Shown here: piece after piece, positions 1 through 64,000 of the stretch
How the letters are laid out: every line of letters starts with the position of its first letter
Numbering within the stretch: position 1 is the stretch's first letter
Source: a virus
Lineage: Duplodnaviria > Caudoviricetes
Strand: one strand, 5' to 3'
Length of the DNA stretch: 64,000 bases
IMG/VR virus record: IMGVR_UViG_3300030104_006170
The notes under the pieces: model-generated
What the model saw: the letters and a program-made list of their open reading frames with translations, nothing else
Databases searched by the model: none
Told to the model about the DNA's origin: nothing
Made by a program: the position numbers and the translations under genes

Positions 1-1
1 C

Positions 2-3000
2 ATCTTCTTCCCAGTAAGTAGGTCCAGTAAAACCTGTTAGAGCAGCTGTGGTTATAGATTCTATTTCTCCTGTTGATTGTACTACTAGTATTTTGTCTGA
101 TGCTGTTGCAGTTGCTGTATCTACACTACCTAAGAATGTTCTACCTGATACCCCTAAATTACCCCCAAATCTTGCATCTGTAACACCAGATAATACACCA
201 TTTATATTTGTATTACCACTAACACCTAAACTATCGGTTAGTATGGTAGAACCTGAAACATGGAGTCTTGCTCTTATAGTTTCAGTAGCAGTACCAATTC
301 CAACATTACCAGTACCCATAACTGTTATTTTCTCATCTGCTGTGGTATACCCCCCCAACGTGAACCCCATACGTGTAGCATCATTACCATAAGAGTTCCC
401 AAAAATACTACGTTGTTGACCTGCGTTACTGTGTCCTATACCAGTTCTACCCGCGATTCTTACTTGTAGTGCATCCGCTCCCGATAGACCACCATCTACA
501 TCAATAGCTACTGTTGGGTTAATAGTACCTACCCCGAACATTTGGTTTGCAGCAAAATTAACTATTGTATCCCCGTCTTTATTTTTTAAATTTAACCCAT
601 AAAATGAACCACTAGATTCTGACTCAAATGTATAGTCTTGATGTGGGTTTGAGTTGGAGTGAAATTTTAAGAAGTGTCCATTATCTTCTCTATCTATTGT
701 TAGTGGATAACCTGTACCGGTACCACCACTTAATAAAATATTTGTACTTCCAGATGGAGATATACTAAGACTATCTGTATTGGATGACCAGTAATTTTCA
801 GTAAACCCAGTAAGTTGTGCTTTGGTAATAGATTCTATTTCACCAGTTGATTGTACTACAAGTATCTTGTCTGTACTTGTAGGTGTAGGTGAAGCTGCAT
901 CTACAGTACCTAAGAAGGTTCTTCCAGATATTCCTAATGTACTTGCTATATGTTGAGTGTTGGCAGATACTATATTACTATATGTTACCCCAGTAACTCC
1001 TAGATTAGTTTTGATAGAAGTTTCACCACTTATTTTTACATCACCATTAACATCTAATTTTACTGTAGGTGTTTCTGTTCCTATACCAACTCTATGAGTA
1101 GAAGCATCAGTAAATAATATAGTACTAGAACCACCTTTAATGGTTAAATCTACATCATTATTACCATTATTGAATATAATATCATGTGGAGCAGAAGAAG
1201 CGTCATTTAAATCTAGATATGATATGCCACCAATATTAAATAAAAGTCTATCATCATAAAATTCAAGATAAGTATTAGGGTCACCATTATGTTTAATGTA
1301 TTGACTAACATATAAATTTCCATTTATAGTGGTATCACCGCTCACCCCTAATTGACCCGTCACATCAACATTAACAGTACCACCTGATGGTTTTATTCCG
1401 GTTCCACTACCATTTCCTATCCAGTAATCTGAGGTAAATGCTGTAAGAGCACCTGTGGTTATACTTTCAATTTCTCCTGTTGATTGTACAACTAAGATTT
1501 TGTCTGATGCTGTTGCCGTTGCTGTATCTACACTTCCTAAGAATGTTTTACCTGATACACCTAATGTACTTGCTATATGTTGAGTGTTGGCAGATACTAT
1601 ATTACTGTAGGTTACTCCGGTAACACCTAAGTTACCTTGATTAAGTGTGCTGCCTGATACATTAATACCGGTAGATGTAGTTTCAAGTTTTTGAGCGTCA
1701 TCATAATAAAAAGCCTGTTCACTACCGGAGTTGAAGATTGCCGATGTTTTACTTCCTGCAGCATTTAAGATTGTAAAGGTACCGGACCTAACTTGTACAT
1801 GTCCTGTGCCATTATCTTGTATTATAGAATTACTTCCGTCATGATAGATTTGTAGGTCATTAGCGTCACCTAACATTAGTTTAGCATCATCCACTAATAT
1901 CGTATTACCACTAATGTTTAGAGTTTGTGCTGTAAGTCCACCGTTTAATTTTATATCCGTATTTGTTGTACCCCCTGAAGGAGTTATGCTGGTTCCGTCA
2001 GTATTACCAGTCCAATAATCGTTATCACCAATATCTGCTTTTAATTCAGCTGTAGTTAGATATTCTATTTCACCGTCACCTTGAGCTACAAGTATTTTAT
2101 CTGCCGAATAACTCCCTCCTGCTGCATCTATAGTTCCGAGATAAGTCTTACCAGACACACCCAACTCATTTTTAACTAGGGTATTACCTGACACGTTAAT
2201 TCCACTTGATGTTGTTTCAAATTTCTTTGTACCGGAATAATATAAGGAAACGGCACCCGAAGCTACTCCTCTAAAAAGATAACTGGTAGCACTACCATCC
2301 GTAAAATCTAATGTATTACCTTCAACCTGTAATGTACTACTCCCAACCGCTATCCTTCCACCACTACTATTAGCATAAACCTCTAAATCATTGTCAGCAC
2401 CTAACATTATTTTATCATTATCACCTAAACTGGTATTACCACTAATACTTAAGGTTTGTGCTGTTAGACCCCCATTTAATTTTATATCTGTATTTGTTGT
2501 ACCACCGGAAGGTGTTATACTAGTACCATCTGTATTACCAGTCCAATAATCAGCATCTGCAATATCTGCTTTTAATTCAGCTGTAGTTAGATATTCTATT
2601 TCACCATCACCCTGTGCTACCAATATTTTATCTGCGGAGTAACTACCTCCTGCTGCATCTATTGTACCTAGATAGGTCCTACCTGACACCCCTAATTCAT
2701 TCTTGATTAACGTATTTCCTGAAACATTAACACCAGCTGATGTAGTTTCAAACTTTTTAACATTATCGTAGTAAATTTCAACTGCTCCATCGGCAATACC
2801 CTTCACCATAAGTTCTGTACTACTATCCTTAGAAATTATAACATTATTGTCACTTTGTAGGTATAGGCTTCCGGTTCCTGTTTCTCTTACTATTGAGTGA
2901 CTTCCATTGTGAAATATCTTTAGGTCAGCATTATTACCAAATCCTGCATAGTTAGCACTAACACTACCATCACCCAGTAATATACTTCCACCAAAAGTTG

Positions 3001-4183
3001 AATTACCGGTTACTCCTAGTACACCTGTTACATCTACATTAGTTGTGGTACCTGACGGTTTTATTCCGGTACCTGAACCATTACCTACCCAATAGTCCGA
3101 TGTAAATGCTGTAAGAGCACCTGTGGTTATACTTTCAATTTCTCCGGTGGATTGTACAACTAAGATTTTGTCTGATGCTGTTGCCGTTGCTGTATCTACA
3201 CTACCTAAATAAGTTTTTCCAGATATTCCTAGTGTGTTTGCTATATGTTGTGTGTTTGCCGATACTACATTACTGTAAGTTATCCCACTAACTCCTAAGT
3301 TACCCTGATTAAGTGTACTACCTGATATATTAATACCGGTTGATGTTGTTTCTAATTTTTTATTACCGGCATGATATAAACTAACATTAAATGCTTCAGA
3401 ATCAGTTTTTAGAAGAATATCATTATTTCTATCCATAGCCCTGAAGTTAATTCTATTACTACCACCATTAATTGTAGCAGTAAAAGGAGCACTATTATCA
3501 TCATGAACCGCAAAGAATGTCATACCACCTGCATCAAGTGAAATCTTATTATCAGTAAAGCGGATTGCTGTGTTATCATCACCTTTATGTTTGATATATT
3601 CAGTAACGAATAAGTCTCCATTTATAATGGTGTCTCCAGTTACACCTAAAAGACCCGGTAGATTAACATTAGTTGTTGTATTTGAACCAGAAGTTGTGAT
3701 ACTAGTACCATCACTACTGCCTGACCAATAGGAGGCAAAATCATCAAAACCACTTACGGTAAAAGTACCTCCAGAAGAATTGGTAAATGTAACAACTCCA
3801 GTTGCTTGATTTAACGTACCTCCCGTAACAAAAGCGTCGTTAAATAATAGTGCACTATTTGTTACGGTAAATGTACCACCAGTACTATTTGTAAAATTAA
3901 GTGTAGAATTAGCTCCATTTGCCGTACCACCAGTCACATAAACACCCGTCCCACCTGAACTGGTACTACCACTAGAACCCCCAGAAAGACAGTTATTATA
4001 AAGTTGGGTTACGTAATCGGAAAATACTTTATCTTTTGGGCAGGAATTGTTATAATATTCTGTAAGACTATTAACAAAATCGTCATAGGTTTGTGAGGGG
4101 ACCGTATAACAACATAATGGTTCCCATACATCACCGTAGTAATTAAGTATAGTTCCGTAATCTAATGTAAGACATTCTGACAT
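2..4183 (-). CDS. Long tail fibre/adhesin-like virion protein built from repeated modules; runs off the left window edge (>1390 aa)
   Basis: ATG at 4183 (MSECLTLDYGTILNYYG...) with TATTTAT upstream. Manual reading found no in-frame stop to the window edge. Gly/Thr/Ser-rich, with six LG(S/T)(V/I)D...DKILV(V/A)Q(S/G)(T/D)GEIE modules, KK(F/L)ETTS(T/S/A)G(I/V)N(I/V)SG motifs and (V/I)GIGT motifs typical of fibres. Absent from the ORF track because the stop lies outside the window. Confidence 0.85.
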   Translation of the reverse strand, partial: MSECLTLDYGTILNYYGDVWEPLCCYTVPSQTYDDFVNSLTEYYNNSCPKDKVFSDYVTQLYNNCLSGGSSGSTSSGGTGVYVTGGTANGANSTLNFTNSTGGTFTVTNSALLFNDAFVTGGTLNQATGVVTFTNSSGGTFTVSGFDDFASYWSGSSDGTSITTSGSNTTTNVNLPGLLGVTGDTIINGDLFVTEYIKHKGDDNTAIRFTDNKISLDAGGMTFFAVHDDNSAPFTATINGGSNRINFRAMDRNNDILLKTDSEAFNVSLYHAGNKKLETTSTGINISGSTLNQGNLGVSGITYSNVVSANTQHIANTLGISGKTYLGSVDTATATASDKILVVQSTGEIESITTGALTAFTSDYWVGNGSGTGIKPSGTTTNVDVTGVLGVTGNSTFGGSILLGDGSVSANYAGFGNNADLKIFHNGSHSIVRETGTGSLYLQSDNNVIISKDSSTELMVKGIADGAVEIYYDNVKKFETTSAGVNVSGNTLIKNELGVSGRTYLGTIDAAGGSYSADKILVAQGDGEIEYLTTAELKADIADADYWTGNTDGTSITPSGGTTNTDIKLNGGLTAQTLSISGNTSLGDNDKIMLGADNDLEVYANSSGGRIAVGSSTLQVEGNTLDFTDGSATSYLFRGVASGAVSLYYSGTKKFETTSSGINVSGNTLVKNELGVSGKTYLGTIDAAGGSYSADKILVAQGDGEIEYLTTAELKADIGDNDYWTGNTDGTSITPSGGTTNTDIKLNGGLTAQTLNISGNTILVDDAKLMLGDANDLQIYHDGSNSIIQDNGTGHVQVRSGTFTILNAAGSKTSAIFNSGSEQAFYYDDAQKLETTSTGINVSGSTLNQGNLGVTGVTYSNIVSANTQHIASTLGVSGKTFLGSVDTATATASDKILVVQSTGEIESITTGALTAFTSDYWIGNGSGTGIKPSGGTVNVDVTGQLGVSGDTTINGNLYVSQYIKHNGDPNTYLEFYDDRLLFNIGGISYLDLNDASSAPHDIIFNNGNNDVDLTIKGGSSTILFTDASTHRVGIGTETPTVKLDVNGDVKISGETSIKTNLGVTGVTYSNIVSANTQHIASTLGISGRTFLGTVDAASPTPTSTDKILVVQSTGEIESITKAQLTGFTENYWSSNTDSLSISPSGSTNILLSGGTGTGYPLTIDREDNGHFLKFHSNSNPHQDYTFESESSGSFYGLNLKNKDGDTIVNFAANQMFGVGTINPTVAIDVDGGLSGADALQVRIAGRTGIGHSNAGQQRSIFGNSYGNDATRMGFTLGGYTTADEKITVMGTGNVGIGTATETIRARLHVSGSTILTDSLGVSGNTNINGVLSGVTDARFGGNLGVSGRTFLGSVDTATATASDKILVVQSTGEIESITTAALTGFTGPTYWEED
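55..3340 (-). repeat. Imperfect direct repeats inside the fibre gene (six module copies; two near-identical pairs)
   Basis: Module cores at about 55-135, 825-920, 1465-1550, 2060-2160, 2600-2690 and 3135-3230. Blocks ~1400-1690 and ~3060-3355, and ~1920-2230 and ~2460-2760, are close to identical at the DNA level. Confidence 0.9.
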
Positions 4184-4303
4184 AATTTAAATTTCTTCTA
4201 TACATAAATATCTATTAGTTGTATATTTATTAATAAAGTAAAAAGCTTGAATATTCACTTTATCTTTTAAAAAAAGGATTATATAATTAATAAAAACAAA
4301 ACA

Positions 4304-4528
4304 ATGTTATTAAACAAAGACTTACCTCACAATTTAACAACAGAACGTATAGAGATTACTTTCTGTGGGAAAGGAAAATGCAAATGTCCATCAATAGATA
4401 TGGACCTAAACCGTGATAAAATTATTATTGGCGGAGAAGATGAAGGTTATACAGAATTTACTAAGGAAGAGTTTGGACTTTTCGTTAATGAAATTAAAGC
4501 TGGTACTTTCGATAAATACATGAAATAA
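4304..4528 (+). CDS. Hypothetical protein (DUF397-like size; CxGxxxCxCP motif)
   Basis: 74-aa ORF after an AT-rich promoter region ending in TATAAT. Confidence 0.6.
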   Translation: MLLNKDLPHNLTTERIEITFCGKGKCKCPSIDMDLNRDKIIIGGEDEGYTEFTKEEFGLFVNEIKAGTFDKYMK

Positions 4529-4529
4529 A

Positions 4530-4730
4530 ATGGGATGTGGATGTAAAAAGAAAAAATCTCAAGCTGCTGCAGCTCAAACTGCACAAGCTAGGACTATGAA
4601 TCAGCCTGTAAATCCAGGTGAAGCAAATGTTAACGCAGTACAAGAAAATAAAGAATATCAAGGTAAAGTAAGAGACGCTCTTAAACAACTTATGGATATA
4701 AAGAGACGTAAACGAACACCTAAAAGATAA
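4530..4730 (+). CDS. Small basic protein with N-terminal MGCGCKKK motif
   Basis: ORF track; abuts the upstream gene and is followed by a terminator hairpin. Confidence 0.65.
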   Translation: MGCGCKKKKSQAAAAQTAQARTMNQPVNPGEANVNAVQENKEYQGKVRDALKQLMDIKRRKRTPKR

Positions 4731-4750
4731 TAAGTTAAAATAATCAAGAG

Positions 4751-4781
4751 AATAAAGGCACTTAGTAGTGCCTTTATTTTT
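4751..4781. terminator. Intrinsic terminator, probably bidirectional
   Basis: AATAAAGGCAC-TTAGTA-GTGCCTTTATT followed by a T run. Confidence 0.85.
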
Positions 4782-4802
4782 GCCAAATATTTATATAGTG
4801 TA

Positions 4803-5921
4803 ATGAAATTATTTAACAATTTACATAATATTATTTTAGAACAAACTACTCCTTGGTATGTTAAAGTTTTCGAGAGTGAGGACTTTGAATCACTATGGCC
4901 AATAACAAAAATGTTTGGTGGTGATTTATATGAAATTTATAAGGCTTTGGAAAAGATGGGTAAAGGGGAAGATTTTATTAGACATATAAGTTATAACTGG
5001 CCTTGGGATGAACAACCTATGGCCCACGTTATTGACGCTTTAGGGGGTATGAGTAGATGGAGACGGGGAATGTTAGATAATGATTTACTAGACATATACG
5101 TCCATCAACCTTATATAGAGGAAATTTCAAATCTTAGTTATGATAAAGACCGAATTATATTAGAATTATTAGGTGGTGAGGAACACAGGTTATTTGGTGG
5201 TTCAAATTATAATGGTGATGATTGTAGGTATGTTGCTGAACAAATATTCAGTGAAGAAGGTTTGGATTGGGAACCTTATGACGTAGATGAGAAATTAGAG
5301 GATTTAATAGAGATGTTATCATCAGAAAATTATACAGAGTTAGTTCGTCATATAGGAATAGAGTTTCAAAATCAAGAAGTTGATGCGTGGAGAGAAGAGT
5401 TTGATGGAGTTAGAGAGGATAATGGTAAAGTTATTGTAACCCCTCGTTTTATGAATGGTTTTCTTCCGGACAATGAAAGTAAGAGATACAATTTAGCTGT
5501 TCTTATTGGTAATACTCCTGAGTTAGCTGATTTAGAAATTGCGATAAGACATGCTTATAGTAGAGCGTATAATGATGTTATTATCAATCAGTATTATGAG
5601 GAGTATAATGATGCTCTTGAAGAGTTATTGGGTCCATCGATAAAACAAGGTTACACTCCGGTTTATAAGTGGGTTAAAAATCCTGAAACAGGACAAAGAG
5701 AACAGAAAAAACGTGAAGTTTCCTTTAAGTCCTTTGATGTAACTGATTTGGCTAGAACTGTAATAACTAGACATGCACATGATGTAGATAGTCCTGAGGA
5801 TTTTCTGAATCTTCTGGATGAGTATGATTATAATCGTCTTTGTCCTAGTGTAGATGACTACCCTTATGATGAAGAAGAAGTAAAAAATAACTTCCAAGAG
5901 TTCTTGTGGGACTATTTATAA
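4803..5921 (+). CDS. Highly acidic protein with an N-terminal ..IILEQ leader; candidate internal head protein
   Basis: 372 aa, D/E-rich; MKLFNNLHNIILEQ leader; TATTTAT at 4788-4794. Confidence 0.7.
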   Translation: MKLFNNLHNIILEQTTPWYVKVFESEDFESLWPITKMFGGDLYEIYKALEKMGKGEDFIRHISYNWPWDEQPMAHVIDALGGMSRWRRGMLDNDLLDIYVHQPYIEEISNLSYDKDRIILELLGGEEHRLFGGSNYNGDDCRYVAEQIFSEEGLDWEPYDVDEKLEDLIEMLSSENYTELVRHIGIEFQNQEVDAWREEFDGVREDNGKVIVTPRFMNGFLPDNESKRYNLAVLIGNTPELADLEIAIRHAYSRAYNDVIINQYYEEYNDALEELLGPSIKQGYTPVYKWVKNPETGQREQKKREVSFKSFDVTDLARTVITRHAHDVDSPEDFLNLLDEYDYNRLCPSVDDYPYDEEEVKNNFQEFLWDYL

Positions 5922-5926
5922 AATAA

Positions 5927-6017
5927 GATGAAAAACTGGACAGAAAAATCATGGGGTTTACTAGTGATGACTATCCTATCAATAGGTATTATGGTACATG
6001 TAATTTGTACTGTATAA
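5927..6017 (+). CDS. 29-aa single-TM peptide (MKNWTEKSWGLLVMTILSIGIMVHVICTV); coordinates +/-1
   Basis: Read manually; fills the gap between two plus-strand genes. Confidence 0.5.
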
Positions 6018-6050
6018 GTAATAATAAAATAAAAATTAAAAACTAAAAAG

Positions 6051-6677
6051 ATGGCAAAAAATTGTTACACAAGAGAGCAGATTGAGACTGCTGTAAAGGA
6101 AAAGGGTTACAAATGGTTCGATGATGCGAACAATAAAGGATATGATGTTAATATTGTAGGTGTTAGAAATGCTGATACTGGTGATAGAGTCACTAATAGA
6201 TTTGACGATTGTGTTACTGTATCATATAAAAAGAATGGTGAATGGAAGTTCTTCTGTTTTGAAGCTACTACAGACCCTGGTGATGATTATATGAATGACC
6301 CAATAGTAAAATCAAAAGGATGTGCTATTTTAAAAGAAGGACAATACAGAGGTTCACACAAAATTAGATTACATCAAGGTAAATACCCAGCTTTAGGACA
6401 AAAAAAGAATGTTAAAGTTTATAGAGATAATGATAGAGATGGTAATTATGACAGAAATGAAGCAACCATAGATGAAGGTTTATTTGGAATTAACATTCAT
6501 AGAGCAACATCTAGAGAAGGTAAAACTTCTACTTATGTGGATAAGTGGTCAGCAGGATGTCAAGTAATTGCAAGTAATGATGATTGGAAAAAATTCATGG
6601 CAATATGTGAAAGAGCGAGAGATATTCATGGTAACTCATTCTCCTACACTTTACTGTCTTCACAAGATATTGTTTAA
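6051..6677 (+). CDS. YkuD/L,D-transpeptidase-like peptidoglycan enzyme (possible endolysin)
   Basis: GINIHRA-x12-KWSAGCQV matches the H-x(14-17)-S-x-G-C catalytic motif. Confidence 0.6.
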   Translation: MAKNCYTREQIETAVKEKGYKWFDDANNKGYDVNIVGVRNADTGDRVTNRFDDCVTVSYKKNGEWKFFCFEATTDPGDDYMNDPIVKSKGCAILKEGQYRGSHKIRLHQGKYPALGQKKNVKVYRDNDRDGNYDRNEATIDEGLFGINIHRATSREGKTSTYVDKWSAGCQVIASNDDWKKFMAICERARDIHGNSFSYTLLSSQDIV

Positions 6678-6700
6678 AAAACAAAATATATTTTATTATT

Positions 6701-6725
6701 AAAAGAGGGTTTACCCCTCTTTTTC
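6701..6725 (+). terminator. Intrinsic terminator
   Basis: AAAAGAGGG-TTTAC-CCCTCTTTTT followed by a T-rich tail. Confidence 0.85.
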
Positions 6726-6757
6726 TTTTTCGTAATTTTTTATCAAATTAAAAGAAT

Positions 6758-6958
6758 ATGAAAATAGTAACTCACAAATTTCGAATTAAAGAGGACCAGA
6801 TTTGTTACCTGGTTAATCTTGTAGATTATAATGGTCACCCTTTAGAAAGTCAGGTGGCTATGAATAATAAAGAGAAGTCAGAAATAGCCCAAGAACTTGC
6901 TGATAGACATAATGTGGAAACTGTTTTCCATAATTCAGGATTTTCTATTATAGAATAA
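6758..6958 (+). CDS. Hypothetical protein
   Basis: ORF track; tight spacing with the next gene. Confidence 0.6.
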   Translation: MKIVTHKFRIKEDQICYLVNLVDYNGHPLESQVAMNNKEKSEIAQELADRHNVETVFHNSGFSIIE

Positions 6959-6959
6959 T

Positions 6960-7148
6960 ATGACTAACGAAGAACTACAAGAACAATTATCTTTACTAAA
7001 AACTAAATTAAAAGAAGCTAACGAAAAAAATGATAGTGACCTTATTAATAGGTATGTAAATGAATTAAATGATTTGTGGGGTAAAGCCAGTGTAGAAATG
7101 TTAAAGAATGCTGAAAAAGGTGGATGGTATTCCTCAGACAAATCTTAA
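6960..7148 (+). CDS. Hypothetical coiled-coil protein
   Basis: ORF track. Confidence 0.6.
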   Translation: MTNEELQEQLSLLKTKLKEANEKNDSDLINRYVNELNDLWGKASVEMLKNAEKGGWYSSDKS

Positions 7149-7216
7149 TAATTTATTTATCTAACCCTTTGAATTTATAAATTATATTTACTACATTTAA
7201 CTATAAAAATAAACTT

Positions 7217-7864
7217 ATGACTGAATTTGAAAAATACGTAAAAAGTGACTTTGGTGTTAGCTCTACCACACTTTATGATTACAAGAACTCTATGACTCCT
7301 ATGGTTATAGAAGAAAGAGAAATGAGAGCTGTATCGATGAGTGTATTCGATAGGTTAATGATGGAAAGAATTATATGGTGTGCTGGTCCAGTAAATGATA
7401 GGATGAGTACTATTGTACAAGCTCAATTAATGTTTTTAGATTCTATAGGAATGGATGATATTACATTACATGTGGACACACCTGGTGGTAGTGTAAAATC
7501 TGGACTAGGAATTGTAGATGTAATGGATTATGTAAAATGTGATATAGCTACAGTTAATACGGGTATGGCTGCAAGTATGGGGTCAGTACTTCTAGGAGCT
7601 GGCACTAAAGGTAAAAGGTCTTCATTAAGATTTAGTAAAACCATGTTACATCAAAGTTCTGGTGGTGCTGTGGGTAATATCCAGGACGCTAGAATTAGTA
7701 TGAAAGAATGGGAAAAAACCAACGATATATTGTTCGAACTTTTAGGGGGGTATTGTGATAAAGACCCAAAACAAGTAATGGAAGACTCTACTAGGGATAA
7801 GTGGTTAACTGCTTCAGAATCTCTAGATTATGGTATTATTGATGAGGTTATAGGTTTAAAGTGA
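7217..7864 (+). CDS. clpP: ATP-dependent Clp protease proteolytic subunit
   Basis: SVFDRLMMERII, IVQAQLMFL, GMAASMGS (Ser), MLHQ (His), RDKW (Asp), YGIIDEV. Confidence 0.95.
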   Translation: MTEFEKYVKSDFGVSSTTLYDYKNSMTPMVIEEREMRAVSMSVFDRLMMERIIWCAGPVNDRMSTIVQAQLMFLDSIGMDDITLHVDTPGGSVKSGLGIVDVMDYVKCDIATVNTGMAASMGSVLLGAGTKGKRSSLRFSKTMLHQSSGGAVGNIQDARISMKEWEKTNDILFELLGGYCDKDPKQVMEDSTRDKWLTASESLDYGIIDEVIGLK

Positions 7865-7890
7865 TATTTATTAACCATGAAAACTAATAT

Positions 7891-8079
7891 ATGCTAATAG
7901 TAGAAGTAAAAAAAGGAAATGTGGACCGTGCTCTAAAAATAATGAGGAGAAAAGTTAAACTAACTAAACAACTTTTCAAATTACGTAATGGAAAACATTT
8001 TACCAAAAAATCTCAAAGAAAAAGATTACAATTACAAAAAGCTAGATATCGTCAACAATATTTAGATGATTTAGATTAA
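7891..8079 (+). CDS. rpsU: Ribosomal protein bS21
   Basis: MLIVEVKKGNVDRALKIMRRKV...HFTKKSQRKRLQLQKARY matches Bacteroidota-type bS21. Confidence 0.9.
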   Translation: MLIVEVKKGNVDRALKIMRRKVKLTKQLFKLRNGKHFTKKSQRKRLQLQKARYRQQYLDDLD

Positions 8080-10292
8080 GTTGTTAATCTACTAATTAAT
8101 TCTTGTTTTTCATAATCACTTAACTTATCTATGTGTTGTCTATATTCAATATAGTCACGTACTACATCTTCTACCGATTTATCCTCCATTTTAGCTCTTC
8201 TTTCAAAACCTGCTTTTTGTGCACCTAACTCATAGTCTTGAGTGTAGTACTCAAAAGGTGTTAAATTTAAACTTTTTTGTGTTAAGTCTTCATCCGGTAA
8301 ATCTGGTCTTTCTGTGTCTAGTTCTTGGAGGATGTGTTCTATTTCATGTCTTACATATTCGGATAATACAATATATAAACTTTCATAGTGTTTTTCGTTG
8401 AATGTTGGTGATAGTGTTATGTCTACGTATATAGTATCGTCGAACTCCCCTCCCATGTACGCGTCTACAATAAAATTGTCTTCTTCTGGATTTTCTAAAA
8501 TATTTAACTCTAGATTAAACTTAAGTTCTCCGTATTCGTACTCATCACCGTCAATATCACTATAATAGTCCGGTAACAAAACTATTTCATCACCACCTTC
8601 AAAAAGTTTTACTACTTCAAAAATATCTTTAACGACATCGGTAGTTGCTTTTTCTGCAATCCTAGCCATGTAAACTTCTTCATGTAATTTACTTTCATTA
8701 AGTTTTCTATTATTAATGATGTTTAGTTCTAAAATAGATTTATATTGATTTAGGTTTTTAGTATCAACGTTTTCTAACGATTTGGTGAGTGGTATGTTTA
8801 ACCACTTTATTTTGTTTTCTTGTTCCACTAACCATTTAAGGTTTTTATTGTCCAAACTTTCATCAATTAAACTTAACTTACCTATTCTTTCATCTGTAAT
8901 GACTCTACTATCTTTAAATCTTTCACTTAATACTTTTCCTACCCACACACCTTCTTCTACAATATCATCTTCAAGTTCATCATCAATCATTTTATCTGTT
9001 CTTATTTTTTTTAATCTTAAAACTAAAGAGTTGAATAAGTTTTTAATGTAGAATATCCCCACCGATACCAAAGCACCTTTTAAATAAGAAGAAATTGCTC
9101 CGATATCAAAACCAACCTCACCTATTATTCTATTGGTGATATCTAATATAGGTACCAGTAAGAATGTATACCCTAGAAGTTCAGCTAAAGATGATACAGT
9201 AAATCCAGCTTTCTCAACTACTTTTAATGATATATTTTCAAAATCTTTTAATAGTTCTACCACTTTATTTACATAGCCACCTAAACCTCTACCCTTAACT
9301 TCTTCTCTCAGTCTTTGAATATCTTTTATTGTATTAATACTTAGGTAAGATAATGCGGATAAAAATATTAAGATTATTTCTCCTTCACTTAGTGTTGGGT
9401 ATTGTCCTTCTAGTAGTTCTTTAACGAACCCAAACATCCCACTAATTCCAAAACCAAATGTTCCTACGAATTGTAGTTGTACTCCCATGTCTGAAAGTGT
9501 TTTTTGGAACATGGATTTTGTAGGTTCTTGTTCTGGGTATTGTTCCTCTAGTCTATCAGGAGCGTCCATAGCTATTGCCTCTGCATCCATCATATTTTCC
9601 CAATCTCCTATTGGGTTTTGTATTCTTGGTTCGCCTTCTTCATTGTAATCAGAAGTACCAGTATCAGTTAATTTAATTGGTGTTAATTTGTATGGTTCTA
9701 TAATTTTACTTACTGGAACTCCAGCACTTTCTAATTTTTTCATAAAGTTATAGAGTGTGTAGTAATCTTGTTTTAAGGTACCACCGGTTTTGTTTATTTG
9801 TTCATGGTCTGGTGATGGTGGAAACTCGTCCATACATTTTCCTTCACAGTTAGGGTCAACACCATTTTCACCACAATAACATCTAAATTCCTCTACTATA
9901 TCATATAACACATCAAATAGTAGGATTGAGTGAATCCAATCTAAGTTTGTGTTATCTAATATTTCTAATTGGTCATTAAGTGTTGGTAGTCCAGTTTCGT
10001 CTACTACTCGTTTTACTTTTTCATCAGAATCTAGGTCTAGAGCATCATAATTAAATATGTCAGACCAAGCTACACTAGAATCTAAAAGTCCTAATTTTTT
10101 TCCTTCATGAACACCTATTGCTAGATAATCTAAAGCCTGTTCAAAGTTAGAACTGGGTCTACTGAAACCTTCTCCATATGCTGAGGGGTGATAAGTATTG
10201 TATAGGTCACTATATAACTGACGACCATACTTAGGCCAAAAATCTCTCATGTACCTATTAACTAAATCTATATTGATTGAATTCTCCATCAA
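8076..10292 (-). CDS. Large acidic multidomain protein with a central hydrophobic segment and a C-terminal HExxH zincin-like domain
   Basis: 738 aa; VRHEIEH motif; hydrophobic helices around aa 270-420; TATTTAT upstream. Confidence 0.65.
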   Translation of the reverse strand: MMENSINIDLVNRYMRDFWPKYGRQLYSDLYNTYHPSAYGEGFSRPSSNFEQALDYLAIGVHEGKKLGLLDSSVAWSDIFNYDALDLDSDEKVKRVVDETGLPTLNDQLEILDNTNLDWIHSILLFDVLYDIVEEFRCYCGENGVDPNCEGKCMDEFPPSPDHEQINKTGGTLKQDYYTLYNFMKKLESAGVPVSKIIEPYKLTPIKLTDTGTSDYNEEGEPRIQNPIGDWENMMDAEAIAMDAPDRLEEQYPEQEPTKSMFQKTLSDMGVQLQFVGTFGFGISGMFGFVKELLEGQYPTLSEGEIILIFLSALSYLSINTIKDIQRLREEVKGRGLGGYVNKVVELLKDFENISLKVVEKAGFTVSSLAELLGYTFLLVPILDITNRIIGEVGFDIGAISSYLKGALVSVGIFYIKNLFNSLVLRLKKIRTDKMIDDELEDDIVEEGVWVGKVLSERFKDSRVITDERIGKLSLIDESLDNKNLKWLVEQENKIKWLNIPLTKSLENVDTKNLNQYKSILELNIINNRKLNESKLHEEVYMARIAEKATTDVVKDIFEVVKLFEGGDEIVLLPDYYSDIDGDEYEYGELKFNLELNILENPEEDNFIVDAYMGGEFDDTIYVDITLSPTFNEKHYESLYIVLSEYVRHEIEHILQELDTERPDLPDEDLTQKSLNLTPFEYYTQDYELGAQKAGFERRAKMEDKSVEDVVRDYIEYRQHIDKLSDYEKQELISRLTT

Positions 10293-10310
10293 ATATAAAT
10301 ATCTGGTGGT

Positions 10311-10604
10311 TTAGTAAGTATGTGCGTTGTTATTAATCTCTTCAACTATCTGGTCAAAACATTCCTGGACCTCGTCAAAGTGAATGTCTGGGGTTAATAA
10401 TTTTGCGGTATCTAAATGGTCGTCCACTATAATAACAGTAGGCACAAATTCAATATCTAATGTTTTACACATTTCATCCCATTCTTTTTCATTTTCGTCT
10501 ACATCAGTAACTTCATAAGGAAGTGGATAATTATCTAACATTTGTTTTAGTTCTGTACAATAAGGACAGTCTTTTGTGGAATATACGTGAATTTTTTTTG
10601 TCAT
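10311..10604 (-). CDS. Glutaredoxin-like protein
   Basis: CPYC active site and a downstream FVPT (cis-Pro) motif. Confidence 0.85.
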   Translation of the reverse strand: MTKKIHVYSTKDCPYCTELKQMLDNYPLPYEVTDVDENEKEWDEMCKTLDIEFVPTVIIVDDHLDTAKLLTPDIHFDEVQECFDQIVEEINNNAHTY

Positions 10605-10605
10605 T

Positions 10606-11658
10606 TTAAAAACCTATTTTAGTTTTTTTATTATTATCGATACCTAGGTTATCCTCATAATTATATATATCAGATAAGGGCATCGGTAGAGATGTTTTAT
10701 GGTCTATATTTAATGATTTAAGTAATTTATTACTTTTGTCAACAGATAAGTTATCAAATTTATATTCTGCTATAAGTCTACCTTTTCTAAGTAGAGCTTC
10801 GTCAATTAATTGTCTATCAGTATTAAATGTCGCTACAATCTGTGTTTTTAAACAATCGCCCAAAATACCGTCACTTAAATTGAGTAGGTTAGACACCGCT
10901 GTTTCATTACCATTTCCACTTCTATTTTTTACTACCTTTTCAGCGTCTTCAATTATTAGGACCGAGTTTGGGTGTTTCATCATAAAAGGTACAAATTCTG
11001 GTGTAGCTAACATATCTACCATATTGTTGGGTAAAAATATAACTTCTTTACTTATGAGTTTAGTTAAATGACGAATATATGTTGTTTTTCCTGTACCGGG
11101 TTTACCGTGAAGTAAAATGATACCTTTACCGTCTTTTTCATTTAATTTACTAACTATCTTTTTTGAGATTTTCTTAAAACCCTTATTATAATTTTTATCA
11201 ATACTTAACTTATCTTTACCACTGATATCGAACTTTTGGAGTGTAAGTCCGTATTCGTCTTTTACTATCAACCCTACTTTTTTATTAGAGGAACTACTTC
11301 TAAACTCTTCAACATCCTCTAACAAGGTCTCTATTGTACTTCTATTAGTATAATATATTGACATCCAACCTTCTTTTTCTTCCTTAACATTTTCTACCCT
11401 AACTAAAAATTTTTGATGTTGTTTAGAGGAAAATATTTTAGTCGTACCATCGTTATTTTTATCACTAACAATCTCATAGGTTGCTAAATTTTCTAAGTAT
11501 TGGTTTTTAGTTAAATAATTAATCAGTTCTTTATAGTTAAACGAATAATCATATCTTAAACTACTAGGAACCACGTTAAACCGGTCTCTAAAGTATGGTC
11601 CTATTGGGAATTCGTCCGCGTAGGCACCTTCATAATATTGTATTTTTTCTTCTTTCAT
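10606..11658 (-). CDS. AAA+ ATPase (BCS1-like)
   Basis: Walker A GKPGTGKT, Walker B LIIEDAE, SRH ALLRKGRL. Confidence 0.9.
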   Translation of the reverse strand: MKEEKIQYYEGAYADEFPIGPYFRDRFNVVPSSLRYDYSFNYKELINYLTKNQYLENLATYEIVSDKNNDGTTKIFSSKQHQKFLVRVENVKEEKEGWMSIYYTNRSTIETLLEDVEEFRSSSSNKKVGLIVKDEYGLTLQKFDISGKDKLSIDKNYNKGFKKISKKIVSKLNEKDGKGIILLHGKPGTGKTTYIRHLTKLISKEVIFLPNNMVDMLATPEFVPFMMKHPNSVLIIEDAEKVVKNRSGNGNETAVSNLLNLSDGILGDCLKTQIVATFNTDRQLIDEALLRKGRLIAEYKFDNLSVDKSNKLLKSLNIDHKTSLPMPLSDIYNYEDNLGIDNNKKTKIGF

Positions 11659-11666
11659 ATTTTTTA

Positions 11667-13373
11667 TTAAAATGGTAAATCATCCTCAAATCGGTAGTTG
11701 TATCTACCTCTTTTTTCTACATTTTCTAATCTACCTGTAAATTTACATTCTTTAATCACCTGAGTCTTTTTATATAACCCTTCTTTCGATGTTTCTTTTA
11801 TTTTTAAATTTAATACATTAACAAATGGTTGTAAATCCTCTGAGACTGTTTGATTGAATCTAGCTCTACTTTGTACGTTACTCATTATTTTATTTTTACC
11901 TCTAGGGACAAATTCATTAGTTATTCTGTTACCCTTATCATCTCTTAATGAAATAATACAAGTATCTCTATGTTCAATATAAGTCTTAACACAATTACTT
12001 TGTACACTACTTTCATCTCTATATTCATAAGTGTCCCTTAAAACTACTGGTGTCATTGTTTTATTACCAATAGTAATAGGTTGTTGTATGTGGTTTAAAA
12101 AATCTTTATCATAGATATGAGTTATTGATGTGGTATTATTAATCTCATCCACTAAATTTGTCCATTCTTGGTGTTCTTCAACAAACTCGTCATAGTTAGT
12201 GGCTTTAAGTTTAGGGTTTAACCCCTCTGTTTGCAATCTAAATTTTAATCTTCCTAGATGGTCTGAAACTAAATCAGAAATAACATTATTTACATTTTGT
12301 GGTTCAAAATTATAATCAGTTAACAAGGAGTTTAATATTGATACAAAGTTTCTTTTTTCTTTGGGTGTTAGCTCCATATTCATCTGCCATCCCATATTAT
12401 ATTTTTGGGTAAGTAGTTCAGGGTTTAATTCCCTTAATAGGTGTATACCTAAAACTTCTAACATTATCTGATATGATGGTAGTTTAATATCGGTATAGGT
12501 ATTGAATACCTTTATCGCGTACTTAGAGTATATCCCCTCTTCTTTTAATATTGTTTGTATTAGATTGTTTCCTTTCTTTTTTAATTGTTTAATACCTGGA
12601 TAGTTATGTGTAAAATAATGCATCCATTTATCTGGTGTTTTAATACCTCTTACCTTTGTAAACCACATACTAGATAGTTCTAGAATATTTGCAGTTTTGT
12701 TTAGTTTTGCGTTAAATTTAAAATCTTTCCCACATAACTCATTAATAAGTGATTTTTTACATTTAAATAAACCCACACTTATTTTATCTCTTTTATCATA
12801 ATATTGTGGATTCTCAATAAACTTATTTAGGTTGTTGAGTGGCATATTTACACTTAAGTCTATATCAAATAATATTTCTCCTAGATTGAAGTGGTCTTTT
12901 TTCCAGTATTTAAATGGGTTCTTCATTACAGTAGTATTCTTTTTTCTACCAATATACTGTGTTGTGGTTTTATACACATTATTATTAACCAAATCAAATG
13001 TTACATGAACTACTTCTCTTTGCTTCCAAAAATATTTTGCACCACATTTTCTACCTTTAACTGTAAAATATCTACTAATCCTAACTTTTTTAGTTATACC
13101 CTCGTCTACCACTTTTTCTACTACTACAGTAATTCTTTTTAGTTTAGTGTGGACATATGGTGAAAAACATAATTTTTTCCACTCTTCATCATTAAGGTTA
13201 GTGTGTTGTTTTTTAAATTTAAAAACGACTAAATCTGGATTATCTCTGGAACCTACATTAAATAAGTTTGTATTTTTATGGGTTCTACTTCCAGGTAGAA
13301 GAGTATTGAACTTTTCGTATTCTTGGGTCCAATACTCTTCATGTGATAATTTATGTAATACTATGGTTTCCAT
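11667..13373 (-). CDS. PcfJ-like domain protein (probable start METIVLHK at 13373)
   Basis: C-terminal YRDESSVQSNCVKTY..IISLR..QSRARFN PcfJ-like motif; ATG lies directly after the upstream stop (TAA-T-ATG). Confidence 0.65.
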   Translation of the reverse strand: METIVLHKLSHEEYWTQEYEKFNTLLPGSRTHKNTNLFNVGSRDNPDLVVFKFKKQHTNLNDEEWKKLCFSPYVHTKLKRITVVVEKVVDEGITKKVRISRYFTVKGRKCGAKYFWKQREVVHVTFDLVNNNVYKTTTQYIGRKKNTTVMKNPFKYWKKDHFNLGEILFDIDLSVNMPLNNLNKFIENPQYYDKRDKISVGLFKCKKSLINELCGKDFKFNAKLNKTANILELSSMWFTKVRGIKTPDKWMHYFTHNYPGIKQLKKKGNNLIQTILKEEGIYSKYAIKVFNTYTDIKLPSYQIMLEVLGIHLLRELNPELLTQKYNMGWQMNMELTPKEKRNFVSILNSLLTDYNFEPQNVNNVISDLVSDHLGRLKFRLQTEGLNPKLKATNYDEFVEEHQEWTNLVDEINNTTSITHIYDKDFLNHIQQPITIGNKTMTPVVLRDTYEYRDESSVQSNCVKTYIEHRDTCIISLRDDKGNRITNEFVPRGKNKIMSNVQSRARFNQTVSEDLQPFVNVLNLKIKETSKEGLYKKTQVIKECKFTGRLENVEKRGRYNYRFEDDLPF

Positions 13374-13374
13374 A

Positions 13375-14151
13375 TTAGACGTAAGCTTCGGTAAGTTCCC
13401 ATAGTTTTTTGTTAACTTCGATTCTTCTGTCAATATTGACGATTGGTCTTAGTTTTTGCATTTTTTCTTTTTTGTCATTAAACACTAAGCCACCTTTTAT
13501 AAGTTTTTCTTGGACTACATTAAATATTTTCCATAGTTGGTCACCTCTATCTCCTTGTCTTATTGGGGATAATAAATCTTCTACGTTTAAATTTTCATTA
13601 CCTTTTGGGTAACGTGTAAGTAAAGCTTGTGAAGCGAAATCTATCTGTTGGTCGTCACTTAAAGTTACTGAGTTTAATTCTTGTACTTGTGTGATAACTT
13701 TAGGTACCACTTCTAACATACCATCCATAATTTTTCTAATTTCATCAAAACTATACCATTGGTGTTTAATTTTTACCTGTTCAAACGTAGTGTCCGCAAT
13801 AACCAATCCATTAGAACATACCATTCTAAAGAGTCCCGCGTGTAATGTAAAAGCATTTCTACCATCGTGTGAGTTTGTTAATACTACTTCTGGAATTGAG
13901 TCTCCTATTTTACCCACATCACCATTACGTAATCTTATCATATGTTTTGTAAACATAGCATCTTGACTTTTTCTAGATTTTCTTTGTGATGCGTTAAATG
14001 GTTCCCAACCTAATTTTTCCATATCATCTAATACTGTTGCAGTAGAGATAAAAGTGTACTTGTTAGAAACTTTTGGGGATTGTTGACTTGCGAAAGCGGA
14101 TGGGACTAATTCTAGTAGTTCGGTTCTTGTGAGTGAATTGTTATTTTTCAT
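13375..14151 (-). CDS. DUF932/DUF945 family protein
   Basis: TKHMIRLR, LTNSHDGRNAFTLHAGLFRMVCSNGL, WKIFNVVQEKLIKGG. Confidence 0.85.
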   Translation of the reverse strand: MKNNNSLTRTELLELVPSAFASQQSPKVSNKYTFISTATVLDDMEKLGWEPFNASQRKSRKSQDAMFTKHMIRLRNGDVGKIGDSIPEVVLTNSHDGRNAFTLHAGLFRMVCSNGLVIADTTFEQVKIKHQWYSFDEIRKIMDGMLEVVPKVITQVQELNSVTLSDDQQIDFASQALLTRYPKGNENLNVEDLLSPIRQGDRGDQLWKIFNVVQEKLIKGGLVFNDKKEKMQKLRPIVNIDRRIEVNKKLWELTEAYV

Positions 14152-14182
14152 TTATTTTATATATTAGATTAAATTTGTACCA

Positions 14183-14213
14183 CAAAGATAAACAATTATA
14201 ATTAAATAAACAA
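14183..14213 (-). promoter_or_regulatory. Bacteroidota-type primary-sigma promoter
   Basis: Minus strand TTGTTT-N17-TATCTTTG (TAnnTTTG -7 box). Confidence 0.75.
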
Positions 14214-14226
14214 GAAGGGAGTGATT

Positions 14227-14445
14227 TTATTTTTCTTTAGATACTATACTAAGTAATACTAGGATGAGGGATAGAATAAATGAGGAAGAAAAAGATAAGA
14301 TTACAAATAAATTCCTATCTATCATATTGTTGGTTATCAACCACCAAATAGAAAAGAGAGACCAAAGACTAAAGGTCATAAACATTAGAATCATCATAAA
14401 GATAACCCCCCAAGTTAATAATGTTAGTTTAATTTGTTCAAGCAT
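14227..14445 (-). CDS. Small two-TM membrane protein
   Basis: Two hydrophobic stretches. Confidence 0.55.
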   Translation of the reverse strand: MLEQIKLTLLTWGVIFMMILMFMTFSLWSLFSIWWLITNNMIDRNLFVILSFSSSFILSLILVLLSIVSKEK

Positions 14446-14740
14446 TTTCTACTTTAAGTTTTATTTTAATATTATCACCATAAAGAGCTTTTTCTATGTC
14501 TACATTAATTTCATAGTCTTTAACTAAGTTTTTTACTTTATCTACTAACCTTTTGGTGTCATGGTCTTCCCTTAAAATTTCTTTTGCGTAATCATCTGTA
14601 AATTTGTCTCCGGTAGTTGGGTAGGGTGGAACTGTTAAATATATACCATCTTCTTTACAATGTACGTTTACACCTAAATCTTGAGTTTTTAAGTCTTTTT
14701 CTAGTGTAAGTCTAAACCACTTATTTTTGTACCTTTCCAT
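14438..14740 (-). CDS. Hypothetical protein
   Basis: ORF track; overlaps its neighbours as in an operon. Confidence 0.6.
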   Translation of the reverse strand: MERYKNKWFRLTLEKDLKTQDLGVNVHCKEDGIYLTVPPYPTTGDKFTDDYAKEILREDHDTKRLVDKVKNLVKDYEINVDIEKALYGDNIKIKLKVENA

Positions 14741-14867
14741 TTTTAGATTCTTTAGGTGCTGGGTTGTACTCTTTTTTTGTGGTTTTAAGTCTTTCCATCA
14801 TTTGTTTAGACTTATCTAACAAGTCTTTGTTAGTTTGGTGTGTGGTATTTAATTTTCTTTCACTCAT
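14721..14867 (-). CDS. 48-aa basic hypothetical peptide (MSERKLNTTHQ...)
   Basis: Read manually; TTGTCA-N17-TATTAT promoter directly upstream. Confidence 0.5.
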   Translation of the reverse strand: MSERKLNTTHQTNKDLLDKSKQMMERLKTTKKEYNPAPKESKNGKVQK

Positions 14868-14986
14868 AATTTTATTTTAATAATAGTAAATTTTATTGGG
14901 TTTGACAAGTTATTATTTTGAGTCTCTCTGGTGAGCAAAATAACAAATTGCCTTACCTAAGACAAGAGATATGATTATGGTAACTA

Positions 14987-15340
14987 TTAATTCCAAAATA
15001 ATAACTTAATGATAACACCTATTATTGCGGAATAAACAACCCAGAGTGCTTTTGTAACATTCCCTTTCCATGAAACTACATTATCTACCTCCTTTAGTTT
15101 TGGTTGAGTTTCTTTCATGAATTCTGTATTTTTATTTACTTCTACTATAATACCACTATCTGGATTAAATAGTCTTTTTTGAACTGTCCTGATTTCACTT
15201 TTTAAAGCTTTTTGTCCTTCCTCTAAATCTTCTAAAGATTTTTGCATTAAAGCTAGTTCACCGTTAGGTAGACCTCTTTTAATCTCTTGTAGTTCTATTA
15301 AAACTTCATTTAATATTTCAGTTTGTGTTTGTTTAGCCAT
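14987..15340 (-). CDS. Coiled-coil protein with a C-terminal TM anchor (holin-like architecture possible)
   Basis: Heptad region plus terminal ALWVVYSAIIGVIIKLLFW helix. Confidence 0.55.
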   Translation of the reverse strand: MAKQTQTEILNEVLIELQEIKRGLPNGELALMQKSLEDLEEGQKALKSEIRTVQKRLFNPDSGIIVEVNKNTEFMKETQPKLKEVDNVVSWKGNVTKALWVVYSAIIGVIIKLLFWN

Positions 15341-15734
15341 TTTTTACCTCTGTTAATACTTTTTTCTTTCCACCATCATATATGTATGCGTGACCTTCTA
15401 CAATAAGTTGGTTATTTATACATATAGTATTATCATTTTCATCCATGATAAATATTTCTGCCAATACTCTTCCGTACTTTCCAACACCGTAGGATTTTAA
15501 TCTAAAATACCCAGACTTGCTGGATACTTTTTCTAATAATTCTTTATTTCTTTCTTTAGCTGCTAAACCTAATTTTTTTTCCTCTAGATTTCTAGTTCTA
15601 GACTCCCAAGTATCAATTCCTTTGTATCTGATTCTTTTCTTAACCCAAATATCAAAGCCAACATCGATAAGAGCATCAATAGTATCTCCATCAACTACTC
15701 TTTCTAACTTACCTCTGTATATATATTTATCCAT
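15333..15734 (-). CDS. Thermonuclease (SNase) family nuclease
   Basis: RVVDGDTID, RIRYKGIDTWE, GKYGRVLAEI, INNQLIVEGHA. Confidence 0.9.
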   Translation of the reverse strand: MDKYIYRGKLERVVDGDTIDALIDVGFDIWVKKRIRYKGIDTWESRTRNLEEKKLGLAAKERNKELLEKVSSKSGYFRLKSYGVGKYGRVLAEIFIMDENDNTICINNQLIVEGHAYIYDGGKKKVLTEVKNG

Positions 15735-15736
15735 TT

Positions 15737-15895
15737 TTAAAAATAAATTTCAAAACCAAAGTTTACTAACATAAACCTAAGTTGTGTTTTATCAACTTTG
15801 AGTTCTAAAAGGGTTAATGTACCACATCTTAGGGTTAAACTATACTTTTCTTTTTTGTTACCGGCATCAAAACCGTTTATCCAATTGATTCTCAT
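15737..15895 (-). CDS. 52-aa hypothetical protein (MRINWINGFDAGNKKEKY...)
   Basis: Read manually; TATTTAT upstream. Confidence 0.55.
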   Translation of the reverse strand: MRINWINGFDAGNKKEKYSLTLRCGTLTLLELKVDKTQLRFMLVNFGFEIYF

Positions 15896-15957
15896 AATTC
15901 TTTTTTATTATAAATAGTCCTAGATAATATTAAAGGATTTAAATATATTTATTAATA

Positions 15958-16764
15958 ATGAAAGATATGATTACAGAAGACATCCGAAGGATTAAAGAAC
16001 TAATTAGACTAACAGAAGGGGATAATATAGGTCAATATATAGACTCTACTTATTTAAAAACCTCGGACCAAGCAGGTATTAGTGATGATGAGACTACTAG
16101 ATTAGTCTCCAAAACTATTCAAGATGCTATAGACCACAATATGAAGTTAGTTATGATAAGACCTGAATTTGTTAGTTTAGCTGACCAAATGATTAAAGAG
16201 TATGATTCCGACCTTCTAGTTGGGACTGTTATTGGTTTCCCTGGTGGTGATGCTAGTATTAGTGAAAAAATAGGTGAAGCTATGGAAGCTATTAACAATA
16301 ATGTTGACGAATTAGATTTTGTTGTTGACTACAATGCTTTTAAAAATGGTGATTTGGATAAAGTTAAGAATGAGGTTAGTGAAGGTACATCTATAGGGAT
16401 AGATGAGGGTAGAGTGGTGAAATGGATTATAGAGTCTGCAGCGTTAACTTCAGACCAAGTTGCTGAATTAACAAGTTTAATTAGAGATGTCGTTATAGAA
16501 ACAGTTGGGGAACAAAAAGCAAGTGATGTTTTTGTAAAAACTTCCACAGGATTTTACAAACCTGAAGATGGTAGTCCTGGTGGGGCAACTGTAGATGACG
16601 TATCAATAATGTCTATAAATGCAGGTCCATTAAAAGTTAAAGCTTCTGGGGGTATTTATAGTAGAGAAGACCTTGAAAAAATGGTTGATGCTGGAGCTTC
16701 CCGAATAGGTACTTCTGCAGGATTAGAAATAATAAAAGGTGAAAAAGCTAATACAGATTATTAA
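15958..16764 (+). CDS. deoC: Deoxyribose-phosphate aldolase with an N-terminal leader
   Basis: YIDSTYLK, TVIGFPGG, ELDFVV, KWIIE, FVKTSTGF (Schiff-base Lys), VKASGGI, GASRIGTS. Confidence 0.93.
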   Translation: MKDMITEDIRRIKELIRLTEGDNIGQYIDSTYLKTSDQAGISDDETTRLVSKTIQDAIDHNMKLVMIRPEFVSLADQMIKEYDSDLLVGTVIGFPGGDASISEKIGEAMEAINNNVDELDFVVDYNAFKNGDLDKVKNEVSEGTSIGIDEGRVVKWIIESAALTSDQVAELTSLIRDVVIETVGEQKASDVFVKTSTGFYKPEDGSPGGATVDDVSIMSINAGPLKVKASGGIYSREDLEKMVDAGASRIGTSAGLEIIKGEKANTDY

Positions 16765-17657
16765 TGAAAAACTTAATTAGAAAAATTTTAAAAGAAGAAG
16801 TCTTAGATATCACAGACATTCAAGATGAATTACTAATGATGCCTTTAGATGCTCGTCAAAAACTACGTGATGATTTAACCGATACAGTTAGTATGAATGC
16901 TGAAGAAGAATATACGGACATAGACGAACAAATATCCTATAAAGGTATACCAGAAATTAAAGCGAAAACTACAATAGGAAAATTATTAAAGTGGGTTAAA
17001 CGTTATATCACTGATAAAGCAACTAATTTTTTAATTAACGCATCAATGGATGAAATTAAACAGACCATTGATATTTTAGATGTGATGGACCCTACTTCTA
17101 CTGTTGGTATATTCACCCCTAAGGCTATGTATCTTGGTGGGGGAATTGATTTTGCAAAAGACGCTGTTTCTTGGAGGACTCAGGTAGAAGATTTTTATGG
17201 TCCTAGTCATGTTGTAAAGGATGAAAGACTACTTACTCTTGTAACAACAGGGGAACTAAGTTATGAAGGGTTGACTCCACCAGTACTTTTAAACCCTATG
17301 AGAGCAGAAACTGTTAGAGAAGCTGATACAGAATTTAAAGATATGTTTAAAAAATGGAAATCTAACGAATTAACACCAGAAGAATTTAAAATATTTCAAG
17401 AAAAAATAAGGGAACAAATTGTACACCAAGATTTATATATGTTACAAGTATGTGATACTAATCTAATTAACTTTGATGGTACAGCTGGAGCTGGTACATT
17501 TGGTGAAGCTCAGGTGTCAGCACTTAAAAATCAACAAGTATTTTTATGGTTAACTAATGGTATGAAATTATCAAACGTTTCTCCTTGGTTGTTACCTTCG
17601 GTTACTAAGGTTCTTATTGATGATGAATTGTGGCCTTTCTTGGGTAACTTTAAGTAG
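16764..17657 (+). CDS. Nucleoside 2-deoxyribosyltransferase / dNMP N-hydrolase-like protein with an N-terminal extension
   Basis: MYLGGGI..WRTQVE..LLNP..IVHQDLYMLQVCD..GAGTFGE fits the NDT/Rcl/DNPH1 fold pattern. Confidence 0.65.
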   Translation: MKNLIRKILKEEVLDITDIQDELLMMPLDARQKLRDDLTDTVSMNAEEEYTDIDEQISYKGIPEIKAKTTIGKLLKWVKRYITDKATNFLINASMDEIKQTIDILDVMDPTSTVGIFTPKAMYLGGGIDFAKDAVSWRTQVEDFYGPSHVVKDERLLTLVTTGELSYEGLTPPVLLNPMRAETVREADTEFKDMFKKWKSNELTPEEFKIFQEKIREQIVHQDLYMLQVCDTNLINFDGTAGAGTFGEAQVSALKNQQVFLWLTNGMKLSNVSPWLLPSVTKVLIDDELWPFLGNFK

Positions 17658-18954
17658 TTCTCTCCCCATCATACACATGTTTTACAACGGGAAATCTTAA
17701 TGAGTGACAACCATCCTGGTTAAGGGTTTCTTCAAAGTATTGTACTGTAATTGTTTTTCCGACTAAACTGTCTGGGTGGAAATCAGGAACATAATACATT
17801 CTTCTTTCTTCATGGTCAAAACCAGAACCTACTCTTACTTCACAACCCTTATGTTCTATTATAACGTTACTTAACATTTCTTCTTCTACTTCTAAACCAT
17901 CTACAATAATTCTGTGAACCGCAACTTCAACACCTTTTACCACATATTCTTCATCAAAGAACTTTTTAACTTTTAATAAGTCATTACTTCTTTTTCCTTT
18001 ATATTCACAATCTTTACGTAACATTAAACCTTCCCAATTATTTTTAGTTGCTAGTTCTGCCAACTCTTGAAAGTGTTCATCCGACTCTACTTTCCATTGT
18101 TCTAACATTTCTATACAATTTAGTTTAGGTCTAACACAAGTACTTAATCTTAAACTTAAATTTCTTGTACTGGTTTGTGTGTCAAATTCTTCTAGTGTAA
18201 GATAATCAAATATTTTATATTTAGGGTTTTCAATGGTGTGGTCTTTTCTTTTAATTTCCTTCATAATCCCTTGGAAGTCTTCTACACCATTATCATCCAC
18301 AATACATACCTCACCATCAAATACAACATTAGTTAGTTCTAAACTCTCTATTTCTTTTCTAAGGGTAGCTAAAGTATCAAATGTCTTACCTTGTCTTGAA
18401 TAGAAATTACATTCACCATTTTCATCTACTATCGCTAAACATCTTACACCGTCTAACTTTTGGGAGGCGAACCAAGTTTGTTTATTAAAATCAACTTTAC
18501 CCTTTTGTTTATCATAAGAGTTAGCTAGTGCTACCTTGAAAGTAGGGACACATTTTGGAATTGCTTTGTTGATTAGGTCCGCTCCCGTTCTTGTCTTTAA
18601 GTTTTTATCTAAAATACAGAATATTAAATCTTTTTGCCAATCCTGCATAGCGGTAATGTAACCTTTGGTATACTGGATTGCGTCATGTCCTGTTATCGTA
18701 CGTTTACTTAATGCGTCCAACAAATAAAACAAATCATTATAACCTATTTTAGATTCTAATTTTTTATTCTTCTTTACTGTTGTACTAGTTAAGTGGAATT
18801 GTTTGAATGGTGAATATGTGTATTTTAAAACCTGGTTAATCAGATAGTCATCCTTGTACTCTTTAATAATATCAATCTTATCATTAGTTGAGTTGGTGGC
18901 TTTTAGTTTATCCACAAATTCTTGTATTCTTTTTAAATCTTTGCTTTCGTTCAT
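17650..18954 (-). CDS. ATP-dependent DNA ligase
   Basis: Motif I QKLDGVR, VFDGE, IFD, WEGLMLR, LLKVKK, OB-fold VGSGF and SLRFP. Confidence 0.95.
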   Translation of the reverse strand: MNESKDLKRIQEFVDKLKATNSTNDKIDIIKEYKDDYLINQVLKYTYSPFKQFHLTSTTVKKNKKLESKIGYNDLFYLLDALSKRTITGHDAIQYTKGYITAMQDWQKDLIFCILDKNLKTRTGADLINKAIPKCVPTFKVALANSYDKQKGKVDFNKQTWFASQKLDGVRCLAIVDENGECNFYSRQGKTFDTLATLRKEIESLELTNVVFDGEVCIVDDNGVEDFQGIMKEIKRKDHTIENPKYKIFDYLTLEEFDTQTSTRNLSLRLSTCVRPKLNCIEMLEQWKVESDEHFQELAELATKNNWEGLMLRKDCEYKGKRSNDLLKVKKFFDEEYVVKGVEVAVHRIIVDGLEVEEEMLSNVIIEHKGCEVRVGSGFDHEERRMYYVPDFHPDSLVGKTITVQYFEETLNQDGCHSLRFPVVKHVYDGERTT

Positions 18955-19084
18955 TTTCTTATTTTTATTCTTTCTTCGTTTCTTTGTTTTTCTATTTCTT
19001 TAACTATAGCAGCTCGTACTTCAGCTCTTATTATAGTATTTACGGGTATCCACCTTTCTAGGAGTATATCTATCTCTTTCACAC

Positions 19085-19303
19085 TTATTTCTTTAGTTTA
19101 GTTAATGTCGCACATTTCTCATATTCTTCTGTAGATATGAAATAATCTATCATGGTATCCAAATCTTCATTATCGTAATTTTCTTCTGGGTGGATAAAGA
19201 ATATTGGTATTTTTGATTTTTCCACCAATTCATCCATTGTTTTTTCGCCCACAATTAACTTGTAAGAATTTACTATACCTGTGTTTATAAAGTTATCCAT
19301 CAT
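19085..19303 (-). CDS. Small protein with a UVR-like C-terminal motif (EEYEKCA)
   Basis: DYFISTEEYEKCATL; paralog at 30181-30420. Confidence 0.6.
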   Translation of the reverse strand: MMDNFINTGIVNSYKLIVGEKTMDELVEKSKIPIFFIHPEENYDNEDLDTMIDYFISTEEYEKCATLTKLKK

Positions 19304-19315
19304 ATATTAATTTTT

Positions 19316-19421
19316 AAAAAACAAGGAGGGGGATTCCTTTCTCCTTTAGAGTTCTGCCCAATCTACACCAGCTATGAAATAACTTATTAGTTACCAGACC
19401 CTGTATGCCACCTCCTTGTAT
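19316..19421 (-). ncRNA. Candidate ~100-nt structured RNA or leader switch with its own promoter
   Basis: 9-bp closing helix ACAAGGAGG/CCTCCTTGT, internal TAACT-AATA-AGTTA hairpin, T run, and TATCTTTG promoter at 19426-19433. Confidence 0.6.
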
Positions 19422-19425
19422 AGTA

Positions 19426-19457
19426 CAAAGATAAGGAAAATTAAAGAAATGACCAAA
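19426..19457 (-). promoter_or_regulatory. Bacteroidota-type promoter
   Basis: Minus strand TTTG-N20-TATCTTTG. Confidence 0.75.
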
Positions 19458-19468
19458 CAATAAGGCAT

Positions 19469-19492
19469 AAAAAAAGAGGTGTAAACCTCTCA
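19469..19492 (-). terminator. Intrinsic terminator
   Basis: AGAGG-TTTACA-CCTCT followed by a T run. Confidence 0.8.
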
Positions 19493-19549
19493 CAACATTT
19501 TCAGAACCCTTTTGGTTGGTGAACCTCCGTATACTGAGGCCTACTAATG

Positions 19550-19639
19550 TTATAACGCTAAACTAAAAACAACCACCATCAATACAATGTAAATAATTGG
19601 GGCTATGTCTATTTTTTTTACTTCTTGTTCCATACTCAT
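19550..19639 (-). CDS. 29-aa hydrophobic peptide (MSMEQEVKKIDIAPIIYIVLMVVVFSLAL)
   Basis: Read manually; TATTTAT directly upstream; single TM helix. Confidence 0.65.
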   Translation of the reverse strand: MSMEQEVKKIDIAPIIYIVLMVVVFSLAL

Positions 19640-19683
19640 AAATAGAAGTGGTTGAAGCATTCTATGTTAAGAAATCGTTAAAT

Positions 19684-20589
19684 CTATATTAAATTTAAGT
19701 GTGGTAAAATAGACAGTTCTTTTGCTTTGGACTCCACCATAATATCTACATTATTACCGTATGTACTTGGTAAGTTATTTATGTAGTCTGAGTGTGCTTG
19801 GGGTTTTAATTTTTGATTACTTTCATGTAAAGCTTTAGACTCTGAATAATGTACTACTGGGGTTATTCCCTTAGGCCATGTAGAAATGGCTAACTCAAGA
19901 GCTTCTTGTTCTGTCATGTCACCAGTACAAAACTTATGGTGGTGATAATCAAATACAATAGGGATACCAATACGTTCATGTATATACATTAAATCTTTTA
20001 CGGAATACATTGTTGCCTTATCATCATTCTCAACTGTAAGACGTGTCTGAACTGATTCAGGGAGTAACTCAAAGTTTTTACAGAATCTATCTAGAGCAGA
20101 TTGTTTATCCCCATATACACCATTACAATGTATATTGATTTTATTGTATGGTGTTCTATCTAGACCCAGTAAATCAAATACCTTACCGTGGTTGGTTAGG
20201 TCTGTTATTGTATTTTGTACCACATGTTCTCGGGGTGAAACCAGGACATTGAATGGTCCTGGGTGTGAAGTTAATCTAACACGATTATCTCTCGCGTAAT
20301 TACCACAACTAGAAAGAACAGTCTTGATTCTTTGATATTGGGGTAGGTCTTCTATATTGTACTCAGAAGCCCAAGGAAAAATATCTGACGAGATTCTAAA
20401 AAAATTAATCCCGTTCTCCACATTCCATTTTACTATCTCACATAAATCTCTAGAATTAAGTAGGGAAAGTTCCCCAGCATAGTCTATACCCTTATCTATA
20501 AAGGTTTTTTTAATCATAGACCTATTAGTGGTAATCTTGGGCTTCTGTCCCCCAAGTGTCATATTTATACAAGCATATCCTAAGTTCAT
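19684..20589 (-). CDS. uvsE: UV damage endonuclease
   Basis: LGYACIN, FFRISSDIFPW, RLTSHPG, INIHCNG, RLTVENDD, IPIVFDYHHH, HYSES, AHSDY, DIMVESKAKE. Confidence 0.95.
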   Translation of the reverse strand: MNLGYACINMTLGGQKPKITTNRSMIKKTFIDKGIDYAGELSLLNSRDLCEIVKWNVENGINFFRISSDIFPWASEYNIEDLPQYQRIKTVLSSCGNYARDNRVRLTSHPGPFNVLVSPREHVVQNTITDLTNHGKVFDLLGLDRTPYNKINIHCNGVYGDKQSALDRFCKNFELLPESVQTRLTVENDDKATMYSVKDLMYIHERIGIPIVFDYHHHKFCTGDMTEQEALELAISTWPKGITPVVHYSESKALHESNQKLKPQAHSDYINNLPSTYGNNVDIMVESKAKELSILPHLNLI

Positions 20590-20593
20590 ATTA

Positions 20594-20634
20594 CAAATAT
20601 ATAAAAAAAAACCGAAAGTTTTAAGTTTCGGTTT
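20594..20634 (-). terminator. Terminator of the T9SS-cargo operon, abutting the TATATTTG promoter of uvsE
   Basis: Minus strand AAACCGAAA-N8-TTTCGGTTT plus T run, then TATATTTG at 20594-20601. Confidence 0.8.
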
Positions 20635-20657
20635 AATTATTTTTATGTTATTAACTA

Positions 20658-21449
20658 TTATCTAGTAATATATAATTTTTGATTTCTAATGTATAGTTTA
20701 CCTACTGGAATTTCAGTTAATTCTCTACCTAGTAAGTCATAAATTTTACCATCATTAATTCTATTAAATGTTAGTTCATTTATTGAAGTTGGTGTCATAT
20801 TAAGTAATACCCATGAAAAACTATTTTGGTCAAATACTAACCACTCTTCTACACTACATACTTCTACTGAACCGTTCTCATAAATATATATATCATAACC
20901 AACTTTTACTGTGTCTGATGTTGTGATTTGTGGAAAATAATCATACAGACCTGAACCTGTATAACAAGTACCACCTCCTGTATATCCAGTACACACACCC
21001 CAATATACTGTCATAGAGTCAGGATTATGAACCATACCTGATGTGTCAAGTCCTATATTAAATCCTTGACTTTGGTCTATCCAATATGTTATTGAGTCAC
21101 AGCAAAAATATGGTTGTTGCATACTCATCTTTAACCACATATTTGCATCCCATATCCAATTTACACAACATGTAGTAGTCGCTCCCATACCATAAGTAAT
21201 ACAAGTTGTCAGTGTATCATAGTTAAATTGGAAGTTATAGACCATATGATATGTACTCATACTATCTTCTTGGAATATCACTCCGTCATTTGATGTTGTT
21301 ACCCAATAATCAATAAAGGTGTTGACTCCAACAACCTCAAAAATAGGTTGATTCTGGGGTCCATTAACAATCATTGAATCACAATAATTTATTTGTGCTT
21401 GTGTTTGTAGTCCAAACATAACTAATAGTGCTAATAAAATTCTTTTCAT
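20658..21449 (-). CDS. Secreted Cys-rich protein with a short T9SS type A-like C-terminal domain
   Basis: Sec signal ending AQ; two related Cys-containing repeats; C-terminal PTSINE..KIYDLLGRE..KLYI. Confidence 0.7.
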   Translation of the reverse strand: MKRILLALLVMFGLQTQAQINYCDSMIVNGPQNQPIFEVVGVNTFIDYWVTTSNDGVIFQEDSMSTYHMVYNFQFNYDTLTTCITYGMGATTTCCVNWIWDANMWLKMSMQQPYFCCDSITYWIDQSQGFNIGLDTSGMVHNPDSMTVYWGVCTGYTGGGTCYTGSGLYDYFPQITTSDTVKVGYDIYIYENGSVEVCSVEEWLVFDQNSFSWVLLNMTPTSINELTFNRINDGKIYDLLGRELTEIPVGKLYIRNQKLYITR

Positions 21450-21516
21450 TTTTTAATTTTTAATTTAATTATTATTTCATATAATAAATACGAAATATAA
21501 ACTTAATTGTCTAGTA

Positions 21517-22047
21517 CTATCTTACTAGTGTAACGTGACCTGTGTAATGTTGGTTGTGTGTCCTAATTGAGTATGTGTAGACCCCTACCTGACAATTCTT
21601 TCCATCCCATGGAATGTTATCGGTTGTTTGATATATAATTTCACCCCATCTATTGTATATAACCATTAGCTCTATATCGTCTTTATCAGCACCGTGAACA
21701 TAAAATGTTTCATTGTAATCGTCCTGGTTTGGTGTGAATGAGTTAGGTACAAATATTTGTAAGTATGGACAATCTTCTACTATTACCTCATGATAAGAAG
21801 TGTCACCATCACATCCAAATCTAGTTGTATAAACAGATATGATATATGTACCTACTGAATCTGGCCACTGTACAGTAATAGAATTATTATTATTGTATAG
21901 TATTTCTCCACCTATTATATCCCAATAATATACCTTATCCGCATCATAACTTACTTGATAATTTTGTGGTGTTATTCCCTCACAATTAGTGTAAGTTTCT
22001 TGAGCAAATAATTGAAGTGGTAGTAGTATATATACTAACCATCTCAT
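21517..22047 (-). CDS. PKD-like plus T9SS type B (gliding motility-associated/CHU_C) C-terminal domain protein
   Basis: Signal ending FAQ; IFVPNSFTPNQDDYNETF..IYNRWGEIIY..WDG..GVYTY..GHVTLVR. Confidence 0.9.
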   Translation of the reverse strand: MRWLVYILLPLQLFAQETYTNCEGITPQNYQVSYDADKVYYWDIIGGEILYNNNNSITVQWPDSVGTYIISVYTTRFGCDGDTSYHEVIVEDCPYLQIFVPNSFTPNQDDYNETFYVHGADKDDIELMVIYNRWGEIIYQTTDNIPWDGKNCQVGVYTYSIRTHNQHYTGHVTLVR

Positions 22048-22048
22048 A

Positions 22049-22588
22049 TTAGTAATGTTGAATTGGTCCTGTAACTGGTCCGTTATTAACTACCACATTT
22101 ATTGTTGTATTACAACCAGCCATAGAATAAGTTAATACGTAATTCCCCACCCCTGTTGATGGTTGGAATGAATTTGCTACTACACCTGTTCCAGACCAAG
22201 TACCTCCTGCAGGTGTTCCTACTAATGGAGTTGTGGGGTCTCCTGGACAGAATGGTCCAATTGCATTCCCATTTAAATCTAGTACAAATACATCTAATAA
22301 TACGGGTGTTCCAGGACAGTTGGCTGCATTGGTTTCAATAACTTCAACAGCGTTTGTAAAAAGTCCACTAACACCTCCCCAATCTACTGTGATTGAATTG
22401 GTTCCTTGTCCTGTTTGTAAAACACCACCACCACCTGTGATAGTCCAGTTATAAGTTGATGTAGGGGTATTAGTAACAAAATACTGTTCACCTACTGCGT
22501 TTGCACATACTGTGTCTGGGTTGATTGTTGTTTGACCGTAAGTCGTTAATCCTATGAGGATTAATAAAACTGTTAAAATTCTTTTCAT
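22049..22588 (-). CDS. Secreted PKD/Ig-like protein ending in PVTGPIQHY
   Basis: Signal ending YGQ; STYNWTITGGG..GQGTNSITVDW; PAGGTWSGTGV. Confidence 0.75.
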   Translation of the reverse strand: MKRILTVLLILIGLTTYGQTTINPDTVCANAVGEQYFVTNTPTSTYNWTITGGGGVLQTGQGTNSITVDWGGVSGLFTNAVEVIETNAANCPGTPVLLDVFVLDLNGNAIGPFCPGDPTTPLVGTPAGGTWSGTGVVANSFQPSTGVGNYVLTYSMAGCNTTINVVVNNGPVTGPIQHY

Positions 22589-22599
22589 AATTTATTTTT

Positions 22600-23160
22600 T
22601 TAATAATGATTTATGTTCGATGTAATGGGTATCACTACTTGAACGGTTCCGTTGTATATTTGATATGCTGGGTCGTTACAACAATTTCCGTTAGCCCAAC
22701 CTCCTGTTGTACAATCATCGAAAACCTCTATACTAATACTTAAATCTTCGTTTGTACATGTTTGTCCAACTGTTATTTGAAAACTGGTGATAAATGGACC
22801 GTTAGAACTGGTTCCCCATCCTGCTGTACCTGCATTTTCAAATCTCCATCCTGGTCCAAAGTTAAACCCTCCGGGGTATGTATGTTGTAAATCCCACAAC
22901 CAATTACCTGTTGAGCCTAATGGATTACCTGGAGCTTGTGTTGGTGTTAGGTTCACCCACCCAATTCCTAGATTGATTTGGATGGCATGTATCCAGTTTA
23001 TATTTATCCCGGTAAAATCTTGTAGTGTATACCACACTGTCACAGTTTGTCCTGGAGAATAAGGACCAGCTGGAGATATAACATGTGACTGATTAATTAC
23101 ACATTGTGAATAGGATGTAAACGACAACACCATTAGTAATATTGTTAATAACTTTCTCAT
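22600..23160 (-). CDS. Secreted beta-rich protein ending in PITSNINHY
   Basis: Signal ending YSQ; resembles N-terminal domains of flavobacterial surface proteins; TATTTAT upstream. Confidence 0.7.
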   Translation of the reverse strand: MRKLLTILLMVLSFTSYSQCVINQSHVISPAGPYSPGQTVTVWYTLQDFTGININWIHAIQINLGIGWVNLTPTQAPGNPLGSTGNWLWDLQHTYPGGFNFGPGWRFENAGTAGWGTSSNGPFITSFQITVGQTCTNEDLSISIEVFDDCTTGGWANGNCCNDPAYQIYNGTVQVVIPITSNINHY

Positions 23161-23188
23161 ATATAATAAATATAGAAAAAATTCCCAT

Positions 23189-23224
23189 AAAAGAAAAATC
23201 CCCGTATGGTTAAATACGAGGATT
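23189..23224 (-). terminator. Intrinsic terminator after the structured-RNA region
   Basis: AATCCTCGTAT-TTAACC-ATACGGGGATT (11 bp with one G-U) plus T-rich tail. Confidence 0.85.
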
Positions 23225-23225
23225 C

Positions 23226-23438
23226 TCAGGAAGAGGTTTCAATTTAATTTTAGTAATTGTAAAGATTGCAGTAATCTTCCTTTCATATAAAAATCACCCT
23301 GGGGTGAAGAATTTTAATCTTTTGGGTAGTCAGAATCATTTTTTATCCCTAGTTTATTTTATCGTCAAGGTGGGGAATAATGTCCACCTCTCTCTCTTTG
23401 TTAGTTTAATTTGCCGAAGAGATTCTTTGGTCTACCCA
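23226..23438 (-). ncRNA. Tandem structured RNA units downstream of the Ro/TROVE-like gene (Y-RNA-like candidate)
   Basis: Unit 1 at 23323-23438: TGGGTAG/CTACCCA and AGAATC/GATTCT helices with a CGGCAA box. Unit 2 at 23226-23281: AGGAAGA/TCTTCCT helix with a CTGCAA box. Both 3' strands are followed by GA. Confidence 0.6.
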
Positions 23439-24872
23439 TTAGACCGTAATAGATTCGTATCGAGCGGACCCAATAGTCTCCATCATCATATTATAAGGAG
23501 TAAGTTCCTCACAGCTTAAAATACTTTTCATGATTGAGGGTGAGAACCCTGATACTAATGCTGTTCCCATCTCGTCGAAACGAGTTGGTACATTGTCTTG
23601 TCTACTTTGGATATTCCAGTAAACAATTCCTGGCATTTCGTAACCAGCTTCCTCATACATCCCTTTAATCATTTCTTGTGCAGTTGGATTCCAATCTGAT
23701 ATATCATACATTCTACTACCAATTGCTTCATCAAACTCCATATCCGAAAGGACAAGAACTTTGGTTGGCATCTGTGATAGTGGAACATTATGTTTTACTG
23801 CTTGGTCCAAGATTAACTCAAACGTTGCTTTTAAATCAGTATTCATTCCCCAATCTGCTCTCTCCAGTTGGTCTAACCTATCGGCTAACGAACCTTCAAG
23901 TAATTGTAGTTGTGGTCTCGAAGAGAAGGTTATGAATGCGTTTTTAAATACACCTTCGTTTCTCTCTGAGATATACAGACCCAATGATGTTGACACATCC
24001 ATACAAGTAACTTTACCGTTATTTCCTGCTGATGTAGTCATTGAACCTGAGGTATCAACTACAGGTAACACTCTTTCACTAATTCCTTCCATGTAATTTG
24101 GAAGAGACTCCCATTGTGCTTGTGCAACATCCTTTTCTCCACCATATTTAATGGATTTAGTAATGTCATAAGGGTATATAGCTCCAGAGTTGATAGTAGT
24201 TTTACCATCAACTAAAGCTCTTTTGTACTCCTCATACCTCTCCTCGTCATTCTTCATGAAAGTTTTCTGATACCTTGACGATGCTAGGGACGGAAGTTTC
24301 GAATACTCGATACTTGACCAGTCCTTTGCACACATCTTGGTTTCAACCACATTTGTAAGTCCTACTAATAACTTACGATATTGTTTGGGTGACAATTTTA
24401 AATACCTACGAATAATATTCGCTTTTGGTCCTTTTCTTGGCATCCACTTTGCACATAACCCATCTTGTTTGTCTAACGCAGTTTTAATTATGTGTAAAGC
24501 AGATTCCCAACAATTCATTGTACCCACTAATGTTAATACATCATCCCATCTACCATATTCACTAATTAAGTGAATGTTTTTATGTAGTACTTCTCTGTGG
24601 TTTTCACATAACCATAATAAACAATCTCTGAAGATTTGTCTCTCACCAGCTCCACCACGGACATCACGTGTCCAAAAAATAATTTTAATTGTTGTGAGAG
24701 GGTCTTCATTAAACGCTTTAGAGACTTTGGCGAGTAGTCTCTTCTTATCCATACCTCGCATTGCTCCGATTTGGAAAAAAAGATTGACACAGTGATTTAA
24801 AGAGGATGAGTTTGTACTCATACCATTTTCTGTCATTGTGTCTTTTGTTTGTAAAGCGTCGATTAGATTCAT
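23439..24872 (-). CDS. DUF2828-type TROVE/Ro60-like protein with a vWA domain
   Basis: TENG, RDVRGGAGER..FR, YGRWDD, AKWMPR, YRK, MIDAS VDTSGSM, TFS, NTD, LSDMEFD, YWN, LVSGFS. Confidence 0.85.
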   Translation of the reverse strand: MNLIDALQTKDTMTENGMSTNSSSLNHCVNLFFQIGAMRGMDKKRLLAKVSKAFNEDPLTTIKIIFWTRDVRGGAGERQIFRDCLLWLCENHREVLHKNIHLISEYGRWDDVLTLVGTMNCWESALHIIKTALDKQDGLCAKWMPRKGPKANIIRRYLKLSPKQYRKLLVGLTNVVETKMCAKDWSSIEYSKLPSLASSRYQKTFMKNDEERYEEYKRALVDGKTTINSGAIYPYDITKSIKYGGEKDVAQAQWESLPNYMEGISERVLPVVDTSGSMTTSAGNNGKVTCMDVSTSLGLYISERNEGVFKNAFITFSSRPQLQLLEGSLADRLDQLERADWGMNTDLKATFELILDQAVKHNVPLSQMPTKVLVLSDMEFDEAIGSRMYDISDWNPTAQEMIKGMYEEAGYEMPGIVYWNIQSRQDNVPTRFDEMGTALVSGFSPSIMKSILSCEELTPYNMMMETIGSARYESITV

Positions 24873-24904
24873 AGTTATCTTTTTAAAGTTTAAAACGTTC
24901 TTTA

Positions 24905-24933
24905 ATTATATATTAATTTTTTTTGTCTGTCAA
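24905..24933 (-). promoter_or_regulatory. Perfect sigma70-consensus promoter for the Ro-like gene
   Basis: Minus strand TTGACA (24933-24928), N17, TATAAT (24910-24905). Confidence 0.85.
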
Positions 24934-24953
24934 GTTTCTAGTTATATATTTTA

Positions 24954-25190
24954 CTACTCTTCTGTACTTGTTGTTTCTGTAGGTTTAGTAAAATATCTTT
25001 CTAGTGTCTCTAACCTTTCATCTGCTGAAGCTAGTAATCTAATTGCTTCGTTACAATTATCCCAATAATCTTTAGTTGAGTGGTCACCTATCCCTGCTGG
25101 GTGATTAGTTAATAAATGTAAACTAGCTAATGCTTTGTTTTTATCTGCTTCAGCCTGTGATTTTAAAAAGGTGTATACTTGTAAATTCAT
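24954..25190 (-). CDS. Hypothetical protein (HPAGIGDH motif)
   Basis: ORF track. Confidence 0.65.
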   Translation of the reverse strand: MNLQVYTFLKSQAEADKNKALASLHLLTNHPAGIGDHSTKDYWDNCNEAIRLLASADERLETLERYFTKPTETTSTEE

Positions 25191-25205
25191 AATTTTCTTT
25201 TTTTT

Positions 25206-25493
25206 TTAATTATTTTTATTATTTATTTTCTGTTTAGCTTCCCACCTTTCTTTTCTTGATGGTTTAGCGTCTTTTAATTTTTTAGTTTTAGAAGGTGTAG
25301 CTGCTTCATTTAGTTTTCTACCAAATTTTATTAGGTGTGTTAATCTTTTAATTTCTTTTTTTGATTCACCATTAATAGGTAACCTATCTAATTTTTGTTG
25401 GGGTGTTAAACTATTATAATACTCTTGTCTAAGTTCCGCAGCTTTTCTTCTTGTACTTCTACTGGTTTGTCCGTGTTTTCTTACTTTTGCCAT
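25206..25493 (-). CDS. Highly basic protein, probably nucleic-acid binding
   Basis: K/R-rich 95 aa; starts 18 nt after the tRNA-like element. Confidence 0.65.
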   Translation of the reverse strand: MAKVRKHGQTSRSTRRKAAELRQEYYNSLTPQQKLDRLPINGESKKEIKRLTHLIKFGRKLNEAATPSKTKKLKDAKPSRKERWEAKQKINNKNN

Positions 25494-25511
25494 AATTATT
25501 TTAAATTTTAG

Positions 25512-25581
25512 AGCGGGTGGGTGAAACGAATCACCATCTACCTACTGGAATGTATGCCGCTTTTCATTAAGCTACACCCGC
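25512..25581 (-). tRNA. Non-canonical tRNA-Gly(TCC)-like element, no encoded CCA
   Basis: Acceptor GCGGGTG/CACCCGC plus U73; D stem GCTT/AAGC with a 6-nt loop lacking GG; anticodon arm GCATA/TAGGT with an 8-nt loop CATTCCAG; T arm GGTGA/TCACC with a 6-nt TTCGTT loop. Confidence 0.7.
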
Positions 25582-25602
25582 ATGTGTCTTTAACTCAGTA
25601 TA

Positions 25603-25631
25603 AGTATATAATAAATTTTGTGTTTAGACAA
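25603..25631 (-). promoter_or_regulatory. Sigma70-like promoter for the tRNA-like element
   Basis: Minus strand TTGTCT-N17-TATACT. Confidence 0.7.
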
Positions 25632-25637
25632 GAAGAG

Positions 25638-25826
25638 TTAGTAAGTTTTTTGGTATTTTTTAAATAGGTCCTCAATTACTTCAGTTGGTACACCTCCTTT
25701 ATCTAAAGGTGCGTCCAATAATACTTTTGATAGGGTTGTGAATATATCGAACCTATCCTCTTTTAATGCGTCTTCTAGCATTTTGATTTGCTTTTTTCTA
25801 TCTAAACTTAATAGAAAATTTTCCAT
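25638..25826 (-). CDS. Hypothetical protein
   Basis: ORF track. Confidence 0.55.
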   Translation of the reverse strand: MENFLLSLDRKKQIKMLEDALKEDRFDIFTTLSKVLLDAPLDKGGVPTEVIEDLFKKYQKTY

Positions 25827-25852
25827 AAATAATGTTTTTAAATTTAACGATT

Positions 25853-27271
25853 TTACTGTATCGAAGCTTCTGCTTCTTCAGCAGTCTTGTAATCACCTTG
25901 TTTATCAACGTAATTAACTACTACTTTTTGTCCATTTTGACATTCTCCAACTCCAAAGGACTGGTCGGGTTGAGTTTTAATTAATACTAATTCACCACAA
26001 GCTGCCTTTTCCATAATTTTGTGTGGTATAATCATTTTACTATTATTTTTAACATTTAGTACTTCTAGGTTTGGTAGGTTAACTATTGATTCTGGAATAT
26101 GTACTAAATTAGGATTGTTAGGGATAGATATAAATTGTAAGTTTTTTAACTCCCCTACCTCATCTGGTAACTCACTTAACATACCTTCGATGTGTAACAT
26201 TTCTAAATTTTTAAATCTTGTGATATCATCGGGTAATCTAAAAGCTGGTGTTTTTTGGTCTTTTTGACCGTATCCTCTACTATTTGATATCTCAATATCT
26301 AATCTTTCTAAAGTTTCTGGTAAAGCTTCAAAAAACTCATCGAACCCATAAATAGAAATATATTTAGATGCTGTATCATTAGGATATCTTAGTTGTACTT
26401 GTTTACCATAATCTTTACCCATAAACGTTGCAAACTTTTCTTTAAAGAATGGTTTAAGTTCTGGATATGTAGCAAAAAACGAACCTAAATCAATACTTCT
26501 ATCCTCTGCATTATAAAATGAATTACTTTCAAAGTGGAACTGATGACTTCTATTTTCAGCTGGGGCTTTACCAGCGTCTTCTTTATACATCATCATATAT
26601 AATGGACCTTGTTTGGAGTAGTGGTCATAGTAATTAGAAGTTTTTGATGCTGTACACCACCTAGTTTGTCCACCCCCGTAATGACAAGAAGCTTCTTTAG
26701 ATTTAGGTACTAAGATTAACCATTTATCATCTTCATAAACTTTATCAACATCATCTCTTAATCTTTCTGCTTTAGTCTTAGTTATCTCATCCTTACTGAC
26801 TTGGTAGTCTTTTACATTGTCATATAAGTCCTCTACGGATTTTATTTGTCCTATATCTTTTTGTCCTTTATATTTTTTTGTTTTCTTTAGGTAATGGAAT
26901 TTTTCTAAGTCCTCACTAACCTTATAAAGGTCTTCCATAAATAATTCTTGTAGTCTCTCCAACGTTTGGGTCCATTCTGGTGTCCCATAGTCATGTTCTG
27001 CGTCTGCCTTTTGTTGTAAACCTAACCATTGTTTAATTAACCAGTTAGTATAAGCTCCAACTTTTTCAACCTCTCTAGTATCTTCATCAGCTGTGTTTGT
27101 ACCTTCAATTTTAGATGTGGGGTCTGCCAACATTAAGGATTTTAGAAGCTCTTTTTCCATTTGAGCTTTCTTACCTTTCTTTTTTGGTTGGGTATACTTT
27201 TTCATAAGAACATCGTAACGACTGTCCTCAATAATTAAATTAGTTAAGATTTCCTTAAAGTTAAAGGCCAT
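25853..27271 (-). CDS. Protein with an ..IIED leader, a central SCHYG..RWCT domain and C-terminal leucine-rich repeats
   Basis: LPDDITRFKNLEMLHI, LPDEVGELKNLQFISI, IPESIVNLPNLEVLNVKNN. Confidence 0.75.
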   Translation of the reverse strand: MAFNFKEILTNLIIEDSRYDVLMKKYTQPKKKGKKAQMEKELLKSLMLADPTSKIEGTNTADEDTREVEKVGAYTNWLIKQWLGLQQKADAEHDYGTPEWTQTLERLQELFMEDLYKVSEDLEKFHYLKKTKKYKGQKDIGQIKSVEDLYDNVKDYQVSKDEITKTKAERLRDDVDKVYEDDKWLILVPKSKEASCHYGGGQTRWCTASKTSNYYDHYSKQGPLYMMMYKEDAGKAPAENRSHQFHFESNSFYNAEDRSIDLGSFFATYPELKPFFKEKFATFMGKDYGKQVQLRYPNDTASKYISIYGFDEFFEALPETLERLDIEISNSRGYGQKDQKTPAFRLPDDITRFKNLEMLHIEGMLSELPDEVGELKNLQFISIPNNPNLVHIPESIVNLPNLEVLNVKNNSKMIIPHKIMEKAACGELVLIKTQPDQSFGVGECQNGQKVVVNYVDKQGDYKTAEEAEASIQ

Positions 27272-27315
27272 GTTTAAATCTGTTTTTATATAAATATATG
27301 TTAATTAGAAAGAAT

Positions 27316-28017
27316 TTACAGGGATTTTACGTGAGAAACTATATCCATCAATGCGTTTACATCTTTTTCACAATATTCTTTTATCTCTGAAATGTTATTA
27401 TCTACGTAATAACTTTTATGAATGTTAGAACCATCTACTTTTCCATCTTTAGGGGTTTCAAAACCTAACACACTACATATTAAATGTAAGGCTGACAAAC
27501 CTTTGTATGAACCAAAGTTCCAGAGTTCTTTGGTGTCCAATGCTTTTATTTCCCAGGGTTTGGTGTCATGAGAAGGCATTATAGGTGATGGTTTAATCTT
27601 GTTTATTAACATTCTTTTACCTAAATAAGGTAAATCAAAAGTTTTAATATTATGACCACAAAGAGAAAAACCTAATTTATTTACCCTGTTAAGTAGTTCT
27701 ACTGTTTCTTTTAAAATGTCGTCTTCCCCCCCTTTTGTGAATGATTGTATTTTTCTATCTTCTCCTGTTATAAAACCAGCACTTACACAAACTACCCTCC
27801 CAAATTCTGGTAACAAACCAGAGTATTTTTTAAATAATTCACCTTCAGACATTCTTAAATCCTCAGGATAGTGTCTTCTAAAATAAGAATCACCCATTTT
27901 ATTCCACAAATTAAATAAAGTAGTATTTTTTTCTTTTACCTCATCTAAAGTTGCGTAACAACCACACGTCTCAATATCTATAAATAATAATTTATTAGTC
28001 TGTATTTGGTCTATCAT
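27316..28017 (-). CDS. PolB-like (DEDD) 3'-5' exonuclease
   Basis: FIDIET, GHNIKTFDLPY, LDTKELW, YCEKDV. Confidence 0.85.
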   Translation of the reverse strand: MIDQIQTNKLLFIDIETCGCYATLDEVKEKNTTLFNLWNKMGDSYFRRHYPEDLRMSEGELFKKYSGLLPEFGRVVCVSAGFITGEDRKIQSFTKGGEDDILKETVELLNRVNKLGFSLCGHNIKTFDLPYLGKRMLINKIKPSPIMPSHDTKPWEIKALDTKELWNFGSYKGLSALHLICSVLGFETPKDGKVDGSNIHKSYYVDNNISEIKEYCEKDVNALMDIVSHVKSL

Positions 28018-28326
28018 TTGTTCTATTATCTTTTAATTTTTGGTAAATGTCAGTATCTACTGTAATTTGGATTACTTTTTCAAACATACCTGGTTCTCTT
28101 TCCCAGTAGTCTATTGTGTTACCTTTAATTAACTCGTCTAGTTGGTCTTCTTCTATCCAGATTATTACTTTCATATTTTTGGGTCTTTAAATTTAAGAAA
28201 TAGATATTCTAAAAAGGTCCATGTTATTAACCCTACACACATTATCACCCAAGCTATACCTATTATTTGTACTAATTTTTCCATAAGACAAATATAAATA
28301 AAATTTTTAGAATAACAAAATCTAGA

Positions 28327-28542
28327 CTAAGATTTTTTATTTTTAGTTCCCCACTTAGAATTTACCCAGATTCTTTCATGGATATAATATAGTACGAACT
28401 TGGTGCATAGTTCTAACGCACCAATTTTTAACCCCATTACTGGGTTGCCAGTTATTATCCACCCTAGAGCCATTGTATCCAATGTTCCTACGATTCTCCA
28501 ACTGATAGCTTTGAGAATACTTCTTGTTTTACTTACGTACAT
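28327..28542 (-). CDS. DUF2061 family small membrane protein
   Basis: RSILKAISWRIVGTLDT..KFVLYYIHERIW. Confidence 0.85.
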   Translation of the reverse strand: MYVSKTRSILKAISWRIVGTLDTMALGWIITGNPVMGLKIGALELCTKFVLYYIHERIWVNSKWGTKNKKS

Positions 28543-30154
28543 TTTCTGTGATTATATTATTAATAATATTATTAATAATTCTATTTGTATAGTTTTCGTT
28601 AACTTCTTTTTCTTCTTGATTAAATGGTAGTCTTGGGTTGGTTACGTACTCTAGGAAATCTTCTAATTTAACATTGTCCATTCTATCCGTATTGGTTGAG
28701 TTGTGACTATCATCCTTAAATGATACTGTTTCGTCTTTGGAGTTATAATTTCCGACTGTTATATTGGTCAATACGGTAGACTTACCATCACTAGTTTTCC
28801 AATTATGTACATCTGTTCTGTTTGAGAATCCAGGATTCCATCCTGTTGCTTTTTTAAATCCTAATTCACCAAGTGTTTTAAGAAAACTTTCTCTTCTTTT
28901 AACTCTATCCATAATCGTGTCTACCCCATCTTCTTCTATATTATCCAACATGTTTTTAAAAGCTGCATTCATATCATTACTTCCTTCATCATCTACATCC
29001 CACGCATCATACCAACCATCATATAAATTAGGTAACCCATTTAACTCTATTTCACCCAAATCAGCAAAATTTTCAACACTCTTTGTACCAATAACTTGTA
29101 ATAATTGTTTCCATGTTATATACATTTCGGTGTTTCTCCCTCTTTCATCCCAGTCAAATACTTTTGCTTCATCTATCTCGTCTTTAGTAGCTTGTGCTCT
29201 ACTTCTCCAAACTGCACAACCTAAACTACTTAACCACTCATCAGCCATATCATCTGCTTCTATTGGAAAGTACTTCTCAAGGAAATCATATACGGTTCCT
29301 TCATCATGTTGCAATTCCTGTTCTGTAAATTTTGGTTCTCCCACTAACTCTCTAAGATTTTGTAATCGTCCACGGTTTTCTGGGGTTAAATAACCGTTCA
29401 TATAGTTTAATTCCTCTGTATCCATTTCCTCACAATCATCATAATAACCACGGTAACCCATAGCTGCGTTATATGCCCAGTCATCATCCTGACTTAAATC
29501 TAAAAACTTATCTTTAAAAGTTTCGTCGTTGGCGATTATTAAGATTCCTTCTCCATCAGGCATGATTCCTATTTCATCGTCATTCATATTATCAAAAAAC
29601 CAACTATCTGTAGATACTGTAGTGTTGTCGTTACCTTCAAACTTTTCCCAGTCCAGATTTTGTCCTTTCTCACCTCTTATCTCATCATAAACTGCTTTTG
29701 CAAAATCATTCTTTTCGGAAAATTGTTTCATTTCCTTTTCAGTAAAAGGCATTTCAAATTTTAATCTTTCTTTGAGGGAGTATGGGATGTTTAGTTTTTC
29801 TATTAGTGTGGGTTTGTCACTAAAGAATTCTTTTGCTTCTTTTTTCTGGTACCAATTTATATTTAACGCTGCGTCTCTAAGTGGGTCAAAAAGAGCATAT
29901 TCCCCACCAAATCTTAAAGGTATTTTACTTTTGGTGTCGTGGACTATCCCTGCTTTGTTTTTATCCTTTTCTATGATTATATAGGTCACCCCACCACTTT
30001 TAAACGCGTTTACGGTAGCTTCTTTAATTTTTTCATCCTTACACCATTGGGGTGCTATAGAACAAATAGATGCAATATTATAAGGTAATACGAGTTCATA
30101 TTTATCATCCTCGTATACAACTCTTTTATTTACCTGTTCGTTTAACATATTCAT
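28529..30154 (-). CDS. Acidic protein (MNMLNEQ leader; N-terminal domain related to 25853-27271); candidate internal head protein
   Basis: YEDDKYELVLP..SICSIAPQWC resembles YEDDKWLILVP..ASCHYG..RWC. Confidence 0.65.
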   Translation of the reverse strand: MNMLNEQVNKRVVYEDDKYELVLPYNIASICSIAPQWCKDEKIKEATVNAFKSGGVTYIIIEKDKNKAGIVHDTKSKIPLRFGGEYALFDPLRDAALNINWYQKKEAKEFFSDKPTLIEKLNIPYSLKERLKFEMPFTEKEMKQFSEKNDFAKAVYDEIRGEKGQNLDWEKFEGNDNTTVSTDSWFFDNMNDDEIGIMPDGEGILIIANDETFKDKFLDLSQDDDWAYNAAMGYRGYYDDCEEMDTEELNYMNGYLTPENRGRLQNLRELVGEPKFTEQELQHDEGTVYDFLEKYFPIEADDMADEWLSSLGCAVWRSRAQATKDEIDEAKVFDWDERGRNTEMYITWKQLLQVIGTKSVENFADLGEIELNGLPNLYDGWYDAWDVDDEGSNDMNAAFKNMLDNIEEDGVDTIMDRVKRRESFLKTLGELGFKKATGWNPGFSNRTDVHNWKTSDGKSTVLTNITVGNYNSKDETVSFKDDSHNSTNTDRMDNVKLEDFLEYVTNPRLPFNQEEKEVNENYTNRIINNIINNIITENVRK

Positions 30155-30180
30155 AGTTATCTACTATAAATATAAAGTAA

Positions 30181-30420
30181 TTACAAGTTATATTTGGAAT
30201 AGTTGGAAAGTCGGGTATGTTTTATTTTTTGAAGTTTGGAACATTTTTCGTACTCTTCTGTTTTTTCAAAGAAGTTAATAAGTTTGTCTATGGTTTTGTG
30301 TGGTAGGTCTTTATTAACAAATTCTAAGTTTTCGTATACTTCATCTTCTTCCATAGAACTTATAATAAATTCGTAAGCTAATCTAAAAGCTGCATTTTTT
30401 TCTAAGGGGTCTAACATCAT
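30181..30420 (-). CDS. Small protein with a UVR-like EEYEKC motif
   Basis: FFEKTEEYEKCSKL; paralog of 19085-19303. Confidence 0.6.
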   Translation of the reverse strand: MMLDPLEKNAAFRLAYEFIISSMEEDEVYENLEFVNKDLPHKTIDKLINFFEKTEEYEKCSKLQKIKHTRLSNYSKYNL

Positions 30421-30641
30421 TAAACTGTGGTTTTTTTAAGAATTTTACCATCCCATGCAATTATCTGGTCCATTTTATATTTAGCACCACTTAATGTAGG
30501 GGCTCCTACAGGTCCTATCTGTTGTACGTCTAAATCTAAATCCCTTGTCCAAGATACCATCCATAAAAACTTTTTACGTTTTTCTATAATATATTGTATT
30601 TTACCACTTAATCTATTTTCTTCTTTTACTATTCTATACAT
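30420..30641 (-). CDS. Hypothetical protein
   Basis: ORF track; tight spacing. Confidence 0.55.
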   Translation of the reverse strand: MYRIVKEENRLSGKIQYIIEKRKKFLWMVSWTRDLDLDVQQIGPVGAPTLSGAKYKMDQIIAWDGKILKKTTV

Positions 30642-30642
30642 A

Positions 30643-31035
30643 TTATTCTCCTTTTCTAATATAATTATACCACCAAGTTGCGGCTAATATTAATACTAAC
30701 AGTGTTCCCATCGTGTATACTAGAAACCATGGTGTGTGGTGTTCAACAAAAAATGCTGGTACACCCATTAATACCAACCATATTAGAAATATAAATCCTG
30801 TATTATTTTCTAATTTCTTTTCAACCTTAACAGTTCTCTCTTGATTAATTAGTCTACTTAGTGCATCTTGCATATCTTTACCGTATACTGGTTGGGTGTG
30901 TTTTGTACCGTCTTTTTCACCTATTGTAACCAAGTACTTCAGGTATCCGGGATTATTTTTACTTTTTTCTACAAATTTACATTCTAGAGCTCTTCTCCTA
31001 TTAAATTTATATTTATGTGTATTTTTTTTTAACAT
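30643..31035 (-). CDS. Hypothetical protein with two C-terminal TM helices (probable start MLKKN)
   Basis: ORF track; hydrophobic C-terminus. Confidence 0.6.
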   Translation of the reverse strand: MLKKNTHKYKFNRRRALECKFVEKSKNNPGYLKYLVTIGEKDGTKHTQPVYGKDMQDALSRLINQERTVKVEKKLENNTGFIFLIWLVLMGVPAFFVEHHTPWFLVYTMGTLLVLILAATWWYNYIRKGE

Positions 31036-31036
31036 T

Positions 31037-31231
31037 TTATTTACTATTACAAGTTTTTCTAACTTTATAAACCCAACCACTATCTGAATTTTCTGTCATC
31101 ATAGTAGCTATTCTTTGAGCTTCTTTTTCATTTTTTACGTCCCATATTTGGGATAGTCCGTCTGTTAGTAGGACAAAAGATTTATTACCTGTTTTAGGGT
31201 CTATCATTTCTTTTATTATATTATATGGCAT
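31037..31231 (-). CDS. Hypothetical protein
   Basis: ORF track. Confidence 0.6.
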   Translation of the reverse strand: MPYNIIKEMIDPKTGNKSFVLLTDGLSQIWDVKNEKEAQRIATMMTENSDSGWVYKVRKTCNSK

Positions 31232-31418
31232 TTTTGTATTTTTTATTTAAAAGGTTAACATAAAAATCTGCTACTCCTGGTCCTAATAAGTCATTCCACT
31301 TATTTTCAAAGTTACCAATCAACTTTTTTAAAGCTGGTCTATGAACTTCTTTATTAAGGGGATTGTTTAGTACTTTTAGTACAAAATCAGCATCTTTTTT
31401 AATATTAGGACTTTTCAT
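31221..31418 (-). CDS. Hypothetical protein after a TATATTTG promoter
   Basis: ORF track; -7 box at 31423-31430. Confidence 0.6.
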   Translation of the reverse strand: MKSPNIKKDADFVLKVLNNPLNKEVHRPALKKLIGNFENKWNDLLGPGVADFYVNLLNKKYKNAI

Positions 31419-31445
31419 GACACAAATATAATAATTATTTTTTAA

Positions 31446-32492
31446 CTATTCCACTAGTTCTAGTTGGGGTTTTAAAGTTTCTAATAATCTTTTGGTTATT
31501 TTATATGGGTCACCGTTACTTCCCGGTCTTCTATCTTCAACATAACCTTTCCAATTATTTTTTACTGTAGACACTGGAATTCTAATACTAGCTCCTCTGT
31601 CAGACACACCATAACTAAATTTGTCTATAGCTTGTGTTTCATGTAATCCCGTTAACCTTTTTTCATTATCACTACCGTAATTATTGATGTGTTCTTCATG
31701 GTAGAATGATAATGTATCACAAATACCTTCTATCAAATCTTTACCACCCTCTTCTCTCATTTCTTTAGTAGAAAAGTTTACGTGCATTCCTGAACCGTTC
31801 CAATCACCTTCCACTGGTTTTGGTCGTAGGTCTACTGTTACTCCATGGTTTTCTGTTATTCTATATAAAAGATATCTACTAATCCATAAATCATCCGCAA
31901 CTTTTAAAGCTCCTTTACCAAATAGTTGGTATTCCCATTGGCCTAACATCACCTCAGCATTAACACCTGTAATATCTAACCCAATATTCATACAAGCGTC
32001 TAAATGTTGTTCTACAATTTCTCGACCAATAACTCTATCTGTACCAACCCCACAATAATATTTTCCTTGTGGTTCTGGATATCCTTCTTTAGGAAATCCC
32101 AATGGTTTACCATCTTTCATTAATACATACTCTTGTTCGAACCCAAACCACCAACCTTCATGATGTCTATGAAAATCCACATCTTCTAATTCTGCTCTTT
32201 CGTTAGTCTTGTGAGACATTCCTTTTTCATTTAATACTTCACATAATGCAAGATAGGAACCTACTCTCTGTGGGTCTGGATAAACCCTTACTGGTCTTAG
32301 GATACAATCGGAATTATTGCCAACGGCTTGTTTTGTTGAACTACCGTCAAATGACCATTCTGGTAAATCTTCTGGTTTAGGTGTTGTGATTGTACTATCT
32401 AAATCTACAATCTTAGTTTTACTTCTTAGTGTTTGTTCTGGTTGAGTCCCATCTAACCAGATGTATTCAATTTTTGTCTTAATTTTTGTCAT
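31446..32492 (-). CDS. glnII: Glutamine synthetase type II
   Basis: EYIWLDG, WSFDGSST, FGFEQEY, YYCGVG, NAEVMLGQWEYQ, DWNGSGMHVNFST, RLTGLHET, DRGASIRIP, EDRRP. Confidence 0.95.
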   Translation of the reverse strand: MTKIKTKIEYIWLDGTQPEQTLRSKTKIVDLDSTITTPKPEDLPEWSFDGSSTKQAVGNNSDCILRPVRVYPDPQRVGSYLALCEVLNEKGMSHKTNERAELEDVDFHRHHEGWWFGFEQEYVLMKDGKPLGFPKEGYPEPQGKYYCGVGTDRVIGREIVEQHLDACMNIGLDITGVNAEVMLGQWEYQLFGKGALKVADDLWISRYLLYRITENHGVTVDLRPKPVEGDWNGSGMHVNFSTKEMREEGGKDLIEGICDTLSFYHEEHINNYGSDNEKRLTGLHETQAIDKFSYGVSDRGASIRIPVSTVKNNWKGYVEDRRPGSNGDPYKITKRLLETLKPQLELVE

Positions 32493-32658
32493 TTTTCAAT
32501 TTGATTAAATAATTTATCTAGTCTTTGTTGTAATTTTTGCACTTCTTCTTTACTCTTATAGTCGTGCAACTTTAGACTTGTGAGAATTTTTTGTATTTCT
32601 CTTATTTCTTTTTGTATATCTTCTTTTGTTTGCTTAGTCATTTTATATTTATAATAAT

Positions 32659-32994
32659 ATGAATGTTATTTTAGATAATAAAGTCCTTCCACTAGAGATT
32701 ATGTCTACTCCTAATGCTATTAGTACTGGTATGATGGGTAGGGAATTTCTTAATGGTGGAATGCTTTTTATTTTTCCGGAAGTTTCAGAACGTTCTTTCT
32801 GGATGAAAGATTGTTTAATGTCTTTAGATATAATCTTTATCATTAATAATAAAGTTACTAAAGTACATAATAATTGTCCACCCTGTTATGAAAATAATTG
32901 TGAATCCTATCAAGGCATTGCTGATAAGGTTTTGGAGATACCTTCTGGACAATTTAATGTAAGTGAGGGTGATTTATTAGAATTTACTGATTAG
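32659..32994 (+). CDS. DUF192 family protein
   Basis: GMMGR..GMLFIF..FWMKDCLMSLDIIFI..VLEIPSG. Confidence 0.85.
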   Translation: MNVILDNKVLPLEIMSTPNAISTGMMGREFLNGGMLFIFPEVSERSFWMKDCLMSLDIIFIINNKVTKVHNNCPPCYENNCESYQGIADKVLEIPSGQFNVSEGDLLEFTD

Positions 32995-34429
32995 CGTCTA
33001 TATTTTCTTTAATTTTCTTAACCATTTCTTTCTGTACCCATTTTACAAATTCTACATATCTTGTTGGTTTGGCGTCTGCTTTTTTATTGTAAGGTCCTTC
33101 TGGTTGTCTAGTTGCTCTACTAAAGAAATTTAACCCACTAATATTAGTTATACATTTGTGACCGCCACTATTAGCTTGTATAACATCCCAAGCTGGTACA
33201 GTTATCTTATCTAAAACTGCTTTTTGTTTTTCACTCAACTTGTCCCATGGTGTGTCAATTATACTAACCGCCATATCATAGTATTTAGAATCTGTTGATG
33301 GCATATTTTGTAGGTGGTCTTTATAGAGAGCGAATAAGTCTGAAGTTTTAAACCCAATACTTTCTCCTTCTGCTTTTGTCTCCCCTATTCTTTTAATCAC
33401 AGAGACTGGTACTTGGTGTTTTTTAAGTTGTGGTTCCACTTCTTTAAGTACTTCTTGTGCTATATCACCTAAGTTAACACCTTTAAGAGCTCTATCTTTT
33501 TTGAATGGATTACACGAAGCTTGTACAAGTCCCATTGGCCACGCCACCACAAAAAAGTCAGCGTCAGGATAAATTTTGAATGGTGTGTATCTATCATAGG
33601 AACCTGGTTTAAATAATCTACCACCTCCATATTGTACTATTATATTACCATCTAAATTTAGATTATCACTTTCTTGTTGGGATTTTATATATTCTGCTTG
33701 ATTTTGTGCCATTTCTTCTGGTGAAGCAAAACCTTTTTCTTTTGCGTATGAGGTTATGTTTTGGTAGATATTCATCAAGGATGGTGAAGAATTCATAACT
33801 AGATGTTCTAGGAATCCTGGTTTATTTTTATAAGCTAATAATAATTTATTAGTTAAAAGACCTAACATCCATCTTTTTTCGTAAGTCTGGTCACCAGATT
33901 CAAAATCTCTAATTAGATTCATTACTTGTTCTGGTTCAATATCGTGTTTTGCATAATCCGCAGAATCTACAGTATTAATCATCATTATATCTTCATCCGT
34001 AAAAATATCACTAGGACTTATAGTTTGTGAAATAGTTTCTACGTTTGACCTTGCTCCTCTAAATTGTGTTGCGGTATCATCTTCTACCCCTGCTTGTGAA
34101 TCGTGGTGGTCTGTATGGATTTTAAATATTGGTTTCCCGTGTGCAAAATCTACTAATACTGGCATTACATCTTCACTAGCTTGTGGTTTTTTTACTGAAA
34201 ATTCTTTGTCACCATATTGTATTACATGGGTGTCGATAACTTCTATACCATATTTTTCTAAGTAGTTCTTCATCCCTAAAGCGGATACCACCCCATCTAA
34301 ATCCTGGTGAAAATATATTTCTGCCTTTGGGTATCTTTGAGCTAACTTATTAATGTCTCTAATCCCACCTTCATTTATAAGTGACTCATTAATAAGTTCT
34401 AATTGTTTTGCTGTTATCTCGATTTTCAT
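32984..34429 (-). CDS. DHH-family phosphoesterase with an ..LINE leader (probable start MKIEIT at 34429)
   Basis: HQDLDG, VDF and DHH motifs; TATTTAT directly before ATG 34429. Confidence 0.8.
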   Translation of the reverse strand: MKIEITAKQLELINESLINEGGIRDINKLAQRYPKAEIYFHQDLDGVVSALGMKNYLEKYGIEVIDTHVIQYGDKEFSVKKPQASEDVMPVLVDFAHGKPIFKIHTDHHDSQAGVEDDTATQFRGARSNVETISQTISPSDIFTDEDIMMINTVDSADYAKHDIEPEQVMNLIRDFESGDQTYEKRWMLGLLTNKLLLAYKNKPGFLEHLVMNSSPSLMNIYQNITSYAKEKGFASPEEMAQNQAEYIKSQQESDNLNLDGNIIVQYGGGRLFKPGSYDRYTPFKIYPDADFFVVAWPMGLVQASCNPFKKDRALKGVNLGDIAQEVLKEVEPQLKKHQVPVSVIKRIGETKAEGESIGFKTSDLFALYKDHLQNMPSTDSKYYDMAVSIIDTPWDKLSEKQKAVLDKITVPAWDVIQANSGGHKCITNISGLNFFSRATRQPEGPYNKKADAKPTRYVEFVKWVQKEMVKKIKENIDANQ

Positions 34430-34454
34430 ATTATATAAATATCTACTTATTTGA

Positions 34455-35240
34455 TTAACACGGATGTCTTTTATCCCACCAAAATATATGGTCACCTATT
34501 TTCTTAGCTGACTTTTTATTGTTATTGTAAGATTTAGCGATAGTTCTAGTACTACCTGTACTTAAATCTACTATACTAGGGTTAACGTAGTGATTAACTT
34601 TAATAACATCCCCATCACCAAAGCCTTCAACTATTTTTAACATTTTATCAAAACCTTTTACTTTTTGGTTAGTTATCCTATTGTGTAACTCCTCAAACTT
34701 ACCTTCATTATCTAATCTATTAAAGTAGTTCCAAGTAGAGTATTGTTTTCCTTTTAATACAGAGTCTTTCATACTATATCCGCATTTATCTGCTCGGTTT
34801 TTTATTGTGGATAGTATCGCATTTAGTTCTTTTGTTCCAGCTCTCTGATTTTCACCAACTAAAGTAGAAGCTAAAATATAATCTTCATCATCTTTAGGAA
34901 TGTTTACATAAAGTCCTAATTTTTTTAAACCGTTAGGTCCTAATGGAATATTGTTATTTATTTGTTTACATAAATCTATGTTTAATTTAGTAGATAATGC
35001 TTTCAACATGTCTTTACCATAATAACCATCTCTACTTATACCTAATTTTTTTTGAATAACGTATATTGGGTGTGTTTTATCTAAATCATAATCACCATAA
35101 TTTAATATACTACCATTTCTTACCATGTCATAAAAAGAGACATCTACCTCGTTAAATTCTGTTTCTCCAGTAGGTACACAACTAACACCAACTTGTTCTA
35201 CAAGTTTAGTATATTGGTTTTCTGTGATTATTATACGCAT
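34455..35240 (-). CDS. SleB/CwlJ-type cell wall hydrolase with a PG-binding motif (probable start MRIIITE at 35240)
   Basis: IQKKLGISRDGYYG; ILASTLVGE..IKNR..KQYSTWN..HY..IGDHIFW. Confidence 0.8.
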   Translation of the reverse strand: MRIIITENQYTKLVEQVGVSCVPTGETEFNEVDVSFYDMVRNGSILNYGDYDLDKTHPIYVIQKKLGISRDGYYGKDMLKALSTKLNIDLCKQINNNIPLGPNGLKKLGLYVNIPKDDEDYILASTLVGENQRAGTKELNAILSTIKNRADKCGYSMKDSVLKGKQYSTWNYFNRLDNEGKFEELHNRITNQKVKGFDKMLKIVEGFGDGDVIKVNHYVNPSIVDLSTGSTRTIAKSYNNNKKSAKKIGDHIFWWDKRHPC

Positions 35241-35303
35241 AAAAAAGTCGTTTACAATAAATATAATCATAAACGACTTACTCTATAAATAAACTCTAGT
35301 TAT

Positions 35304-36200
35304 TTACATACAACTAAAATACCTTTCTCCTCTATCACATAATATCGTTATAGCTTCTGTTTTGTCATTATCTCTTAACCACTGGAATGACGCAAATACA
35401 TTTGCTGCTGCACTTATCCCAACAAATAATCCATAATTTTTAGCTAAGTGTCTAGCACATGCTTTAGCACATTCTGTACTTACTATTCTTACTTCTGAAA
35501 CCACATCTAAATTTACTAAAAATTTACTTCCATCCCCAATACCTTGTATTCCATGTAACCCAGGTTCAAAACCCGACATTACCGCACTTTCTGCTGGTTC
35601 AATAGCTACTGATTTTATTTTAGGCCACATTTCTTTTAAAAATTTATCAGTACCCATTAAAGTACCACCTGTTCCGGTTCCAGCTACAAAAACTGCTGGT
35701 GATGATTTTTCACCTTTAATTTCTTTGTATTGATTGTAGAACTCGGGACCTGTAGTTTGGTAGTGTGCTTGGACATTTAGGGGGTTGGCGAACTGATTAC
35801 AGTTAAACCATTCGTTAACGTAACATAGTTCATCTCTCATCCTAATAGCTTCATCGAAGTCTCCTTCAGGTGCCTCAATTAATTCTGCCCCATAATACTC
35901 AAACATTTTTTTTCTTTCTTCAGACATGTTAGATGGCATTATTATCACCATCTTATACCCTCTTTCTGCTGCTAACATAGCAAATGCTATACCACTATTA
36001 CCACTAGTAGCTTCACACATAGTGTCTCCCGGAGTTAAAAGACCATTTTTTTCTGCATTGTTAATTATAAAAGTTGCCATCCTATCTTTTACTGAACCCG
36101 ATGGGTTCATAAACTCAGCTTTACCCCATACTGTGTATTTACCTATTTTTATAGGGATTAATGGTGTGTTGCCAGTGTAATTAGATAGTCTTTGTTTCAT
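35304..36200 (-). CDS. cysK: Cysteine synthase (CysK/CysM family, PLP)
   Basis: GNTPL, NPSGSVKDR, EATSGNSGI, GTGTGGT, HGIQGIG, DRGERYFS. Confidence 0.93.
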   Translation of the reverse strand: MKQRLSNYTGNTPLIPIKIGKYTVWGKAEFMNPSGSVKDRMATFIINNAEKNGLLTPGDTMCEATSGNSGIAFAMLAAERGYKMVIIMPSNMSEERKKMFEYYGAELIEAPEGDFDEAIRMRDELCYVNEWFNCNQFANPLNVQAHYQTTGPEFYNQYKEIKGEKSSPAVFVAGTGTGGTLMGTDKFLKEMWPKIKSVAIEPAESAVMSGFEPGLHGIQGIGDGSKFLVNLDVVSEVRIVSTECAKACARHLAKNYGLFVGISAAANVFASFQWLRDNDKTEAITILCDRGERYFSCM

Positions 36201-36628
36201 TAGTCTTCTATTTCTACGTTAAATTTGTCTCCTTGTTGTATTTTTTCAATTGTGTCTAACCCCTCAATAATTTTACCGAAACATGTGTGATTTCTATCTA
36301 AGTGTTGAGTTGCGTTTCTTGTATGTACAATAAAAAATTGTGACCCACCTGTATTTCTACCAGCGTGTGCCATAGATAGTACCCCTCTATCATGAAATTG
36401 GTTTTCTCCATCTAGTTCACAATCAATTTTATAACCTGGTCCACCATCTCCTCTTCCGTTAGGACAACCTCCTTGTGCTACGAATCCTGGAATAACTCGA
36501 TGAAAATTAAGGTCTTTATAAAAACCTTCTTTTGCTAGCTTAACAAAATTGTTTACTGTGTTTGGTGCGTCTTTTTCGTAAAACTCTACCACCATAGTTC
36601 CTTTATCTGTATTAATTTTACCTTTCAT
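36200..36628 (-). CDS. Cyclophilin-type peptidyl-prolyl isomerase
   Basis: FHRVIPGFVAQGG, LSMAHAGRNTGGSQFFI, HTCFG. Confidence 0.95.
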   Translation of the reverse strand: MKGKINTDKGTMVVEFYEKDAPNTVNNFVKLAKEGFYKDLNFHRVIPGFVAQGGCPNGRGDGGPGYKIDCELDGENQFHDRGVLSMAHAGRNTGGSQFFIVHTRNATQHLDRNHTCFGKIIEGLDTIEKIQQGDKFNVEIED

Positions 36629-36882
36629 TTTTTTAATTTATTAATTTCTCTGTTTATATACCAACTTGCTTTTTCCAAGTCTTCCAATGTATTAATTTTT
36701 TTACCTGCCCTAGAAATATACTTTACTGTATTACCTAAGTTAAATCCTAAGTCCCACGCTTCAATAACTTTAATAGCTTCATATGGGTTATCTTTACCAC
36801 CGTAGTGATTTGGGTGATTTACCTTTTCTGATTGTTTACGATTAAATTCTATTATTTCTTCGTTTGTAGGGTACTTAGTCAT
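36625..36882 (-). CDS. DUF3310 family protein
   Basis: VNHPNHY..EAIKVI..FNLGNTVKYISRAGKK..EDLEKA. Confidence 0.9.
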   Translation of the reverse strand: MTKYPTNEEIIEFNRKQSEKVNHPNHYGGKDNPYEAIKVIEAWDLGFNLGNTVKYISRAGKKINTLEDLEKASWYINREINKLKK

Positions 36883-37213
36883 TTTTATCTTTTTTTATAT
36901 AATCTTTTACTTTTGTGTATTGAGAATTACTTAATAATGTAGTTTCATATCTTTTATAGATGTAATTTTTAAGTTCTTCAATATCTTTAAACTCGCTCTC
37001 ACAAACACTTACTATTTTAATATCGGTGTCTTCTTCGTCGGGAAAAAGTAATACCTCATAACCACTCTTATCACTTAAATCTAAAGCAAATTTTTCTAAA
37101 TCTCCTATTCTTAGTGTAGTTGGTTTGGATAGTTTTACCACCATTAGTGGTCTATATTTTTCTAATAGTAATTCGTTCGCTATTCTTTCAGTATTTGTAA
37201 TATCTTTAGACAT
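36875..37213 (-). CDS. Hypothetical protein
   Basis: ORF track; TTGACT-N17-TAAATT promoter upstream. Confidence 0.6.
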   Translation of the reverse strand: MSKDITNTERIANELLLEKYRPLMVVKLSKPTTLRIGDLEKFALDLSDKSGYEVLLFPDEEDTDIKIVSVCESEFKDIEELKNYIYKRYETTLLSNSQYTKVKDYIKKDKND

Positions 37214-37263
37214 AGTAAAATTTAAACAAAGTTAAAAATATAGTCAATATGTACTGGGTGATT

Positions 37264-37593
37264 TTAATTAAGACAAAAAGGTGGGAAACCGTCTTTAATA
37301 TTTACGAATAATTTTTCTATTTCTTGTTGACGTTTTACAAATTCACCCACATTTATTTCTTGGGTTATATCTTGTATTGCTAAATCAGTAACTATTTCTA
37401 ACATTTCTGTAGAACTTAACATAGGGTCACCATTCTTTTTAAAGTTAATGGTCGCTTTTTTAGCGACCATTTTATAAAACTCATCAATATCTATCTTACC
37501 ATAACCAAACATATCTCTAAATGCTTCTTTATCAGTTTTAAAGAACTCTTTAAGTTTTTGTAAATAGATTTGTATATCAACTTCCATATACAT
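37264..37593 (-). CDS. Hypothetical protein
   Basis: ORF track; TATTTAT upstream. Confidence 0.6.
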   Translation of the reverse strand: MYMEVDIQIYLQKLKEFFKTDKEAFRDMFGYGKIDIDEFYKMVAKKATINFKKNGDPMLSSTEMLEIVTDLAIQDITQEINVGEFVKRQQEIEKLFVNIKDGFPPFCLN

Positions 37594-37598
37594 AAATA

Positions 37599-37883
37599 CT
37601 AAACCAAGTTGTATTTTTTAACTATTCTTTTGTCTATGTTTGTTGTTTTACCCTCTTTTTTAAGTATATCATAGATTTTTTGTGCAGCGACCTTTATATC
37701 TTTCATCCCTCCCTCTACCTTACTTTTAGTCTTGTAAATCATAACTTCTACATTACCTGGAGTTTTTACTATTTTACCACCTATTCTCTTCGAGGTTTCT
37801 CTTGTAATTTTTTGTCTAACCTCATAGTTCACCATCTTGCAGATGTGGTGACCTCTTTTTTCCATTGTTGTACTTCCACCCAT
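37599..37883 (-). CDS. Basic hypothetical protein
   Basis: ORF track. Confidence 0.6.
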   Translation of the reverse strand: MGGSTTMEKRGHHICKMVNYEVRQKITRETSKRIGGKIVKTPGNVEVMIYKTKSKVEGGMKDIKVAAQKIYDILKKEGKTTNIDKRIVKKYNLV

Positions 37884-37896
37884 TTTATTTTATTTT

Positions 37897-38145
37897 TTAA
37901 AAATTAATACTCATCCATTGTAAATTACCACTATAAGTAATTGTCTTATCAAACATACTAGATTGGTACACACTTTTTAGATTTTCAGCTTCTTTTATTT
38001 TACCAAAAAGTTTTAGGTCATCATACCTAAAATTATTTTTCATAAATAATTCTAATTGTTTACCGGATAAAAGAAGGTGTATATTTCTTTCTACCCAGTC
38101 TTGGAAATCTATTGTATCCCAGTTTGATGCGTTTCTTTCTTTCAT
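37897..38145 (-). CDS. Hypothetical protein after a TATATTTG promoter
   Basis: ORF track; -7 box at 38150-38157. Confidence 0.6.
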   Translation of the reverse strand: MKERNASNWDTIDFQDWVERNIHLLLSGKQLELFMKNNFRYDDLKLFGKIKEAENLKSVYQSSMFDKTITYSGNLQWMSINF

Positions 38146-38181
38146 ACTACAAATATACGACTTTTTTATTATTTTATTGTA

Positions 38182-38742
38182 TTATTTTGGAAAAACTTTT
38201 ATTTCTTTTGTTGTACTTACTAAATCACCCCACACACTATCTTTTTTATACCGAGTAGCTCTAACTTTATGGTTGTCTATGTAATGATACTCTGTAACGT
38301 CTTCGTGGATTCTTGGTTTACCAAAAATTATATAATGCCATCTTACTTCATTGTCTCTTAACCATTGTTCAGTAATTTCTCTATGTTCTTCTTTTCTCGA
38401 TGTAAAAAATGTAATTATATTACCTTCTTCATACCATTTATTAATTGTTTCTATCGAATTATGATACGGTTTTGCTGTAGACATTCTTTCAAATTGTTCG
38501 TTTGGAATGTCGTCACAAATAGTCCCGTCAATATCTATAATATAATTAACTTTATTAACTTGTTTTCTAATTTGTCTGTACCCAACCATTTTTTTCTCCA
38601 AGTATTCATCTATATCATATCTATATTCACCACATGAAGAATATAGACATTTTTTTTGGATTACTGTTTTTTTATCTTCTGTTAAATAAACTTCGGTTAT
38701 ACTATTTGCGTAATGTTGTGTGTAAATTAATATTTCTTCCAT
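38182..38742 (-). CDS. HAD-superfamily phosphatase with an N-terminal extension
   Basis: YIIDIDGTICD (DxDxT), FFTSR, FGKP, YIDN. Confidence 0.8.
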   Translation of the reverse strand: MEEILIYTQHYANSITEVYLTEDKKTVIQKKCLYSSCGEYRYDIDEYLEKKMVGYRQIRKQVNKVNYIIDIDGTICDDIPNEQFERMSTAKPYHNSIETINKWYEEGNIITFFTSRKEEHREITEQWLRDNEVRWHYIIFGKPRIHEDVTEYHYIDNHKVRATRYKKDSVWGDLVSTTKEIKVFPK

Positions 38743-38743
38743 T

Positions 38744-38938
38744 TTATTTCTTTTTATCTATTTTTTTAATTATTGTTTTTTCCATTGCTATTATAACTCT
38801 TTCTAGTTTTAATATTTGATTCTCTAGTTGGATTATTTGTTCTCTTTTTTCTCTTCCTACCTTTGCCTCCCAAATTAACCATCCGAAGGCTACTACTTCT
38901 AAAATAAATAATGCTATTAATAATGTTGTGTCGTTCAT
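38744..38938 (-). CDS. Small TM plus coiled-coil protein
   Basis: N-terminal hydrophobic helix. Confidence 0.55.
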   Translation of the reverse strand: MNDTTLLIALFILEVVAFGWLIWEAKVGREKREQIIQLENQILKLERVIIAMEKTIIKKIDKKK

Positions 38939-38939
38939 C

Positions 38940-40115
38940 TTATCTCCCTACTTCTTTTATATATTTTTCTTTTGTTTCTTCCCAGGATAAGTCAATCACA
39001 TCCCAGTAAAATAATTGTTCTTCTTTAATTCTATTTTGTTTCCAAATATTTTCATACCTACGAATAGCTTTAGGTTTCCACCATTTTTCAGTATAAGGAA
39101 TATCTTCTTTAAATTTCTTTTTTAAGATTAAGTCTTTTTCTTCTATTTCACCCCTTAAGAACTCACAACCATTATCATACATCATTGCAAGATAGACCCC
39201 CCTCTTAAACCCGTGGTCATAATCCGAACCCTTTATACCACAATGTTTAAAAACCTTGTTAAGGATGTTCTGTTTAGGTCCTGTAGCACTTATAGCTTTC
39301 TTATGTTCTTCTGGGTGGTTATCTTTCAACCATTTGTTCCAAGGTAGGTAAGCACTATCATCTGGTTTTAATCTAACCTTACCAGATGTTTCACCCATTG
39401 TTTTAAAATGTGGCATTCCATTATACATTGAATTTATTCCATACAGAGACGTTGTTCCCACAGCGATTAGTTTATCACCGTATTTTTCTTCCCAAGCATC
39501 TCTAATTGTTTTACAGGTTGTTAATGCGGCTACTAATTTACCCATTAACATATTATACCCACCTGGTTGGGTGGAACAGATAGTTGTTGCTATAGCTGTA
39601 TTGTTTAGTTTGTGTTGGTCAAACTTGTTGGTTTTATCCCAACCTATGTAGGCATCTCTAACTTTAATACTAGTAACATCAGACCCTAAACAAATCAAAC
39701 CAAGGACTTTGTTAGTTTTCCTATCTCTTACCCAGAATTTCATATTACGTCCAGGATTTGCAACCCATTCCATTGTATGGATAAGTTTACGGTAGTTTAC
39801 CCATTCGGTAACACCTTTTCCTGGTGTTGCCATTTCAACATAAGGTTCTAAGTTTTCAATTTCTGTTATTGTTTGTAATGTGTCTATTAAAAAAGTTGGT
39901 TTCCATAAATTTTCTTTATATGAATATAACTTCTTTTTTATTTTTGACATTTTACCACCCTTATTCATTTCTTGCCACTTTTTATAAAGTGTTTGTTCTT
40001 CTACAGACATTTCTTTAAGCATATCAAGATTGTCTATTAAGTTTTGTTTTTGACCTTCAAAGTCAAAAATCTCTTCATTTTCTATAATATCAAATATTGT
40101 TGTTTGTTCTCCCAT
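38940..40115 (-). CDS. DUF4338/DruA-like protein
   Basis: NPGRNMKFWVRD..LGLICLGSD..YNMLMGKLVA..TTSLYG..SMY..GET. Confidence 0.7.
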   Translation of the reverse strand: MGEQTTIFDIIENEEIFDFEGQKQNLIDNLDMLKEMSVEEQTLYKKWQEMNKGGKMSKIKKKLYSYKENLWKPTFLIDTLQTITEIENLEPYVEMATPGKGVTEWVNYRKLIHTMEWVANPGRNMKFWVRDRKTNKVLGLICLGSDVTSIKVRDAYIGWDKTNKFDQHKLNNTAIATTICSTQPGGYNMLMGKLVAALTTCKTIRDAWEEKYGDKLIAVGTTSLYGINSMYNGMPHFKTMGETSGKVRLKPDDSAYLPWNKWLKDNHPEEHKKAISATGPKQNILNKVFKHCGIKGSDYDHGFKRGVYLAMMYDNGCEFLRGEIEEKDLILKKKFKEDIPYTEKWWKPKAIRRYENIWKQNRIKEEQLFYWDVIDLSWEETKEKYIKEVGR

Positions 40116-40198
40116 GGTTTAATAATAAGATATTTTGTTGGTGTTTTCAAGTTTTATTTACTTGTTAAATCTTAATATTTATGTTTAAAGAAAAACAA

Positions 40199-40435
40199 AT
40201 GGCTTGTAAAAATTGTAAAGAAAAAACTTCTAAATATTTAAAACAGTTAAATAATATGGGTGCAAATGTTAATTTTGACACCGAAGCTAGAAAAAAACAA
40301 ATCTTAGAGAAGACTTGGGACTCGTCAATGGGTAAACTTAGGATGTGGGAACGTTTGGTGATAATTCTATTTGCTTGGATTCCTTTGATAATTGGTTACT
40401 TCACTATAATTAGATTTATAGTTTCATTATTCTAA
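40199..40435 (+). CDS. Small protein with a MACKNC N-terminus and C-terminal TM
   Basis: Second ATG preceded by TATTTAT. Confidence 0.6.
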   Translation: MACKNCKEKTSKYLKQLNNMGANVNFDTEARKKQILEKTWDSSMGKLRMWERLVIILFAWIPLIIGYFTIIRFIVSLF

Positions 40436-41433
40436 CTAAAATTTTCTTTTGTTTTTAAATTCATTAGTAACTCTTCTTCCTCTTTTGTTAATGAATTAGG
40501 TATTTTAACTTGTGGTTTAATTATTAAGTCCCCCTTACCTCTTTGAGAATTCATTCCTTTACCCCTTACATTAAAACTTTCGGTAACTTTACTAAGTGGT
40601 GGTATTTTTGCTTTTAGAGGTCCACTAAAATGTGGTATTTCTAAATCTGTACCCAATAACATGTCTATTATTGGTATTTCCACATCATATACCAAGTCTC
40701 TATCTAAAACTTTAAAGTGGGGATGTCTTGCAATTACTACTTGTATATTTAAATCACCTGGGATACCACCATCAATTTCATCCCCGTGATTTCTAATAGT
40801 GAACACTTGACCTGTCATTAAGTCCACAGGGATTCTAAAGTCTACAGTTTGAGGTTGTTTAGTTTGGCCTATACCACCACAACCACCACAAGCTTCAACT
40901 ACTATTTTACCAGACCCATTACATTGGGGGCATTGTTCCCTTTGGATTTGTCTAAAAAAAGCATTACCTACGGCTTTTTCTACAAACCCCCTTCCCTTAC
41001 ACATATTACACGGGTGTGAGTTACCACCACTACCTCTACAAGTTGTACAATTTACCTGTCTATTATATCTTAATTTTTTAATTTCACCAAAAAATACATC
41101 TTCTAAGGTGACAGTTAACGGTATATTTAAACTTCTACCCTTTTTTTGTTGTCTTTGTTGTTGTCTCCCACCAAAAAATTGATTGAATATGTCGTCCATG
41201 TTTGGACCCCCTCCCTGTCTACCATGAAATGGATTATTTAATTTATTATCATACTCCGCACGTTTACCACCATCACCTAAAGTATCGTAAGCTTCGGATA
41301 GTTCTTTAAATGTATTTTCATCACCACCTTTATCTGGATGATGAGTTTTGGATAATTTCCTAAATGCCTTTTTTATCTCATCTTGAGTGGCATTTCTATT
41401 GATATTTAGAGTTTTGTAATAATCTTTATTCAT
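40432..41433 (-). CDS. dnaJ: Chaperone DnaJ
   Basis: J-domain HPD, G/F region, four CxxCxGxG repeats, C-terminal domain. Confidence 0.95.
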   Translation of the reverse strand: MNKDYYKTLNINRNATQDEIKKAFRKLSKTHHPDKGGDENTFKELSEAYDTLGDGGKRAEYDNKLNNPFHGRQGGGPNMDDIFNQFFGGRQQQRQQKKGRSLNIPLTVTLEDVFFGEIKKLRYNRQVNCTTCRGSGGNSHPCNMCKGRGFVEKAVGNAFFRQIQREQCPQCNGSGKIVVEACGGCGGIGQTKQPQTVDFRIPVDLMTGQVFTIRNHGDEIDGGIPGDLNIQVVIARHPHFKVLDRDLVYDVEIPIIDMLLGTDLEIPHFSGPLKAKIPPLSKVTESFNVRGKGMNSQRGKGDLIIKPQVKIPNSLTKEEEELLMNLKTKENFS

Positions 41434-42069
41434 ATGGTTTACGATAGAAATAAATATAAAATTGTTTTATTTAAAAATGGTGAAAGAAATAAAGTTTTAT
41501 TTTCTTCCAACAGTAAAAAAAGTATCTTAAAGAAATATACTAAATTTATTGAAGAAAAAAAGCCTAAATTCGTAATGGAATATATTTCACGTAAAAAAGT
41601 TATGTTTGAGCTTGCCGTTGTAACCAAAGAGTCCACAACTGATAGTTTATATGTTAAAGATTCTGTTGGTAGAACAAGAGAGATTACTCTAGGTGATTCT
41701 GATTATAGATTTATAAAAATGTTACCTTACTGGAAAGAGGAAAAGATATATGACCATACCTCCCAAACTAAAATTAATTTTGTCACTTTAATGAAAAATT
41801 ATTTAGAGGATAAAGAATTTAAACAAGTTTTTACCCTAAATAATAAAGTTATAATTCAAAAAGACAGTAACTTCAATGTTTTTAGTTTAAAAACAGTTTC
41901 AGACGCTCTTAGATTATTAACTGTAATAGAGTTAGAGTTTTTAAATGATGGTCGTTATGATTGTTTATTTGTAACTGATAACAGTACTGTTCAAAGAAAA
42001 CAGTTATATAATTTACTAGAATCTGTTGGTTATAAGCGAGAATTTTTAAGAAAACAGTATACTTATTAA
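41434..42069 (+). CDS. Hypothetical protein
   Basis: 211-aa ORF divergent from dnaJ. Confidence 0.7.
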   Translation: MVYDRNKYKIVLFKNGERNKVLFSSNSKKSILKKYTKFIEEKKPKFVMEYISRKKVMFELAVVTKESTTDSLYVKDSVGRTREITLGDSDYRFIKMLPYWKEEKIYDHTSQTKINFVTLMKNYLEDKEFKQVFTLNNKVIIQKDSNFNVFSLKTVSDALRLLTVIELEFLNDGRYDCLFVTDNSTVQRKQLYNLLESVGYKREFLRKQYTY

Positions 42070-42299
42070 TCTTTAATAAAAATAAATTCTACGTCATTAA
42101 TATCTATTGATAGTTTATTTTGGTTTCTATCTACTTTTATTCTAACGTAGTCTTCTATTTCTGATAATATTTCTAAAAATTGACTACCTTTTATGTGTAA
42201 TTTAATTTGTGTGGTATTGACGTAGGGATTTAACTTTAAATTTTCAGCAATTGTTGCACAGTCTTCTAGAATTTTAGACTGTTTTTGATTTTGTTCCAT
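42066..42299 (-). CDS. Hypothetical protein
   Basis: ORF track. Confidence 0.55.
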   Translation of the reverse strand: MEQNQKQSKILEDCATIAENLKLNPYVNTTQIKLHIKGSQFLEILSEIEDYVRIKVDRNQNKLSIDINDVEFIFIKD

Positions 42300-42475
42300 A
42301 TCCCTTTATTTTCTTTATTTTCTAAGTTTTCTTCGGTTTTGGTGTATCTATTTACCACTTCCTGGACACTAGTTTTTTTTATTTCCTCTATTATTTTTTT
42401 CTTATGTTGTAGGATTTCCTTCTGGTCCTTCGAGACTTCCCGACGGAACCATTCCTCTATTTTGTTCTTCTCCAT
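42266..42475 (-). CDS. Hypothetical protein
   Basis: ORF track; overlaps both neighbours. Confidence 0.55.
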   Translation of the reverse strand: MEKNKIEEWFRREVSKDQKEILQHKKKIIEEIKKTSVQEVVNRYTKTEENLENKENKGIWNKIKNSLKF

Positions 42476-42857
42476 TTAAATTAATTTTATTAAAATCAAA
42501 GTTTAATTTTCTTAAAGAATCTACTGGATTTTCTGCAAATACTTTTTTTAATTCTAACATTTTCAACTCTAAAAGATTATTTTTTTCCTCCACATCTGTA
42601 TTCCATTTAATAACAGCTTTTATTTCCTCTATTAAAACATTACAGTCTTCTTCCGTAAACACACTAAAAAAAGAAACTAGTTTATGTGTTTCATTACTAT
42701 TCCCCGGTTTAATTTGTATTTTACTACCTCTACTAGTTATAATCTTCTGGTCTTCCCAATCTATAGGTATTTTTAAATCTACAACAACAAAATTTTCATG
42801 CATTCTAATACTATTAAAAGTATCCCCAAAAATTGATATTTGTTTGTATAGTGTCAT
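42402..42857 (-). CDS. Hypothetical protein
   Basis: ORF track. Confidence 0.6.
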   Translation of the reverse strand: MTLYKQISIFGDTFNSIRMHENFVVVDLKIPIDWEDQKIITSRGSKIQIKPGNSNETHKLVSFFSVFTEEDCNVLIEEIKAVIKWNTDVEEKNNLLELKMLELKKVFAENPVDSLRKLNFDFNKINLNGEEQNRGMVPSGSLEGPEGNPTT

Positions 42858-43037
42858 TTAATTTATTATATATGTTATAGTGTAAGCTACACTTACCCCC
42901 AGTAATAAAGCTTCCTGGTATGGTAAATTATAAGTTGTTGGTTCATCCGCATATAGTTTTCTTATTAACATAATAATATTCCTCACTATAACTAATAAGG
43001 AAAATATAAAAAGAAATGTGAATATCCAATGTTCCAT

Positions 43038-43211
43038 TTATTTTTTACTTTCTTCTAGAATTTCTTTTCTTAGAGTTTGTAATACTGATTTTAATTCTTG
43101 TGCTGATTTTCTAGCTCTAATACCTGCACTTTTATTTTTTTTATCAAAAAATTTTTCAGCGTCTACTTTAATAGATGTTACTAGTGTTTCTAATTGTGTT
43201 AATGTTTCCAT
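43038..43211 (-). CDS. Histone H1-like protein Hc1 family (probable start METL)
   Basis: DAEKFFDKKNKSAGIRARKSAQELK..LRKEI. Confidence 0.85.
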   Translation of the reverse strand: METLTQLETLVTSIKVDAEKFFDKKNKSAGIRARKSAQELKSVLQTLRKEILEESKK

Positions 43212-43212
43212 A

Positions 43213-43425
43213 TTATTCTTCTTTATTTTCTTTTTCATTTTGTTGGTATGATTCCCAAGTTACAAAACTTTGGTTTACCATTGTTAATTTATTTATGAGG
43301 TCTAATGATTTTTCTAGTTTATCTTCGATGCTCATATCTTGTACATTAAGAATCCTTTCTAATTCAGATTCTAACTTTTGTTTTTGTACTATTAATTCAT
43401 TATTTATGATATTAATTATTCTCAT
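43213..43425 (-). CDS. Hypothetical coiled-coil protein
   Basis: ORF track. Confidence 0.55.
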   Translation of the reverse strand: MRIINIINNELIVQKQKLESELERILNVQDMSIEDKLEKSLDLINKLTMVNQSFVTWESYQQNEKENKEE

Positions 43426-43445
43426 GTTTTAATTTTAGTCAATTA

Positions 43446-43925
43446 TTATTTAACTGTCAAGCTTTCATTTAATAATACATATACCTCATATAACATATCC
43501 AGTTCAGACTTGGTTTTAGATGTATGTAATATAAAAAGTATAGTTAAAAAATATCTTAATTTTTCTAGGTGTTCATCATTTTTATTATTATAGAAAGATT
43601 CGTAAAAAAAATGGAAAAAATAGTCGTAGTGTGTACCTTCAGTGTTAAATATTATATTCTCTTTTTTAAAGTTATTTATAGTTTTTTCCCAACACCAGTT
43701 AAAGTGTCCTGTGATTTCCTCATCAGTTTTTATAACATCAACACCTAAGTAGGTATCTTCTACCAGATTGTATAATGAATTTAAATAATCACCAAATAAA
43801 CTTACTTTAGAAACATTAATATTATGTGCCTTAACCCATAAATTCATATCTTCGCGGCTTAATGGTTGAGTCACGTATTTAAAAAATTGTTCTGGCAATA
43901 ATCGTCTTCTTTCCATATCTTCCAT
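43446..43925 (-). CDS. Hypothetical protein (probable start MEDMERRR)
   Basis: ORF track; start moved to avoid overlap. Confidence 0.6.
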   Translation of the reverse strand: MEDMERRRLLPEQFFKYVTQPLSREDMNLWVKAHNINVSKVSLFGDYLNSLYNLVEDTYLGVDVIKTDEEITGHFNWCWEKTINNFKKENIIFNTEGTHYDYFFHFFYESFYNNKNDEHLEKLRYFLTILFILHTSKTKSELDMLYEVYVLLNESLTVK

Positions 43926-43966
43926 AGTTTTAAAGATAGGTACTGAGATTACTAGAGGAAATAGTG

Positions 43967-44917
43967 TTATTGTGTTTTTTTGTTGTAAGACCACAATTTT
44001 TTCATTGTATCCATATCTTTGTTAACACCTTCTTTCACTTGTTTTACTTTTTGCACATCTGGTGTATAACCTCGTAAATTAGTCATAGAAGCTTTTTCAT
44101 CTGCTATTTTTTCCGCTCTTCTTTTTTTAGATTTTAACATTTTTTCACCTAAGTCACTTGGTACTACATTACCTAGAGCTACACCCTCATCATCAGTTTG
44201 TGCGTTTCCTGTTTCACTCGAACCCTCTAAATATTTAGTCAGTCTTTCCATGTTTTGATTATTTACATCAAAATCTATTAATCCTGGATACGCAAAATCA
44301 TCAATAAATTCTTGGTCTTCATCATTATTTCTATAATATTGGTATTGTCCGTCAGCGTTAGTTTTTGACATTTCTTGGTGTGGGAAAGCTGGACTTTCAT
44401 TACCTTCAAAAGTTTCGTACTCTTTGAATTTTTTGTCGGTTTCTTTCATCGCTGCGTCATTTTCTTTTTTAGATTTTTTAACAGCCTTTTCATAAGTGTC
44501 GTAACCTGGATGTCTTTTTACATTCTTAGCTTCTTCTAATTTATTTTTTAATTTTTTACTTACTAGTTTTTTAATTGTGTCTGTAGTTGTTTCATTTACT
44601 TCTTTTTTAGTGTCTATCACTTCTTCTGTTGGTTTTATAACGTCTTTAATCATACCATCAATAGTATTTTCCAAAACCATTTTTTCTGCCATCTCATCAG
44701 CAACTGCTTTTAAAGATTCCTCAATAACAGATTCCATTGTTTCATTCCCTACTTCATTAGTTCTTCCTTTTCTGAAGTTTTTTCTATCTTCTTCTATTTC
44801 CATAGCTTTCATTTCTACCCCTTTATTATCTCTAGCTAATGTATGGTTTTCACCAATTCTTTTAACTGCTTTACTGATTATTTTATCTAAATCCGGATTT
44901 TGTGCTAATATTGACAT
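43967..44917 (-). CDS. Charged protein, candidate head/scaffold-associated
   Basis: E/K-rich with several x-L/I-x-E sites; TATTTAT upstream. Confidence 0.6.
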   Translation of the reverse strand: MSILAQNPDLDKIISKAVKRIGENHTLARDNKGVEMKAMEIEEDRKNFRKGRTNEVGNETMESVIEESLKAVADEMAEKMVLENTIDGMIKDVIKPTEEVIDTKKEVNETTTDTIKKLVSKKLKNKLEEAKNVKRHPGYDTYEKAVKKSKKENDAAMKETDKKFKEYETFEGNESPAFPHQEMSKTNADGQYQYYRNNDEDQEFIDDFAYPGLIDFDVNNQNMERLTKYLEGSSETGNAQTDDEGVALGNVVPSDLGEKMLKSKKRRAEKIADEKASMTNLRGYTPDVQKVKQVKEGVNKDMDTMKKLWSYNKKTQ

Positions 44918-44943
44918 AATTTCTTTTTATTATAAATATCTAT

Positions 44944-45612
44944 TTATTCGTATTTTCCACCAACATTTGACCCCATAGTATATATTTGTCCTATTGGTGT
45001 GTTCATTTTACCTGTCCCAACTAAACTAGTTATGGGAGATTTATAGATACTTCTTCTTATAATCTCTTCTATTTCTTTCTTAACTAGTTCTTTTATGTAA
45101 GTTTTATCTTTACCTGTTTTTTTTGCTACTTCAGTTATCGCAGCTTTAACCATTTTATTATCCGTTAATTCTAAAGCGTTAATATCACCCTGGTTACAAT
45201 AAGGAAAAGTACTACATTTTTTCTTTACTTTTACAAATTTTCCTCCTGGCCATTGTGTTTTTGCTTTTCCTCTCCAGTTTTTTTCATCTTTTGCCCACAT
45301 TTGTGGTGTGACATATGCACCAGAACTTGCAGCTGTAGTTGCTTCATCAAATTCTTCTTGTTTCTTCTTTTTTTTCTTTTTCTCCCCGGCAAATCTAGGG
45401 TCAAACCCCATAGGTGCCACAAAAGCTCCAGCACTTGCTGCGGTAGTCGCTTCATCCATTTCTTCTTCTTTGGTTTTACTCCATTCCTCATGAGTCATTT
45501 CTGGATGAATTTTTTCACAATCATGGTCTTCATCTAAAATAGCTTTATATCCCATAGGGTCTTTACTTATTGCTTTTTTTAATGCTTTTTCAAAGTTATT
45601 TTTTATCCCCAT
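44944..45612 (-). CDS. Protein with a duplicated DEATTAAS-x-GA-x-V-x-P motif; candidate head-associated
   Basis: MDEATTAASAGAFVAP and FDEATTAASSGAYVTP. Confidence 0.6.
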   Translation of the reverse strand: MGIKNNFEKALKKAISKDPMGYKAILDEDHDCEKIHPEMTHEEWSKTKEEEMDEATTAASAGAFVAPMGFDPRFAGEKKKKKKKQEEFDEATTAASSGAYVTPQMWAKDEKNWRGKAKTQWPGGKFVKVKKKCSTFPYCNQGDINALELTDNKMVKAAITEVAKKTGKDKTYIKELVKKEIEEIIRRSIYKSPITSLVGTGKMNTPIGQIYTMGSNVGGKYE

Positions 45613-45854
45613 TATTTTACTCTTTTAATTTCTGATTGCCACATACTACGTCTAAACCAGAATGTTTTATATAATTCTAACATTACCTTACTAACTATAT
45701 CTACGATTTCTGCCCTAGTATTTCTTCCTTTTTTAATTTCATCCGCTACAACTTTTTGTACCTCGTTTTTAAACTGGGGTTTATTCATGAAATCTTTTAT
45801 CTCTTTACGAGCGATTCTTTCGATTTCTCTTTTATCTGTGTTAGTTAATGCCAT
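45612..45854 (-). CDS. Hypothetical protein
   Basis: ORF track; TATTTAT upstream. Confidence 0.65.
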   Translation of the reverse strand: MALTNTDKREIERIARKEIKDFMNKPQFKNEVQKVVADEIKKGRNTRAEIVDIVSKVMLELYKTFWFRRSMWQSEIKRVK

Positions 45855-45866
45855 ATACTATAAATA

Positions 45867-46241
45867 CTACTTAACGTTGGATACGACCCAAGAAGCAGTA
45901 ACAATTGTTGCAGCACCTAAAAAGAAGTGAACTACAGGTTTATTATACCATTTAGGTTGTAATTCTTTTGTCAAATCTATATATAAATCTATTCTTTGAT
46001 TTAAGAGGTTTGTTTTCTCACCCATAAAAGCTATATGTAAACTATCTTGGGTGTGTAATGTTTTGTAATTTACTAGTTGTGTTTTAAGTAACTTAATTTC
46101 TAATTTCTGTAAACTATCGGTTTGTTCATAAACCTGGAATAAGGAGTCCATTTCAATTACTTCTTTTTCTGTAAAAGTGTGGGTTTGTGATAGTGCCCAT
46201 ACTGGAGTAAACAATAGTAGTATTATTATTAGTTTTTTCAT
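45867..46241 (-). CDS. Exported coiled-coil protein with a C-terminal hydrophobic helix (spanin-like)
   Basis: Signal ending LSQ; no lipobox Cys. Confidence 0.5.
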   Translation of the reverse strand: MKKLIIILLLFTPVWALSQTHTFTEKEVIEMDSLFQVYEQTDSLQKLEIKLLKTQLVNYKTLHTQDSLHIAFMGEKTNLLNQRIDLYIDLTKELQPKWYNKPVVHFFLGAATIVTASWVVSNVK

Positions 46242-46549
46242 TTTTTAAGTCTATTTTTTAAGGAATTAGTTGCCTGTTTTCCTGTTTTCTTTTTAACTAC
46301 CGGTTTTTTAGTTTTAAGTTCTTTGAGTTCTTTATCTGTATCCGCAATCTTTTTCTTTGTCTTCTTCTTTTTCTTTTTTACATTCTCTATTTTTTTATCA
46401 ACTTCTTTGGTTTTCTTCTCGTTAGATTTAATATTTCTTTTAATCTTTTTAACTTTTTTACTACTGTTAGCGTTCATGAACCAAACAAACCCTATAAAGA
46501 ATCCAATGATACCAACTATAAATTTCCATGATTTTTTTAAAAATTCCAT
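46238..46549 (-). CDS. N-terminal TM plus Lys-rich coiled coil (i-spanin-like)
   Basis: TM aa 9-26; 4-nt overlap with the downstream gene. Confidence 0.5.
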   Translation of the reverse strand: MEFLKKSWKFIVGIIGFFIGFVWFMNANSSKKVKKIKRNIKSNEKKTKEVDKKIENVKKKKKKTKKKIADTDKELKELKTKKPVVKKKTGKQATNSLKNRLKK

Positions 46550-46550
46550 A

Positions 46551-47090
46551 TTACTCGTTTTCTTCCTCCATCTTTTTAGTTGATTTTCTATCAGCTAATA
46601 CAGCTGCCCATTTTGCAGAAAAAATCTGATAATAATCTTTTAACTTATTAAGCATTTCTAATGCTTCACTATCTATTTTAACCATACTTCCAGTTATATA
46701 AACACCATTTTCTTCACCTACACTGTAAAAAAATTCAGTATCAAACTTAACTAAAACACCAGACCACTCTACGTTATTATCATATATATTTAAAGCGTTA
46801 TAGTCTACTAAATCAGAAACTTGTTCTATGAAGTCATCCATAGTTTCTTGGTAGGTATTTTTTTCTTCGTCCGTTAAAGTTATGTCTGAAGTGGTGTATC
46901 CATGAACAATAATTTTTCCACTAGATACGTCATATTCTTTGGTTTTTTCTTCTTCCCTATCTAAAGTAATATCTTCAATATCTGTGACTTGTTCAGTTAA
47001 CCTTCTAGATTTGTTTAATAAAGATTTCATTTCGTCGTATCTATTATTAGTATACTCGGTATAATCTTTTATGTTATTTATTTTTTTCAT
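46551..47090 (-). CDS. Acidic protein with an ..RLTEQ leader
   Basis: MKSLLNKSRRLTEQ. Confidence 0.6.
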   Translation of the reverse strand: MKKINNIKDYTEYTNNRYDEMKSLLNKSRRLTEQVTDIEDITLDREEEKTKEYDVSSGKIIVHGYTTSDITLTDEEKNTYQETMDDFIEQVSDLVDYNALNIYDNNVEWSGVLVKFDTEFFYSVGEENGVYITGSMVKIDSEALEMLNKLKDYYQIFSAKWAAVLADRKSTKKMEEENE

Positions 47091-47641
47091 AATATTTCAA
47101 AATTAAATGATGGGTTTATGTCTGTCCAATATTCATTATAATTACTTCTAGATACTATACCTTTAAAATTTTCTATACCATCAACTAAAACGTTGTGACC
47201 TATAAATTCATTAGGTATATTTTTATTTTTACATATTTTATCTATTAGTTTTTTAGTTGTTTCTATTTGTTTATCAGTATATTTATCCCAAAATAGTTTA
47301 TTTCTCCATTTTTTAGAGAATGTTTTACTACTATAAATATCCCCCAACCAATCAACATACTTACCGTCAGTACTTCTTCTTTTTAACCAACCCCTATTTT
47401 CTAAACACACTACAATAACACCCTGGTTTCTATAACCAAATAGATAGTGTTTAGAGACATCTTTGTCCGTTGGTGTATGAATTTCACCTTTTTTATCTAT
47501 TATATAATTTGGTATTTTTTCGTATTTGCCGTTATTTCTAAATTTTAGTCCCTTTAAGTAATTTTTAATGTCTCTATTAGTATTACATAACAGTATTTGA
47601 TTTATTTTATCTTCCCTTATATCTAAGTGTTTTGTTGTCAT
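47087..47641 (-). CDS. N-acetylmuramoyl-L-alanine amidase-like protein with degenerate Zn ligands
   Basis: NYIIDKKGEIH, VCLENRG, WTDINP; LLCNT and SRSN occur where HHT and THxN are expected. Confidence 0.6.
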   Translation of the reverse strand: MTTKHLDIREDKINQILLCNTNRDIKNYLKGLKFRNNGKYEKIPNYIIDKKGEIHTPTDKDVSKHYLFGYRNQGVIVVCLENRGWLKRRSTDGKYVDWLGDIYSSKTFSKKWRNKLFWDKYTDKQIETTKKLIDKICKNKNIPNEFIGHNVLVDGIENFKGIVSRSNYNEYWTDINPSFNFEIL

Positions 47642-48986
47642 CTTCCTGTTCTTTTTTACTAATATTAAGTGCTTCTGCTAATTTTTCAAGTTCTTTTTCA
47701 GTAGGATTTATTGGTTTTACTTCTTCAATTATTTCATTTTTACCTACTTCTTTACTTAAAGCTATTAGTTCTTCTTCTTCTAAATCATCATTACTTTTAA
47801 TAACCCTCACATCTTTTTTACTGTCTACTATTAAAGTTTGTGTGGTGTCTGTTAATCTATCTAATGAGATATCTGTCTCGTCGTAATGTAAACCATCATT
47901 ACCATTTTGACCTATGATATTCATTCTTTGTTCATCTATATCCATCTGTTTTTCTTCTGATGTATAATTTAGATAATTTTCTAAGTCTTCAAAGTATTGG
48001 TCATCTATAACTTCCTGTTCAAATAGTTCTTCCTCTTTAGTTTCATCTTTTTTATCTTGTCTTGCAAAAGCTTCTGACACTTCTTCCATGGTATATGGTG
48101 TGTCAAATTCTAAACCGTCTGGTTTTGACATTTTTACATCTTTAGGGTCAATCCCACTGGTTTGGACTATGAATTCTTCTTTTTTTGGTTTTATTTGTGC
48201 AAATGCGAAATTCGCTGCTACAACTAATGCGATTGCTAGTGGGTCAAATACAAATATAATTAATAATAAAAACCAATTAACTACCTCATTCATTGGTTTA
48301 CCGGTAGTTTCCGCTAAGTATTTTAAAGGCCCTAATTCTCTTTCAGCTTCGTTACTAACTTCTTTATCTAACAATAATACATCAGTTGAATTTATAGAAT
48401 CAAGAACAGCTTCTAATTTTATGTTAATCCCATCTCTATCTTTTATTGTGTTTTCTAATTCTTTTTGTAAAGCTCGTCTTGTAGAACTAGAAGTTGTTGT
48501 AATTACCTGTTCAGCCTCTTTATCATAATACGATACTGAACTTGGGTTTGATAAGGATATTCTTAGTTCTGAGATTGATTGGTTTAATTGTGTTTTTTCG
48601 AGTGTTAAATCCGTTTTTTGTTCTTCAAACCTAATTTGTTTTTGGTTTATTATTGCTAATGATTTATCTAACAGCTCAGATTTAGTAGCTGTCTCTTGAT
48701 ATGCTCCGGATAGAAATCCATATATACCACCACTCGTAATTAAGATAAGTATAAAACAGGCTAATGAAAGATATATTTTTAAAGCTCTGTTAATTGTGTC
48801 CCAGTATTGATATAGGAGTGAAGCTACTACAAGTTTTGCGAATTCTAGTGAACCTGCCATTATTATTACTTGGGTGGAAGCTCCGGCGAATAGTTTACTT
48901 AATCCAAACACTGAATAGAAGGCTGCTGAACCAGATACTGCCAATGCAGATAACGCAATTAATAACGGAAAAAGTCTTTTTTTCAT
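47607..48986 (-). CDS. Multi-TM membrane protein with a periplasmic coiled coil and an acidic tail
   Basis: SAAFYSVFGL, ELGPLKYL and IFVFDPLAI motifs; four TM helices. Confidence 0.7.
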   Translation of the reverse strand: MKKRLFPLLIALSALAVSGSAAFYSVFGLSKLFAGASTQVIIMAGSLEFAKLVVASLLYQYWDTINRALKIYLSLACFILILITSGGIYGFLSGAYQETATKSELLDKSLAIINQKQIRFEEQKTDLTLEKTQLNQSISELRISLSNPSSVSYYDKEAEQVITTTSSSTRRALQKELENTIKDRDGINIKLEAVLDSINSTDVLLLDKEVSNEAERELGPLKYLAETTGKPMNEVVNWFLLLIIFVFDPLAIALVVAANFAFAQIKPKKEEFIVQTSGIDPKDVKMSKPDGLEFDTPYTMEEVSEAFARQDKKDETKEEELFEQEVIDDQYFEDLENYLNYTSEEKQMDIDEQRMNIIGQNGNDGLHYDETDISLDRLTDTTQTLIVDSKKDVRVIKSNDDLEEEELIALSKEVGKNEIIEEVKPINPTEKELEKLAEALNISKKEQEDDNKTLRYKGR

Positions 48987-49007
48987 TTTTATCTTTATTG
49001 ATAAATA

Positions 49008-49805
49008 TTAATCACCCAGGTATTCTAACAGTTGGTAGCTGTCATTTCTTAATTTTCTTAATACTTTTTCTTTTATTTGTCTTACTCTTTCTTTAGTTAG
49101 ACTTAGTCCGTCCCCAATTTCTTGTAGAGTCATTGGTGTACCACATAGACCATAATAGTCTATAATAATGTTTCTTTCTCTTTCATCTAGGCTAGACATC
49201 AATTTATAAAGTTCATCTTTTAAATTAACTTCATCTGCAAAAATATCTTCAGGATTTTCAGCATCTGGATTAACTAATATATCTATGAGAGTATCACCTT
49301 CTTCATTTATTGGTCGGTCATAGTTAATTGTTACTGGTAACATAGCAAGTTTACTATTCCACTTTTCTATTTCCTGACTAATTTTTTTCTTTTCTCTTTG
49401 TAGTTCTTGAATTATGTTCACCGGTAGTCTTATAGTCCTAGCGTTTTCGTTTAGACATTGTAGTATAGATTGTTTAACCCACCAGACAGCGTAAGAAATA
49501 AACCTAAAACCTTTATCCCAATCAAAGTTTTTTATCGCTTTAAGTAAACCATAATTACCTTCTGCAATTAAATCAGAAAGTTCAACCCCTTGTCCTTGGT
49601 AGTCTTTCGCTACACTAATAACAAATCTAAGGTTTCCCTCTAGTAATTCTAAATGTACTTCTTCTCTTTTTTCTATCGGGGTGTTCTTATCTAACATTAT
49701 TTTAGCTAATTCTTTTTCTCTAGCTGGTGTTAGTACTTTTCTTTTTCTCACATCTTTTAAGTAGTGTGATATTTCTGCCTGATTTATAAATGTATTTTTT
49801 GCCAT
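49008..49805 (-). CDS. RpoD/SigA-like RNA polymerase sigma factor lacking region 1.1
   Basis: YLKDV, NLRFVISVAK, DLIAEGNYGL, FISYAVWW, RTIRLP, TLQEIG..LTKERVRQI. Confidence 0.95.
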   Translation of the reverse strand: MAKNTFINQAEISHYLKDVRKRKVLTPAREKELAKIMLDKNTPIEKREEVHLELLEGNLRFVISVAKDYQGQGVELSDLIAEGNYGLLKAIKNFDWDKGFRFISYAVWWVKQSILQCLNENARTIRLPVNIIQELQREKKKISQEIEKWNSKLAMLPVTINYDRPINEEGDTLIDILVNPDAENPEDIFADEVNLKDELYKLMSSLDERERNIIIDYYGLCGTPMTLQEIGDGLSLTKERVRQIKEKVLRKLRNDSYQLLEYLGD

Positions 49806-49943
49806 TATATTAATTTTTATTAGTTACTATACTATAGTACAATAAGCGTACCATTTAATATTAACTGACTTTTTGTCAGATATATTATATGTGTACAAAT
49901 ATAAAAAATTAATTTGTGGCCAACAAGGATTTGTTGGTTTATT

Positions 49944-50282
49944 TTATATGCAGTAATTTTTTTGTATTAATTCTAAAGCCTCTTCTGCTGTCTCATAACC
50001 TGCACCAGCACTAAATATTTCTTGATTCCCATCAACATCTTCTATTATCATTACTGGAGTATTACTAACTTTATCTGGATGTTTGTCAGCTAAATCATGA
50101 AATTCCCATCTATTAGCAGCATTTTCTTTATTAACCGTATAGTCAGGTGGTGTTTGTGCTGTAATACATTTATTTTGGTATTTTATAAGATTGTTGTCGA
50201 ATAATTGTTGTATTTCTTGACATGAAGGGCAAACAGCTTCTGTCATTAGAGTTATTTTATATTTACTAGTATCTAATTTCAT
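49944..50282 (-). CDS. Glutaredoxin-like protein
   Basis: CPSC motif and NTP cis-Pro motif. Confidence 0.7.
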   Translation of the reverse strand: MKLDTSKYKITLMTEAVCPSCQEIQQLFDNNLIKYQNKCITAQTPPDYTVNKENAANRWEFHDLADKHPDKVSNTPVMIIEDVDGNQEIFSAGAGYETAEEALELIQKNYCI

Positions 50283-50288
50283 TTTTTT

Positions 50289-50846
50289 TTACTTGTTAAA
50301 TTTATTTAAAAATTCTTTTTCTTCTATAGTTAAACTATCGATTCCCTCTTCTATTATTTTATCCAAAAGTCCGTCAATGGTCATTGGAGTTAACTTTGTT
50401 TTTTTAAAATTACTAATATTTTTACTTTTGTCAATGTCTTTCTTCAACTTTTTTACTCTGTCGTTAACTATTGATTGTAACTGTTGAGTTAGTATCTCAG
50501 CAATTTTAGGGTCTATGTTTTTATATTTGGGTTTTGCCTTTCCAAACAAATGATTTTTTAAATTTTCGTCCATTCTATAAGCTAGTTTTCTAGGTTTAGG
50601 CATTAGAAATAGAGTATTTATAAATGGTGAAAGAAATTCTTTTAGTATTTCATCGATTTCTTCAAAGGACAGTCGAGATTTTACACACATTATTATTACA
50701 TGGTCTCCGGTAATGAAAGTAAATTCTTCTTCAGTAACTATAGTCTCCATAACATCTCTAATATTATTAACTACTTCAGAATTTTTTTCAATCATACTCC
50801 AATTACCGAACATAAATAAAAGGTATTGTCTAACTCTTGGTCCCAT
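50289..50846 (-). CDS. Hypothetical protein (C-terminal DUF6576-like LLDKI..GIDSLT..E motif)
   Basis: ORF track. Confidence 0.6.
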   Translation of the reverse strand: MGPRVRQYLLFMFGNWSMIEKNSEVVNNIRDVMETIVTEEEFTFITGDHVIIMCVKSRLSFEEIDEILKEFLSPFINTLFLMPKPRKLAYRMDENLKNHLFGKAKPKYKNIDPKIAEILTQQLQSIVNDRVKKLKKDIDKSKNISNFKKTKLTPMTIDGLLDKIIEEGIDSLTIEEKEFLNKFNK

Positions 50847-50858
50847 ACTTATAAATAT

Positions 50859-53186
50859 TTATTTTAATTTAGAAATATTACTTTCTTTAGTGATTGTTAT
50901 TATATTATCGGACCATTCTCTTACTAAAGGATTATGTGTGATTAAAAATATATTTTCAAAATAATCTTTAACTCTACTAAAAAATGTACCTACCTGGTCA
51001 AGATTTTCATTACTTACCTTACCCAATACTTCATCAAATACAGTTATGTTTGGTCGTGGTAGACAAGATACCTTAGTCAATACCGTTCTAATAGCAAGAG
51101 ATGCTAGTGTTTTTTCAAAACCACTCCCAGTAACTAATAATTTTTCTACGCCAGTATTATTATCTACCATCCAAAACTCTACTTCATTTTTATCACTAAC
51201 TCTTATTTCAACCATAAAATTAGTTACGTCGGATAATAACCTCATTAATTCACTATTAAGTTTTGGTACGACACTTTTAACTATTGTTTTTATTATCCCA
51301 TTCTTACCAAATACAGTTAAATAAGCTCTAAAAATTTCTTCAACTTCATTTTCTTTTTTAATTTTACTTATCTTAGTATTATGTTCTACTATAGTGTCTT
51401 CTGCTACTTTTATCCCACTAATATTACTTTCTATATCTCTTATTAAAGAATCCTTATTTGTTTTTAATACGTCTATGGTAGAGTTAGTGGTTAATATTTT
51501 TTTATCTATTTCCGCATTTTCTTCAAGTTTATTTTTATTACTTTCCCATTCTTCTAATTTATTTCTTAACTCCCTTATATCTAATTCTTTTTTATTTATC
51601 TCTAATACTAATCTTTCTTTTTTTAACATTTCTTTCTCGTACTCATCAAAAATTGTTTTTTTAGTGGTGAGTTTATCTACTTCTTCATTTAGGTTAGTTA
51701 GTTTTATTTCTTCCTTATTTATTGTGGTGGTTAGTTGGTTTACTTCATTTTTTAAGGATTCAATCTCATCTGTATGGTCGACATCTTTTAAAGGTTGTTT
51801 ACAAGTAGGGCATATTTCTGCCTCTATTAAATTTTTTAATGTTTTATTTAAATTTTTTAAATTAGTTGTATTTTGTATCTTTTTATGTAAGGTATTATCC
51901 CTTTCTTTTGTCTTATGACTTAAAATTTCTAAGTCTATCTCTTCTGGAATTTCTTTATCCCCATAAGCTTTTAATTTTAAATCTAAACTTAATAAATTTG
52001 AATTATTTTCATCTAGATTTTCTTTTAATAACCTAGGATTTACCTTCTCTATTTCACTATCTATATCAATAAATTTTTTACTTATTAATTCATCCCTATT
52101 TTTATTGTTCTTTAACAGTTCAACCTCTACTTTTTTTAGATTTTTTTCATTCTCTATGTTATTTTGTGTTAAGGTATTTTTTGTTTCCTCTTCTTTTTTA
52201 ATACCTTGTTTTAAATCTTCAATATTATAAACATTAGATATTAATTTTTTTGACCAAGCGGAATACATTTCTTTACACGTTTTTTCTTTGTCTTTTAAAA
52301 CTTCTAGACCTATAAATCTACTTAAAACATTACCTCTTTCTGTAGGTTTTGACTCTATAAGTGATTCTAGGTTACCAGCAGTAGATAAAACTGTTAGTAA
52401 AAAATCATTCATAGTACCAATAGATTCCTTTATAAACTTTTCCGTTTCTCTTCTTTGTTCACCTGTAAAATTTTGTAATGAACCGTCTTTTTTTCTTTCT
52501 AAAAACTCTAAACTAGTACTAACAGACCAATCCCCTTTTTTTGTCTTTCTTCTTTTAATTTTTCTAACTATAATATAATCTTTCCCATCTATTTCAACTT
52601 CTCCTTGAACGAAAACTTCATTACTTTTTCTAAATCTATTAAAAATATCGATTGCTTTAGTAGTTTTAGTTGTGGTGTTAAAGAATAAGAATAGTATTAG
52701 GTCTACAGCTAAAACGGATTTACCCCCAAAATTGGGTGGGTTAGAGTCTATGACGGTAATACCCCCTAGTTTTTCTACATTTAGTGTGTTATTATCCCCA
52801 AATGATAAGAAATTAGAAAATTTTATATTTTTAATATACACTCTTTTGTATTTGGTGTCCATTTCGACTTCATCCGCAATTTTTGCGTTTACCTTATCAT
52901 CTAATCTTTTCAACAAATCTATATCCACTCTCATATCATTTGCCATAACAAATTGTGACATGAGATTCCTTTGATATGTGGTGTCCATTACATTTTGTTC
53001 TAGGTCTATATCTAGTTCGTTTCCTGACTTTCTATCAATAGCTCTAGTAAGGACTGTTACATTCTTAGAATTGTATTTGTTTTGAAAGTAACTTCTAACC
53101 CTTTTAATTCTTTCTTGTGTAAAATTTTCTGGTATGTCGTCCCATGTAACCTTAATGAAAGGATTTTCTAACTTATCTATTTCCAT
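50859..53186 (-). CDS. SbcC/Rad50/T4 gp46-like recombination ATPase
   Basis: FKNFLS-like NFLSFG, GGKS Walker A, CPTC zinc hook, GSGFEK signature, FDEV Walker B, ITH. Confidence 0.95.
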   Translation of the reverse strand: MEIDKLENPFIKVTWDDIPENFTQERIKRVRSYFQNKYNSKNVTVLTRAIDRKSGNELDIDLEQNVMDTTYQRNLMSQFVMANDMRVDIDLLKRLDDKVNAKIADEVEMDTKYKRVYIKNIKFSNFLSFGDNNTLNVEKLGGITVIDSNPPNFGGKSVLAVDLILFLFFNTTTKTTKAIDIFNRFRKSNEVFVQGEVEIDGKDYIIVRKIKRRKTKKGDWSVSTSLEFLERKKDGSLQNFTGEQRRETEKFIKESIGTMNDFLLTVLSTAGNLESLIESKPTERGNVLSRFIGLEVLKDKEKTCKEMYSAWSKKLISNVYNIEDLKQGIKKEEETKNTLTQNNIENEKNLKKVEVELLKNNKNRDELISKKFIDIDSEIEKVNPRLLKENLDENNSNLLSLDLKLKAYGDKEIPEEIDLEILSHKTKERDNTLHKKIQNTTNLKNLNKTLKNLIEAEICPTCKQPLKDVDHTDEIESLKNEVNQLTTTINKEEIKLTNLNEEVDKLTTKKTIFDEYEKEMLKKERLVLEINKKELDIRELRNKLEEWESNKNKLEENAEIDKKILTTNSTIDVLKTNKDSLIRDIESNISGIKVAEDTIVEHNTKISKIKKENEVEEIFRAYLTVFGKNGIIKTIVKSVVPKLNSELMRLLSDVTNFMVEIRVSDKNEVEFWMVDNNTGVEKLLVTGSGFEKTLASLAIRTVLTKVSCLPRPNITVFDEVLGKVSNENLDQVGTFFSRVKDYFENIFLITHNPLVREWSDNIITITKESNISKLK

Positions 53187-53227
53187 GTCTTAAATATCGT
53201 ATATTTATTAGTATAAATCAATATGAA

Positions 53228-53950
53228 GTGAAAATTAGAATAACCGAAAATCAGTACACTAAATTAGTTAAGGAACAGAGGATTAGTATAGACAAAATTA
53301 AGAAAAATCTTCCTGACCCAATTAAAAAAATAGCGGAAGCTATCATTAATAGATTAACTAAACCTAGTCCTACTGATTATAAAACATTACGTACATTATC
53401 TAGAGATAAATTAAAAAAAGTTTTAAGTTACATTCCTTCTAAATATAAAAATAATGGTGATGCTCCAACATTGTACCCAATACCCACTTTACCAAAAAAA
53501 ATTAATAGTTGTTATGGGTATAGAACTGCTACTGGTACTAATAGATTACACAGTGGTGTGGATTTGGATACTACTGGTTTAAGAAATGACCAACCTCTTA
53601 TATCTGCATGTGCGGGTATTGTTAGTAAAGCTAGTGATGATGGTGGTGATTGTGGTGGTTTTATAAAAGTTGATTGTAATAATGGGGATGCTGTTGGTTA
53701 TTGCCATATGAAAGTTGTTAATGAAAACTTGTATGGTTTAAAAATACCTAAAGGTTTTCCTGTTGGGGTTTCTGGTGGTGGTGAAGGTGACCCAGGTGCT
53801 GGTAATTCTATGGGTCCTCACTTACATTACATGATTTGGAAGGGTGGTAAAAAAGTTAACCCTATAAATGTGATGGCTGGTGGACATACTATTCCTGCTG
53901 GTGGTAGTGAAAATAGAAAGGGTAAGTATTGTGACCCTAACGCTAGATAG
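53228..53950 (+). CDS. M23 family peptidase with an ITENQYTKLVKEQ leader
   Basis: HSGVD, YCHM, GPHLHY. Confidence 0.9.
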   Translation: MKIRITENQYTKLVKEQRISIDKIKKNLPDPIKKIAEAIINRLTKPSPTDYKTLRTLSRDKLKKVLSYIPSKYKNNGDAPTLYPIPTLPKKINSCYGYRTATGTNRLHSGVDLDTTGLRNDQPLISACAGIVSKASDDGGDCGGFIKVDCNNGDAVGYCHMKVVNENLYGLKIPKGFPVGVSGGGEGDPGAGNSMGPHLHYMIWKGGKKVNPINVMAGGHTIPAGGSENRKGKYCDPNAR

Positions 53951-54977
53951 TTTTAAAATAATCTTTAAAAATTTTTCCTTTATATTTTTCTAGTTTACTA
54001 TAAAGTTCCCCATCTTTTTGTTGTTTAATGTCTTCCATTAATACATCTATATCATTTTGTGTTTTAGGCATTAGGCCAACTAAAATTTCTGTAGGTACTT
54101 TGGTCGGTACTGTTTTCCAATACCTACAAAGTTGTATATATCCTAGGTTAACGCCTATATTTTTTGTTATTTTTAAATTAGTTGAAAATTTTAGAATAGT
54201 AAGTATGGTTATTAGTAGTGGATTTTTAATTACTTCTTTTATTTTTACCTTAATGTGTCCCATTGTTTTTCTTTTAAACTCATTAAATTCTTTTCTGGTT
54301 AGCATTTTAACAAAAATATCTTGAGTATTTTTAAACTCGGTTGGTGATGATAAGTATTTTTTTTGTAGAAGAATAGTAGACATTCCGTTGAAGTGGTTGT
54401 ATTGTACTGGTACTTTTTTTATTTGCTTTCCTAGATTTAGTATCTTTGTAGAAAACATTACATCCTCAAATCCCCAATAATAACTTTCATCGTACCCATC
54501 TATTTCTAAAAATTTTTCTCTTTCTAAAACTACTGGTACTTCTTTTAGATATTTTTTTTGTTTTATAATTTTTAGTGGTTCAATATCTGTATGCAACTCC
54601 GGACCCACCATATATACTTTTTCAGTTAATTGATTTGTTAGTTTTTTAACCCAATTATTATCTAGTATTTCACAATCATCATGAAAAAGTGCAACGTACT
54701 TACTTTGTGAATTTATTACACCCGTATTAAAAGCTTTGGGTAAATGATTGGGTAGAGATTTTATTACATTTATTCTTTTATTTACCACATTTATATAACC
54801 TTCATCTAATAAAATATCTTTAACGTTTTGGTCTGGACTATTATCCACAACTATTAACTCAATCTGCCAACCTATATGGTCAGTTGTACTCATAATACTG
54901 GATAAAGTTCTTTCAGTTAAAAACTTATTATTTAATCCATTTGTAATTACTACACAAGAAATACTATTATTTACCAT
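53943..54977 (-). CDS. Family 2 glycosyltransferase
   Basis: LIVVDNS, FHDDC (DxD), GYDESYYWGFED. Confidence 0.85.
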   Translation of the reverse strand: MVNNSISCVVITNGLNNKFLTERTLSSIMSTTDHIGWQIELIVVDNSPDQNVKDILLDEGYINVVNKRINVIKSLPNHLPKAFNTGVINSQSKYVALFHDDCEILDNNWVKKLTNQLTEKVYMVGPELHTDIEPLKIIKQKKYLKEVPVVLEREKFLEIDGYDESYYWGFEDVMFSTKILNLGKQIKKVPVQYNHFNGMSTILLQKKYLSSPTEFKNTQDIFVKMLTRKEFNEFKRKTMGHIKVKIKEVIKNPLLITILTILKFSTNLKITKNIGVNLGYIQLCRYWKTVPTKVPTEILVGLMPKTQNDIDVLMEDIKQQKDGELYSKLEKYKGKIFKDYFKTI

Positions 54978-56158
54978 CCACCTTTTATTGCTTTAACAAT
55001 ATATTCTTTATCCTCTTTACTTAACCACCATCCAACTGGTATACAAATCATTTCATTAACTAACTTATCTAAGTTGGGTAAATTTCTTTTATATTTTTCT
55101 ACACACGAGTGTTTGTCATTACGTTCATGTATTCTACTAACCATTATACCTTTTGATTCCATCATGTCCATAAATTTTTTTTGATTTTTAACCCTGATTG
55201 TATAAATCCAATAAGAACATTCGTTTTCACTTTTTATTAATTTAAGATTTTTTAAACCCCTTAATTCTTTATTATAGTAAAGAGCATTTTGTTTGTGTTT
55301 TTCTAAAATACTTTCTATGTGTTTAAAATTACACAATCCTATGGTCGCAGAAATATCATTCATATGAAATTTAAATCCCCATTCAGGTATATCATTTTCA
55401 CATCTAAAATCTTTCCTATTATCCTCCCTATCAATACCATACCACCTTAAAAGTTTTGCTCTTTTATAGTATCTATTATTTGGTAGAATTAAACACCCAC
55501 CGTCAACTGTTGTAAGGTGTTTAATAGCTTGAAAACTATAGATAGTGAATGTATCGTGTTTGGTGTTTCCTAATTTTTTACCTTTATACTCGGAACCAAA
55601 TCCATGAGCCCCGTCTTGGATTATTACGGGTCTAAATCCGTATTTATTTTTACATTTTTGTTGTATTTTTTCTACCCTATCTAAGTCTATAGAGTTACCA
55701 CCCCAATGTACTAACATGATGATTTTGGTTTTTTCTGATATCTGTTTTTCTAAATCATCTAAACACATGTTACAAGTTTCTGGGTTAACATCAACCCATT
55801 TTATATTTAAATTATTGGCTAGTATAGGCCAGTTAGTGGCTGTACATGTAAGGGGACAACTGAGTACTTCGTCACCATCTTCTAAACCAGGCCACTCACC
55901 TAGTTGAGGTGCATAATCAGATGAAGATTCTATGGTGTTTGTTGGGTTTTTTAATAAATGTAAAGTTAGGTGTAAAGCTGAAGTAGCTGAATTTAATGTA
56001 ACAAGATTATTACTATCAAAATAGTTTTTTAATTTATCTTCAAACTTTTTTACCTGTGGTCCTTCACCCACAAAACCGGACATTAGTATTTTACCTACTT
56101 CAGTAGGTGCCTCCTCTGACATAAAAACTTTAAATAGGGGTATTTGGGTTTTATCCAT
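54971..56158 (-). CDS. DegT/DnrJ/EryC1/StrS PLP-dependent sugar aminotransferase
   Basis: GEGPQVKKFE, NSATSALHL, QDGAH, SFQAIKHLTTVDGG. Confidence 0.92.
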   Translation of the reverse strand: MDKTQIPLFKVFMSEEAPTEVGKILMSGFVGEGPQVKKFEDKLKNYFDSNNLVTLNSATSALHLTLHLLKNPTNTIESSSDYAPQLGEWPGLEDGDEVLSCPLTCTATNWPILANNLNIKWVDVNPETCNMCLDDLEKQISEKTKIIMLVHWGGNSIDLDRVEKIQQKCKNKYGFRPVIIQDGAHGFGSEYKGKKLGNTKHDTFTIYSFQAIKHLTTVDGGCLILPNNRYYKRAKLLRWYGIDREDNRKDFRCENDIPEWGFKFHMNDISATIGLCNFKHIESILEKHKQNALYYNKELRGLKNLKLIKSENECSYWIYTIRVKNQKKFMDMMESKGIMVSRIHERNDKHSCVEKYKRNLPNLDKLVNEMICIPVGWWLSKEDKEYIVKAIKGGW

Positions 56159-56194
56159 AATTTAAATATAAAATATTATGGATAATAAATCAAA

Positions 56195-56527
56195 TTAAAC
56201 TACTCCTGGTCCGTTGTCTTCGTCTTTGGGTCTATTTTCTTCAAACCACTCTACCATCGCATTAATTGCCCATACTGAACCACTAGCTAACATACCATCA
56301 AAAAATATACTAGTGTAAGGGATAAACGTCATACTTTCTGTTGGGGAGTAGAACGTTAATGAGAAAAAGAATCCTACCCATGTAGATGTACACATCATAC
56401 ATCCAATTAAGTCACCAAAAAAAGTTGATTTTTTTGTTATCCATTCTCTTGTGGTGTCAAATATACTACCAAATACTAATATTTGGGACATTCCGTAAGC
56501 TGCTAAAATCCATATAAGTGTTTCCAT
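56195..56527 (-). CDS. DUF1360-like membrane protein
   Basis: LIGCMMCTSTWVG in a TM context. Confidence 0.6.
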   Translation of the reverse strand: METLIWILAAYGMSQILVFGSIFDTTREWITKKSTFFGDLIGCMMCTSTWVGFFFSLTFYSPTESMTFIPYTSIFFDGMLASGSVWAINAMVEWFEENRPKDEDNGPGVV

Positions 56528-56530
56528 AAT

Positions 56531-56977
56531 TTAATCTAAGTATGTGTCGTTTAAGTTAGATGTTCTCATGTATTTTGTCCTTCTATTTACTGTAACGTTT
56601 TTAAAGTGTTCCAATACATCATCTTGTTCTTTTATTTTATTTTTTTGTTCGTTGATAGTGGTTTTTGACTCCACTAGTTCTAATTTTATTTTTTCTAACT
56701 CTTCTATCAAATGAGTGTCTTTAACCTCTTTTGTTATTATCTTTTCTACTATCACCTCTTTCTCTACCGGTATCTCTTTTATAACCTCTTTTATAATTTC
56801 TTTTTCTACAGGTACTTCTTGTATCTGAGATTTTGGTAAAAAAGGTGCAACACCGTATTTATCTAAAGTTAGTCCATCCTTTGCACATTTAACAATAAAA
56901 TCTGATATATTGTCTATCTCATTTAATTTACAATATTCATCAAATTCTTTTTTTAATGTTTTATTTATTTCAATCAT
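56531..56977 (-). CDS. Hypothetical protein with (V/I)PVEKE(I/V)I repeats
   Basis: ORF track. Confidence 0.65.
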   Translation of the reverse strand: MIEINKTLKKEFDEYCKLNEIDNISDFIVKCAKDGLTLDKYGVAPFLPKSQIQEVPVEKEIIKEVIKEIPVEKEVIVEKIITKEVKDTHLIEELEKIKLELVESKTTINEQKNKIKEQDDVLEHFKNVTVNRRTKYMRTSNLNDTYLD

Positions 56978-57752
56978 TAGTTAAAATTTCTTTTTCTTTT
57001 TCTATGTCCCCAATGTCTCTTATCTTAAAATTAAGATATGGTTGGTTATTATCAAGTGTAAAAAATTTATATTTTTCTGTGTTAACGTTGTAAACCCCAT
57101 ATCCATGATTTTTTATACTTTCACCGAAATTTTGTATTATAGTGGAACCAACCATATATGCTTTTTTACCCCTAGGAATTTTAAATGTTTGTCTTTTGTG
57201 TATATCACCAGCAAAAACAACATCACACCCATCAAATCTATCAACACTAAATCCATCGTCAAATACAAATCCGAAGTCATTTGAAGCTCCTTCTATCGGT
57301 CCATGAAATAAACCTATTTTATATTTATCCGTATCTTCAGGTATGTCCGGACTTACATTATGACTAGTAAGTGAGTAAACACACCATAAAATGTTATCAT
57401 CTACGTAGCAACCTTTATCTTTATAGTAAACAATGTTAGGGTTATCTAAACTTTCTACCACTGGTGATATAGCGTCCATCCTATCCATATTATTTTCTAA
57501 AAAGTCATGGTTTCCTATAATGTAAACACACTTGCAAATTTTTGCTGTTTCTGTCATCACCCAAGACATTAAATTTATTAACTCTGGTGTCATTTGATTT
57601 TTCGAGTGTACGAAATCTCCGGTAAACACAATTCTGTCTGGTTTTAGTTCTGTCCATTCCTCAATAGCCTTTTCTAAAACTTTTTTATCTCTTTTGTGTT
57701 GTTTGTAGAGTTTTAAGTGTAAATCAGAATAATGTATTATTTTATTTATCAT
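56970..57752 (-). CDS. SbcD/Mre11/T4 gp47-like metallophosphoesterase nuclease
   Basis: SDLH, GDFVH, GNHD, HG, GDIH. Confidence 0.9.
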   Translation of the reverse strand: MINKIIHYSDLHLKLYKQHKRDKKVLEKAIEEWTELKPDRIVFTGDFVHSKNQMTPELINLMSWVMTETAKICKCVYIIGNHDFLENNMDRMDAISPVVESLDNPNIVYYKDKGCYVDDNILWCVYSLTSHNVSPDIPEDTDKYKIGLFHGPIEGASNDFGFVFDDGFSVDRFDGCDVVFAGDIHKRQTFKIPRGKKAYMVGSTIIQNFGESIKNHGYGVYNVNTEKYKFFTLDNNQPYLNFKIRDIGDIEKEKEILTND

Positions 57753-58561
57753 TATCTACTTTTTATTTTATCTATTAATTCTGGAAAACTAATATTTACG
57801 TCATTATATAGTTTTTCAAAAATTAATCTTAGTAAAATTGTTATACCACCTATAATTAACAACCCAAGTAAGTGAGTAGTAACAACATGATAAGTATAAA
57901 TAATAATAATGAGTAATAATATTATCCTTCTATAGTTGTAATAAATTGTCATTATACCTTGATACAGTAGTTTTGCGTTATCATGTAACCACCCTAATCT
58001 TTTTTTAGGGTGTGTGTCTGTTAGTGCTCTAGAACTTATATCTGTAGTGAACATCATAAAAATGTAACAGGTAACAGAAACTAGGATTACATCTAAAAAC
58101 ATATACCAAAGAAAAAATATTATAGAAGGTATCAATATTATTGGTAGTTTACTGGTTCCATCCCGTAGTTCACCCCAAGTAGTTTCTATTTCTCTTTTTG
58201 CATCAGGTGCATTAACACTTAACATTACCGGAATTTCATATTCATTACCATATAGTTCTTTTAGAATTTTTAAACGATGATTACCATCCCTAGCTCTATA
58301 TTGGTGGTTTGTATCTCCTTTTTCTTCGAAAATTAAGATATACCCGTATTTTTCGGGATTATATCCTTCCTCGAGTATACTATTTTTTATTTTTCTAAAT
58401 CTTCTTTTTTGGAAAAAGTCTAATAATAAAATTACACTTAATATTTTTAAAATACCTTTAACGTAGTTTGGTCTTAGGTCGTGACTCCACGAGTCTTTAA
58501 TTTGTCCAATTTTTATTTTTTTAAGTTCATCATATTGTATGAGTTTACCTATTTCTGCCAT
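57752..58561 (-). CDS. ParB/Srx-like N-terminal domain fused to a multi-TM C-terminus
   Basis: YRARDGNHRL motif followed by about four hydrophobic helices. Confidence 0.6.
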   Translation of the reverse strand: MAEIGKLIQYDELKKIKIGQIKDSWSHDLRPNYVKGILKILSVILLLDFFQKRRFRKIKNSILEEGYNPEKYGYILIFEEKGDTNHQYRARDGNHRLKILKELYGNEYEIPVMLSVNAPDAKREIETTWGELRDGTSKLPIILIPSIIFFLWYMFLDVILVSVTCYIFMMFTTDISSRALTDTHPKKRLGWLHDNAKLLYQGIMTIYYNYRRIILLLIIIIYTYHVVTTHLLGLLIIGGITILLRLIFEKLYNDVNISFPELIDKIKSR

Positions 58562-59325
58562 TAGTTCATTATTTTTAATATTTCATCTCTAAAATCATAA
58601 CATTTAATAATTTTATAAGTATCATTATTTTCATTAAACCAAACTATATAACTGTCACCTAAATCTAGTTTTGTATTTCTTTCAACTATTAATTTATAAA
58701 AAGATAATTGTAGTGAATATGTATTTAATTCACAAACATCTAAATGACTTAAAGGTTCCTTAAATTGTTGCCATTTATTATTCTCTTTTATAGCTTTATT
58801 GGTTTTCCAATCCCAAATTTCTAATTTTTGTGATTTTTCGTTATAGAATAATTGGTCAATCATTCCTGTAACACCCCAATCTTTGTCTCCAACCACAACC
58901 TCTGCTCGTACTGGTATTAATTTACCAAAAGATTTATTGTAAAAATCATCAAACATTTTTTTTAATTTATTTACAGCTTCTTTACATTCTAACATATTTT
59001 CTTTACTACCTAAAGCTTCTGTTATTCTGTATTCTGGAAATGGAAATAATTTATTCGTTAAAAAATTTTCAGCGTATTCGTGAAAAGCCGAACCTTTTTC
59101 ACATGAAAAATCCGCTTTATATTTCCATTCTTTTAAGATTTCTTCTTTTGTTATACCTCTTTCATCTGCCTTTTTTTGTGACCAGTAATCTTTATCAAAT
59201 GGGTGTTTATATTTTCCTATTATTGACGTTACAGATTTTGTTCTTACTCCATCTAAATAATAGATGTGTTCCTTATCATGAAACTTTATATTATTAAATT
59301 TTGCTAATTCTCTTGTTATTTTCAT
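58561..59325 (-). CDS. PD-(D/E)XK exonuclease
   Basis: SVTSII, KGSAFH, AE, GMIDQL, DWKT, YSLQLSFY. Confidence 0.85.
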   Translation of the reverse strand: MKITRELAKFNNIKFHDKEHIYYLDGVRTKSVTSIIGKYKHPFDKDYWSQKKADERGITKEEILKEWKYKADFSCEKGSAFHEYAENFLTNKLFPFPEYRITEALGSKENMLECKEAVNKLKKMFDDFYNKSFGKLIPVRAEVVVGDKDWGVTGMIDQLFYNEKSQKLEIWDWKTNKAIKENNKWQQFKEPLSHLDVCELNTYSLQLSFYKLIVERNTKLDLGDSYIVWFNENNDTYKIIKCYDFRDEILKIMN

Positions 59326-59326
59326 A

Positions 59327-60241
59327 TTATAATAATTTTATTTCTTTGAGTCCTTTTAACCCACCTAATTCACCAACATCTTTATCTAAAGGTAATCTAA
59401 TTAACCTAATTCTACCATTTAGTTTACCACCATCTAGTTTTCTATATAAATTTTGTGCGTCTTTCCAAGCATCACCATCTAAACAAATTATAATATTCTT
59501 TTTTGCGTTATCATATAATTTATTCCATAGTTTGTCACTAACACTTTTCCCTAAAACGGGAATAGCGTTTGGTACAAAAAACATATCAAAGACACCTTCT
59601 ACTAAATATATATTTTCTTCCCAATTAATTAAGTGTTCGTTAAATATTATTTTATCTTTTTCGGCTTCAGGGTTTTTGTATTTATTTTTATGTCCAACAT
59701 AGGAACGTGAAACAAAGTAGTTGATTTCTTCATTTTCATCAAAAGATGGTACTATTATCCTACCACTATAGGGACCTTCTGTAGTATAACCTATAGAATA
59801 TTTAGAAATTACCTCATCATTTATATTTCTTTTTCTTAAATAATTATACGCTTCTTTATATGGTATTGTGAGTTTATTACCTTTACTAAATGAAATATAG
59901 TGTTTTGGTAATTTTACATCTTCGTACTTTCTTTTTTTTGTTTTTATGAAGTCACCACCTATTAACTCCCAAGTTGACTTATGTCTCCTATCACCCCACT
60001 TTAAAAATAATTTGTTTAGAGAACCGTGAGTACCGTATGTTTCAGAACAAGCCCAACATTTATAGACTCCTTGTTGGTAGTTTACTTCAAAGTTTCCTTT
60101 ACCGTCACCTTTATCCAATCCTTTAATATCGTAAGAACATACTGGACAATCAAAAGATATTTGTCCCTTATTAGGATAATGTGAATTTATTTCCCCTAAA
60201 ACATCCTGTAATAATTCTAATAATAGTGGTGAATCTTCCAT
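59327..60241 (-). CDS. DNA primase (Zn finger plus TOPRIM)
   Basis: CPVC..CWAC, YLRKR, RIIVP, KYKNP, VEGVFD, LDGD. Confidence 0.9.
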   Translation of the reverse strand: MEDSPLLLELLQDVLGEINSHYPNKGQISFDCPVCSYDIKGLDKGDGKGNFEVNYQQGVYKCWACSETYGTHGSLNKLFLKWGDRRHKSTWELIGGDFIKTKKRKYEDVKLPKHYISFSKGNKLTIPYKEAYNYLRKRNINDEVISKYSIGYTTEGPYSGRIIVPSFDENEEINYFVSRSYVGHKNKYKNPEAEKDKIIFNEHLINWEENIYLVEGVFDMFFVPNAIPVLGKSVSDKLWNKLYDNAKKNIIICLDGDAWKDAQNLYRKLDGGKLNGRIRLIRLPLDKDVGELGGLKGLKEIKLL

Positions 60242-60276
60242 ATGATAAATGTATGGAATTTTTTATAAGGAATCAA

Positions 60277-60873
60277 TTACCATAGATTATTTTGATTCAT
60301 ATGACCTAATACACAAGTATATGCGTCACACATATCAAAATTTTCTTTTTTAAGTGTATTATTTCTAGTATAAGCCCATGTTAAATGTGGTTCTTTGTTA
60401 GATACCTTTTGCCAAATAATATGTTTTTTATCACACCCTACTTCATATTTACCAAATAATACTTTTCTACCTTTTATATTTTCAGCGACTAATTCTGGGA
60501 AAGCAAATTTTCTAGAGTTGTAGGTTGATATGAATGAAGGGATAATACCTAATACATTATATATAGTTCTAGTTATAAAAGAATTGTACCTCATTAATGT
60601 AGCTACCGTTCTAATATTATTAGAGTTTATAAGTGGTTCTTCTATAATAACTTTAGTTATACCAATATTTTTATAGTCTATTAATTTGTCATGAAATTGG
60701 TCGGCTTTTACTAACATTTCTTCTATTTTATCTTCTCTTTTAGGTTTGACTTTAGGTGAGAAGTGTGTTAGTTCTAGTAGTTCTTGTTTTTGTATATCAA
60801 AAAGTGCCCATCCTATAGTTTTGGTTGATATGTCTAAACCTAATACTTTAGGGGTATTTCCTATATTATTCAT
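60277..60873 (-). CDS. RuvC-like Holliday junction resolvase
   Basis: LGLDIST, IIEE, DMCDAY. Confidence 0.75.
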   Translation of the reverse strand: MNNIGNTPKVLGLDISTKTIGWALFDIQKQELLELTHFSPKVKPKREDKIEEMLVKADQFHDKLIDYKNIGITKVIIEEPLINSNNIRTVATLMRYNSFITRTIYNVLGIIPSFISTYNSRKFAFPELVAENIKGRKVLFGKYEVGCDKKHIIWQKVSNKEPHLTWAYTRNNTLKKENFDMCDAYTCVLGHMNQNNLW

Positions 60874-60913
60874 CCGTAATCTTTTTTATTTTATATAATA
60901 CTATAAAATAATA

Positions 60914-62131
60914 TTAGAAAGTAAGTACTAGTTGTAGGTTTACGGGTGTGTTTTTTGCTTTTTCTATAGGTCTATCTGGAATAGCAACAGCTATTAGTCG
61001 GTTTGATGAGTCGTATAATCCTATTTCTGTTATATAAGAAGAACTTACATCTGATAAGTCCCATATGTTATGTACGTCACCAAATGGAGTTTGGAATTGT
61101 ATTCCTGTGTCGTCACCTCCCGCACCATAATAAGGTGTTTCTGCTGGTGAAGCTGTTTGATTTTCTGTAACATAAAATTCACCTGCCGCAGCAACAATAT
61201 CCACCACTATTCTATATTCTTTTTCAAAAGAATAAAAAGTACAATTTGCAGAACTAGAACCAGTAAAATATATCTGAGTAGCTGCAGATGCAAATGACAT
61301 TGTATTCGCATTAGGGTTTCCTTTATGGAATGGATACGCTAAGGTACCTCCAGTAGAAGCTCCACTATAATTAAAATTAGCAACAATACCTGGGTCCGTT
61401 ATAACAGCAAATCCTTTATCTAGATAAGCTATACCTACTGGACGGTCTTGTACTTGTGCATAAGCTTTAGGTGTTTTAGATGATGAGACTGTTTCTGTAA
61501 ATCTAAAATTATCTACACCAGCGTTAGGATATCCCGTTGGTGTGGTTCCTGAAACCCATCCACTTGACCAGCTTGTTATATTAGTGTTAGATGCTGATAA
61601 GGAAGGTCCCAGTATTTCATCACAAAACAAAAAGGCTACATTAGTTGATGGTAGTCCTGGATTACCAACTATATTACCAGATATTTTTGGGTTACCAAAA
61701 AATTCACCCTCATCAGAATTATCGGATGAGGTTGGCATTGGATTGTAGTAAGAACTATACAACTCATAATTACCTTCTGCCCCAGGATTTCCTTTAGGTA
61801 CTAATAGTTTTAATGTTCTACCATCTATTAATACCCCATATTCACTTTTTGGAATTTCAGCTACTATTGCTTGTGCTTGTGAAAGTCCACTAAAACCTGT
61901 ATTTGCCCAAGTTGATAGGAATGAATTTGTTGCCCCACTATTTGCTGGCATATTAAAGGAAGAGTATAGATTAGAAAAAGCTCTACCATTTGAAGGGTTT
62001 CTTTGTATTATTGTGAATGGTAAGCTTGACCCACTTATGTAGTTCCATCCAGTACTTGCAGAAGCATTGTAAGGTACTAGAACCGCTTCTATTCTTTTTT
62101 CATTTGTTTTTATTTTTTTAAATTTTCCCAT
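60914..62131 (-). CDS. Baseplate/tail structural protein
   Basis: C-terminal ITEIGLYDSSNRLIAVA motif typical of tail-collar/baseplate proteins; S/T/G-rich. Confidence 0.7.
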   Translation of the reverse strand: MGKFKKIKTNEKRIEAVLVPYNASASTGWNYISGSSLPFTIIQRNPSNGRAFSNLYSSFNMPANSGATNSFLSTWANTGFSGLSQAQAIVAEIPKSEYGVLIDGRTLKLLVPKGNPGAEGNYELYSSYYNPMPTSSDNSDEGEFFGNPKISGNIVGNPGLPSTNVAFLFCDEILGPSLSASNTNITSWSSGWVSGTTPTGYPNAGVDNFRFTETVSSSKTPKAYAQVQDRPVGIAYLDKGFAVITDPGIVANFNYSGASTGGTLAYPFHKGNPNANTMSFASAATQIYFTGSSSANCTFYSFEKEYRIVVDIVAAAGEFYVTENQTASPAETPYYGAGGDDTGIQFQTPFGDVHNIWDLSDVSSSYITEIGLYDSSNRLIAVAIPDRPIEKAKNTPVNLQLVLTF

Positions 62132-62132
62132 T

Positions 62133-62564
62133 TTAAACCCAACTTTTATAATTATTCGAATTTATAGCTCTATCTAAAACTAAAGATGCTCTACCCGCAA
62201 AGTAAAGGGGTACTACATGAAAAGGACTACCTTCAGTTCTACCATTTGCATTGTTTTGAATTCCTGGAAATACTTTATTTGTTGTTAATGACGGACTACT
62301 TGTGTAACTAACAAACATGTACTTACCTTTATCTGGTGGACTAACCACTGAGATGTATTTGGATGGTGCAAAAACTGCGTTATATTCACCAGGTGTACCA
62401 TAATATCTACTGGCCTCACTACTTCTAGATTGGTCGACAAATCTATTTCTAGCACCTCTTATTCTTTGGTTATCTACATATAAAATAGGTTCTTTTCCAA
62501 CCAAAACACTATTTTCAGTACATTTACTTTCACCCCTATAAAATTCTAAAGCTTTTGTATCCAT
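62133..62564 (-). CDS. Probable structural protein
   Basis: Located in the structural cluster. Confidence 0.55.
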   Translation of the reverse strand: MDTKALEFYRGESKCTENSVLVGKEPILYVDNQRIRGARNRFVDQSRSSEASRYYGTPGEYNAVFAPSKYISVVSPPDKGKYMFVSYTSSPSLTTNKVFPGIQNNANGRTEGSPFHVVPLYFAGRASLVLDRAINSNNYKSWV

Positions 62565-62569
62565 TTTAT

Positions 62570-64000
62570 TTAATTTATTACTTGTCCGCTTGTAACTTTA
62601 AAGAATAGAGCTTTACCCCCACTTGTTTGCCACGGATTTGAACTGTTATGCCCTCTAGGGTCTTCTGAGTACGAACTTCTGTCTGCACCCGCTTCACCAT
62701 AAAAACGGAATGTTGCGTTATCGTACATTCTATAATAATTTTGTGATGAAACATTTTTGTAAGCAAAAGATGGTGATAGTGCTGCTTTATTAAATTTAAA
62801 CCTAACAGTTAATTTACATGGTACTACACCATTTTGTTCAGAAGATTGTACTTCCCAACTTACTGGTACTGAAATATTATATGAAGTTAATCCACTACCA
62901 CTTAACCCAGCTATATAACCACCACTATAAGTATCAGTTTTCCAATAACTATTATTCTGTCTAGCAATAGTAGTAAATATATTATCCGCCATTTTTGCTT
63001 GTCTAGTAAATAATGTGTAATATGGGTCTGTTTCCGCAACAACGTTACCAGCTACTATACTTAATCCATTATCTTTAGATGGGTATAATGAGAAGTCTGC
63101 CCCACCACTTTTAAGTCCTTGTTCGTTATTATTCCAATTAGCAGTATATTCCATACTACCCATTAATAACCCAAACGTATCTGATGGGTGTGTAGTATAG
63201 GTTATACGAATACCTTTATTATTATCTTTATTAATATCTACATATTCACCTTGATTTTGTGTTAATCTTTTTAGTTTTATTGGGTAGTAAGTTGGTGAAT
63301 AATTAGAATTCGTTACGTTAATCACTAACCTTGTAGTTGGTATGGTTATGTTTATATTTTTATAAGCTGGACTGCTAAACCCACTTTCAGTTATACTTAC
63401 TTCTCTTTCCATATCTATAGTACTTACAAATCCTATTAATGGTTCTACTTCATTTGCTAAATCACTTACCCAACCGTTTTGTGTTGAATTCATATTAAAT
63501 GTTGGGTAAGATTGTCCGTTTTGGTTCCATGTTGACATTCCTCCACAATTTAAATACCCAACATCAAATGCTGCGAATCCAATTCCATATCTCCCCGCAC
63601 CCCTTAAATATCTTGTACCATTTTCGTCTAATCCAGGAGAAAATACTAAAGAGAATGGTGATGGTAGTTGTAAACCTTTTAAGTTTGTACCTGTAAAATC
63701 AATACCAGTATGTTGTCCTCTATTCATAAATGCACCCCCAGCCATTGCAAGTGCATTATAATAACTACTATCCTTTAATGGTACTAATTTTATACCACTT
63801 GTTGTAAAATTAGTTCCGTCATATATTTTAACTGAATCTACATAGTCAATATATTGACCTACACCATGTTGTGATAACTCATTTAAGAAATTAGTATAAT
63901 CACTATTGTTACGAATATTTAATGTATTTTCAAAATAATTAGTTGTAGCTGTTGAAACTGTTGTTGCTGCAGAAGATAGGATGTCTTTGTGGTCGTCTAT
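62570..64000 (-). CDS. Probable virion structural protein, 5'-truncated by the window edge
   Basis: The frame stays open for 85 codons upstream of the tracked ATG 63745 to position 64000 (IDDHKDILSSAATT...YNALAMAGG). Confidence 0.75.
   Translation of the reverse strand: MDDHKDILSSAATTVSTATTNYFENTLNIRNNSDYTNFLNELSQHGVGQYIDYVDSVKIYDGTNFTTSGIKLVPLKDSSYYNALAMAGGAFMNRGQHTGIDFTGTNLKGLQLPSPFSLVFSPGLDENGTRYLRGAGRYGIGFAAFDVGYLNCGGMSTWNQNGQSYPTFNMNSTQNGWVSDLANEVEPLIGFVSTIDMEREVSITESGFSSPAYKNINITIPTTRLVINVTNSNYSPTYYPIKLKRLTQNQGEYVDINKDNNKGIRITYTTHPSDTFGLLMGSMEYTANWNNNEQGLKSGGADFSLYPSKDNGLSIVAGNVVAETDPYYTLFTRQAKMADNIFTTIARQNNSYWKTDTYSGGYIAGLSGSGLTSYNISVPVSWEVQSSEQNGVVPCKLTVRFKFNKAALSPSFAYKNVSSQNYYRMYDNATFRFYGEAGADRSSYSEDPRGHNSSNPWQTSGGKALFFKVTSGQVIN

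Follow-up and report, generated by a model that had tools for sequence, protein, structure and literature searches.

A family of structured RNAs between promoter and first gene in uncultured marine Bacteroidota jumbo phages

The DNA analysed here, a 64,000-nt stretch of the IMG/VR virus record IMGVR_UViG_3300030104_006170 (termed "the window"), carries an operon with an ATP-dependent DNA ligase whose promoter does not abut its first gene. What occupies the sequence between them, and what might it do for the genes behind it? A first-pass annotation, made from the sequence without database searches, had proposed a promoter-bearing RNA of ~100 nt with two mutually exclusive folds, a candidate small RNA or attenuator. 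We are highly confident that this sequence represents a real and conserved structured RNA (type 1). It represents a new family of structured RNAs, a genuine one, from marine Bacteroidota jumbo phages that are uncultured; a sister RNA (type 2) is found in the same slot in related phages. To our knowledge, few structured RNAs from phages of Bacteroidota have been described.

Gene neighbourhood and phage lineage

The genes around the element are all encoded on the minus strand (Table 1). The intrinsic terminator upstream of the promoter, which is kept in the related loci L008, L091, L095 and L101, isolates the element and its downstream genes as a unit. The first-pass annotation had located the RNA just upstream of the genes for a UVR-microprotein and a ligase. 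The position is correct, with a 72-aa protein (p72), a 43-aa ORF and the ligase following in this order, but the label "UVR" is without Pfam support, as the 72-aa protein belongs to no Pfam family. Its 133 homologous clusters are, without exception, from marine metagenomes.

The relatives identified through the ligase are IMG/VR contigs as long as 298 kb; one of them (G003) was judged 93% complete. The lineage is one of uncultured marine jumbo phages with Bacteroidota-type promoters. There are no close cultured relatives: the ligase shares no more than 32% identity with GenBank phages, and at the DNA level no GenBank phage was matched.

The gene for the 36-aa peptide is kept in L002, L007, L008 and many metagenome loci. 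It is always located just 5' of the promoter slot, regardless of whether the RNA is present or absent.

Table 1. Coordinates of the element, its promoter and neighbouring features. Positions refer to the window unless preceded by the handle of a related locus (L followed by a number).
Feature	Coordinates	Strand	Remarks
477-aa DUF2828 + DUF7788 (vWA-like) protein	23439-24872	-	~4 kb from the RNA
Four consecutive ORFs (263, 176, 179, 186 aa)	20658-23160	-	signal-peptide-like N-termini
UvdE UV-endonuclease	20589-19684	-	
36-aa membrane-like hydrophobic peptide	19550-19660	-	product starts MLQPLLFMSMEQEVKKIDIAPIIYIVLMVVVF
Intrinsic terminator	19467..19491	-	7-bp stem, 4-nt loop, U7; ends the UvdE / 36-aa-peptide transcript
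-33 element TTTG, Bacteroidota sigma-A-type promoter	19454..19457	-	from sequence; consensus in PMC6847099
-7 element TATCTTTG (TAnnTTTG)	19426..19433	-	20-nt spacer to the -33 TTTG
Type 1 structured RNA, probable +1 (A19421) to end of U tract	19316..19421	-	~106 nt
P1 5' strand ACAAGGAGG	19411..19419	-	partner 19321-19329
P2-P3 arm	19365..19408	-	P2: 19408-19401 with 19371-19365; P3: 19395-19389 with 19384-19378
P4-P5 arm	19331..19359	-	P4: GGG 19359-19357 with YCC 19333-19331; P5 hairpin: CUC 19351-19349 with GAG 19343-19341; loop strands CAGAA and AAAGGAA
Internal AAGGAG	19341..19346	-	last three bases are the P5 3' strand
P1 3' strand CCUCCUUGU	19321..19329	-	both arms reported by the repeat search
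U tract	19316..19320	-	five U adjoining P1 (six with the paired U19321); from sequence
A/U-only spacer, U tract to start codon	19304..19315	-	~12-13 nt; without TAnnTTTG promoter
72-aa conserved protein (p72)	19085..19303	-	first gene downstream; invariant TEEYEKC near the C-terminus
43-aa ORF	18951..19082	-	second gene of the unit; homologues upstream of ligase in L005, L007
ATP-dependent DNA ligase	17650..18954	-	Pfam DNA_ligase_A_M (1.7e-20), DNA_ligase_OB_2 (4.3e-9)
Module X, 95 nt	L169:2958-3052	-	
Module Z, ~68 nt	L169:2800-2867	-	
tRNA-like 3' end	L104:1-140; L115-L117 and L120 (~220 nt upstream of p72); L131		

Promoter and leaderless gene starts

Bacteroidota have a promoter type of their own and translate without the use of Shine-Dalgarno sequences. 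The promoter of the element is of this type. On the minus strand, TTTG is followed by 20 nt, TATCTTTG, TACT and then AUACAAGGAGG; the promoter TTTG-N20-TATCTTTG is thus located where the first-pass annotation had placed it, and it conforms to the -33/-7 rule (PMC6847099). Flavobacterium promoters have the G of their -7 element at position -5, and transcription starts 4-5 nt further on (PMC6847099). Based on this spacing, we infer that transcription starts at A19421, so that the 5' strand of helix P1 begins at +3. The window has no excess of sigma-70-type promoters (96 compared to 94.8 expected).

The promoter sequence (T)TATCTTTGTAsyAT recurs in the relatives, where it abuts leaderless ATG or GTG starts. 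In L008, L002 and L007, the 36-aa gene is followed by the terminator and the promoter, then by 4 bases and the ATG of another ORF. In the window, TAnnTTTG-N4-ATG occurs at UvdE (20601/20589) and at three further sites (28296, 31430 and 38157, all on the minus strand). At the UvdE junction, a terminator (20634-20609) precedes TATATTTG-TAAT-ATG. Judged from their sequence, early genes with this succession of terminator, TAnnTTTG, 4 bases and ATG look like leaderless mRNAs. The genes of Flavobacterium johnsoniae are mostly leadered (PMC6847099). At the element, an AUA at +1 takes the place of the leaderless AUG of the relatives.

Conserved fold of the type 1 RNA

The window sequence alone folds no better than expected by chance (minimum free energy, MFE, -27.4 kcal/mol; z = -0.41; 64 of 200 shuffled sequences fold as well), and therefore the case for a structured RNA rests on conservation and covariation in the relatives. 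The first-pass annotation had proposed covariation across relatives as a check. In alignment A2, which is small and comprises 10 distinct type 1 sequences, RNAalifold predicts a three-way junction with helices P1 to P5, and the pairing is conserved. Five pairs, distributed over P1, P2 and P3, are changed on both sides and still paired, with each such event being carried by one or two sequences; the mean for shuffled alignments is 1.5, and none of 500 shuffles equals the observed number. When the partner strands were slid against each other as a control, only 0-1 double-sided pair changes were obtained.

P1 is formed by ACAAGGAGG and CCUCCUUGU, as had been read from the window; it has 9 bp and covaries at alignment columns 7:105 (GU/GC/AU) and 8:104 (GC to UA). 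The helix had been considered extendable, which is not the case, as the next opposed bases are mismatched on both flanks (U19410/C19330 and U19420/U19320). P2 shows compensatory changes in L113 (C-G to U-A) and L129 (G-C to A-U), and two pairs of P3 covary. P5 is variable in length and is extended in L113 and L121 to a covarying 5-bp hairpin (CAUGU/ACAUG vs. CGUGU/ACACG). The consensus fold is the MFE structure in 8 of the 10 homologues. Its consensus energy is -26.1 kcal/mol for the sense strand compared to -18.7 kcal/mol for the antisense strand, and several of its pairs are G-U pairs, so that the fold is that of the minus-strand transcript.

About 45 positions in the junction and the loops are unpaired and yet invariant across the homologues. 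Among the invariant internal loop and junction residues are GGUCU/UCAUAG, which forms the internal loop between P2 and hairpin P3, as well as AGAUU and CAGAA/AAAGGAA.

P1 also contains a Shine-Dalgarno-like sequence. A reading of P1 as a Shine-Dalgarno/anti-Shine-Dalgarno pairing was rejected: L113 has lost the sequence (ACAAAUAAG), L121 and L129 have weakened versions of it, and type 2 lacks it altogether. We treat it as a coincidence.

An alternative pairing with the 3' strand of P1

The second of the two folds in the first-pass annotation was a local hairpin, in which the internal AAGGAG (19346-41) pairs with CUCCUU (19328-23), and the two folds had been taken as the states of a terminator/anti-terminator switch. 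The complementarity ahead of the U run is indeed present. It is not significantly conserved, since 46-59 of 500 shuffles reach the observed level. Nor does either fold qualify as an anti-terminator: both 5' partners use one and the same 3' strand, which adjoins the U run, and thus a stem is placed before the U tract in either case.

We consider a switch between P1 and this hairpin to be very unlikely. It is true that 93% of the alignment cells can pair, that in L129 and L113 the internal segment and the 3' strand have changed in concert, and that the local hairpin might be the first to form as the RNA is transcribed. However, it competes with the conserved P5 and has no equivalent in the type 2 RNAs of the same slot. 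The alternative helix is broken in L093 (AAUGAG) and L121, and its 5' strand belongs to the longer, covarying P5 in L113 and L121. Enforcing the alternative costs 6-14 kcal/mol relative to the P1 state in 9 of the 10 homologues, the exception being L113 (forced P1, -16.0; forced alternative, -18.1; MFE, -19.4 kcal/mol).

Distribution among relatives

A metagenome scan for the context of the 72-aa gene returned 48 loci, in which p72 is preceded by one of four upstream architectures: type 1, type 2, no element, or another ORF directly upstream. Type 1 is found before p72 in L091, L092, L095, L100, L101, L113, L121, L129 and L130, and before a gene for a HAD-like protein (which starts with MNIYLFDFDNT) in L093 and L094, which sums up to 11 homologous metagenome loci. 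Type 2, which is shorter (~80 nt) and has a different structure, precedes p72 in L097-L099, L103, L106, L107 and L122-L124, and the homologous HAD-like gene in L177. A variant of type 2 with wholly different P1 and P3 sequences is found in ten IMG/VR contigs (L169-L178), where a 59-aa ORF follows it. The element is absent from ~17 loci, where the promoter abuts an ATG or GTG; in L226, the HAD-like gene has a plain 28-nt leader. The element is thus accessory, with a cassette-like distribution, and it is not tied to the ligase operon, given that other phages have it before the HAD-like gene.

No TAnnTTTG separates the element from the following start codon in any of the five contexts examined (type 1 before p72 or the HAD-like gene; type 2 before p72, the HAD-like gene or the 59-aa ORF). 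The downstream genes must therefore be transcribed by read-through from the promoter of the element. At least four U follow P1 in every copy of type 1 and type 2. In three type 1 copies (L093, L113 and L121) and in several type 2 copies, the tract consists of only UUUU followed by A.

The type 1 RNA is more highly conserved than its surroundings: in L100 and L129, the RNA shows 87-94% sequence identity, compared to 68-79% for the adjacent gene and 57-70% for the upstream DNA.

In L091, the 72-aa gene is identical to that of the window at the nucleotide level (100%), but the RNA differs at five positions (95% identity), several of which are located in helices. This suggests recombination or a quicker turnover at the element boundary.

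The covariance model for type 1 (R1) scores 136 bits for the element, which is its sole copy in the window. Searches with R1 and the type 2 model (R2) covered the window, ~220 loci and five records of related jumbo phages, and found no further copies. Three matches with 21-23 bits were dismissed as chance matches; they are antisense within a 620-aa ORF. A 16-mer from type 1, which was searched in IMG/VR, and a pattern combining promoter and clamp gave only chance matches, while a type 1 24-mer is absent from 185,579 species genomes. The type 2 pattern had 32 matches in the same 185,579 genomes, all of which were rejected as chance matches. There was no match among that part of the candidates from 35 Flavobacteriales-order genomes which was scored, and GenBank phages did not match the element.

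The type 2 RNA and associated modules

Type 2 was analysed with a small alignment of 8 sequences (A3). It has a P1 of 12 bp and a hairpin of 6-7 bp, which are fully compensated between the copies linked to p72 and those of the L169 type. A total of 12 pairs are changed on both sides, a number equalled by none of 500 shuffles. The invariant core consists of UAAAUAGUCAGUCGGCAAAAGAC, the hairpin and UACUGCAGAACA. In L169-type copies, the U run is located inside an outer ACAAGU/ACUUGU pairing.

Two features are common to type 1 and type 2. One is the clamp ACAAG(G)/(C)CUUGU, which is also present in the L169 variant. The other is GCAGAAC, positioned opposite an AAA-rich strand beside a helix. That this 7-mer is shared by chance is possible, although we would not bet on it; for this reason, homology between type 1 and type 2 is only a lead.

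In the L169-type leader (L169-L178), the type 2 RNA is flanked by two more structured-looking modules (Table 1). Module X has a three-way fold (-21.4 kcal/mol) in which AAUAAGGU and ACCUUAUU form the closing pairing; contigs of the L169 type contain it and those of the L171 type lack it. Module Z is closed by GGGGAUGG/CCAUCCC. The copies of each module are identical, and neither module has a match in Rfam. The tandem arrangement of the L169 type looks more like a cluster of RNA genes.

Searches against known RNA families

In the first-pass annotation, the ~100-nt RNA had not been matched to a riboswitch or ribozyme; in line with this, Rfam 15 has no gathering-level match anywhere in the window. 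At E <= 10, the region 19200-19700 has only noise on the plus strand (the best being 6A, with 21.9 bits compared to a threshold of 41.2) and nothing on the strand of the RNA; the type 2 loci are likewise without a match. ARAGORN detected neither a tRNA nor a tmRNA in the window or in ten related loci.

Several candidate identities were rejected. Pistol and hammerhead ribozymes have a by-eye likeness to the RNAs (AAAUAG in type 2, CUGAUAA in some type 1 copies) without a model match, and the window has CUGGUAA. A tRNA-like nature of type 2, for which UAGUCAGUCGG resembles a D-arm by eye, has no support from ARAGORN or Rfam and is a lead only. For a Y RNA/YrlA with a Ro-like partner, there is no Rfam match to Y_RNA or YrlA even at E = 10 (nor is there one to tRNA), and the nearby DUF2828/vWA protein does not co-occur with the RNA.

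Comparison with known regulatory and stable RNAs

Intrinsic terminators usually have loops of 3-8 nt and strong pairs beside the U tract. The element shares with them that the 9-bp P1, with 5 G-C pairs, adjoins U5-6 in the window. It is unlike them because its "loop" is a folded domain of ~80 nt and because the stem has a weak base (ACAA/UUGU). The terminator scan misses the element because of the ~80-nt loop but does call the conventional hairpins at 19491-19474 and 20634-20609.

With transcriptional riboswitches the element shares an aptamer-like fold with five helices supported by covariation, but it is devoid of a conserved terminator/anti-terminator pairing, and its downstream genes (p72 and ligase, HAD-like, 59-aa ORF) are functionally mixed, which is unlike typical riboswitch regulons. 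The succession of a covarying 5' domain, a stem with U tract, and genes without a second promoter is common to riboswitches and to leaders of the r-protein, PyrR and TRAP type. In contrast to these leader attenuators, the element has no separate expression platform, and its closing helix is the sole stem before the U tract.

Among stable RNAs with paired ends (tRNA, RNAs C and D of T4, Y RNA/YrlA, 6S RNA), the features shared with the element are a clamp helix that closes a multi-helix junction, a U run at the 3' side and a phage-borne gene. Unlike tRNA, it has no T-loop and no anticodon loop of 7 nt.

Two phage systems invite comparison. Promoter-early stem-loop (PeSL) cassettes of T4-type phages are short conserved modules of early promoter and terminator around small exchangeable units in a hyperplastic early region. 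They resemble the junctions of terminator, promoter and leaderless ATG in the window (20634-20589), and the region 19491-19421 is likewise comparable. Here, however, a structured RNA of ~100 nt takes the place of an ORF as the exchanged unit, and no fresh promoter comes after it. The put RNAs of phage HK022 are cis-acting antitermination signals just after early promoters, which consist of two stem-loops and have neither clamp nor U tract. A plausible likeness is the position right after an early promoter, the multi-helix architecture with conserved loops, and action in cis. There is no similarity in sequence or by model, and the operon is also expressed in relatives that lack the element.

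Mode of action

We tentatively favour a leaky attenuator in the 5' leader which acts in cis and also yields a short stable RNA. The type 1 RNA would be transcribed from +1 of a host-type early promoter. The arms P2-P3 and P4-P5 would fold first, and the emerging 3' strand would then form P1, thus clamping the 5' end directly before the U tract. Some polymerases would terminate at this point and release an end-protected RNA of ~105 nt, while read-through transcripts would carry the A/U-rich spacer and the genes for the 72-aa protein, the 43-aa protein and the ligase. The invariant loops and junction may serve as a docking site for a factor, either a protein or a small molecule, which would set the terminated fraction. 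It counts against an attenuator that P1 ends at the U tract in four weak pairs (ACAA/UUGU) and closes an ~80-nt domain, that no conserved alternative structure (expression platform) was found, and that p72 is expressed from this promoter in many close relatives devoid of the element.

The large loop, the weak base, the tracts of no more than four U in several copies, the varied genes, the dispensability of the element and the tandem modules of the L169 type favour instead a stand-alone stable small RNA, which would act in trans as a protein sponge or decoy. This is a real possibility, albeit a doubtful one. Promoter, clamp and U tract would make up a full RNA gene, end pairing would guard against exonucleases, and the downstream genes would be co-transcribed by read-through. 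End pairing protects tRNA, 6S and Y RNAs, and read-through occurs behind phage tRNA genes. The unit from promoter to U tract is self-contained; it is patchy in close relatives and can be replaced in its slot by type 2, a trait of exchangeable cassettes; and the phage uses terminator-promoter cassettes between its early genes. The genes downstream are functionally unrelated, and L169-type contigs carry the RNA in tandem with two other structured modules. On the other hand, an efficient terminator would silence the ligase operon, as there is no promoter before the next gene in any context. Complementary 10-12-mers, which could indicate targets in trans, occur in the window at about the rate expected by chance, and no partner protein was identified. 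The DUF2828/vWA protein was rejected for this role as it is 87% conserved in G003 (298 kb, 93% complete), which has neither RNA type. An unlikely explanation is that the RNA is a passive 5' stabiliser or insulator without ligand or regulation, whereby a helix at the 5' end and an unstructured A/U spacer for Shine-Dalgarno-independent initiation would turn a leaderless gene into a stable leadered one. Consistent with this, P1 starts at +3, relatives lacking the element are leaderless, and the clamp ACAAG/CUUGU is the one feature common to type 1, type 2 and the L169 variant. A simple hairpin would suffice for such a function, however, and the ~45 unpaired positions have stayed invariant while flanking genes diverged to 68%, which points to a specific fold or binding site.

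Two further explanations dispense with a functional RNA. A DNA-level element, such as a MITE-like insertion, a cruciform or a recombination site, is highly improbable. The terminal inverted repeats of 9-12 bp, the presence or absence at one site and the AT dinucleotide flanking both sides would be in line with it, but there is a single copy per genome, the internal hairpins covary, the G-U pairs confer strand specificity, and a type-specific A/U spacer beyond the repeats is part of the insert. Least credible of all is a small protein gene or its remnant. A leaderless frame of 35 codons is open in the window from AUA 19421 (IQGGG...LLVF) to a stop at 19316-19314, with the AUA located at the position of the leaderless AUG. 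Against this, the 5' end has no AUG, GUG or UUG, the frame is interrupted by an in-frame UAG in L113 and by an insertion of 8 nt in L113 and L121, and the substitutions are paired up in helices without a third-position bias. The element is thus non-coding.

Returning to the RNA itself, it is possible, though far from assured, that type 1 and type 2 represent an undescribed class of phage-borne RNAs which bind a ligand or a protein and are swapped as cassettes downstream of a conserved early promoter. Their shared recognition module would be the ACAAG/CUUGU clamp together with the internal loop in which CAGAA is opposite an AAA-purine-rich strand. Such RNAs might be riboswitch-like attenuators in which the helix closing the aptamer doubles as the terminator, or they might be early decoy or anti-defence RNAs. 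The same promoter and gene with type 1, type 2 or no RNA provide a natural control set, so that the effect on transcription, RNA stability and translation is directly testable. If a ligand, or a protein of host or phage, is bound, the family would represent a new class of regulatory or counter-defence RNAs in abundant ocean viruses; if nothing is bound, it would be one more orphan RNA motif.

Other features of the region

Upstream of the 36-aa gene, several relatives carry what resembles the 3' end of a tRNA (GGTTCGAATCC, then an acceptor strand), with an insert of unusual length (Table 1). ARAGORN calls no tRNA at this feature in L104, L115-L117, L120 and L131. It could be an interrupted tRNA, a tRNA with a long variable arm, or a tRNA-like RNA.

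The DUF2828/DUF7788 vWA protein has no sequence match among solved structures. Between this gene and UvdE, three of the four consecutive ORFs (Table 1) terminate in ...HY or similar; these ORFs may code for secreted or surface phage proteins.

Follow-up and report, generated by a model that had tools for sequence, protein, structure and literature searches.

A conserved P1-P2-P3 gene trio of uncultured marine jumbo phages as a candidate split type B T9SS adhesin

The 64,000-nt stretch of viral DNA analysed here (the window) contains four consecutive minus-strand ORFs, which the ORF listing of the window supports as real genes, namely P1 (22600-23160, 186 aa), P2 (22049-22588, 179 aa), P3 (21517-22047, 176 aa) and P4 (20658-21449, 263 aa). 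In each of them an n-region and a hydrophobic core are followed by Gln, the pattern of a Sec signal peptide, which bears out an earlier note that had assigned Sec signals ending before Gln to all four genes. A simple heuristic screen of the 151 window ORFs of at least 60 aa found the same pattern only in P1-P4 and in one ORF of 124 aa. P2 and P3 are start/stop-coupled, with the P3 ATG placed 1 nt past the P2 stop (TAA-T-ATG). An exact 12-mer, TATTTATTATAT, occurs twice on the minus strand, directly upstream of the P1 start (23161-23172) and in the 67 nt that separate P3 from P4 (21479-21490), and its core TATTTAT is found 17 times within 60 nt upstream of gene starts, compared with 4.0 +/- 2.1 times in shuffles. 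The motif reported for the unit is thus present in two exact copies, and its 'late' timing is putative. A terminator-like hairpin of 9 bp with a T-run (20609-20634, minus strand) lies directly after P4, 24 nt past its stop, in agreement with the terminator proposed earlier, and a second hairpin with a T-run (23194-23227, minus strand) closes the TROVE/Ro60-like gene upstream of P1 and bounds the cassette. To call the four genes one operon was too strong, since the conserved unit is P1-P2-P3, and P4 has an upstream motif of its own and is located elsewhere in a relative rated 93% complete.

The cassette is flanked by genes of phage type (DNA ligase, UvdE-like endonuclease, TROVE/DUF2828, exonuclease, SbcC-like and tail fibre), its GC content is similar to that of the flanks, and the P1-P2-P3 trio is found again in no fewer than 17 contigs of viral or metagenomic origin, which stem from many studies, reach 298 kb and include the 93%-complete relative. 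On these three grounds, the possibility of a host-phage chimera, with which the locus had first been qualified, is settled: the locus is phage DNA and not an assembly chimera. Homologues of P1 form 255 clusters at 90% identity, nearly all of 186 aa, and those of P3 form 239 clusters, nearly all of 176 aa. P2 adjoins P1/P3 in every relative examined and is 69-85% identical across 16 phage loci, with a mean column identity of 78%. The order P2 then P3 is invariant, P1 lies on either side of this pair in the phage loci, and all three genes are adjacent in every complete locus, both in phages and in hosts. Searches of PHROGs returned no match for P1, P2, P3 or P4, the closest database record matched neither the cassette nor CHU_C, but is a 19%-complete fragment and thus uninformative, and blastn against cultured phages revealed no cultured relative, with the TROVE gene alone matching weakly. 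As judged from these alignments, the trio is a conserved module of one uncultured marine jumbo-phage lineage, the host of which is likely to belong to the Flavobacteriales, given a type IX secretion system (T9SS) signal, the Q-rule and the homology to MAGs.

In P3, the signal peptide and the Gln after it precede a PKD_6-like domain, and a type B T9SS CTD completes the protein. The CTD (CHU_C, residues ~97-176; 21520-21759, minus strand) matches PF13585 over residues 99-173 with 46.6 bits (curated cut-off 27) and TIGR04131 over residues 100-176 with 44.6 bits (curated cut-off 35), hence the type B assignment of the earlier note, which had suggested these searches, is upheld above both curated cut-offs. 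The domain is situated at the extreme C-terminus, as the TIGR04131 match reaches the last residue. Its conserved columns (P-N-x-F-T-P-N, N-R-W-G, W-D-G, G-x-Y and G-x-V-x-L-[IV]-R) correspond to the type B motif set P-N-x-F-[ST]-P-N-x-D, [FY]-[ND]-R-W-G, W-[DN]-G, G-x-Y and G-x-[VI]-x-L-[IL]-[RK], the columns of which are invariant or nearly so in a 34-member alignment of the P3 family and also when aligned with 28 further type B CTDs of metagenomic proteins. The signal M-R-W-L-V-Y-I-L-L-P-L-Q-L-F-A, followed by Q, is conserved in 120 homologues, as read heuristically rather than with a dedicated predictor, and the N-domain of P3 shares homology with the PKD_6 domain found in P2. By sequence definition, P3 is a type B T9SS cargo protein. 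Genes for type B CTDs occur often in viral contigs, among which at least 508 stretches were confirmed.

The two other members of the trio are CTD-less. In P2, the signal peptide and Gln precede a PKD_6 domain, a further Ig-like domain and a tail at the C-terminus; residues 21-88 match PKD_6 (PF19408) with an E-value of 3e-7 and 31 bits (gathering cut-off 25), and PKD_6 is also recorded on the P2-like genes of relatives. P1 has a signal peptide with cleavage predicted before Gln19, an adhesin/pilin-like beta-sandwich 'head' with five conserved Cys residues, and an unstructured C-terminal tail. Its AF2 model is a beta-sandwich (pLDDT 84.7, pTM 0.77) whose best structural matches in VIA-align are Ig-like domains of Gram-positive adhesins and pilins, with middling Z scores of 8-9.6 that are read as indicating the fold class only, and a Foldseek search of P1 against the PDB gave nothing at E <= 0.001. 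P1 is well conserved, with a mean column identity of 70% and 50 invariant columns. The PKD/Ig-like domains that had been noticed earlier are confirmed in so far as P2 has PKD_6 and P1 and P4 fold as beta-sandwiches.

Both CTD-less pieces end in a similar short tail. P1 terminates in P-I-T-S-N-I-N-H-Y (22603-22629, minus strand; family consensus T-S-N-I-N-H-[YF]-COOH), of which T180, I183 and H185 do not vary among 41 aligned homologues, and the model has no secondary structure past residue 169, which leaves the tail unstructured. P2 terminates in P-V-T-G-P-I-Q-H-Y (22052-22078, minus strand), and G-P-x-T-G-P-I-Q-H is invariant in 16 loci. The bacterial counterparts of P1 end in ..PPINHN or ..LPIWHN and the P2-like bacterial proteins in ..GPIFHN, ..GPIWHN or ..GPIIFN, so that the tail shared by both pieces in phages and hosts can be written as P-I-x-[HFYV]-[NYF]-COOH; no family model covers it. 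The tail is present on CTD-less bacterial subunits and absent from fused, single-chain forms, and its position in the split proteins equals that of an inter-domain linker in the single-chain homologues. A predicted complex of mature P1 and P3 with P2 as partner scored 0.66, compared with 0.65 for a control in which P1 was replaced, and hence speaks neither for nor against binding. A role as a recognition site for a protease or a sortase-like enzyme, or in binding to a host protein, would account for the conserved tail just as well.

A profile search identified the head domain of P1 as the N-terminal domain of large SprB-repeat/PKD/CHU_C proteins: the P1 profile has 342 representatives, a P1-like N-terminus is paired with a P3-like C-terminus in 60 of the 150 listed, and among eight long representatives that were scanned CHU_C was present in six and SprB repeats in seven. 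One single-chain protein of 522 aa (P0392) is colinear with P1 (37% identity), P2 (35%, aligned to residues 199-332) and P3 (34%). The contig encoding P0392 also carries an HNH endonuclease and a ClpP-type protease and is probably viral. In MAGs of Flavobacteriales/Bacteroidota, nine loci have a P1-like gene, with 46-74% identity to phage P1; a split P2-like-then-P3-like pair with tails is present in seven of the nine, and four of those seven have all three pieces. The host operon has the order P1-like, PKD_6, then PKD+CHU_C, and is found on contigs of at least 0.65 Mb next to guaA, bshC, lolA and ftsK. A head protein and a PKD_6 protein that both bear the tail, followed by a PKD+CHU_C protein, an arrangement that we define here as the tripartite split-adhesin operon and that is not a published family, were found in the phage loci and in bacterial loci L037-L039 and L042-L047. 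The phage proteins have 186/179/176 aa, compared with 200-471, 278-590 and 353-427 aa in the MAG operons. On balance, P1-P2-P3 is probably a miniaturised phage copy of a three-gene operon of Flavobacteriales, in which one SprB-type adhesin would be distributed over three polypeptides, a reading that we hold with somewhat better than even confidence. The split adhesin, the copying of a host operon and the shared tail are new relative to the earlier note.

P4, on the minus strand, is a separate, mobile gene that is clearly independent of the trio, and its product has two beta-sandwich domains between the signal peptide with Gln and a short module at the C-terminus. Its homologues form 1082 clusters, in which the N-domain varies and the C-terminal 150 aa are conserved, and full-length homologues with 37-39% identity are present in Flavobacteriales MAGs. 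The C-terminal module of ~45 aa (20661-20804, minus strand; ..T-S-I-N-E.. I-Y-D-L-L-G-R-E.. G-x-L-Y-I-R-N-x-K-x-Y-I..) matches the C-terminus of PDB 4kca (E 2.3e-5) and has at least 98 Bacteroidota matches in secreted proteins; in the 44 bacterial ORFs inspected among these it lies 0-9 residues from the stop, and all genomes with a match are named as, or consistent with, Bacteroidota. It is present on many glycoside hydrolases and peptidases of Prevotella and Flavobacteriales, and the carriers with signal peptides include GH43, GH32, GH5 and C10 peptidase proteins. The 'type A-like CTD' that had been seen in P4 did not hold up, as none of 50 members of the P4 family matched TIGR04183/PF18962 at E <= 10, the 60-aa tail alone gave no type A match, and hhalign against a genuine type A CTD taken from a related phage yielded 0.4% probability over nine aligned columns. 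Type A CTDs are compact seven-stranded Ig-like beta-sandwiches of ~70-80 residues (PMC11285876), and the end of P4 seems too short for seven strands, since ~30 C-terminal residues lie in short strands in a moderate AF2 model (pTM 0.38; residues 218-231 at pLDDT <50). Neither alone nor inside its bacterial carrier proteins did the tail belong to a family of Pfam or NCBIfam. ESM Atlas leads (Por_Secre_tail, DUF6383) scored 0.77-0.82, under the counting level, and DUF6383 in two carrier genomes proved to be ordinary CTD-like domains of ~75 aa that are distinct from the P4 tail. The tail resembles a sorting tag in its behaviour, without being recognisable as a type A CTD.

The earlier statement that the window lacks a PorP/SprF-like partner is in line with our searches, in which the window contained no further signal-peptide ORF of suitable size, and a PF11751 search of the 93%-complete relative gave no match over the cut-off, a result of unverified sensitivity as the 14 control genomes gave none either. 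Next to the host operon, too, there is no PorP/SprF gene. PorP-like proteins anchor type B cargo, and the cargo stays stably bound to its shuttle (PMC9143113). A cognate shuttle is required by type B CTDs, these shuttles being specific and limiting (PMC12618676), and CTDs can be species-specific (PMC11285876), hence secretion of P3 would depend on a PorP/SprF-like protein of the host. A neighbouring shuttle gene is common but not obligatory, since 'orphan' type B cargo can use a shuttle that is encoded elsewhere (PMC12618676). As no partner was found in the phage, P3 would be such an orphan on a host shuttle.

We infer the export, assembly and biological role of the trio from these features as follows. 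P1, P2 and P3 would each be exported by Sec to the periplasm, where the signal would be cut before Gln and the N-terminus capped as pyroglutamate, following the Bacteroidota Q-rule (PMC5837995). P1 would serve as the distal 'head', P2 as a PKD/Ig connector and P3 as the subunit that combines PKD with the type B CTD, and the tails would most likely dock onto the next PKD_6, i.e., P1 onto P2 and P2 onto P3, after which the complex would be exported or assembled as a unit. P3 would pass through the T9SS translocon of the host, and a PorP/SprF-like shuttle of the host would keep it on the cell surface, as with orphan type B cargo. The infected cell would as a net effect display a short, phage-specified adhesin of host type, which may alter adhesion or receptor availability. 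We know of no T9SS precedent for the co-export of CTD-less partners with a CTD-bearing subunit. The surface coating or jamming, superinfection exclusion and adhesion that have been suggested as roles of these proteins are speculation.

Among the other readings, the one that survives best is that P3, together with P1 and P2, occupies the host shuttle or translocon and displaces long host adhesins, so that the outcome would be receptor removal, superinfection exclusion or gliding arrest rather than the display of a working adhesin. The minimal size of the phage versions, which nevertheless retain the CTD and the tails, would suit such a plug, as would the stable binding of type B cargo to its shuttle (PMC9143113) and the specificity and limited supply of the shuttles (PMC12618676). 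However, a pure plug would not need the head of P1, and its strong conservation, the highest of any uncharacterised part, counts against this reading, which we regard as unlikely.

A little more doubtful is the view that P1, P2 and P4 are independent soluble proteins, periplasmic or released, and that only P3 is T9SS cargo, in which case the tails would not be assembly signals and the clustering would reflect descent from a split gene. Such independence would fit the separate signal peptide on each gene, the varying position of P1 relative to P2-P3 and the clear independence of P4, but it leaves the adjacency of P1, P2 and P3 in every complete locus unexplained, as well as the near-identical tails on two non-homologous domains, which occur in split forms only.

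That the trio consists of passenger genes recently captured from a host, or of a host-phage assembly chimera, is suggested by an identity of up to 74% between P1 and a Flavobacteriales MAG protein, but is largely refuted, and very improbable, given ~240-255 clusters of constant length for P1/P3, the divergence of P2 over its 16 loci, phage genes on both sides, contigs of up to 298 kb from many studies instead of a single assembly, genes consistently shorter than the host versions and no decayed reading frames seen. Equally improbable are virion decoration or fibre proteins, as cleavable Q-rule Sec signals are conserved across the families and virions assemble in the cytoplasm, even though Ig/PKD-like domains are common on the virions of many tailed phages and one related contig (L003/L025) fuses the C-terminal half of P2 to the N-terminus of the neck protein gp13. 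This fusion was discarded as a hint, since its gp13 part is 65-71% identical to gp13 of a Synechococcus phage and the 13.9-kb contig is hence a probable assembly chimera.

Beyond the split-adhesin reading, it is conceivable, and put forward here only tentatively, that the P-I-x-[HFYV]-[NYF]-COOH tail is an unrecognised T9SS-linked signal that lets CTD-less subunits dock on PKD_6 and be co-exported or assembled with one type B CTD subunit into multi-subunit surface fibres of marine Flavobacteriales, that a jumbo-phage lineage of global distribution captured and minimised this system and uses it to re-dress infected cells, and that the P4 tail represents a third, short class of C-terminal sorting tag in Bacteroidota, overlooked by the present type A and type B models.

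The trio shares its Sec signal and C-terminal CHU_C/TIGR04131 with the type B adhesin-shuttle pairs of Flavobacterium johnsoniae, among them SprB/SprF, and PKD/SprB-type repeats occur in its homologues, many of which are headed by a P1-like domain. In contrast to SprB, which has 6497 aa, the adhesin of the trio would be phage-encoded, with ~500 aa in total, and divided into three polypeptides, two of which have a P-I-x-H-[NYF] tail in place of a CTD. In the type V pili of Bacteroidota and in chaperone-usher pili, separately exported Ig-like subunits are joined by a short terminal segment, and type V pilins are lipoproteins processed by proteases. Such donor-strand or tail-mediated joining offers a functional analogy only, as tail binding in the trio is hypothetical and there is no sequence relation or demonstrated structural one. 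The same holds for T4 Imm/Sp and T5 Llp, which are also phage-encoded exported proteins that alter the envelope of the infected cell, but are single small membrane proteins or lipoproteins without a dedicated secretion system and are unrelated to the trio in sequence. With orphan cargo that shares Fjoh_1677, P3 has in common that no shuttle gene lies beside it (PMC12618676, PMC9143113). The anchoring proposed for P3 resembles that of PG1035 in Porphyromonas gingivalis, a small uncleaved type B CTD protein held on the surface via a PorP-family barrel in the PG1035-PorP-PorE system (PMC9143113); PG1035 differs in being a single chain, and homologues of PorP and PorE did not turn up for the phage (93%-complete relative, searched without a positive control). 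The earlier note was not aware of such a use of the T9SS having been characterised in phages, which overstated the novelty, as type A T9SS cargo genes have been proposed in silico for 'Cryophage' (Bellas et al., 2020; PMC7468147) and ORFs with T9SS sorting domains have been seen in crAss-like contigs (PMC6949934). In those Bacteroidota phages, as here, function is read from sequence only, but their type A domains are on enzymes or BACON proteins, whereas the type B CTD described here is on an apparently split adhesin that would be a copy of one encoded by a host operon and has been kept throughout an entire jumbo-phage lineage.

Phage-borne T9SS cargo of type A was hence already known in silico, and what would be new is the trio as a split type B adhesin. 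To our knowledge, present T9SS models assume that every cargo bears its own CTD. If the reading is true, one CTD serving three polypeptides would be a new mode of T9SS assembly or co-export, for which the phage version of ~500 residues would provide a compact test system. The tail of P4 marks a gap in current CTD annotation. As viral type B CTD genes are common and a cosmopolitan lineage of marine jumbo phages carries the trio stably, T9SS-based surface remodelling of infected Flavobacteriales may be widespread, with possible consequences in the ocean for attachment to particles, for gliding and for the adsorption of phages.

Three of the four consecutive minus-strand genes at 20658-23160, namely P1 (22600-23160, 186 aa), P2 (22049-22588, 179 aa) and P3 (21517-22047, 176 aa), together correspond to one adhesin in three pieces. 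P3 carries the type B CTD that the earlier note had assigned to one gene of the unit, exceeding the curated cut-offs of both PF13585 (CHU_C; 46.6 bits, cut-off 27) and TIGR04131 (44.6 bits, cut-off 35), and P2 has a PKD_6 match, with the PKD_6-like N-domains of P2 and P3 being homologous to each other. P1, like P4, has no match in Pfam, NCBIfam or PHROGs, and its AF2 model is a confident beta-sandwich (pLDDT 84.7), the closest structural neighbours of which are Ig-like domains of adhesins and pilins with Z-scores of 8-9.6, a middling range and hence read as fold class only. A P1-family profile search of 1.84 billion representatives returned 342 proteins; among the more distant matches, large proteins open with the P1-like domain directly behind their signal peptide, and eight long matches that were scanned contain SprB repeats (7/8) and a C-terminal CHU_C domain (6/8). 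A P1-like N-terminus is combined with a P3-like C-terminus in 60 of the 150 matches listed, three of which also have a P2-like middle part. The clearest three-part case is P0392 (522 aa), which is colinear with P1 (37% identity, residues 1-185), P2 (35%, 199-332) and P3 (34%, 359-522). The 522-aa single-chain form lies at L036:10001-11569 in an 89.6-kb contig; the next gene upstream encodes an HNH endonuclease, and three genes downstream is a ClpP-type (prohead-protease-like) gene. As the other ORFs of this contig are mostly orphans, a phage may also be the carrier of the fused form. Viral contigs of 13-53 kb (L026-L028:2552-5014) encode an 820-aa protein that is not split; it has a signal peptide and a P2-like and P3-like C-terminal part with a type B CTD at its end.

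The nearest relatives of P1 are unfused and include P0560, a 361-aa protein with a P1-like head (55% identical to phage P1) and an Ig_7 domain, found on bacterial contigs of at least 0.65 Mb and flanked by guaA/bshC and lolA/ftsK. It is the first in a row of three genes, followed by a PKD_6 protein (443-574 aa) and a PKD and CHU_C protein (426 aa). In a scan of GTDB species genomes, P1-like genes (46-74% identity) were found at nine loci, all in Flavobacteriales or Bacteroidota MAGs, seven of which have a tailed P2-like gene followed by a P3-like gene, with a tailed or truncated P1-like gene directly upstream of the pair in four of the seven; the remaining two loci comprise one with a fused single-chain gene and one that stops just behind the P1-like gene. 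The phage proteins are consistently shorter, with 186, 179 and 176 aa versus 200-471, 278-590 and 353-427 aa in the host. A LysM-domain protein (433-458 aa) with a signal peptide is encoded directly upstream of the bacterial operon at six of the nine loci (L038:6532-7866, with equivalents in L039, L040, L042, L043 and L046) and may be part of the host system; no copy was found in the phage window.

P1 and P2 share a conserved C-terminal tail. Phage P1 ends in T-S-N-I-N-H-[YF], with T180, I183 and H185 invariant in 41 sequences, and phage P2 in G-P-x-T-G-P-I-Q-H-[YF], invariant across 16 loci, and in bacteria the last residues of the P1-like and P2-like proteins are PPINHN, LPIWHN, GPIFHN, GPIWHN or GPIIFN; the same tail ends are present on four of the closest representatives. 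The final 17 residues of the P1 model have no secondary structure, and fused proteins have ordinary linkers at the tail positions, without the H-[NYF] end. We infer that the tails could substitute for the covalent links between the pieces, with each tail docking its piece to the PKD_6 domain of the following one.

A host-phage chimera at this locus can be dismissed: the cassette is phage DNA, with a composition like that of its flanks and phage-type neighbours (ATP-dependent DNA ligase, UvdE-like endonuclease, TROVE/DUF2828, 3'-5' exonuclease, an SbcC-like protein and a tail-fibre-like ORF), and the trio occurs together amid differing phage genes (PPDK, ligase, thioredoxins, DUF2828) in all relatives examined. 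The homologue clusters of P3 (n = 239) and P1 (n = 255), with identical lengths in almost all members, stem from marine metagenomes with contigs up to 262-298 kb; an IMG/VR relative of 297.6 kb is rated 93% complete. The stretch is present in DNA runs of many independent marine studies, and no related phage was found among cultured phages. Roughly half of the phage loci are arranged as P1-P2-P3 and the others as P2-P3-P1, with P2 always directly before P3. In one 13.9-kb IMG/VR contig (L003, also L025), a 297-aa ORF (7108-8001) consists of the N-terminus of a gp13 neck protein, sharing 65-71% identity with Synechococcus T4-like cyanophages, fused to part of a P2 homologue (residues 66-179); the contig probably arose by chimeric assembly of a cyanophage with the trio-bearing lineage.

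All four proteins, including P4 (20658-21449, 263 aa), begin with a basic n-region, then a hydrophobic core and then Gln, bearing out the Sec signals read earlier; a Gln in the +1 position corresponds to the 'Q-rule' of Bacteroidota (PMC5837995). In a crude screen of the 151 window ORFs of at least 60 aa, this pattern was otherwise found only in a 124-aa ORF at 45867-46241 (minus strand; W-A-L-S then Q), which has no Pfam match and is a candidate for a further exported phage protein. The P2 stop lies 1 nt from the P3 start, and the P1-P2 and P3-P4 gaps are 11 and 67 nt. Terminator-like hairpins are located at both edges of the cassette (23227-23194 and 20634-20609), the latter agreeing with the terminator proposed for the unit. 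The 12-mer TATTTATTATAT has exactly two copies, directly before P1 and within the P3-P4 spacer, and its core TATTTAT occurs 17 times in the 60-nt stretches that precede gene starts (4.0 ± 2.1 in shuffles), usually at a distance of 9-27 nt from the start codon; the upstream motif, putatively late, is hence real. TATTTAT also precedes the gene (25853-27271, minus strand) of a 472-aa protein whose C-terminal part has leucine-rich repeats (LRR_14, E 2e-8). A 459-aa ORF with a hydrophobic N-terminus (47607-48986, minus strand) has a homologue in a related contig (L004, 57% identity) and neither a Pfam nor a PHROG match.

P4 is independent of the trio, and P4-like genes sit away from it in the 93%-complete relative. 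Its family is very large (1082 clusters); the signal peptide and the C-terminal 150 residues are conserved among its members, and the N-domain is swappable. The P4 model shows a pair of beta-sandwich domains with a short piece at the C-terminus. The 'type A-like' CTD formerly ascribed to P4 finds no support, as every model-based test was negative. Genuine type A CTDs (PF18962, 54 and 45 bits), which differ in look from the P4 tail, are present in related phages on Cys-rich repeat proteins, namely at L034:1-1335 in G004, about 2 kb upstream of the trio, and at ~39.4 kb of the G002 record (L035). The P4 tail of about 45 aa is a real module and behaves like a putative sorting tag. Its profile matches the C-terminus of 4kca, a rumen metagenome arabinanase (E 2.3e-5); at least 98 matching loci belong to genomes labelled Flavobacteriales, Crocinitomicaceae, Prevotella, Muribaculaceae or another Bacteroidota name. 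All 44 ORFs that were inspected have the tail within 0-9 residues of the stop codon, and its carriers are signal-peptide proteins such as GH43, GH32, GH5 and C10 peptidase. Full-length P4 homologues exist in Flavobacteriales MAGs (37-39% identity).

The observation of the earlier note is largely right, with T9SS cargo identity standing for P3 and the type A reading of P4 not, and the function it proposed, coating or jamming of the infected cell surface, is speculative. Its claim of novelty does not extend to type A cargo, which was described in silico for 'Cryophage' (PMC7468147); ORFs with a T9SS sorting domain are also known from crAss-like contigs (PMC6949934) and Q-rule proteins from P. 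gingivalis phages (PMC10367356). Our literature search found no description of type B cargo in phages, of a split three-gene adhesin, of its C-terminal tail or of the short P4 tag. Type B cargo is common in phages: IMG/VR has at least 508 confirmed stretches, and two huge uncultured phages (635-642 kb) carry it too.

In line with the earlier note, no PorP/SprF-like gene was found in the window, and the crude screen of 151 ORFs revealed no further signal-peptide ORF of fitting size; a search of the 93%-complete relative, run with no positive control, was likewise negative. Three orphan type B cargo proteins of F. johnsoniae are served by one shuttle whose gene lies elsewhere (PMC12618676), and PorP-like barrels keep type B cargo bound (PMC9143113). 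By homology, architecture, conservation and genomic context, all directly shown, the trio reads as a tripartite type B adhesin module, derived from the host and miniaturised, whose tail at the C-terminus is undescribed; we infer its export route, its assembly via the tails, its reliance on a shuttle of the host and its biological role. Orphan type B cargo borne by a phage is hence mechanistically plausible on condition that a host shuttle accepts it.

What the first reader, a model, noticed from the sequence alone, without database searches (positions are those of the whole stretch)
25206..25631. Aberrant tRNA-Gly-like RNA with an 8-nt anticodon loop, co-transcribed with a basic protein
Gly acceptor identity elements (G1-C72, C2-G71, G3-C70, U73) and all stems are kept, but the D loop lacks GG, the T loop is 6 nt, the anticodon loop is 8 nt (CAUUCCAG) and CCA is not encoded. 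Intact stems argue against random decay. Options are a Y-RNA-like tRNA mimic for the Ro-like protein 0.6 kb away, a decoy for anticodon nucleases, a quadruplet/frameshift tRNA, or a Gly donor for non-ribosomal use.
Basis: partly seen in the sequence, partly recalled or inferred. Interest (0 to 1): 0.65.

Follow-up and report, generated by a model that had tools for sequence, protein, structure and literature searches.

The report
Phage tRNA-Gly with eight-base anticodon loop
A group of large marine phages keeps a glycine tRNA gene with one extra base in its anticodon loop; the gene is real and under selection, its role is unproven, and no phage tRNA of this kind turned up in the papers searched.

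Summary
Window 25512-25581 (- strand) encodes a 70-nt cloverleaf. It has the full glycine identity set (G1-C72, C2-G71, G3-C70, U73, C35, C36). The D loop is 6 nt without GG, the T loop is 6 nt, the anticodon loop is 8 nt (CAUUCCAG), and no CCA is encoded.

It is neither an assembly error nor a decaying pseudogene. About 100 viral and marine metagenome contigs carry 43 distinct versions, and 42 keep the same 8-nt loop. The acceptor stem never varies, two stem pairs co-vary, and the D and T loops drift. No relative in this group has a 7-nt loop.

In a 297-kb relative (93% complete) it is the only tRNA-type gene besides a tmRNA. Other relatives add only tRNA-Arg(UCU).

The neighbouring DUF2828 protein does have a Ro60 fold. 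However, the RNA lacks a Ro-binding module, and in some genomes it lies far from both the Ro-like gene and the basic-protein gene.

Best reading (about 40%): a chargeable replacement tRNA-Gly(UCC) whose altered anticodon arm resembles the SufJ frameshift suppressor. Rivals are a non-translating mimic or decoy, a frameshift inducer, and a relic.

First-stage readers of this scan flagged the same RNA in three other genomes.

The parts
25603..25631 (-). Promoter-like site (TTGTCT-17-TATACT), 22 nt upstream of the RNA 5' end
   Evidence: The same block is conserved in relatives with this arrangement. In G002 the RNA has TTG-N20-TATATTTG instead.
25512..25581 (-). tRNA-Gly(UCC)-derived RNA, 70 nt including U73, no CCA encoded
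   Evidence: Own covariance model R1 scores 92.9 bits.
25545..25552 (-). 8-nt anticodon loop CAUUCCAG. UCC lies at 25549-25547, and the extra A is 5' of the U33 equivalent.
   Evidence: Identical in 42 of 43 distinct family sequences.
25206..25493 (-). 95-aa Lys/Arg-rich helical protein of unknown function (basic95). Its start codon is 18 nt after the RNA.
   Evidence: It lies directly downstream of the RNA in 54 of 67 metagenome loci, and behind a tmRNA in G002 and L315.
24954..25190 (-). 78-aa protein, phrog_1811, unknown function
   Evidence: Present in only part of the relatives.
24905..24933 (-). Perfect TTGACA-17-TATAAT site in front of the Ro-like gene
   Evidence: A TTGACA block is also seen before the gene in L004, L005 and L007.
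23439..24872 (-). DUF2828/DUF7788 protein with a Ro60 fold (helical repeat ring plus vWA domain)
   Evidence: Pfam and PHROG matches. AF2 model has pLDDT 80. Foldseek top hits are Ro60 of Thermus phage phiLo, Deinococcus Rsr, and Xenopus and human Ro60, E 9e-9 to 8e-6.

Best explanation
This is a working gene for a glycine tRNA that the phage lineage has remodelled.

Inferred steps: it is transcribed from its own promoter (or behind tRNA-Arg(UCU)), cut out by RNase P and a 3' nuclease, given CCA by the host enzyme, and charged by host GlyRS. GlyRS needs only the acceptor pairs, U73, C35 and C36, all of which are invariant here. It then reads GGA/GGG in the normal frame. The structurally equivalent SufJ anticodon arm does this in the ribosomal A site.

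Its proposed purpose is to replace host tRNA-Gly(UCC) when that tRNA is depleted or cleaved during infection. On this view the extra base, the mismatched 29-41 position and the odd elbow make it a poor substrate for whatever attacks the host tRNA.

Shown: existence, conservation, structure, identity elements, genomic company.

Inferred: processing, charging, decoding, and the reason for the 8-nt loop.
For: - Every known glycine identity element is present and invariant, and UCC is flanked by U and A as in a normal loop.
- The 5' half is identical to 82 distinct cellular tRNA-Gly(UCC) genes and to canonical phage tRNA-Gly genes.
- It sits 15 nt behind a canonical tRNA-Arg(UCU) in some relatives. 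tRNA-Arg(UCU) is the only other tRNA found nearby, in 10 of 31 longer metagenome loci.
- It has its own promoter in some contexts and a hairpin-plus-T-run terminator in others.
- In G002 (297 kb, 93% complete) it is the only RF00005 hit. The same phages also carry a tmRNA, so they invest in translation rescue.
- The loop is invariant while the D and T loops drift. D and T loop sizes change together, and one sub-lineage keeps GG and A58, which suggests an L-shape is maintained.
- The single loop variant changes only the wobble base (ACC), so it stays inside the glycine codon box.
- GGA+GGG make up 41-45% of phage Gly codons.
- Literature: SufJ, with one extra base 5' of the anticodon, binds cognate codons in frame with normal affinity (PMC4238358). 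Single phage tRNAs rescue cells from isoacceptor-specific nucleases: Tyr, Lys and Thr (PMC12445682, PMC10264068).
Against: - The elbow is non-canonical in most members, whereas the neighbouring tRNA-Arg is fully canonical.
- Position 29-41 is mismatched in most members.
- GGT, not GGA, is the main Gly codon.
- No nuclease that targets tRNA-Gly(UCC) turned up in the papers I read.
- 8-nt loops of the SufJ type cause +1 frameshifts, which would be costly at the many GGR codons.
- There are no expression, CCA-addition or charging data.
Confidence: 0.4

Rival explanations
1. It is a tRNA mimic that does not translate. It could be a decoy or sponge for an enzyme that recognises the acceptor stem and anticodon arm of tRNA-Gly (a defence nuclease, a toxin acting on Gly-tRNA, or GlyRS itself). 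Alternatively it could be the RNA partner of the small basic protein.
For: Selection is concentrated on the acceptor stem and anticodon loop, while the elbow, which the ribosome needs, is free to vary. Sister forms have almost lost the T arm but keep the acceptor and UCC (L060, L061). The basic protein gene sits directly behind this RNA in 54 of 67 loci, and otherwise behind a tmRNA, another tRNA-shaped RNA.
Against: A decoy should copy the 7-nt loop of the real target, and this RNA does not. The basic protein has no recognisable RNA-binding fold. It is unlinked from the RNA in G002, and it follows a plain ORF in L317. Co-location with tRNA-Arg(UCU) fits a translation role better.
Confidence: 0.25
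2. It is a Y-RNA-like partner of the Ro60-fold protein. In this role it would tether or gate that protein, as YrlA does in bacteria and Yrl1/2 do in Thermus phage phiLo.
For: The RNA lies 0.64 kb upstream of a gene with a confirmed Ro60 fold. A Ro-like gene lies downstream in 15 of 22 metagenome loci with enough sequence, and only 155 nt downstream in L082. Y RNAs with tRNA-like domains sit next to Ro60 genes in bacteria and phages (PMC4201824, PMC12135203).
Against: - There is no 5'/3' Ro-binding stem with a bulge and no GNCGAAN0-1G or CGAA motif.
- The acceptor stem is open rather than capped.
- The D and T arms, which are the conserved part of YrlA, are the least conserved part here.
- No Rfam Y-RNA hit.
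- The Ro-like gene has its own perfect promoter.
- In G002 the two genes are 200 kb apart.
- Phages with 60%-identical Ro-like proteins carry about 30 ordinary tRNAs far from that gene and lack this RNA.
Confidence: 0.12
3. It is a natural SufJ-type frameshift inducer. It would be charged with glycine, read GGA/GGG, and then promote a +1 shift, either at a programmed site in a phage gene or broadly.
For: The loop architecture matches SufJ: one extra base 5' of U33, with the terminal C able to pair across the loop (PMC4238358). A weakened 29-41 pair lies where the P site grips the anticodon stem (inference from that paper).
Against: A scan of the window and of G002 for upstream/downstream ORF pairs in the +1 relation found only ordinary start codons at the junctions. 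GGA is followed by A more often than by any other base, so GGA-A is not avoided. General frameshifting would damage the phage's own proteins.
Confidence: 0.08
4. It is a relic: a former tRNA-Gly gene that is drifting and kept only by linkage or as a processing signal for the downstream mRNA.
For: The D and T loops vary, the anticodon stem has a mismatch, and standard tRNA finders fail on it.
Against: 42 of 43 distinct sequences have the same 8-nt loop, and the acceptor is invariant. These hold across at least four genomic contexts with different promoters and terminators, while the flanking intergenic DNA cannot be aligned. Two stem pairs co-vary.
Confidence: 0.05

Closest known systems
tRNA-SufJ of Salmonella (frameshift suppressor derived from tRNA-Thr; PMC4238358)
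   Same: One extra nucleotide on the 5' side of the anticodon gives an 8-nt loop. U33, the anticodon and A37 are kept, and the first loop base can pair across the loop.
   Different: SufJ is a laboratory suppressor mutation in an otherwise canonical tRNA. This RNA is a naturally conserved gene with altered D and T loops and a mismatched stem position. No frameshifting has been shown for it.
Phage-encoded 'rescue' tRNAs that resist tRNA-targeting defence nucleases (PMC10264068, PMC12445682, PMC11464382)
   Same: A phage carries one or a few tRNAs of specific isoacceptors whose anticodon arm differs from the host's.
   Different: In the passages of those papers that I read, I saw no change of anticodon loop size. 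No nuclease that targets tRNA-Gly(UCC) turned up in the papers read.
Bacterial and phage Y RNAs (YrlA, Yrn1, phiLo Yrl1/2; PMC4201824, PMC12135203)
   Same: A tRNA-derived small RNA encoded just upstream of a gene for a Ro60-fold protein. Yrn1 has an anticodon-like arm with a 6-nt loop.
   Different: Y RNAs have a Ro-binding 5'/3' stem with a conserved motif, and in YrlA a capped acceptor-like stem. This RNA has neither, and it keeps the full glycine identity set.
Cellular tRNA-Gly(UCC)
   Same: The first 17 nt and the 3' acceptor strand are identical in many bacteria, and the anticodon is the same.
   Different: All 82 cellular versions have loop CUUCCAA, D loop AAUGGUA or a close variant with GG, and a canonical 7-nt T loop beginning UUCG or UCCG (mostly UUCGAUU).

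Membership tests
Canonical elongator tRNA (Rfam RF00005) | Cloverleaf with 7-bp acceptor, 4-bp D, 5-bp anticodon and 5-bp T stems | tested here: met
   96% of cells pair across 17 sequences, and two pairs change on both sides.
Canonical elongator tRNA (Rfam RF00005) | Score above the Rfam gathering threshold; detection by ARAGORN | tested here: inconclusive
   36.4 bits against a threshold of 29, in the local scan only. Missed in whole-window scans. ARAGORN finds nothing in the window and calls 'tRNA-??? (tc)' in some relatives.
Canonical elongator tRNA (Rfam RF00005) | 7-nt anticodon loop | tested here: not met
   The loop is 8 nt, CAUUCCAG, in 42 of 43 distinct sequences, and 8 nt in the remaining one.
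Canonical elongator tRNA (Rfam RF00005) | G18G19 in the D loop and a 7-nt T loop with U54, U55, C56 and A58 | tested here: not met
   The window has AAUGAA and UUCGUU. One sub-lineage has AAGGAUAA with UUCGAC or UUCGAA, which is nearly canonical.
Canonical elongator tRNA (Rfam RF00005) | 3' CCA, aminoacylation, use on the ribosome | not testable with these tools
   CCA is not encoded. The trailer UCUAA is conserved.
Glycine identity set (bacterial GlyRS) | G1-C72, C2-G71, G3-C70, U73, C35, C36 | tested here: met
   All are present and invariant in the family. That these are the identity elements rests on established knowledge, not on a test here.
Y RNA / YrlA | Encoded next to the Ro60 gene | tested here: inconclusive
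   True in the window and in 15 of 22 loci. In G002 the two genes are 200 kb apart.
Y RNA / YrlA | Ro-binding module: a stem formed by the 5' and 3' ends, with a bulge and GNCGAAN0-1G | tested here: not met
   The only terminal stem is a perfect 7-bp acceptor stem, and no such motif is conserved. Criterion taken from PMC4201824.
Y RNA / YrlA | Match to an Rfam Y-RNA model | tested here: not met
   The local scan at E up to 10 returns only tRNA.
Y RNA / YrlA | Binding to the Ro60 protein | not testable with these tools
   Needs a pull-down or gel shift.
SufJ-type frameshift suppressor tRNA | Extra nucleotide 5' of the anticodon giving an 8-nt loop | tested here: met
   Here C-A-U33-U34-C35-C36-A37-G; in SufJ C31.5-U32-U33-GGU-A37-A38 (PMC4238358).
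SufJ-type frameshift suppressor tRNA | +1 frameshifting at cognate codon plus one base | tested here: inconclusive
   No gene pairs that need it, and no GGA-A avoidance. Low-level or internal events cannot be seen this way.
Phage rescue tRNA against tRNA-targeting defence | Phage-encoded tRNA of a single isoacceptor, with an anticodon arm unlike cellular versions | tested here: met
Phage rescue tRNA against tRNA-targeting defence | Resistance to a nuclease that cleaves the host tRNA, and rescue of translation | not testable with these tools
   The host and the nuclease are unknown.

The most novel reading that the evidence does not exclude
The phage uses a naturally selected SufJ-type tRNA-Gly to change how GGA/GGG codons are read. 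This could be programmed +1 recoding at particular GGR-N sites. It could also be decoding by a tRNA architecture that host tRNA-directed immunity cannot recognise. Either would be a naturally conserved 8-nt anticodon loop doing a defined job in a bacterial system.
Probability: 0.1. Interest if true: 0.9.

Novelty: new variant of a known kind. Interest (0 to 1): 0.62.

Why it matters
To my knowledge, eight-base anticodon loops are known mainly from laboratory frameshift suppressors, engineered quadruplet decoders and a few organelle tRNAs. Here one is fixed by selection across a widespread group of uncultured marine jumbo phages. In those phages it is almost the only tRNA kept, alongside a tmRNA.

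If it translates, it shows how far a bacterial ribosome and GlyRS tolerate a remodelled tRNA. It would also point to an unknown attack on tRNA-Gly(UCC). If it does not translate, it is a new class of phage tRNA mimic.

Either way, it gives a concrete, easily synthesised 70-nt RNA for testing loop-size tolerance, reading-frame maintenance and nuclease evasion.

Tried and rejected
- **Assembly error or recent pseudogene:** rejected on conservation.
- **Canonical-loop versions within the group:** a search that left the loop free found none.
- **Y-RNA models:** no Rfam hit. In Cronobacter phage S13, the long 'tRNA-OTHER' next to the DUF2828 gene also matches only tRNA.
- **Frameshift-dependent genes:** ORF-pair scans of the window and of G002 gave only ordinary junctions.
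- **Phage-encoded partners in G002/G003:** no CCA-adding enzyme (PF01743), no Fem-like transferase (PF13480), no RNA ligase (PF09414), no SmpB (PF01668). A weak Pol-beta nucleotidyltransferase lies near the RNA in G002 and is below threshold.
- **Basic protein:** nothing in Pfam, PHROGs, PDB sequences, the Atlas or by fold search.
- **Cultured relatives:** neither the RNA nor the basic protein matches anything in the phage record collection.
- **Literature:** no paper on natural 8-nt loops in phage tRNAs.
- **Tools:** The window's own assembly is not held.

Full report
**What is there**

On the - strand, 25581->25512 encodes a 70-nt RNA: GCGGGUG UA GCUU AAUGAA AAGC G GCAUA CAUUCCAG UAGGU AGAU GGUGA UUCGUU UCACC CACCCGC U.
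- RNAfold gives the cloverleaf (-24.2 kcal/mol, z -2.0). It closes the anticodon loop with the C-G pair, leaving 6 nt unpaired.
- ARAGORN finds no tRNA in the window.
- Both whole-window Rfam scans miss it.
- A local Rfam scan gives tRNA at 36.4 bits against a gathering score of 29, E 1e-5.

The glycine acceptor pairs and U73 are present. The D loop has no GG. The T loop is 6 nt. The anticodon loop is 8 nt. CCA is not encoded.

The surrounding genes are all on the - strand:
- a promoter-like site at 25631-25603;
- the RNA itself;
- 18 nt later, a 95-aa basic ORF (25493-25206);
- a 78-aa ORF (phrog_1811);
- a perfect TTGACA-17-TATAAT site at 24933-24905;
- a 477-aa DUF2828/DUF7788 protein (24872-23439).

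The window is AT-rich phage DNA (31% GC). Its own assembly is not held.

**It is conserved, not an accident**

I ran three pattern searches with different parts of the RNA left free:
- fixing only the 5' 15 nt and the 3' acceptor strand;
- fixing the anticodon arm and T stem;
- fixing the acceptor and T-stem 3' strand, with the anticodon loop free, in metagenomes.

All three converge on one family. It comprises 21 IMG/VR contigs and 80 marine metagenome loci, with 43 distinct sequences.
- 42 sequences keep CAUUCCAG. The exception (L286) has CAUACCAG, a change at the wobble base only.
- The acceptor stem never varies, even in the search that did not fix its 5' strand.
- Pair 53-61 switches between A-U and G-C.
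- Position 29-41 is A×G in most members and G×G, A×C or A×A in a few. It is G-C, C-G, A-U or G·U in several lineages.
- The D loop has 12 forms of 5-9 nt, and the T loop has 14 forms of 6 or 8 nt.
- The longest D loops go with 8-nt T loops and the shortest with 6-nt T loops.
- One sub-lineage keeps GG in the D loop and UUCGA in the T loop.

No member has a 7-nt anticodon loop.

By contrast, 82 distinct cellular tRNA-Gly(UCC) genes share the same first 17 nt and 3' strand. All of them have loop CUUCCAA, a D loop with GG, and a canonical 7-nt T loop.

More distant phage versions show related oddities:
- L077 has loop CUUCCAG with reduced arms.
- L061 has CAUCCAG, with A at position 33. It comes from a 210-kb phage whose DnaK is 70% identical to that of G002.
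- L060 has a minimal T arm.

**Genomic company**

G002 is a 297-kb relative estimated 93% complete.
- ARAGORN finds no tRNA in it. RF00005 finds only this RNA (48 bits).
- The RNA lies at 251.7 kb, the basic-protein gene at 267 kb, and the Ro-like gene at 48.5-49.9 kb. The three are therefore not an obligate unit.

Elsewhere the company varies.
- G003 (210 kb) also has only this RNA as a tRNA hit.
- Other relatives place a fully canonical tRNA-Arg(UCU) 15 nt upstream.
- In 31 longer metagenome loci the only other tRNA is tRNA-Arg(UCU), in 10 loci. A canonical tRNA-Gly never appears.

The RNA occurs in at least four contexts:
- with its own promoter (in G002: TTG-N20-TATATTTG);
- directly behind tRNA-Arg;
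- directly behind an ORF stop and followed by a hairpin-plus-T-run terminator;
- followed by a small hydrophobic ORF.

The basic-protein gene lies directly downstream in 54 of 67 loci. A Ro-like gene lies further downstream in 15 of 22 loci with enough sequence.

One link was unexpected. G002, G003 and L315 carry a tmRNA that ARAGORN missed (RF00023 at 89.6, 123 and 111 bits). In G002 and L315, the genomes where the glycine RNA sits elsewhere, the basic-protein gene starts 28-31 nt after the tmRNA 3' end. In L317 it follows an ordinary ORF.

**The neighbours**

The DUF2828 protein was modelled from 18 homologues (pLDDT 80). Its best structural matches are Ro60 of Thermus phage phiLo, a TROVE domain, Deinococcus Rsr, and Xenopus and human Ro60, with E 9e-9 to 8e-6 and TM about 0.5-0.6. 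'Ro-like' is therefore correct at fold level, although sequence search of the PDB finds nothing. The family is common in large phages (711 records) and often lies in or near tRNA clusters.

The basic protein has 192 homologues, all unnamed and all from marine metagenomes. It is helical and has no structural match.

**Weighing the readings**

*Y RNA.* Published Y RNAs next to Ro60 genes, including phage ones, have a Ro-binding stem formed by the 5' and 3' ends, with a conserved motif. In YrlA the acceptor-like stem is capped and the T and D arms are conserved (PMC4201824, PMC12135203). This RNA differs on each point:
- it has a plain open acceptor stem and no such motif;
- its least conserved parts are the D and T loops;
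- it has no Rfam Y-RNA hit;
- the Ro-like gene has a separate promoter;
- linkage is lost in G002.

I rate this reading at about 0.12.

*Frameshift inducer.* The loop has the same architecture as SufJ, with one extra base 5' of U33 (PMC4238358). However, ORF-pair scans of the window and of G002 show only ordinary gene junctions, and GGA-A is not avoided. I rate it at about 0.08.

*Relic.* An invariant loop and acceptor across contexts whose flanks are not alignable argue against this. I rate it at about 0.05.

*Translating replacement tRNA.* These points favour it:
- the complete, invariant glycine identity set;
- U and A flanking UCC;
- pairing with tRNA-Arg(UCU), which reads AGA, 62-75% of Arg codons, while GGA+GGG make up 41-45% of Gly codons;
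- tRNA-gene-like promoters, spacing and terminators;
- co-change of D and T loop sizes;
- a wobble-only variant;
- the presence of a phage tmRNA;
- the structural result that a SufJ anticodon arm reads its codon in frame with normal affinity;
- the recent finding that single phage tRNAs rescue translation from isoacceptor-specific nucleases (PMC12445682, PMC10264068).

I rate it at about 0.4.

*Non-translating mimic or decoy.* The degenerate elbow favours this, as does the basic-protein gene's habit of sitting behind tRNA-shaped RNAs. I rate it at about 0.25.

None of the functional steps is shown. All of them rest on sequence logic and analogy.

**Novelty**

No paper in the searchable library describes a naturally conserved 8-nt anticodon loop in a phage tRNA. 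Neither the RNA nor the basic protein matches any record in the phage collection.

I class it as a new variant of a known kind, namely phage-encoded tRNAs with altered anticodon arms.

First-stage readers of this scan noted the same RNA in three other genomes and again on this stretch. Those notes agree on anatomy and add nothing on function.

Noticed in passing
L097:7826-8235 (G002 266,526-266,935); L310:1501-1909 (G003); L315:760-1170: Relatives of this phage encode a tmRNA (RF00023 at 89.6, 123 and 111 bits) that ARAGORN did not report in G002. In G002 and L315 the 95-aa basic protein gene starts 28-31 nt after it. No SmpB gene is found in G002 or G003.
   Followed up: partly
window 24905-24933 (-): A perfect TTGACA-17-TATAAT site lies directly upstream of the Ro-like gene, and a TTGACA block is kept in relatives. 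The RNA genes of relatives instead carry TTG-N19/20-TAnnTTTG-type boxes. So two promoter styles occur in one phage group.
   Followed up: no
L064:11793-11865 (-): An unrelated viral contig has an otherwise canonical tRNA (GG in the D loop, 7-nt T loop) with an 8-nt anticodon loop CUCAUUCA. ARAGORN reads the anticodon as 'catt'. It lies next to tRNA-Ile(UAU).
   Followed up: no
L061:5100-5170 (+), L060:804-872 (-), L077:1226-1293 (-), L078:5966-6040 (-): Other phage tRNA-Gly(UCC) genes share the same acceptor but have unusual anticodon loops: CAUCCAG and UAUCCGG (A at position 33) and CUUCCAG. Some have a strongly reduced T arm. In the 210-kb contig of L061, RF00005 finds no tRNA above threshold, and only my own model R1 detects this RNA.
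   Followed up: partly
L286:9571-9643 (+): A single family member has loop CAUACCAG, anticodon ACC instead of UCC. ACC would match GGU, the commonest Gly codon of these phages.
   Followed up: no
L038-L042, L045, L049, L035/L050, L033, L051; L099 (Cronobacter phage S13): Genes for the DUF2828 Ro60-fold protein lie inside or beside tRNA clusters in several unrelated large phages. In S13 the gene is flanked by tRNAs, including 113- and 121-nt ones annotated tRNA-OTHER and tRNA-Ser.
   Followed up: partly
window 19684-20589 (-) and 20658-23160 (-): A UvdE-type UV endonuclease gene (Pfam E 3e-65) is followed by four tandem genes for small proteins with signal-peptide-like N termini.
   Followed up: no
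L054:480-1241 (-): In G002 the RNA is followed by a 37-aa hydrophobic ORF and then a 253-aa protein with a weak Pol-beta-type nucleotidyltransferase match (PF01909, E 8e-4, below the cut-off).
   Followed up: no
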